A stretch of DNA of 27,977 nt from Pseudomonadota bacterium (lineage in GTDB: Bacteria; Bdellovibrionota_B; Oligoflexia; Oligoflexales; RGVZ01), in contig JBEGVZ010000047.1 of the NCBI GenBank assembly GCA_041178085.1, positions 1 to 27,977 of the forward strand. Reading direction: 5' to 3'. The notes beneath the pieces were generated by a model. It worked only from the letters and a program-made list of their open reading frames with translations. It had not been told where the DNA came from and did no database searches. This document shows, in pieces, positions 1 through 27,977 of the stretch. The position numbers and the translations under genes were made by a program. Position 1 is the first letter of the stretch, and every line of letters starts with the position of its first letter.

Positions 1-1388
1 TGGCCAGCGCGGTTTCCTAAACCGTCATATGCAGCGTATTTGTAAAGGTCATGCAAGGTCGGGTAGTTGAAGACGGTTGCCAGCAGGTCATTAAGGCTTT
101 TCTTTTCCTGGACCAGCAGCAATCCAAAGTGAACGATCTCGGTCGCCAGCGGGCCAATGATATGAACTCCCAGGACTTGAAGCGTTTGTCGCTCGAAGAC
201 CAGCTTCAGGAATCCGTCCTTGACCCCCATGATCATGCCGCGATGCATGTCAGAGTAGCGCGCCTTGCCAGTGCAAACGTCCACTCCCTTGTCGCGGGCT
301 TCTTGCTCGGTCATGCCGACCATGGAGACCTCGGGAATGGTATAAATCCCGTACGGGAAGTTGCGCGTGACATCGCCCAGGTCCGTCAGGCCAAACATGT
401 GCGAGACGGCTACACGCCCCTGGTCCATGCTGGTGGCTGCCAGGGCAGGAAAGCCGATCACATCGCCCACGGCAAAGATATTTTTCACGGACGTCCGGAA
501 CTGAGCGTCAACCTCAACCACTTCACGCTTGCCAAGCTTCACACCGGCGGCCGCACAATTGAGGCTTGACGTCGCACCACTGCGACCGGCAGCAAACAGA
601 AACATGTCGGTCGCGATAACTTTCCCACTGTCCAGGGTCGTTGCCACCTTGTCGCCGTTTTTACCGACCGTCTTGATTGCGGACTTGAAATGGATTTCGA
701 CGCCAGTCTGGCGCATTTGTTCCACCAGCGAGTTCGATATTTCCGGATCCAGAAAAGGCATGATTTTGTCGCGGTCGTTGACCAGGTGAACCTGGCATCC
801 CATCGTTCCGAAAATGGTCGCGTACTCACAGCCGATCACCCCAGCCCCAACCACCAGCAGGCTCTGCGGAATTCGCTTCAATGCTAGAATCGAATCTGAG
901 TCGTGTACGACTTCACCATCAAAAGGAATACCGGGGGGATGAAACGGATAGCTGCCCGTGGCAATCAGGATATATTCTCCCCTCAACAGAACCTCGGCCT
1001 TCCCCGGGAGCATGACGCGAACCTGATTGGCATCAACGAAAGACGCAAGGCCCTCGATCAAGTCAACCTTGTGGATTTCAAAGTTTCTACGGACTTCCGA
1101 GGCGACGGTTTTCTGGACCAGCCGCTGCCGGTAAAAAAAGTCATCGATGGTCGTCTTTTGCTCGAGTTTCTTTTCTATGCCGTAAAGACCGGCGTCATTT
1201 TTACCCGAAAAGAAAAGAGCCGACTCTTTGAGGGTTTTGGATGGCAAGGTCCCGGTATTGACCCCAGCGCCCCCCGGGTCCCGTTGGGACTCGATCACTG
1301 CGACCTTCTTGCCAAAATAGGCGGCCTTGACGGCTGCTTTCTCCCCGGCAGGCCCACTGCCGATTACGATCAGGTCGTAGGAAACCAT
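1..1388 (-). CDS. sthA: Soluble pyridine nucleotide transhydrogenase SthA/UdhA (3' end runs off window)
   Basis: Manual translation from ATG at 1388 (absent from the ORF track because there is no stop in the window): MVSYDLIVIGSGPAGEKAA (FAD GxGxxG), GGAGVNTGTLPSKTLKE, VVGAGVIGCEYA (NAD site), IFAVGDVIGFPALAATSMDQGR, YGIYTIPEVS, FNYPTL..YKYAA, all characteristic of SthA. Confidence 0.9.
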   Translation of the reverse strand, partial: MVSYDLIVIGSGPAGEKAAVKAAYFGKKVAVIESQRDPGGAGVNTGTLPSKTLKESALFFSGKNDAGLYGIEKKLEQKTTIDDFFYRQRLVQKTVASEVRRNFEIHKVDLIEGLASFVDANQVRVMLPGKAEVLLRGEYILIATGSYPFHPPGIPFDGEVVHDSDSILALKRIPQSLLVVGAGVIGCEYATIFGTMGCQVHLVNDRDKIMPFLDPEISNSLVEQMRQTGVEIHFKSAIKTVGKNGDKVATTLDSGKVIATDMFLFAAGRSGATSSLNCAAAGVKLGKREVVEVDAQFRTSVKNIFAVGDVIGFPALAATSMDQGRVAVSHMFGLTDLGDVTRNFPYGIYTIPEVSMVGMTEQEARDKGVDVCTGKARYSDMHRGMIMGVKDGFLKLVFERQTLQVLGVHIIGPLATEIVHFGLLLVQEKKSLNDLLATVFNYPTLHDLYKYAAYDGLGNRAG

Positions 1389-1448
1389 CGAAAATCCCCC
1401 TTTAAATCCACTGAATTCCCTATATTTTTTCCCTGACCGGGTTTGTCG

Positions 1449-1477
1449 TTGACGAGCGTTTGCAAGACAGTTATGAC
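1449..1477 (+). promoter_or_regulatory. Putative sigma70 promoter for tRNA-Val
   Basis: TTGACG (1449-1454), 17-nt spacer, TATGAC (1472-1477), ending 14 nt before the tRNA 5' end. Confidence 0.6.
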
Positions 1478-1491
1478 CTCGGTTCACCCGC

Positions 1492-1568
1492 GCGGGCGTA
1501 GCTCAGTTGGTTAGAGCGCTACGTTGACATCGTAGAGGTCCCCTGTTCGAGTCAGGGCGTCCGCACCA
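1492..1568 (+). tRNA. tRNA-Val(GAC)
   Basis: Cloverleaf: acceptor GCGGGCG/CGTCCGC, anticodon arm CTACG-TT-GAC-AT-CGTAG, T-loop TTCGAGT, encoded CCA. Confidence 0.97.
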
Positions 1569-1592
1569 TCTTCCACCAGCAAAACCAATCGA

Positions 1593-2867
1593 TCAGAGAT
1601 TCGCACCGATACCGGCGCCGAAGCCTGTTTCCTTCATGGCCGTCTTGTCTGAACCAGATTTCAAGTCCAACCCACGGCGGTAAACCTCCGCTGACAGGCA
1701 GAATCCGTAATTGAGGCAATTCAGATAGCCGGCATTGAATACGGACAGGCTTCCATCACCGCGGGTCACCAGCTGGGCGGATCCGTACCAGGTAATCCCT
1801 TGCTTGATCCACTGCGGTTGGATACGGAGCCCGACAAAACCACGGGGTTCAAAATCCTGGGCCACGGGTAATGAAACCAGGCTGGCCTGAGGACCGACAT
1901 GCAGCGCAAAACCCTCTGGTTTTGCCCCAAAAAATCGGGTCACATCGTAGCCAACAGAAAAATTACCAAAGATGTGCTTTATGACCTCGGGCGGCTGGTC
2001 GGACGGAGCAGACGGGTAGGATGCCTTGATCCCGTGCCACTCGAGGTCCACAAAGATGCTGGCCGGATAAAAGGAAACGTCCTCCAGACGCAAAGCTCCA
2101 CCGATCGATTTCCCTCCTGATACCGAATAAGCAAGATCCCGCTGGATCTCCAGGTCCTCCGCCAGAACAATCTTACCCAGCAGGCGGAAAGAACTTACCG
2201 ACTCACGCACAGGATCACGCGGGTCGATGATATTTGCGAATGGTCCGAGGTAAACCTCCTCCGCTGGGGCGGCAGCTTCGGTCTTTGGGTAGAGCCATTC
2301 AGAGACCCTGTAAGTTGAGACACCGGTGCGCTGGACCTTGCCCATTCGCAGGCCCACAAAAGCGGCCGCGGTCTGATCATACAGGGGGTTCTCTTCTGAC
2401 GGGAAAATCCGGTAGATCTGCGCCTTGGCCCCCCCCGTCAACAAGGCCGTCTTGCCACGGAAACGGTATATGCGCTCGTACTTGTCTTTTGCTTCGCCCT
2501 CCAGCTTCTGCGTTGAAACCAGCCAAAGGGAATCTCCCCGAGCATCTGCACCTAGATCCAGGTGAACACCATCAACGCCTCCGGCAACCATCACGATCAC
2601 GCCGGGATGACGGTCGACCTCTCCAGTCGACTTTTTCCAACGCCAGAACAGGGGGGCGTCAGAGGCCAGAGATTCCATGGTCGCCCCGGATGAAAAAGCC
2701 GGATCGGCACTGACTTCCAGCACCAGCCCGGATGCCTTCAGTTTGGTCCAGCTGGCAGGGTCTGCAAGTTGGGATGCAACCGCCACAGGCGCTTGCCAGA
2801 TACAAACCATTATCAGGGACAGACCTGAAAAAAAGTGAGCTCGAAGGGCTTTTCGAAGGGACAGCAT
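1593..2867 (-). CDS. Hypothetical secreted protein, 424 aa, probable C-terminal outer-membrane beta-barrel
   Basis: Long ORF with a basic N-terminus, hydrophobic stretch and AVA|S cleavage-like site. The C-terminal half has alternating hydrophobic/aromatic strands ending GFGAGIGANL. No family recognised. Confidence 0.7.
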   Translation of the reverse strand: MLSLRKALRAHFFSGLSLIMVCIWQAPVAVASQLADPASWTKLKASGLVLEVSADPAFSSGATMESLASDAPLFWRWKKSTGEVDRHPGVIVMVAGGVDGVHLDLGADARGDSLWLVSTQKLEGEAKDKYERIYRFRGKTALLTGGAKAQIYRIFPSEENPLYDQTAAAFVGLRMGKVQRTGVSTYRVSEWLYPKTEAAAPAEEVYLGPFANIIDPRDPVRESVSSFRLLGKIVLAEDLEIQRDLAYSVSGGKSIGGALRLEDVSFYPASIFVDLEWHGIKASYPSAPSDQPPEVIKHIFGNFSVGYDVTRFFGAKPEGFALHVGPQASLVSLPVAQDFEPRGFVGLRIQPQWIKQGITWYGSAQLVTRGDGSLSVFNAGYLNCLNYGFCLSAEVYRRGLDLKSGSDKTAMKETGFGAGIGANL

Positions 2868-2874
2868 GGGGCTC

Positions 2875-2907
2875 CAACAATTTCACGTAATTGTTGAAAT
2901 TCTAGCA
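2875..2907 (-). promoter_or_regulatory. Extended -10 promoter (TG-C-TAGAAT) followed by an 8-6-8 inverted repeat (candidate operator)
   Basis: Minus strand TGCTAGAAT at 2907-2899. CAACAATT-tcacgt-AATTGTTG at 2875-2896 spans the predicted start site just upstream of the ATG at 2867. Confidence 0.45.
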
Positions 2908-2955
2908 TGCCCGGGCGGCTACTGGCAGCGGGGCGGCAAAGCGAAGCGAGGGGGT

Positions 2956-3267
2956 GCAGTTTAGGGGCTGATAAATGAGGACCGCAGGCCAGGAGCAACG
3001 CCGCAGATGTCCCTGAAAACGGGGACGCTGAAAAAGGGACAGATGCAAGGCGCGACGCAGCCAAGGACCGCAGTTTACTGCCAGGTAAATGAGGACCGCA
3101 GGCCAGGAGCAACGCCCCAGATGTCCCTGAAAAGGGTACCGAAAACGGGGACGCTGAAAAAGGGACAGATGCAAGGCGCGACGCAGCCGAGGCCCGCAGT
3201 TTACTGCCTGGTAAATGAGGACCGGAGGCCAGGAGCAACGCCGCAGATGTCCCTTTTTCAGCGTCCC
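2956..3267. repeat. Tandem array of three related ~120-bp palindromic elements (periods 114 and 126 bp)
   Basis: TAAATGAGGACCG[C/G]AGGCCAGGAGCAACGCC[G/C]CAGATGTCCCT recurs at 2972, 3086 and 3212. GGGACGCTGAAAAAGGGACAGATGCAAGGCGCGACGCAGCC recurs at 3022 and 3148. Confidence 0.95.
3148..3267. mobile_element. Complete 120-bp MITE/ERIC-like element with perfect 20-bp terminal inverted repeats
   Basis: GGGACGCTGAAAAAGGGACA (3148-3167) and TGTCCCTTTTTCAGCGTCCC (3248-3267), central TTTAC-N6-GTAAA hairpin, no transposase. Mobility is inferred. Confidence 0.65.
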
Positions 3268-3268
3268 G

Positions 3269-5350
3269 TCAGCGGCCCGTGATTCGGGTGAGCGTCGCGG
3301 GGGCAACCGGCTGATAGCTGTCAAATCGCATCGTGTAGGTCGCCCGCCCCTGGGAAATCGACCTCAGCTGGGTCGAATAACCGAACATCTGCTCGAGGGG
3401 GGCCGAGGCTTCGACCACCTGCAAGTGTCCGCGCATCGAAACGTTATTGATTTGGGCGCGGCGGCTGTTGAGGTCCGTGATGACGTTACTCAAATAGTCT
3501 TCGGGGACAAGGACCTCGATCCACATGACCGGCTCAAGCAGCTGGGGCGCAGCCTGACGAAGGGCCTGACGAAGGGCCAAAGACGCGGCCACCTTGAAGG
3601 AATTTTCACTGGAGATTTGCTGGTCAAATGCGCCCCCCAGAAGCTCTGCGCTGACACCAATCACCGGGAACCCGGCAATAGCACCCGCTTGCATCGACTC
3701 TAGAAGGCCCTTCCGCACGCCCTCCACAAATTGGGGAGGGACTTGCAACGGAGACGCCTTGTTCTTGAACAGGAGTCCGCCCTGGCCATCCGCACCCTCG
3801 GCTGGTTTCACGGCAATCCGGACCTTAGCGAACTGGGCCACCCCAGCGCCTTCACGGGCAAATGTTTCTTCGACTTCCGCTTCACCCATGATCGTTTCGC
3901 GGTAAGAAACCTGGGGGGCACCGACGTTGGCCTCGACCTTGAACTCCCGCTTCAAGCGGTCGACGATGATGTCGAGGTGCAACTCGCCCATGCCGTTGAT
4001 CAGTGTCTGTCCCGTTTCGCTGTTGTAGTTTACCCGGAAAGATGGATCTTCGTTTTCGAGGCGTTCGAGGGACTTCATGAGCTTTTCGAGATCTGCGGTG
4101 CTTTTCGGTTCGATAGCGATCGAAATCACCGGTTCCGGAAAAACAACAGACTCAAATCGGATTGGATGCTTCTGGTCACAAATCGTATCACCGGTCGCAA
4201 TCTGTTTGAGGCCGGACAGGGCGCAAATATCCCCAGCCTCTACGGTCTGGAGTTCTTCTCGTTGATTGGCCTGCATGCGCAGGATCTTGGTGATCCGCTC
4301 ACGTTTGCCAGTCCGGGTATTCAGCACAACCTCGCCCACAGAAAGCTTGCCGGAATAGACGCGCGCAAAAACCACCTGACCAACAAAGGGATCACTCATG
4401 ATCTTGAAGGCGATGCCTGAAAATGGCTCACCGGCGTCGCGCTTGCGCACCAGCTTGGTTTCCTTGTCATCTGCGCTCAGACCTTCCACAGGAGGCAAAT
4501 CAAGGGGCGAAGGCAGGTAATCAATCACGGCATCGAGAAGGGGCTGGACGCCTTTGTTCTTGAAGGCACTGCCGCAGAAAACAGGAACAATCTTGAAGGC
4601 AATGGTTGCACGGCGGGCTGCAGCCTTGAGTTCCGCCTCTGAGGGCTCAACCCCTTCGAGGTATTTTTCCGCAATCACATCGTCAACATCTGCGAGCGAA
4701 GAAATCAAAGTCTCGCGGGCGGAAGTTGCTGCATCTTTCAGTTCAGAGGGAATAGCAGTCTCTTGGTACTTTTCACCGCGGGTCGTGTCGTCAGCAGCCC
4801 ACAAGAGAGCCTTCATGCGCACCAGGTCAATCATGCCGGCAAATGCATCTTCAGCACCGACAGGAAGCTGGAAAGCGACGGGGTTCGCTGCCAGCCGCTC
4901 GCGGATCGACTGCACTGAGGCATCAAAGTCGGCGCCAACACGGTCGAGCTTGTTGATGAATGCAATGCGAGGGACATGATATTTGTCGGCTTGGCGCCAA
5001 ACCGTTTCCGACTGGGGTTCGACCCCGGAAACACCGTCGAACACGGCAACTGCCCCGTCAAGAATCCGCAGCGAACGTTCAACTTCGATGGTGAAGTCAA
5101 CGTGACCTGGCGTGTCGATGATATTGATCTGGTTGTTGCGCCACTTGCACGATACTGCGGCTGCTGTGATGGTGATGCCGCGCTCTTGCTCCTGCACCAT
5201 CCAATCTGTCGTGGCTGTGCCTTCGTGGACTTCACCGATCTTGTGGATCTTGCCTGTGTAATAAAGGATGCGTTCTGTCGTCGTCGTCTTGCCCGCGTCA
5301 ATGTGGGCCATGATGCCGATGTTACGAAGGATCGATTGGTCAAGTGCCAT
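3269..5350 (-). CDS. fusA: Elongation factor G (divergent domain IV; possibly recycling-type paralogue)
   Basis: [49 protein letters not shown]. Start taken at ATG 5350 (MALDQ), 693 aa. Confidence 0.95.
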
Positions 5351-5381
5351 AAGAAACACCCAAAGAACGACAACCAGTTAT

Positions 5382-5421
5382 AAAAAAACCCAGAGGCACC
5401 AAGAATGGCGCATCTGGGTTT
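5382..5421 (-). terminator. Intrinsic terminator between rpsG and fusA
   Basis: Minus strand AAACCCAGATGCGCCA-TTCT-TGGTGCCTCTGGGTTT hairpin (one mismatch, one G-U) running into a 7-U tract. Confidence 0.75.
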
Positions 5422-5436
5422 GTTTTCAAGCCAGGA

Positions 5437-5940
<504 letters not shown>

Positions 5941-5946
5941 TTATGC

Positions 5947-6330
5947 TCAGTTGGATGCTGCTTTTGGTTTCTTGGCGCCGTACTTGCTGCGGCCTTGGCG
6001 ACGTGCATTGACGCCTGCGCAGTCAAGGGTACCCCGTACGATGTGATAACGAACACCCGGCAAGTCTTTCACTTTACCGCCGCGTACCATCACCACGGAG
6101 TGTTCCTGGAGGTTGTGGCCTTCGCCGCCGATGTAGGAAGTGACTTCCACACCGTTGGTCAAACGCACACGGGCAACCTTACGGAGAGCCGAGTTCGGCT
6201 TCTTTGGGGTCGTCGTGTAGACGCGGACACAAACGCCACGACGCATCGGCGAGCTCTTCAGAGCTGGCGATTTCGTCTTTGATTTCTGGACCTTACGTCC
6301 ACTGGCAATCAACTGATTAATCGTTGGCAT
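5947..6330 (-). CDS. rpsL: 30S ribosomal protein S12
   Basis: [35 protein letters not shown]. Confidence 0.99.
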
Positions 6331-6371
6331 GTAAACCTGTTCCTTAAATACTGACCCTTAGCGGGTCCCGT

Positions 6372-6400
6372 TTCCTATCAAAGCGCCACCGCGTTTGCAA
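6372..6400 (-). promoter_or_regulatory. Putative sigma70 promoter of the str operon
   Basis: Minus strand TTGCAA (6400-6395), 17-nt spacer, TAGGAA (6377-6372) in the rpoC-rpsL gap. Confidence 0.5.
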
Positions 6401-6437
6401 CAGCGAATCAAGGGTTTCCAAGGCTTTACCGTGCACC

Positions 6438-10571
<4,134 letters not shown>

Positions 10572-10589
10572 GTTCTATCCCCCGCTTTC

Positions 10590-14756
<4,167 letters not shown>

Positions 14757-14844
14757 CAAGCACTCCTTAAAAAAAGATGCACGGAAACGAAAAGGACAGT
14801 CTGGAACAAACACCGCAAACAGAAAAACTAGACCGTGGAAACAA

Positions 14845-15008
14845 CCGGTCATGGCGCTTCAAGCACAACCACCCCAACAAGCAATCCATCAACAGGAGCT
14901 CGTGGGGTTGACAGTTAAGCAGCCTTGACCGGAGATGCGCGCAAGCCGCCGGGGCTGTTGTGGTTGTTCGTGCTCGGGCAGCTCTTGCAACCACTCAGCA
15001 CCGGCGGC
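14845..15008 (-). promoter_or_regulatory. Two long imperfect hairpins in the rplL-rpoB leader (candidate attenuator/RNase III sites)
   Basis: GCCGCCGG (14945-14952) pairs with CCGGCGGC (15001-15008), with inner GTGGTTG/CAACCAC. CCGGTCA (14845-14851) pairs with TGACCGG (14926-14932), with inner CCCCA/TGGGG. Confidence 0.45.
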
Positions 15009-15026
15009 CATGCCGCAGGGGCAAAG

Positions 15027-15407
15027 TTACTTAACTTCGACCTTGGCGCCGGCCTTCTCAAGGACGTCCTTGATTTTTGCCGACTCGTCTTTGCTCACGC
15101 CTTCTTTAACGGTCTTGGGAGCGCCTTCAACCAGGTCCTTCGCTTCTTTCAAGCCGAGGCCGGTGATGGTGCGGATTTCCTTGATCACGTTGATCTTGTT
15201 GGCGCCGCTGTCCTTGAGGACGACGGTGAACTCGGTTTTCTCTTCAGCAGCAGCAGCACCGCCAGCAGCCGGCATTGCAGCCATTGCAACCGGGGCAGCA
15301 GCAGAAACGCCGAACTTGGTTTCGAGTTCTTTCACGAGCTCAGCAGCTTCGAGCAGCGTGAGGTTTTCCAGATACTGGATTACTTGTTCTTTGGTAACGG
15401 CTGACAT
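15027..15407 (-). CDS. rplL: 50S ribosomal protein L7/L12
   Basis: Ala-rich hinge, [33 protein letters not shown]. Confidence 0.99.
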
Positions 15408-15455
15408 GGGTCTTCCTCCTAGAGCACCCCCGGCCCTTACGGACCAGGAGATTAA

Positions 15456-15989
15456 TTAAGCGTTCTTCTTGTCTTTGATTGCGTTGATAACCTGGACCAA
15501 GTTCCGAGGTACGCCGTTCAAGACGTTCAGCAAGCCACGGTGTGGCGATACCAGCGTCCCAACGATCCGCCCGAGAAGCACCTCTTTGCTTGGCAACTCC
15601 GAGATCGCCTTGAGCTCTTCCGGGGTTACGCGCTTGGTGTCCATGACGCCAGCGGTGACCTTGAACAGCTCAGGGCGCTCCTTGCCGAATTCCAGCAACG
15701 ACTTGGTCGCTGCTGCAAAATCGCCGTTGATGAGGACCAACCCGATTGGACCTTTGAGGTCGTTCAGGATGGCCGCCGTCTTGGGCGACTTGGCTTCAAT
15801 TGCTTTTTTGGCGACGCGGTTCTTGAGAACCTTGAATTCCGCACCGGCTGCACGCAGTTTTACCCGCAGCTCGGTCAGTTCCGCCACCGTCAGGCCACGG
15901 TACTCAGCAACAACTGCTCCGTTGGCCTTTTCAAAGCGCTCAGCGAGTGTGTCCCTGAGCGCCGCTTTTTGTGCACGATCCATAGCCAT
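15456..15989 (-). CDS. rplJ: 50S ribosomal protein L10
   Basis: EYRGLTVAELTELR, KVLKNRVAKKA, ISELPSKEVLL; located between rplA and rplL. Confidence 0.97.
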   Translation of the reverse strand: MAMDRAQKAALRDTLAERFEKANGAVVAEYRGLTVAELTELRVKLRAAGAEFKVLKNRVAKKAIEAKSPKTAAILNDLKGPIGLVLINGDFAAATKSLLEFGKERPELFKVTAGVMDTKRVTPEELKAISELPSKEVLLGRIVGTLVSPHRGLLNVLNGVPRNLVQVINAIKDKKNA

Positions 15990-16020
15990 GGTTCGAATCC
16001 TCTCGTCTTAACCCGCTCAA

Positions 16021-16716
16021 TCAACCACGGAAGGGCGCCGGATCAATCTTGATACCCGGGCTCATGGTCGAGGAAACGCTAATCTTCTTCAAATAGGTGC
16101 CTTTTGCGGTCGATGGCTTGGCCTTGACCACCGTTTCAAGCACGGTACGGATGTTGTCCGCCAGCTTGTCCGTGGTGAAGCTTGCCTTGCCAACCGGACA
16201 GTGCGCAATGCCGGCCTTGTCGACCCGGAATTCCGTACGACCTGCCTTCAACTCGTTGATGGCCTTGGTGACTTCGAAGGTAACCGTGCCAAGCTTCGGG
16301 TTCGGCATCAAACCACGCGGACCAAGAACCCGGCCAAGCTTACCAACGACGCCCATCATGTCCGGGGTCGCGATCACCTGGTCGAAGTCCAGCCAGCCGC
16401 CGTTGATCCGGGTCGCGAGATCATCGCCACCAACAGCTTCAACGCCTGCTGCCTGAGCCTGCATGGCTGCGTCGCCCTTGGCGAACACAACGATTCTGAC
16501 GGTTTTGCCGAGGCCGTGAGGTAGCGGAGTGGTTCCGCGAACGTTCTGGTCGGCGTGACGAGGGTCCACACCCAGGTTGATGGCCAGATCAACTGTGCCA
16601 TCAAACTTGGAATAGGACACATCTTTCAGGAGTGCCACCGCTTCATCAAGTGGATACAGCTTGTTGCGATCCACTTTTTCTGCGGCAAGGCGGTACTTTT
16701 TGCCTCTGCTTGCCAT
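16021..16716 (-). CDS. rplA: 50S ribosomal protein L1
   Basis: [38 protein letters not shown]. Confidence 0.99.
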
Positions 16717-16726
16717 ATCATTCTCC

Positions 16727-16764
16727 GTAGTTCAATCGAGCCGGCACCAAGCCCGCTCTCCTAC
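16727..16764 (-). promoter_or_regulatory. L1 autoregulatory mRNA site between rplK and rplA
   Basis: Minus strand GUAG-GAG-AGC...GCU-CGAUUGAA-CUAC immediately before the rplA SD (GGAG), matching the helix/asymmetric-loop pattern of known L1-binding sites. Confidence 0.65.
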
Positions 16765-16779
16765 TATGTACAAACCTTG

Positions 16780-17205
16780 TTAATCGACGACCTGGAGACC
16801 CATGCTGCGCGCAGAGCCGAGGATCGTGTTGACAGCCGCTTGCTCAGTGAAAGCATTGAGGTCTGCCATTTTTGCCTTCGCAACTTCTTTGACTGCCGAC
16901 ATCTTCACGGTTCCGCAGGTCGCCTTGCTAGGCGTCGAAGAACCTTTTTCGATTTTGGCTGCCTTTTTCAACATGTCAGACGCAGGCGGGCTCTTCGTAA
17001 TGAAAGAGAACGACTTGTCTGCGTACACCGTAATGATGGTGGGCAGGTTGTCGCCAGCCTGCTTTTGGGTGCGCGCGTTGAATTCCTTGCAGAACGCCAT
17101 GATGTTGACACCGCGCTGACCGAGCGCCGGGCCGACTGGAGGCGACGGATTCGCCTTGCCTGCAGGGATTTGAAGCTTGATTAAACCGACTACTTTCTTT
17201 GCCAC
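16780..17205 (-). CDS. rplK: 50S ribosomal protein L11
   Basis: GTG start with [42 protein letters not shown]. Confidence 0.99.
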
Positions 17206-17259
17206 AGAAGCCTCCTAAAAACGGCGAACCGCTTCTAGACCTTATAAGAAGAGCCCCAT

Positions 17260-17288
17260 CGTCTACGGGAAACGCCTCAGCGTGTCAA
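17260..17288 (-). promoter_or_regulatory. Putative sigma70 promoter of rplK
   Basis: Minus strand perfect TTGACA (17288-17283), 17-nt spacer, TAGACG (17265-17260). Confidence 0.6.
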
Positions 17289-17316
17289 CGATTTTCAGGG
17301 CTGGTTTTTCTGATTC

Positions 17317-17868
17317 CTACTTAACGCTTTTCTCGACCTGGGTGTAATCCAGCTCGACCGGCGTCTCACGACCGAAAATGCTAACCAGAATGCGGAGTTT
17401 CATCTTATCCGGACGAACCTCGTCGACGATCCCGTCAAAGTTGGTGAACGGACCGTCCTTCACCTTGACCGTCTCGCCCTTCTCGAACTCGATCTGAGCA
17501 ACAACCTTGCGAGCCTGCTCAGCCATCGCCTCAGGCGAGGTCAGCCGCAGGACTTCCTGGTCCGAAATCGGACGAGGACTGCGGGCGTTACCAACAAATC
17601 CGGTGATTTTAGGCGTCTCGCGCACCAGCAAGCTGGTGTCATCGTCAAAGGCCATCTCAACCAGGATATAACCGGGGAAGGAGGTCTTCTCGACCCGCTT
17701 CTTTTTGCCACTCTTGAGGACCTGCTCGGTCGCCGTACGCGGCACGAAAATCTGGCCAAACTTTTCCACCATGTTGTGGAGCTTGATCCGCTCGAGCAGA
17801 CCCTGACGGGCTTTCTCCTCGAAACCGGAGTAAGTATGGACAACGTACCACTTCTTGGTCGCGGTCAT
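17317..17868 (-). CDS. nusG: Transcription termination/antitermination factor NusG
   Basis: [24 protein letters not shown] domain with [23 protein letters not shown] at 17868 with AAGGTG upstream. Confidence 0.98.
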
Positions 17869-17911
17869 GACAGTCACCTTGAAGCCTTCTTTCTTTAAAG
17901 CAAAACCGGGC

Positions 17912-18292
17912 TCAGGCGATCAGAAGCTTCAGCAGCTTCGCCCAGGCCACGTCAAATACCGTAAGGATGACCGAGAAAACAGCCACCACCACGCAAACAA
18001 TCACAGTCATCTTGCGCGTGTCTTCCATACTCGGCCACGACACCTTGCGCAACTCCGCAATGCAGTTCAGGAAGTATTCGTGGCGCTCCGGACTGGAATT
18101 CAACCACCAGGCCGCCAGAGCCCCGACTGCAAGACTCATCACCACAAGGGTCGCCGGCAACCACGCTTCAAACTTGTCCGTCCACCCTTTGCTGATGGCC
18201 ACGGAGTTCAAGGCTTGCCAGGACACCAACGCAATACAAACGCCGAACAGGGTCAAACCTACGTTCAGCCACGTTGAATCGTCTTTTTGCAC
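17912..18292 (-). CDS. secE: Preprotein translocase SecE (3-TM form)
   Basis: ELRKVSWPS.EDT motif and three hydrophobic segments. Start reassigned to GTG 18292 (AAGGA SD) because the longer ORF overlaps tRNA-Trp. Confidence 0.93.
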   Translation of the reverse strand: MQKDDSTWLNVGLTLFGVCIALVSWQALNSVAISKGWTDKFEAWLPATLVVMSLAVGALAAWWLNSSPERHEYFLNCIAELRKVSWPSMEDTRKMTVIVCVVVAVFSVILTVFDVAWAKLLKLLIA

Positions 18293-18318
18293 GTCGCAAA
18301 TCCTTTTTTGCCAGATCG

Positions 18319-18394
18319 TGGCAGGCGAGGTGGGATTCGAACCCACAACCTACGGATTTGGAATCCGCCGCTCTACCGTTAGAGCTACTCGCCT
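18319..18394 (-). tRNA. tRNA-Trp(CCA)
   Basis: Acceptor AGGCGAG/CTCGCCT, anticodon arm GCGGA-TT-CCA-AA-TCCGT, TTCGAAT, CCA end. Confidence 0.97.
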
Positions 18395-18408
18395 TCCCTT
18401 TGTGAACC

Positions 18409-18457
18409 AGACCCCGCCCCGACCCCCAACAACTTGGCCAGGTCAAAGGCGGGGTCT
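18409..18457. other. Stem-loop between tuf and tRNA-Trp
   Basis: AGACCCCGCC (18409-18418) and GGCGGGGTCT (18448-18457) form a perfect 10-bp stem with inner GACC/GGTC. No clear U-tract. Confidence 0.5.
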
Positions 18458-18501
18458 CGAAAACCAGAACACGTCAAACAAGCATCCGAGATCTTGCGAA
18501 A

Positions 18502-19695
18502 TTACTCGATGATCTCAGCAACAACACCGGCGCCAACCGTACGTCCACCTTCGCGGATAGCGAAGCGGAGTTCCTTGTCCATGGCGATCGGGGTGATCAG
18601 CTCAACTTCCATGGCGATGTTGTCGCCTGGCATAACCATCTCAACGTTGTCAGGCAGCTTGATGTTGCCGGTCACGTCGGTGGTGCGGAAGTAGAACTGA
18701 GGACGGTAACCTTTGAAGAACGGGGTATGGCGACCGCCTTCTTCCTTGGTCAACACGTACACTTGGGCCTTGAACTTCTTGTGCGGGGTGATGGAACCCG
18801 GCTTGGCCAGAACCTGGCCGCGGACCACTTCCTCGCGCTTCGTACCGCGGAGGAGGATACCGCAGTTGTCGCCTGCACGACCGTCGTCGAGCAGCTTGCG
18901 GAACATTTCCACACCGGTACAAACGGTCTTTGTCGTCGGCTTCACGCCAACGATCTCGATTTCATCGCCAGCTTTCACGACACCGCGCTCGATACGGCCG
19001 GTCACTACAGTACCGCGACCAGAGATCGAGAACACGTCTTCGATCGGCATCAGGAACGGACGGTCAACCGGACGCTCAGGCAGCGGAATGTAGCTGTCAC
19101 ATGAGTCGATCAGCTCAACCACTTTCTTGCCCCACTCACTGGTCGGGTCACCCGACTCGAGAGCCTTAAGAGCGGAACCGCGGATGATCGGGGTTTCGTC
19201 GCCAGGGAACTTGTAGGTGGAGAGAAGTTCACGGACTTCCATCTCGACGAGGTCGAGAAGTTCCGGATCGTCCACCATGTCACACTTGTTCATGAACACA
19301 ACGATACGCGGCACACCAACCTGGCGGGCCAGCAGGATGTGCTCGCGGGTCTGCGGCATGGGGCCGTCAGCTGCGGACACAACGAGGATCGCGCCGTCCA
19401 TCTGCGCTGCACCGGTAATCATGTTCTTCACGTAGTCAGCGTGACCCGGGCAGTCCACGTGAGCGTAGTGACGCTCTTTGGACTCGTACTCAACGTGCGA
19501 GGTCGAGATGGTGATACCGCGCGCTTTTTCTTCCGGAGACTTGTCGATCTGGTCGAATGCCAGGGCCTGTCCACCGTGAGCAGCCGCCATCACCTTGGTG
19601 ATCGCTGCGGTCAACGTGGTTTTACCATGGTCAACGTGACCGATAGTGCCGATGTTGACGTGGGGTTTCTTACGCTCAAACTTCTCTTTTGCCAT
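18502..19695 (-). CDS. tuf: Elongation factor Tu
   Basis: [43 protein letters not shown]. Confidence 0.99.
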
Positions 19696-19860
19696 TTCTT
19701 CCTCCCGCTATGGCACTTCGCTTGCAAACACGCACAAGCAAAATTTCAGATTCGGATAAACATAACAACAAGCAAACAAAACACGACTGTAAATAGAACC
19801 GCGAAACACTGACTCACAACTTTCAGCCACAACTGTCAGTCACCGGACTGGCCTGGTGAC

Positions 19861-19936
19861 TGGAGCCCAGGACGGGATTTGAACCCGTGACCTCGTCCTT
19901 ACCAAGGACGTGCTCTACCGACTGAGCTACCTGGGC
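19861..19936 (-). tRNA. tRNA-Thr(GGT)
   Basis: Acceptor GCCCAGG/CCTGGGC, anticodon arm CGTCC-TT-GGT-AA-GGACG, CCA end. Confidence 0.97.
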
Positions 19937-19940
19937 TTTC

Positions 19941-20016
19941 TGGAGCGGGAAACGGGATTCGAACCCGCGACCCTTAGCTTGGAAGGCTAATGCTCTACCA
20001 ACTGAGCTACTCCCGC
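19941..20016 (-). tRNA. tRNA-Gly(TCC)
   Basis: Acceptor GCGGGAG/TTCCCGC, anticodon arm TTAGC-CT-TCC-AA-GCTAA, CCA end. Confidence 0.97.
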
Positions 20017-20081
20017 CCGCTAACTGCAAAACCTCCGGCAACAACCCACGACCAGCAAAAAGCTACCTCCGGTGAAGGAGG

Positions 20082-20167
20082 TGGTGGATGGAGAAGGATT
20101 CGAACCTTCGAAGACTTACGTCAACGGGTTTACAGCCCGTCCCCTTTGGCCACTCGGGCATCCATCC
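20082..20167 (-). tRNA. tRNA-Tyr(GTA)
   Basis: Acceptor GGATGGA/TCCATCC, anticodon arm ACGGG-CT-GTA-AA-CCCGT, long variable arm, CCA end. Confidence 0.97.
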
Positions 20168-20197
20168 GGACTTTTCGCACGTCGGGGAGCTAATCAA

Positions 20198-20273
20198 TGG
20201 AGCTGGCGATGGGACTTGAACCCGCAACCTGCTGATTACAAATCAGCTGCTCTACCGATTGAGCTACGCCAGC
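20198..20273 (-). tRNA. tRNA-Thr(TGT)
   Basis: Acceptor GCTGGCG/CGCCAGC, anticodon arm GCTGA-TT-TGT-AA-TCAGC, CCA end. Canonical thrU-tyrU-glyT-thrT-tuf order. Confidence 0.97.
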
Positions 20274-20376
20274 GCGAAGGCTCCATTCCGCCTCAAAACC
20301 AGCCAAATTCTCAAGAGACAGTGGCCGGAATTTTCCGCAGAATGCTGTGGGGTAATACTTGAACTGCAATGATCAG

Positions 20377-21126
20377 TCAACGACTTGTGCCGAGCTGTTG
20401 CATCAAGATTCCGGCCGCCACAGAGACGTTGAGTGACTCAAGCCCCCCCGGTCGCCCGGCGATCGATACCAGCCGGTCACACTTGGTGCGGATACCTGCG
20501 GCCAGGCCAGATTCCTCGGAACCCATGACCAGCACGATTTTGCCGTATTTTGAACCCCGGATGGCGTCAATCGATTCCCCGCCCATGTCCGCGCCGATGA
20601 TCCAGTAACCAAGCTCCTTGAGCTCCTCCAGGGCCCGCCCCAGATTGACCACAACCACAAGGTCACAAAGGGCGAATCCACCCTGGGCGGTGTTGACCGA
20701 TGCGTTGGCCAGCAAAGCCTGGCGACGCTCCGGAACCAGAACCTCCCGGATACCGAAAAAAGCTGCTGTCCGGACCATCGCGCCGACATTGCGCGGATCC
20801 ACCACGTGGTCCAGAGCAAGGATCAGGTCACCCTTTGCTTCTTGCCGCTCCTTGACGGCCTTGAAGAAGTCCCCCTGATCAAGTGACTCGAGGGCAATCT
20901 CAGCCCAAACGGGAGACGCTCGCCCCGCCTGCAGCTCCTCTTTGGAAGGTGCAAACCGCTTTGGCGTTACGGAGTATGGGCCAAGGGCTGCATTCGCTTC
21001 CCGGGCAGCTGCATCCGTGCACCAGACTGAACGGACAATATTGGGGCGATGGCGCAAGTACTCGAGCACCGAGGCAAGCCCCTCAACCCGGAACAAATCT
21101 TTCGCACCTGAGCTGCGTTGCTTCAC
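20377..21126 (-). CDS. rlmB: SPOUT/TrmH-family RNA 2'-O-methyltransferase, RlmB-like
   Basis: LALDHVVDPRNVGAMVRTAAFFG, LVMGSEESGL, LESLNVSVAAGI. Start reassigned to GTG 21126, which overlaps the upstream TGA (GTGA). Confidence 0.85.
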   Translation of the reverse strand: MKQRSSGAKDLFRVEGLASVLEYLRHRPNIVRSVWCTDAAAREANAALGPYSVTPKRFAPSKEELQAGRASPVWAEIALESLDQGDFFKAVKERQEAKGDLILALDHVVDPRNVGAMVRTAAFFGIREVLVPERRQALLANASVNTAQGGFALCDLVVVVNLGRALEELKELGYWIIGADMGGESIDAIRGSKYGKIVLVMGSEESGLAAGIRTKCDRLVSIAGRPGGLESLNVSVAAGILMQQLGTSR

Positions 21127-22604
21127 GATTCGGTCTTCACTTTCTTCATGTCCACCCCCCAGCCCTTGAGCTTTTTGTGCAGGTGGCTGCGCTCGAGGCC
21201 AATCGCTTCGGCGGTCTTGGTTATGTTCCACTGGTTTTCATTCAAGCGTTCGAGCACGAAGTTCCGCTCAAAATCCGACTTCGCCTGTTTCAGGCTGCCC
21301 GGGCCCATGATGGGGGATGCAGCAACCGGCCGCTCATGCTGCTCTGACTGGACATGACGGACCATCGCCTCCGGCAGGTCGGCGACATCGATCTCATGAT
21401 CGAAGACGATGATGCAGAGACGCTCTAACAGGTTCTTGAGTTCACGCACATTCCCTGGCCACGGGTAATTGACGAATACTTCCAGTGCTTCGTCAGTCAA
21501 TTGCTTGCGGGGCTCCTGAAGCTCAAATGCAAGCTGATCCAGGAAAAACTCGGCAAGGTAAGGAATGTCCTCACGCCGTTCGCGCAAAGGCGGGATGTAA
21601 ACCGGGATGACGTTGAGGCGGTGATACAGATCTTCACGGAACCGTCCGGCCTTGATCTCGGTTTGCAGGTCCTTGTTGGTGGCGGCGAGCACCCGGACAT
21701 CGACATCGATCGACTGGCTGTCGCCAAGCCGTTCGAAACGCTGCTCCTGCAGGATGCGCAGGATCTTTGCCTGGGTGCGCAGCGACATGTCCCCAATCTC
21801 ATCCAGGAACAGCGTCCCGCCGTTGGCCAGCTCGAACTTCCCTTTTTTGGCGGCGAAGGCACTGGTGAACGCGCCCTTGGCGTGACCGAACAACTCGGAC
21901 TCGATCAGTTCCTCGGGAATTGCCGCGCAATTCACCGCAATAAATGGCTTTTGAGCGCGCGGGCTGGCCGCATGGATGCAGCGCGCAACCACTTCCTTCC
22001 CTGTTCCATTTTCCCCTGTGACCAGCACCCAGCTGTTGCGCGGACCCACGGTTTCAATCATGCGCCGGACATTCGCCGTGGCAGGAGCAACCCCGCGGAA
22101 CTGATTTTCCACACCGCGCTTGACCGATTTGGAACTCGGCCCGGAAAATACGGCGGCATTGACTGAGACCTCGGTCGGCGCGTCACCACGCTCAGCCTGG
22201 GACCGCCGACGATCGCGCAACTCCGCTGCATGGGCGGTCATTGGCAGGAGTTTATCCAGGGACAGCGGCTTTTCGAGGAAGTCAAAGGCACCAAGCTTCG
22301 TGCACTTGACGGCCGTATCAATCGTGCCGTGACCACTCATGATGACCACCGGAATATCATCGCGCAGGGCTTTGAGCCGTTGCAGCGTCTCAATCCCGTC
22401 AAGACCAGGCATCCAGACGTCCAGCAACACCAGGTCAGGCGCTTCGGCCTTGAACCGCTGAATGCCTTCGTGTCCAGAGATGGCATGAACGGCGCGCCAC
22501 CCCTCGTCGGCCAGCACACCACACAGCGCGTGGCAAATGCTGACCTCATCGTCAATGACAAGGGCCAGAGGCTTGTTTCCTGCAACTGTCGTGACTTCAG
22601 TCAT
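21123..22604 (-). CDS. ntrX: Sigma54-dependent response regulator, NtrX/NtrC family
   Basis: Receiver domain (VIDDE, LLDVWMP, EKP), Walker A GENGTGKE, GAFTSA, Walker B LFLDEIGD, FREDLYHRLNV, Fis-type HTH. Start at ATG 22604 (ATGA overlap with the kinase stop). Confidence 0.88.
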   Translation of the reverse strand: MTEVTTVAGNKPLALVIDDEVSICHALCGVLADEGWRAVHAISGHEGIQRFKAEAPDLVLLDVWMPGLDGIETLQRLKALRDDIPVVIMSGHGTIDTAVKCTKLGAFDFLEKPLSLDKLLPMTAHAAELRDRRRSQAERGDAPTEVSVNAAVFSGPSSKSVKRGVENQFRGVAPATANVRRMIETVGPRNSWVLVTGENGTGKEVVARCIHAASPRAQKPFIAVNCAAIPEELIESELFGHAKGAFTSAFAAKKGKFELANGGTLFLDEIGDMSLRTQAKILRILQEQRFERLGDSQSIDVDVRVLAATNKDLQTEIKAGRFREDLYHRLNVIPVYIPPLRERREDIPYLAEFFLDQLAFELQEPRKQLTDEALEVFVNYPWPGNVRELKNLLERLCIIVFDHEIDVADLPEAMVRHVQSEQHERPVAASPIMGPGSLKQAKSDFERNFVLERLNENQWNITKTAEAIGLERSHLHKKLKGWGVDMKKVKTES

Positions 22605-24904
22605 GTTGAAACCCACTCCGACGGCCGAGTCTGGGCCAGTTCACGACCCAGCGGCAATTCAATCACGACCGTGGTGCCACCCGCCGGCGTGTCTGTGATT
22701 CGCACGTAACCCCCATGATCAGACACGATCTGGTTGACGATCGCAAGGCCGAGTCCAGTGCCGCCCGCGCGCGCAGAGAAATAAGGTTCAAGGACACGGT
22801 CCTTGAGGCCATCGGGAATGCCACAACCGAAATCAACGACTTCCACGCGCACCGCATTGGCGTCAGGAACCAGGCGGGAGTGGAATTCGATGCGGGCCGG
22901 GCGACTGACGCCCTCGAAGGCAGCAATGGCGTTGGACACCAGGTTTACGAAAACCCGGTTCAACTGTTCGCGATCGATCGGCAGGTCGGGTAGTTCACCC
23001 AATCCGTCCGTCACTAGCTCAACTTCCGGGTAGCTCATCCGGTAGAGGTTCACGACATCCATGATCACGGCGTTGACACTGCCCATCCGGGGCTGGATCG
23101 AAGGCAGGCGCGCAAACTTGGAAAATTCATTGACGAGATCACGCAAAGAGTCGACCTGAACAACAATGGTGTCAATGCAGGATTCAAAAACCTGCCGGTC
23201 TTCTCCTGAGAACTTCTCGCCGAAACGACGAAGAAGCCGCTGAGCGCTCAGCTTGATCGGCGTGACCGGATTCTTGATCTCGTGGGCAATACGCCGCGCG
23301 ACCTCGCGCCATGCGGCAACGCGCTGAGCCTTGACCTGTTCCGTGGCATCGTCGAATACAACAATGGATCCGCGATCCTCGCCAGTCTCGTCGTAGATCC
23401 GGGTGGCTTCGGCGAGCAGGGTCATGATCCGTCCGCCCACATCTACTTCAAGCTGCCCCGAAAAAGAGGAGTGCCGGCCTATCCGCGCCGCAACAGGTCG
23501 CCAGAAATCCTCATTCAGTGTGGGGCCAAGCGCGTCCGCCGCCAGCTTGCCCGAGGCGGTTGAAGCTTCGATACCCAGGATGCGCTCCGCCGCGCGGTTG
23601 ACGGTCGTCACACGGTCCGAAGGGTCCACAGCCATGACGCCGGTGTTCACATTTTTAAGAATCACCTCCATGTATCGGCGGCGCTGATCTAGCTCCACGT
23701 TGGTGCTGCGCAAACGGGCCTGGGAAGCCTCGACATCCTTCTTGTGTTGGCGCAGGTCACGGGTCATCTGGTTGAACGAGCGCACCAGCTGGCCGATCTC
23801 ATCATCGTTTTTGGGCATGAGGGAAATGCTGTAGTTGCCGAGGGCGATCTCACGTGTTGCCTCGGCCAGGCTCTGGAGTGGCCCGGTGATGGTCCTGGCC
23901 ACGTAAAAACCAAGCCAGACCGCCGTGAAGGTAATCATGAGTACCATCATGACCATGAGGATCAAAAAGCTGACCCGGATGATCTGTGCGCCGGGACGAA
24001 GGGAAGCAAAGCCGGCAAGAATTGTCTCGATACTGTTGAGGATCCTGGTCTCGAAGTATTCCTCGATCACCACGGCACCAGCCAGTTCACCTGATTCCCG
24101 GTCGCGGACTGGTGCTATCCCGCGCACGACGTCCCGGCGTTCGTCGCCCTCCACGGAACCGATGGACACCAATCCAGGATCAGCCTCGAAGCGTTCCAGG
24201 GCAGACATGATAAAAAGGTCAGGCGCCGCACGACGCAGTCGAACTGGCGCAGAACGAACCAGTGAACCACCACGATCCACCACCAGGACGGCCTTGACGC
24301 CATACTCTCCTTCGAATCCATCGAGCTGGCGGGAATTCAATTTCCACACCGGATAACCAGCCACCCAGCCAGCGCGCCGTGCCGAAACCTTTTCCACGGC
24401 AATGCGGGCCAGCCCGTCAATTCGCTTCTGGTCCTGCCGATAGATGCGGGCGCCGGCCTCGCGCGTCTGCTGCATCGTGGTGCGGACACGCTCCGAGAAC
24501 CATTCGTCAAAACTGCGGGAAATGAAGCCTGTTGACACGTAAAACAGAACCAATGTTGGAACCAGGGCAAAGACCACGAGAATCGTGACCAGCTTGATTT
24601 TGAGGCGAGATCCCAGCACCCCGCGGCGGCGATCGATGAGCAGCTTGATCACATTGCGGAAGATCAGGAAGCTCAAAACCAGGATCAGGATCACGTTAAT
24701 GTTGATGATCCCGAAATAAATGACGGTACTGATAAAGTGACGGTTCTGGGAGAGGCTCTCGCTCAGGTGGAACAGGCGCGTCTCAAGCACGCCGGTCGCA
24801 CCCAGCATGAGCGCAGCAAGGATAACCGCGGCGGCCTCAAGGATCCTGCGGCGCTTGCCTTGAAAACCGAACCGCCTGCGATGTTTCGTGGCCAGACGCC
24901 GCAA
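22601..24904 (-). CDS. ntrY: NtrY-like membrane sensor histidine kinase (multi-TM, HAMP, PAS, HisKA, HATPase)
   Basis: SFDEWFS, HAMP (PLQSLAEATREIA.GN..DEIGQLVRSFNQM), AQRVAAWREVARRIAHEIKNPVTPIKLSAQRL, G boxes DFGCGI and GGTGLGLAIV. Confidence 0.9.
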   Translation of the reverse strand: MRRLATKHRRRFGFQGKRRRILEAAAVILAALMLGATGVLETRLFHLSESLSQNRHFISTVIYFGIININVILILVLSFLIFRNVIKLLIDRRRGVLGSRLKIKLVTILVVFALVPTLVLFYVSTGFISRSFDEWFSERVRTTMQQTREAGARIYRQDQKRIDGLARIAVEKVSARRAGWVAGYPVWKLNSRQLDGFEGEYGVKAVLVVDRGGSLVRSAPVRLRRAAPDLFIMSALERFEADPGLVSIGSVEGDERRDVVRGIAPVRDRESGELAGAVVIEEYFETRILNSIETILAGFASLRPGAQIIRVSFLILMVMMVLMITFTAVWLGFYVARTITGPLQSLAEATREIALGNYSISLMPKNDDEIGQLVRSFNQMTRDLRQHKKDVEASQARLRSTNVELDQRRRYMEVILKNVNTGVMAVDPSDRVTTVNRAAERILGIEASTASGKLAADALGPTLNEDFWRPVAARIGRHSSFSGQLEVDVGGRIMTLLAEATRIYDETGEDRGSIVVFDDATEQVKAQRVAAWREVARRIAHEIKNPVTPIKLSAQRLLRRFGEKFSGEDRQVFESCIDTIVVQVDSLRDLVNEFSKFARLPSIQPRMGSVNAVIMDVVNLYRMSYPEVELVTDGLGELPDLPIDREQLNRVFVNLVSNAIAAFEGVSRPARIEFHSRLVPDANAVRVEVVDFGCGIPDGLKDRVLEPYFSARAGGTGLGLAIVNQIVSDHGGYVRITDTPAGGTTVVIELPLGRELAQTRPSEWVST

Positions 24905-24922
24905 ACTGCAATTCCTTCCCGC

Positions 24923-25576
24923 TCAACGCGGCTTACCCACCGGCAAGTGAATCTGTCCAAAGACCCGGTTGCGGTACTTGAACCGAATGCCCCCTCCAGG
25001 CAAGGGTTCAACCTCCACCTTTGCCGGGTCGGGAATGTTCGAACGGATCGATTCAAGCCGGATCTGGTCATCAGGCCGAAGCTTGATTCGCCCGCCGGGC
25101 AGGACCGTAACCGGACTGCCATTAACCAGCATCACCGCATAATCAAAGCGGGGCTCGGCGACAACCAGTTTGATGTTGCCCATGACCCGGTCGCCGGCAC
25201 GGATGACGACCCGGTAGTTCTTTTTCAACATCGCAGAGGTGTGGATGACCGCGCCTGCCTCGTTGCGGGGCCCGGCCGGGTTATTCTCAGGAGCAAGCTC
25301 GAATTCCTCAACGTCAATCGCAGCGTTGGCAAGGCTTCCACCCGGTGCGTTATGAAAAACCGCCCGTTCCAGAACGACATCGTCGCCGCGATAAAGATCC
25401 AAGTCCTGCCCGGGGCGGACAGCGGTTTTTTCCCCATTGATAGAAACCAGGACGTGCGCCAGGGTGGGTCGCAGTCGTTTGCCCCCTGCCGCAAGTGCGT
25501 TGCCCCCGGTGACGGACACCAGGAAAAAGGTTGCGATCAAATTCACTACAGCCATCGAAGCCGCTGAAATTCTCAT
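24923..25576 (-). CDS. Hypothetical exported protein with two internal beta-rich repeats
   Basis: GGAGG SD, signal peptide ending ALA, repeats HVLVSINGEKTAVRPGQDLDLYRGDDVVLE and YAVMLVNGSPVTVLPGGRIKLRPDDQIRLE. Ends 18 nt before ntrY. Confidence 0.75.
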   Translation of the reverse strand: MRISAASMAVVNLIATFFLVSVTGGNALAAGGKRLRPTLAHVLVSINGEKTAVRPGQDLDLYRGDDVVLERAVFHNAPGGSLANAAIDVEEFELAPENNPAGPRNEAGAVIHTSAMLKKNYRVVIRAGDRVMGNIKLVVAEPRFDYAVMLVNGSPVTVLPGGRIKLRPDDQIRLESIRSNIPDPAKVEVEPLPGGGIRFKYRNRVFGQIHLPVGKPR

Positions 25577-25577
25577 G

Positions 25578-25606
25578 TTGACTGGCCTCCCCTGTCAGGC
25601 AACGAT
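25578..25606 (+). promoter_or_regulatory. Putative promoter for the recombinase-like gene in a 39-bp divergent gap
   Basis: TTGACT (25578-25583), 17-nt spacer, AACGAT (25601-25606). ATG follows at 25616 with no SD. Confidence 0.35.
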
Positions 25607-25615
25607 ACCCCAATC

Positions 25616-26641
25616 ATGGACAAATCCACGCAAAATCCCAAGTCGGCTGGACTTCTGGACCTCCAGATCTCCGGATTTCCTGAGACGCTGAAGGCTCGCG
25701 GCAAGCAGCCGTCCACTGTGGAATCATACACCAGGGATGCCGACAGGTTTCTGGAGTTCATGAAAGAGAAAAAAATTCCTGTCCGGGACCTTCGGCCAGA
25801 AATCCTGCTGGAGTACGAAAACTACCTGCGCAACGATCGCGAGGGACGAACCAATTCCGTGCGCAGGTCGTTGATCGGAATCCGCCAATATTTCCGCTAT
25901 TTGGTTGAGCAAAAGCAGCTGCGGGAGTCCCCCTTTGACACGGTGCCCCTGCCGGCAAGGGATGAAGGCTTGCCCGACCAGCTGGACGAAGAAGATGTCG
26001 CCATGCTGATGGAAGCGGCGGCCGCTACCACTCCTACTATCAAGGCCGCTCGTGATCGGGCAGTCGTGGCCCTGCTGGCCTGGGAAGGGATCAAGGCAAC
26101 CGAACTGATCCACTTGACGTGGAGCGACCTGATTCTGGATGGGAGCGTTGGACTCAGCGGACGACCGAGTTCCGGAGGGAGCTTGTCGGTCCCCGGAGAC
26201 CGCGGGCGCACCATCGTCCTGGGGCCGGAAACAGCAAGCATTCTGGAGGCCTACCGCGAAATGTTTCGTGAGTGGTCGGCGCGCAGGCCCGGGGTTGTGA
26301 CCCGGATGTTCATCTCATTTAAGGGACGGGAATCAGCGATTGCAACCCCGACCATGACCCGCCACGGGCTCAAGTTTGTCATGTACGAACTGGGCGAAAA
26401 GATTGGTATTTCAAAGCTCAACTCCGAGCTGCTGCGGCACCATGCCATCCGCCACCAGCTGTCGCTCGGCAAAAGCCCCGAGGATTTGATGGGGCACCTG
26501 GGCCTGCGTCGGCTGGGCAACATCGCTCGCCACAACGCCCACGTTATGGTAAACCCCGCGCCACGCAAGGAATTGGAGGGGATGGCCGGCGGGCTACCCA
26601 CGGGTTCTGGAAGTGACGACGAATTCGAAAACAATCCATGA
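25616..26641 (+). CDS. XerC/D-like tyrosine-recombinase-fold protein, predicted catalytically inactive
   Basis: N-terminal core-binding domain (STVESYTRDADRF, SVRRSLIGIRQYFRYL, LPDQLDEEDV), RDRAVVALL..GIK.TELIHL...D, LLRH. Catalytic positions are substituted (see findings). Confidence 0.88.
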   Translation: MDKSTQNPKSAGLLDLQISGFPETLKARGKQPSTVESYTRDADRFLEFMKEKKIPVRDLRPEILLEYENYLRNDREGRTNSVRRSLIGIRQYFRYLVEQKQLRESPFDTVPLPARDEGLPDQLDEEDVAMLMEAAAATTPTIKAARDRAVVALLAWEGIKATELIHLTWSDLILDGSVGLSGRPSSGGSLSVPGDRGRTIVLGPETASILEAYREMFREWSARRPGVVTRMFISFKGRESAIATPTMTRHGLKFVMYELGEKIGISKLNSELLRHHAIRHQLSLGKSPEDLMGHLGLRRLGNIARHNAHVMVNPAPRKELEGMAGGLPTGSGSDDEFENNP

Positions 26642-27122
26642 CGAATACATGGCCGAGGCACTGCGCCTTGCCGCCTTTGCTGCGACCATTGGCGAAGTCC
26701 CGGTCGGAGCCGTGGTGGTCAAGGATGGCGAAATCATTGGCCGGGGCTACAACCGCCGCGAAATTGAAGGCCAGGCTACCCGCCACGCAGAAATCGTAGC
26801 CATGGAAGAAGCCTCGGAAACCCTCGGGGCGTGGCGCCTTTCCGGCTGCACGCTTTACGTAACCCTTGAGCCTTGTTTGATGTGTGCCGGCGCGATCTAC
26901 CAGGCCCGCGTGGACGAAGTCCATTTTGGTGCCTGGGATGCAAAAGCGGGAGCTTGTGGGAGCCTCTACAAGATCCACGAAGACTCTCGCCTTAACCACC
27001 GCTTTCTGGTACACCCCGGGGTTCTGGAATCTGACAGCCGCGAAATGCTCCAGCAGTTTTTTCGCCGGCGGCGCCAACGGAGAGATGGCCGAGTGGTTGA
27101 AGGCGCTAGACTCGAAATCTAG
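26613..27122 (+). CDS. tadA: tRNA adenosine(34) deaminase
   Basis: DEYM.EAL, GEVPVGAVVV, HAE, LYVTLEPCLMCAGAI, DAKAGACGS, RLNH, LQQFFRRRR. Confidence 0.93.
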   Translation: MTTNSKTIHDEYMAEALRLAAFAATIGEVPVGAVVVKDGEIIGRGYNRREIEGQATRHAEIVAMEEASETLGAWRLSGCTLYVTLEPCLMCAGAIYQARVDEVHFGAWDAKAGACGSLYKIHEDSRLNHRFLVHPGVLESDSREMLQQFFRRRRQRRDGRVVEGARLEI

Positions 27123-27168
27123 TATACGTTAACGCGTATCGTGGGTTCGAATCCCACTCTCTCCGCCA
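27079..27168 (+). tRNA. tRNA-Ser(CGA)
   Basis: Acceptor GGAGAGA/TCTCTCC, anticodon arm CTAGA-CT-CGA-AA-TCTAG, long variable arm, G73 discriminator, CCA. Confidence 0.97.
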
Positions 27169-27377
27169 GCATCTCTGCAGTATTGCTTCGGCACCCTGAC
27201 TATCCTTTCCCTGACTATTCTCACCAGTACTTGGCCAAATCGTCCGGCGACTGATCCATCAACCGGCATCAGCTCCGGCAAAAGAAGCCCAACAGAAACC
27301 CAAAGACAAACCATGGTAAATTTATCAAGGGGTCCTGCCTCCCACCTGATCGTGAACACCACTTGGAATTTATTTGC

Positions 27378-27869
27378 ATGCGCTGCCCCCGATGTTCTTT
27401 GGAACTTGTCGCAACCCGGCTTGGCGTTACCGAGGTCAACCTATGCGGGTCATGCACCGGAATTTGGTTTGACCGGGGCGAGATTTACCTGTTTGCAAGC
27501 AATCCGAAGGGCCTGAATCAGTACCTGGCAGCTCATACAATCCCGGCAAGAAACCCGCCAAATACCGTATCGGCGCCCCCGGCTAACGCCCAACAAGAAC
27601 CGCATTGTCCGCGCTGCCAGAATCCCCTGGATCCTTTTGAGGTCAAAATCGCACCGTCCACGGAAACCAACAACCATCCGGAACTTCGCATCGACGCCTG
27701 CAGACACTGTAGCGGGATCTGGGTGGACCGCCCCGATTTTTCCGCACTGGCAAAGCTTGATCCCGGCTATAAAAAGTTCGTCTCCACCGACTCCGCAAAG
27801 GTCCGTGTGGCCGCACAACCCGGGCGAGTCAGGGTAGACCGGTTCCTGCCGGGGATATCCGGGAAATGA
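27378..27869 (+). CDS. Protein with two zf-TFIIB-like zinc ribbons
   Basis: ATG 27378: CPRC...CGSCTGIWFDRGE and CPRC...DACRHCSGIWVDRPD, joined by a Pro-rich linker. Confidence 0.85.
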   Translation: MRCPRCSLELVATRLGVTEVNLCGSCTGIWFDRGEIYLFASNPKGLNQYLAAHTIPARNPPNTVSAPPANAQQEPHCPRCQNPLDPFEVKIAPSTETNNHPELRIDACRHCSGIWVDRPDFSALAKLDPGYKKFVSTDSAKVRVAAQPGRVRVDRFLPGISGK

Positions 27870-27967
27870 GACTCATCGAATCGGGGAAAACCCTTCGTAG
27901 CTACTCCAGACACGCCTATCTATTTTTGATCGTTGCTGCGGGGCTGGCCACACTCCGGTGGAGATGA
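27866..27967 (+). CDS. Possible 33-aa small membrane peptide
   Basis: MRLIESGKTLRSYSRHAYLFLIVAAGLATLRWR*. ATGA overlap with the upstream stop, and its own TGA overlaps another ATG (27964). Confidence 0.3.
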   Translation: MRLIESGKTLRSYSRHAYLFLIVAAGLATLRWR

Positions 27968-27977
27968 ACTGCCTTAG

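Follow-up and report, generated by a model that had tools for sequence, protein, structure and literature searches.

The locus described here raises the question of why a bacterium would keep, at full length, a relative of the recombinase XerD that lacks the residues DNA cutting requires. The window is a stretch of 27,977 nucleotides from a genome of the order Oligoflexales (the source genome, G000). Its positions 25616-26641 on the forward strand form a single open reading frame of 341 codons without an internal stop, in keeping with the first-pass annotation, which had described an intact, full-length gene. We consider it probable (about 0.72) that the encoded protein is a non-cutting binder of polar sites around the replication terminus.

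The locus, the fold and the active site

The gene and its surroundings comprise the following features.

25616..26641 (+): gene for the XerD-like protein predicted to be catalytically dead, 341 aa, family core at about residues 18-310
25673..25936 (+): core-binding (SAM-like) domain, residues 20-107, including N80-S81-x-R83-R84 (Pfam)
26093..26095 (+): K160, where XerD has its first catalytic Arg (R148); 149/150 relatives have Lys
26183..26209 (+): beta hairpin L190-R198, shortened with loss of the catalytic Lys position; R198 in 150/150
26360..26374 (+): recognition helix R249-H250-G251-x-K253 (XerD R220-Q221 position), 148-150/150 per position
26426..26437 (+): E271-x-x-R274 at the H244-x-x-R247 position of XerD, E in 146/150, R in 150/150
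26504..26533 (+): L297 (XerD H270) to H306 (XerD nucleophile Y279); at 306, His in 122, Phe in 10 and Tyr in 8 of 150
26613..27122 (+): tadA, NF008113 above cut-off, syntenic neighbour within the order
27079..27168 (+): tRNA-Ser(CGA)
24923..25576 (-): divergent hypothetical gene, 217 aa, no family above cut-off, upstream neighbour at most loci of the order
22601..24904 (-): HAMP-PAS histidine kinase of presumed NtrY type, conserved upstream neighbour

The order of the locus is ntrX, ntrY and the hypothetical gene (divergent), then the XerD-like gene, tadA and tRNA-Ser(CGA), with no cargo genes seen around it in the window; the NtrY-type name is our assignment from the domain order of the kinase. 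The XerD-like gene and the tadA frame overlap where the former ends, and the latter extends into the tRNA-Ser gene (26613-27168). Elsewhere in the window, at 2813-3300 and 3' of fusA, a repetitive stretch is visible as a repeated peptide in spurious open reading frames.

The core-binding and catalytic domains of the XerD fold are both present according to Pfam (Phage_integrase domain at residues 123-283), the AlphaFold model (mean pLDDT 87.5, with disorder at residues 1-13 and 325-340) and Foldseek, where XerA, XerH and Cre lead the match list; the matches in the ESM Atlas are integrase clusters only. The top NCBIfam match is the XerD model TIGR02225 at 106 bits, below the cut-off of 330, and the first sequence match among solved structures is E. 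coli XerD (PDB 1a0p, E 9e-13).

Alignment with XerD of E. coli K-12 shows five of the six catalytic residues replaced (R148 by K160, K172 by P193, H244 by E271, H270 by L297 and Y279 by H306), with R247 surviving alone as R274. The residue map of the first-pass annotation is recovered at all six positions, and the last Tyr is indeed residue 257, beyond which it had found none. The loss of the catalytic Lys, which it also recorded, can be refined: the hairpin bearing K172 is shorter by two residues, so that the Lys has been lost by deletion and not by substitution. The protein further differs from E. coli XerD in the His at the Q221 position, in an insert of 7-9 residues after FKG and in a TIGR02225 score that is a third of the cut-off.

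Conservation was counted in 150 near-full-length relatives (at least 200 bits, 270-380 aa), with 45 of the 195 scored proteins excluded as short, long or distant. Among the five catalytic positions scored, 141 of the 150 relatives retain one, 7 retain two and 2 retain three; the 141 keep the second Arg only. The substitutions are shared among orthologues, as the first-pass annotation anticipated for a domesticated protein (K160 in 149, E271 in 146 and R274 in all 150); position 297 is Leu in 135 relatives, and position 306 is Phe in the family f18, which we take to be probably the Silvanigrellaceae. The three members of the family f17 look intermediate, with the Tyr in two of three, His-III in two of three and the first Arg in one or two. 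An Arg-to-Lys mutant of the Tn1549 integrase, R225K, is reportedly cleavage-defective. The same change as at K160 is named in the PDB titles of DNA-bound integrase mutants, this one among them. Conservation is highest at residues predicted to face DNA, namely R83 and R84 (149 of 150 each), R198, R249, H250, G251, K253 and R274. H250 aligns with XerD Q221, a residue in contact with dif position 24 according to the accessible part of PMC2731167.

Spread, descent and the other recombinases

The gene is old and widely kept. A search across the order gives a match in 59 of 61 genomes, nearly all as one strong copy, and across the phylum 84 of 86 genomes (at least 90% complete, orthologue threshold 225 bits) have an orthologue, the gene belonging to the single-copy core. 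The exceptions in the phylum are G003, without a match, and G109, with a distant paralogue only, where ScpA and ScpB are kept and the dead XerD-like gene was not found. G029 also lacks the gene; G003 and G066 lack tadA too, so that the missing XerD-like gene in these two probably reflects assembly gaps. For 13 of the 15 pairs compared within the genus, dN/dS is 0.03-0.13; in the other two dS is saturated. The earlier proposal of a dead, domesticated DNA-binding protein under selection, with dN/dS below 1, agrees with these values, with the shared substitutions and with the position beside tadA at 34 of 37 genome loci of the order. The linkage to tadA holds within the order and fails outside it: orthologues in f17 and f18 sit beside other neighbours, and a functional tie to tadA is therefore unsupported. 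Recent decay is rejected by the substitutions fixed among the 150 relatives together with dN/dS, and a decaying integrase of a mobile element, prophage or island at the tRNA-Ser gene by synteny, single copy, presence in 84 of 86 genomes and dN/dS.

A 43-row tree groups the family as one clade (100/99) placed inside neither XerD nor XerC, and its subclades (f17, f18-like and Oligoflexales) follow the host groups. An origin from XerD is suggested by two signs: TIGR02225 scores exceed TIGR02224 scores, and the helix J signature RHG(L/I/V)K resembles RQG(L/F) of XerD. The replacements are old and fixed, and cleavage would have been given up in the ancestor of the phylum with sequence-specific DNA binding kept. 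Automatic annotation at NCBI names the homologues integrase/recombinase XerD.

The degenerate XerD of streptococci has a degenerate active site and is encoded beside scpAB. It is likewise a kept XerD with an altered site (NF002685 / PRK02436), in bacteria whose dimers are resolved by another enzyme. These profiles score the family at 25-52 bits against 178 and give no match for the source protein, and because the scores are so weak the loss of catalysis most likely occurred independently in the two groups. Searches of the literature accessible to us, with most subscription papers outside it, gave no account of the family, of its candidate site or of missing XerCD in Oligoflexia, and the main text of a survey of tyrosine recombinases mentions neither Oligoflex nor Bdellovibrio.

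The first-pass annotation expected intact xerC and xerD elsewhere in the genome. This is not what is found. No protein exceeds the TIGR02225 cut-off in the 61 genomes of the order searched with that model; the highest score, 224 bits, comes from a bin with 8% contamination, and genuine XerC/XerD-like proteins reach 287-350 bits (XerC-like 287-327). In the source genome, neither a PF00589 profile search nor tblastn finds XerC or XerD, and the only other PF00589 match is a phage integrase, presumably P4-like. The dead XerD-like gene is the sole PF00589 match in G025, G040 and G049 (1, 1 and 7 contigs). Genomes of f18, on the other hand, carry an intact single-type tyrosine recombinase in 27 of 27 cases (340-400 aa, usually as two paralogues, the second close to the terminus in G100, G101, G105 and G106), against scores of 146 bits at most for this type in the remaining 77 genomes. 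A linear chromosome with a protelomerase was considered and rejected, PF16684 being present in 1 of the 61 genomes only.

A one-way motif around the terminus

Candidate sites were sought by ranking over-represented words in about 400 kb opposite parS in G025, G083 and G106. The word GGTTATGGTA ranks third of 16 shared 10-mers (5 copies against 0.35 expected, 4 against 0.51 and 3 against 0.57) and is lengthened by its sequence context to TGGTTATGGTAAGT. The candidate site reads (T)GGTTATGGTNAG in Oligoflexales and f17 and YGGTTATGG in f18. In the 77 genomes of Oligoflexales and f17 the exact 13-mer has 268 copies against 16 of the reversed controls, and in f18 it has 1 against 6. The 12-mer GGTTATGGTNAG numbers 763 copies against 240 in the same 77 genomes (median 10 against 3) and exceeds its control in 69 of them; the excess is absent in 8, including G050 and G065, which have zero copies and the gene present. 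The 9-mer GGTTATGGT by itself shows no excess over control in 20 genomes.

The last 11 bases of the motif, whose initial word was picked partly for its resemblance to dif, match the XerD arm of dif from E. coli K-12 at 9 of 11 positions (chance 0.001-0.003). Shared with E. coli XerD (TIGR02225, 1a0p) are, besides this likeness of the site, the two domains, the position of helix J and R247. The two departures fall on dif positions 23 and 27, and positions 23-24 are the XerD specificity positions in the available text of PMC2731167. The canonical dif pattern is not commoner than its control overall, and two perfect matches near predicted termini (G040 and G106) are within the control rate. No palindrome of two such arms was found in the polarity-flip regions examined in Oligoflexales and f17.

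The motif is strictly oriented with respect to replication, lying on the minus strand ahead of the terminus and on the plus strand past it, that is, on the lagging strand. All copies are polar in G083 (15/15), G049 (15/15), G040 (7/7), G025 (3/3) and contig 1 of G008 (10/10), and most are so for the f18 form CGGTTATGG in G100 (14/15), G101 (10/11), G105 (11/13) and G106 (12/16). The orientation flips at 0.44-0.61 of the circle from parS in G083, G049, G040, G025, G100, G101, G105 and G106. The flip falls near the GC-skew maximum in G061, G035, G040 and G049 and roughly so in G060, G073 and G083; the skew of G025 is too erratic for placing the terminus. In the source genome 10 copies are lagging (C-rich strand) and none leading, which 0 of 300 shuffled patterns match, where the pattern was chosen after viewing the near matches of that genome and the copies divide into 5 on clearly oriented and 5 on weakly skewed contigs.

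Sites of f18 (CGGTTATGG) also concentrate in the quarter opposite parS (G100 13/15, G101 10/11, G105 12/13, G106 12/16); in G083 only 5 of 15 do so (p 0.31). G049 carries six motif copies within 350 bases on either side of the terminus, at a spacing of 30-110 bases.

C1:779645-780001 and C1:912845-913137 in G049: six-copy motif arrays

The chromosomes of the phylum carry a one-way signal aimed at, and usually clustered round, the replication terminus.

The sites show little relation to genes. Of 30 sampled, 10 are inside open reading frames and 20 between unrelated genes in every orientation, and 45 of 66 lie in no open reading frame of at least 150 aa, a count in which the arrays of G049 weigh. 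The motif was considered as codons of a Walker A sequence (G-Y-G-K) and rejected, as that frame of a long open reading frame is used in 2 of 66 sites elsewhere and 2 of 10 here. It was also rejected as KOPS, being G-rich on the lagging strand and occurring where FtsK-gamma was not found.

Several further arrangements were seen. In the source genome, the arms of a perfect inverted repeat at G000:C102:18383-18406 are 9 bases long and resemble the motif core; they are set 6 bases apart, a spacing unlike that of dif. A second over-represented word, CACAATAAGT, occurs at 3.58-3.98 Mb of G083 (4 copies against 0.1 expected); it shares its TAAGT end with the motif and faces the other way at three of four places. 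In an f17 genome (G061:C114:1000-4500) a tyrosine recombinase frame of 257 aa, with Gln at the His-III position and the Tyr kept, lies between two co-oriented copies of the motif. G109 holds 3 copies of the f18 motif, a number intermediate between those expected for loss and for retention (p 0.06 and 0.22).

What the bound protein may do

The protein would very probably clamp onto (T)GGTTATGGTNAG or YGGTTATGG as onto half of a dif site. No other Xer-fold protein is shared across these genomes, and the recognition helix varies as little as does the core of the motif; the predicted link between protein and motif draws on likeness and co-occurrence. In f18 the intact tyrosine recombinase, present in all 27 genomes, could bind the shorter motif instead. 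Each site would have its outer end towards the origin and its inner end towards the terminus, so that a motor arriving from the origin would meet the outer face of the bound protein and a returning motor the inner face.

Among the possible tasks of such a protein, the likeliest, put forward tentatively, is that it stops or unloads Smc-ScpAB rings loaded at parS and travelling down the arms. This ranking is based on the presence of the partners and on the precedent of B. subtilis: ScpA and ScpB are found in 86 of 86 genomes, SMC in 5 of 5, and parS clusters in the source genome and in all 10 other genomes searched. XerD unloads Smc-ScpAB at dif-like XDS sites, as described in the accessible parts of PMC11840125, PMC11894783, PMC12322038 and PMC10945525. 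The XerD fold, the terminus sites resembling an arm of dif and the parS-loaded Smc-ScpAB all recall the system of B. subtilis and S. aureus as presented there. The XerD of those species, however, is an active recombinase working with XerC and dif, whereas the protein here is predicted from its sequence to be unable to cut, and neither XerC nor a palindromic dif was found beside it. Sites here also number about 10 per genome (median), are strictly polar and in part lie far along the arms; in G083 some are 0.5 Mb from the origin, which suits an unloader badly. The protein would then work like XerD at XDS sites from outside the active XerD family, the XDS task of B. subtilis XerD having been split off into a dedicated protein. 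Of the roles named in the first-pass annotation, that of a nucleoid or SMC factor fits the polar terminus motif.

The same polarity would serve a replication-fork trap built from a recombinase fold, in which the target is the replisome, forks running from origin to terminus are let through and overshooting forks are held at these sites. We regard this as rather unlikely, and as second to the SMC reading. The Tus/Ter sites of E. coli are polar around the terminus. The sites here resemble them in facing the terminus from both sides, and a strict polarity flipping there is just what traps of this type need. Correctly oriented sites along the arms, as in G083, would be harmless to such a trap, the tight six-site arrays of G049 flank the terminus, and tblastn finds no match to Tus in the source genome. 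On the other hand, a Xer protein that arrests forks is without precedent in the literature examined, a half site occupied by an asymmetric protein would be polar under the SMC reading too, and the count of wrongly oriented sites (0 seen against 0.48 expected) has little power to show a depletion.

Still less probable is a protein that steers or stops FtsK, or tethers the terminus to the cell-division apparatus in the manner of MatP, without acting on SMC. FtsK is present in 5 of 5 genomes, and the sites face a motor running from origin to terminus as the XerD arm of dif does. In the source genome GyrA/ParC and GyrB/ParE have only one locus each, beside the parS cluster (contig C23), and no Topo IV was found, so that the handling of the terminus would need other help. 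Yet FtsK-gamma was found neither in G025, which has clean sites, nor in G109, and the FtsK frames of G025, G040 and G049 are short (585-590 aa against 770-789 in G008 and G000). E184 of XerD has a role with FtsK, and its position holds Glu in only 53 of the 150 relatives. The canonical GGGNAGGG, moreover, already shows a leading-strand bias in the source genome (158 to 91). The matS-type sites of MatP thicken towards dif (PMC10945525, accessible part). Both MatP/matS and Tus/Ter of E. coli are functional analogues with folds unrelated to the XerD-like protein. These three tasks can be ranked in the order given, but sequence alone does not separate them.

A transcription regulator, or an inhibitor of incoming integrases, with the motif belonging to another protein, is improbable, although the first-pass annotation proposed both roles. 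MrpR of SP-beta (PMC10516654) and FliZ (PMC3367168) are precedents, in the accessible text of these papers, for a tyrosine-recombinase fold that binds DNA without recombination, and the gene is divergent from the hypothetical-ntrY-ntrX unit, as a regulator might be. Those two proteins are transcription repressors; the gene here belongs to the chromosomal core, and its candidate sites follow the polarity of the replichores rather than genes. Unrelated genes flank the sites, none of which, in full form, lies in the window, and if the motif is that of the protein its copies are not placed at the promoters of a gene set, unlike those of an MrpR-type repressor. An inhibitor fits poorly with the dead gene being the sole PF00589 match in three near-complete genomes, and no other candidate binder of the motif was found. 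Least probable of all is a rebuilt active site in which K160, E271, R274, R198 and H306 serve a different chemistry (nicking, hydrolysis or an intermediate linked through His): the replacements are fixed to an unusual degree (K160 in 149, E271 in 146, H306 in 122 of 150), some integrases relocate a catalytic Arg (IntCTnDOT; PMC8138268, accessible part) and f17 members keep the Tyr and in at least one case the first Arg, but position 306 is Phe in f18 and variable in 28 of 150, the source protein has no Tyr beyond residue 257, the examined flips hold no palindrome with two such arms, and numerous scattered cut sites would be harmful.

If the dead XerD-like protein is a non-cutting binder of terminus sites, chromosome dimers would be resolved by another enzyme. 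In f18 this would be the intact single-type tyrosine recombinase. In Oligoflexales a serine resolvase has possibly taken over, although as a candidate it falls short of even odds. PF00239 has matches in nearly every Oligoflexales genome (60 of 61), compared with 12 of 23 genomes in f18 and 1 of 2 in f17. The sole copy of the source genome (G000:C73:14226-14858, minus strand, 210 aa, YYRVS intact) shares 56-77% identity with 17 copies, which come from 16 genomes in 11 families and all carry YYRVS, and its neighbours are ordinary genes there as in G083 and G073. In G073 the polarity flip encloses the resolvase gene, and in G083 and G035 the two are no more than about 50 kb apart; in G040, G064, G049, G025 and G008 the distance is 0.2-0.8 Mb. 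No shared res-like word was found 5' of these genes. G083 has two copies about 8 kb apart. That Oligoflexales divided both Xer tasks, between a non-cutting one-way roadblock on half-dif sites and a domesticated serine dimer resolvase, is a more speculative proposal and an unlikely one as a whole; no such division was found in the accessible literature.

The findings bear on how bacteria without Xer recombinases resolve chromosome dimers, a question raised in the accessible text of PMC2731167, for which the conserved serine resolvase is a candidate replacement. Oligoflexales are an order with genomes of free-living size (2-10 Mb), with FtsK and RecA (the latter checked in one genome, the source genome) and with no detectable XerCD. 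The label integrase/recombinase XerD is misleading on genes that are catalytically dead. A natural separation-of-function XerD together with a predicted site would make the non-recombination role of XerD at the terminus directly testable. In this phylum the XerD-like protein is most likely a signpost or roadblock at the terminus and not an enzyme, as the loss of the residues needed for cutting and the matching one-way signal at the terminus together suggest.
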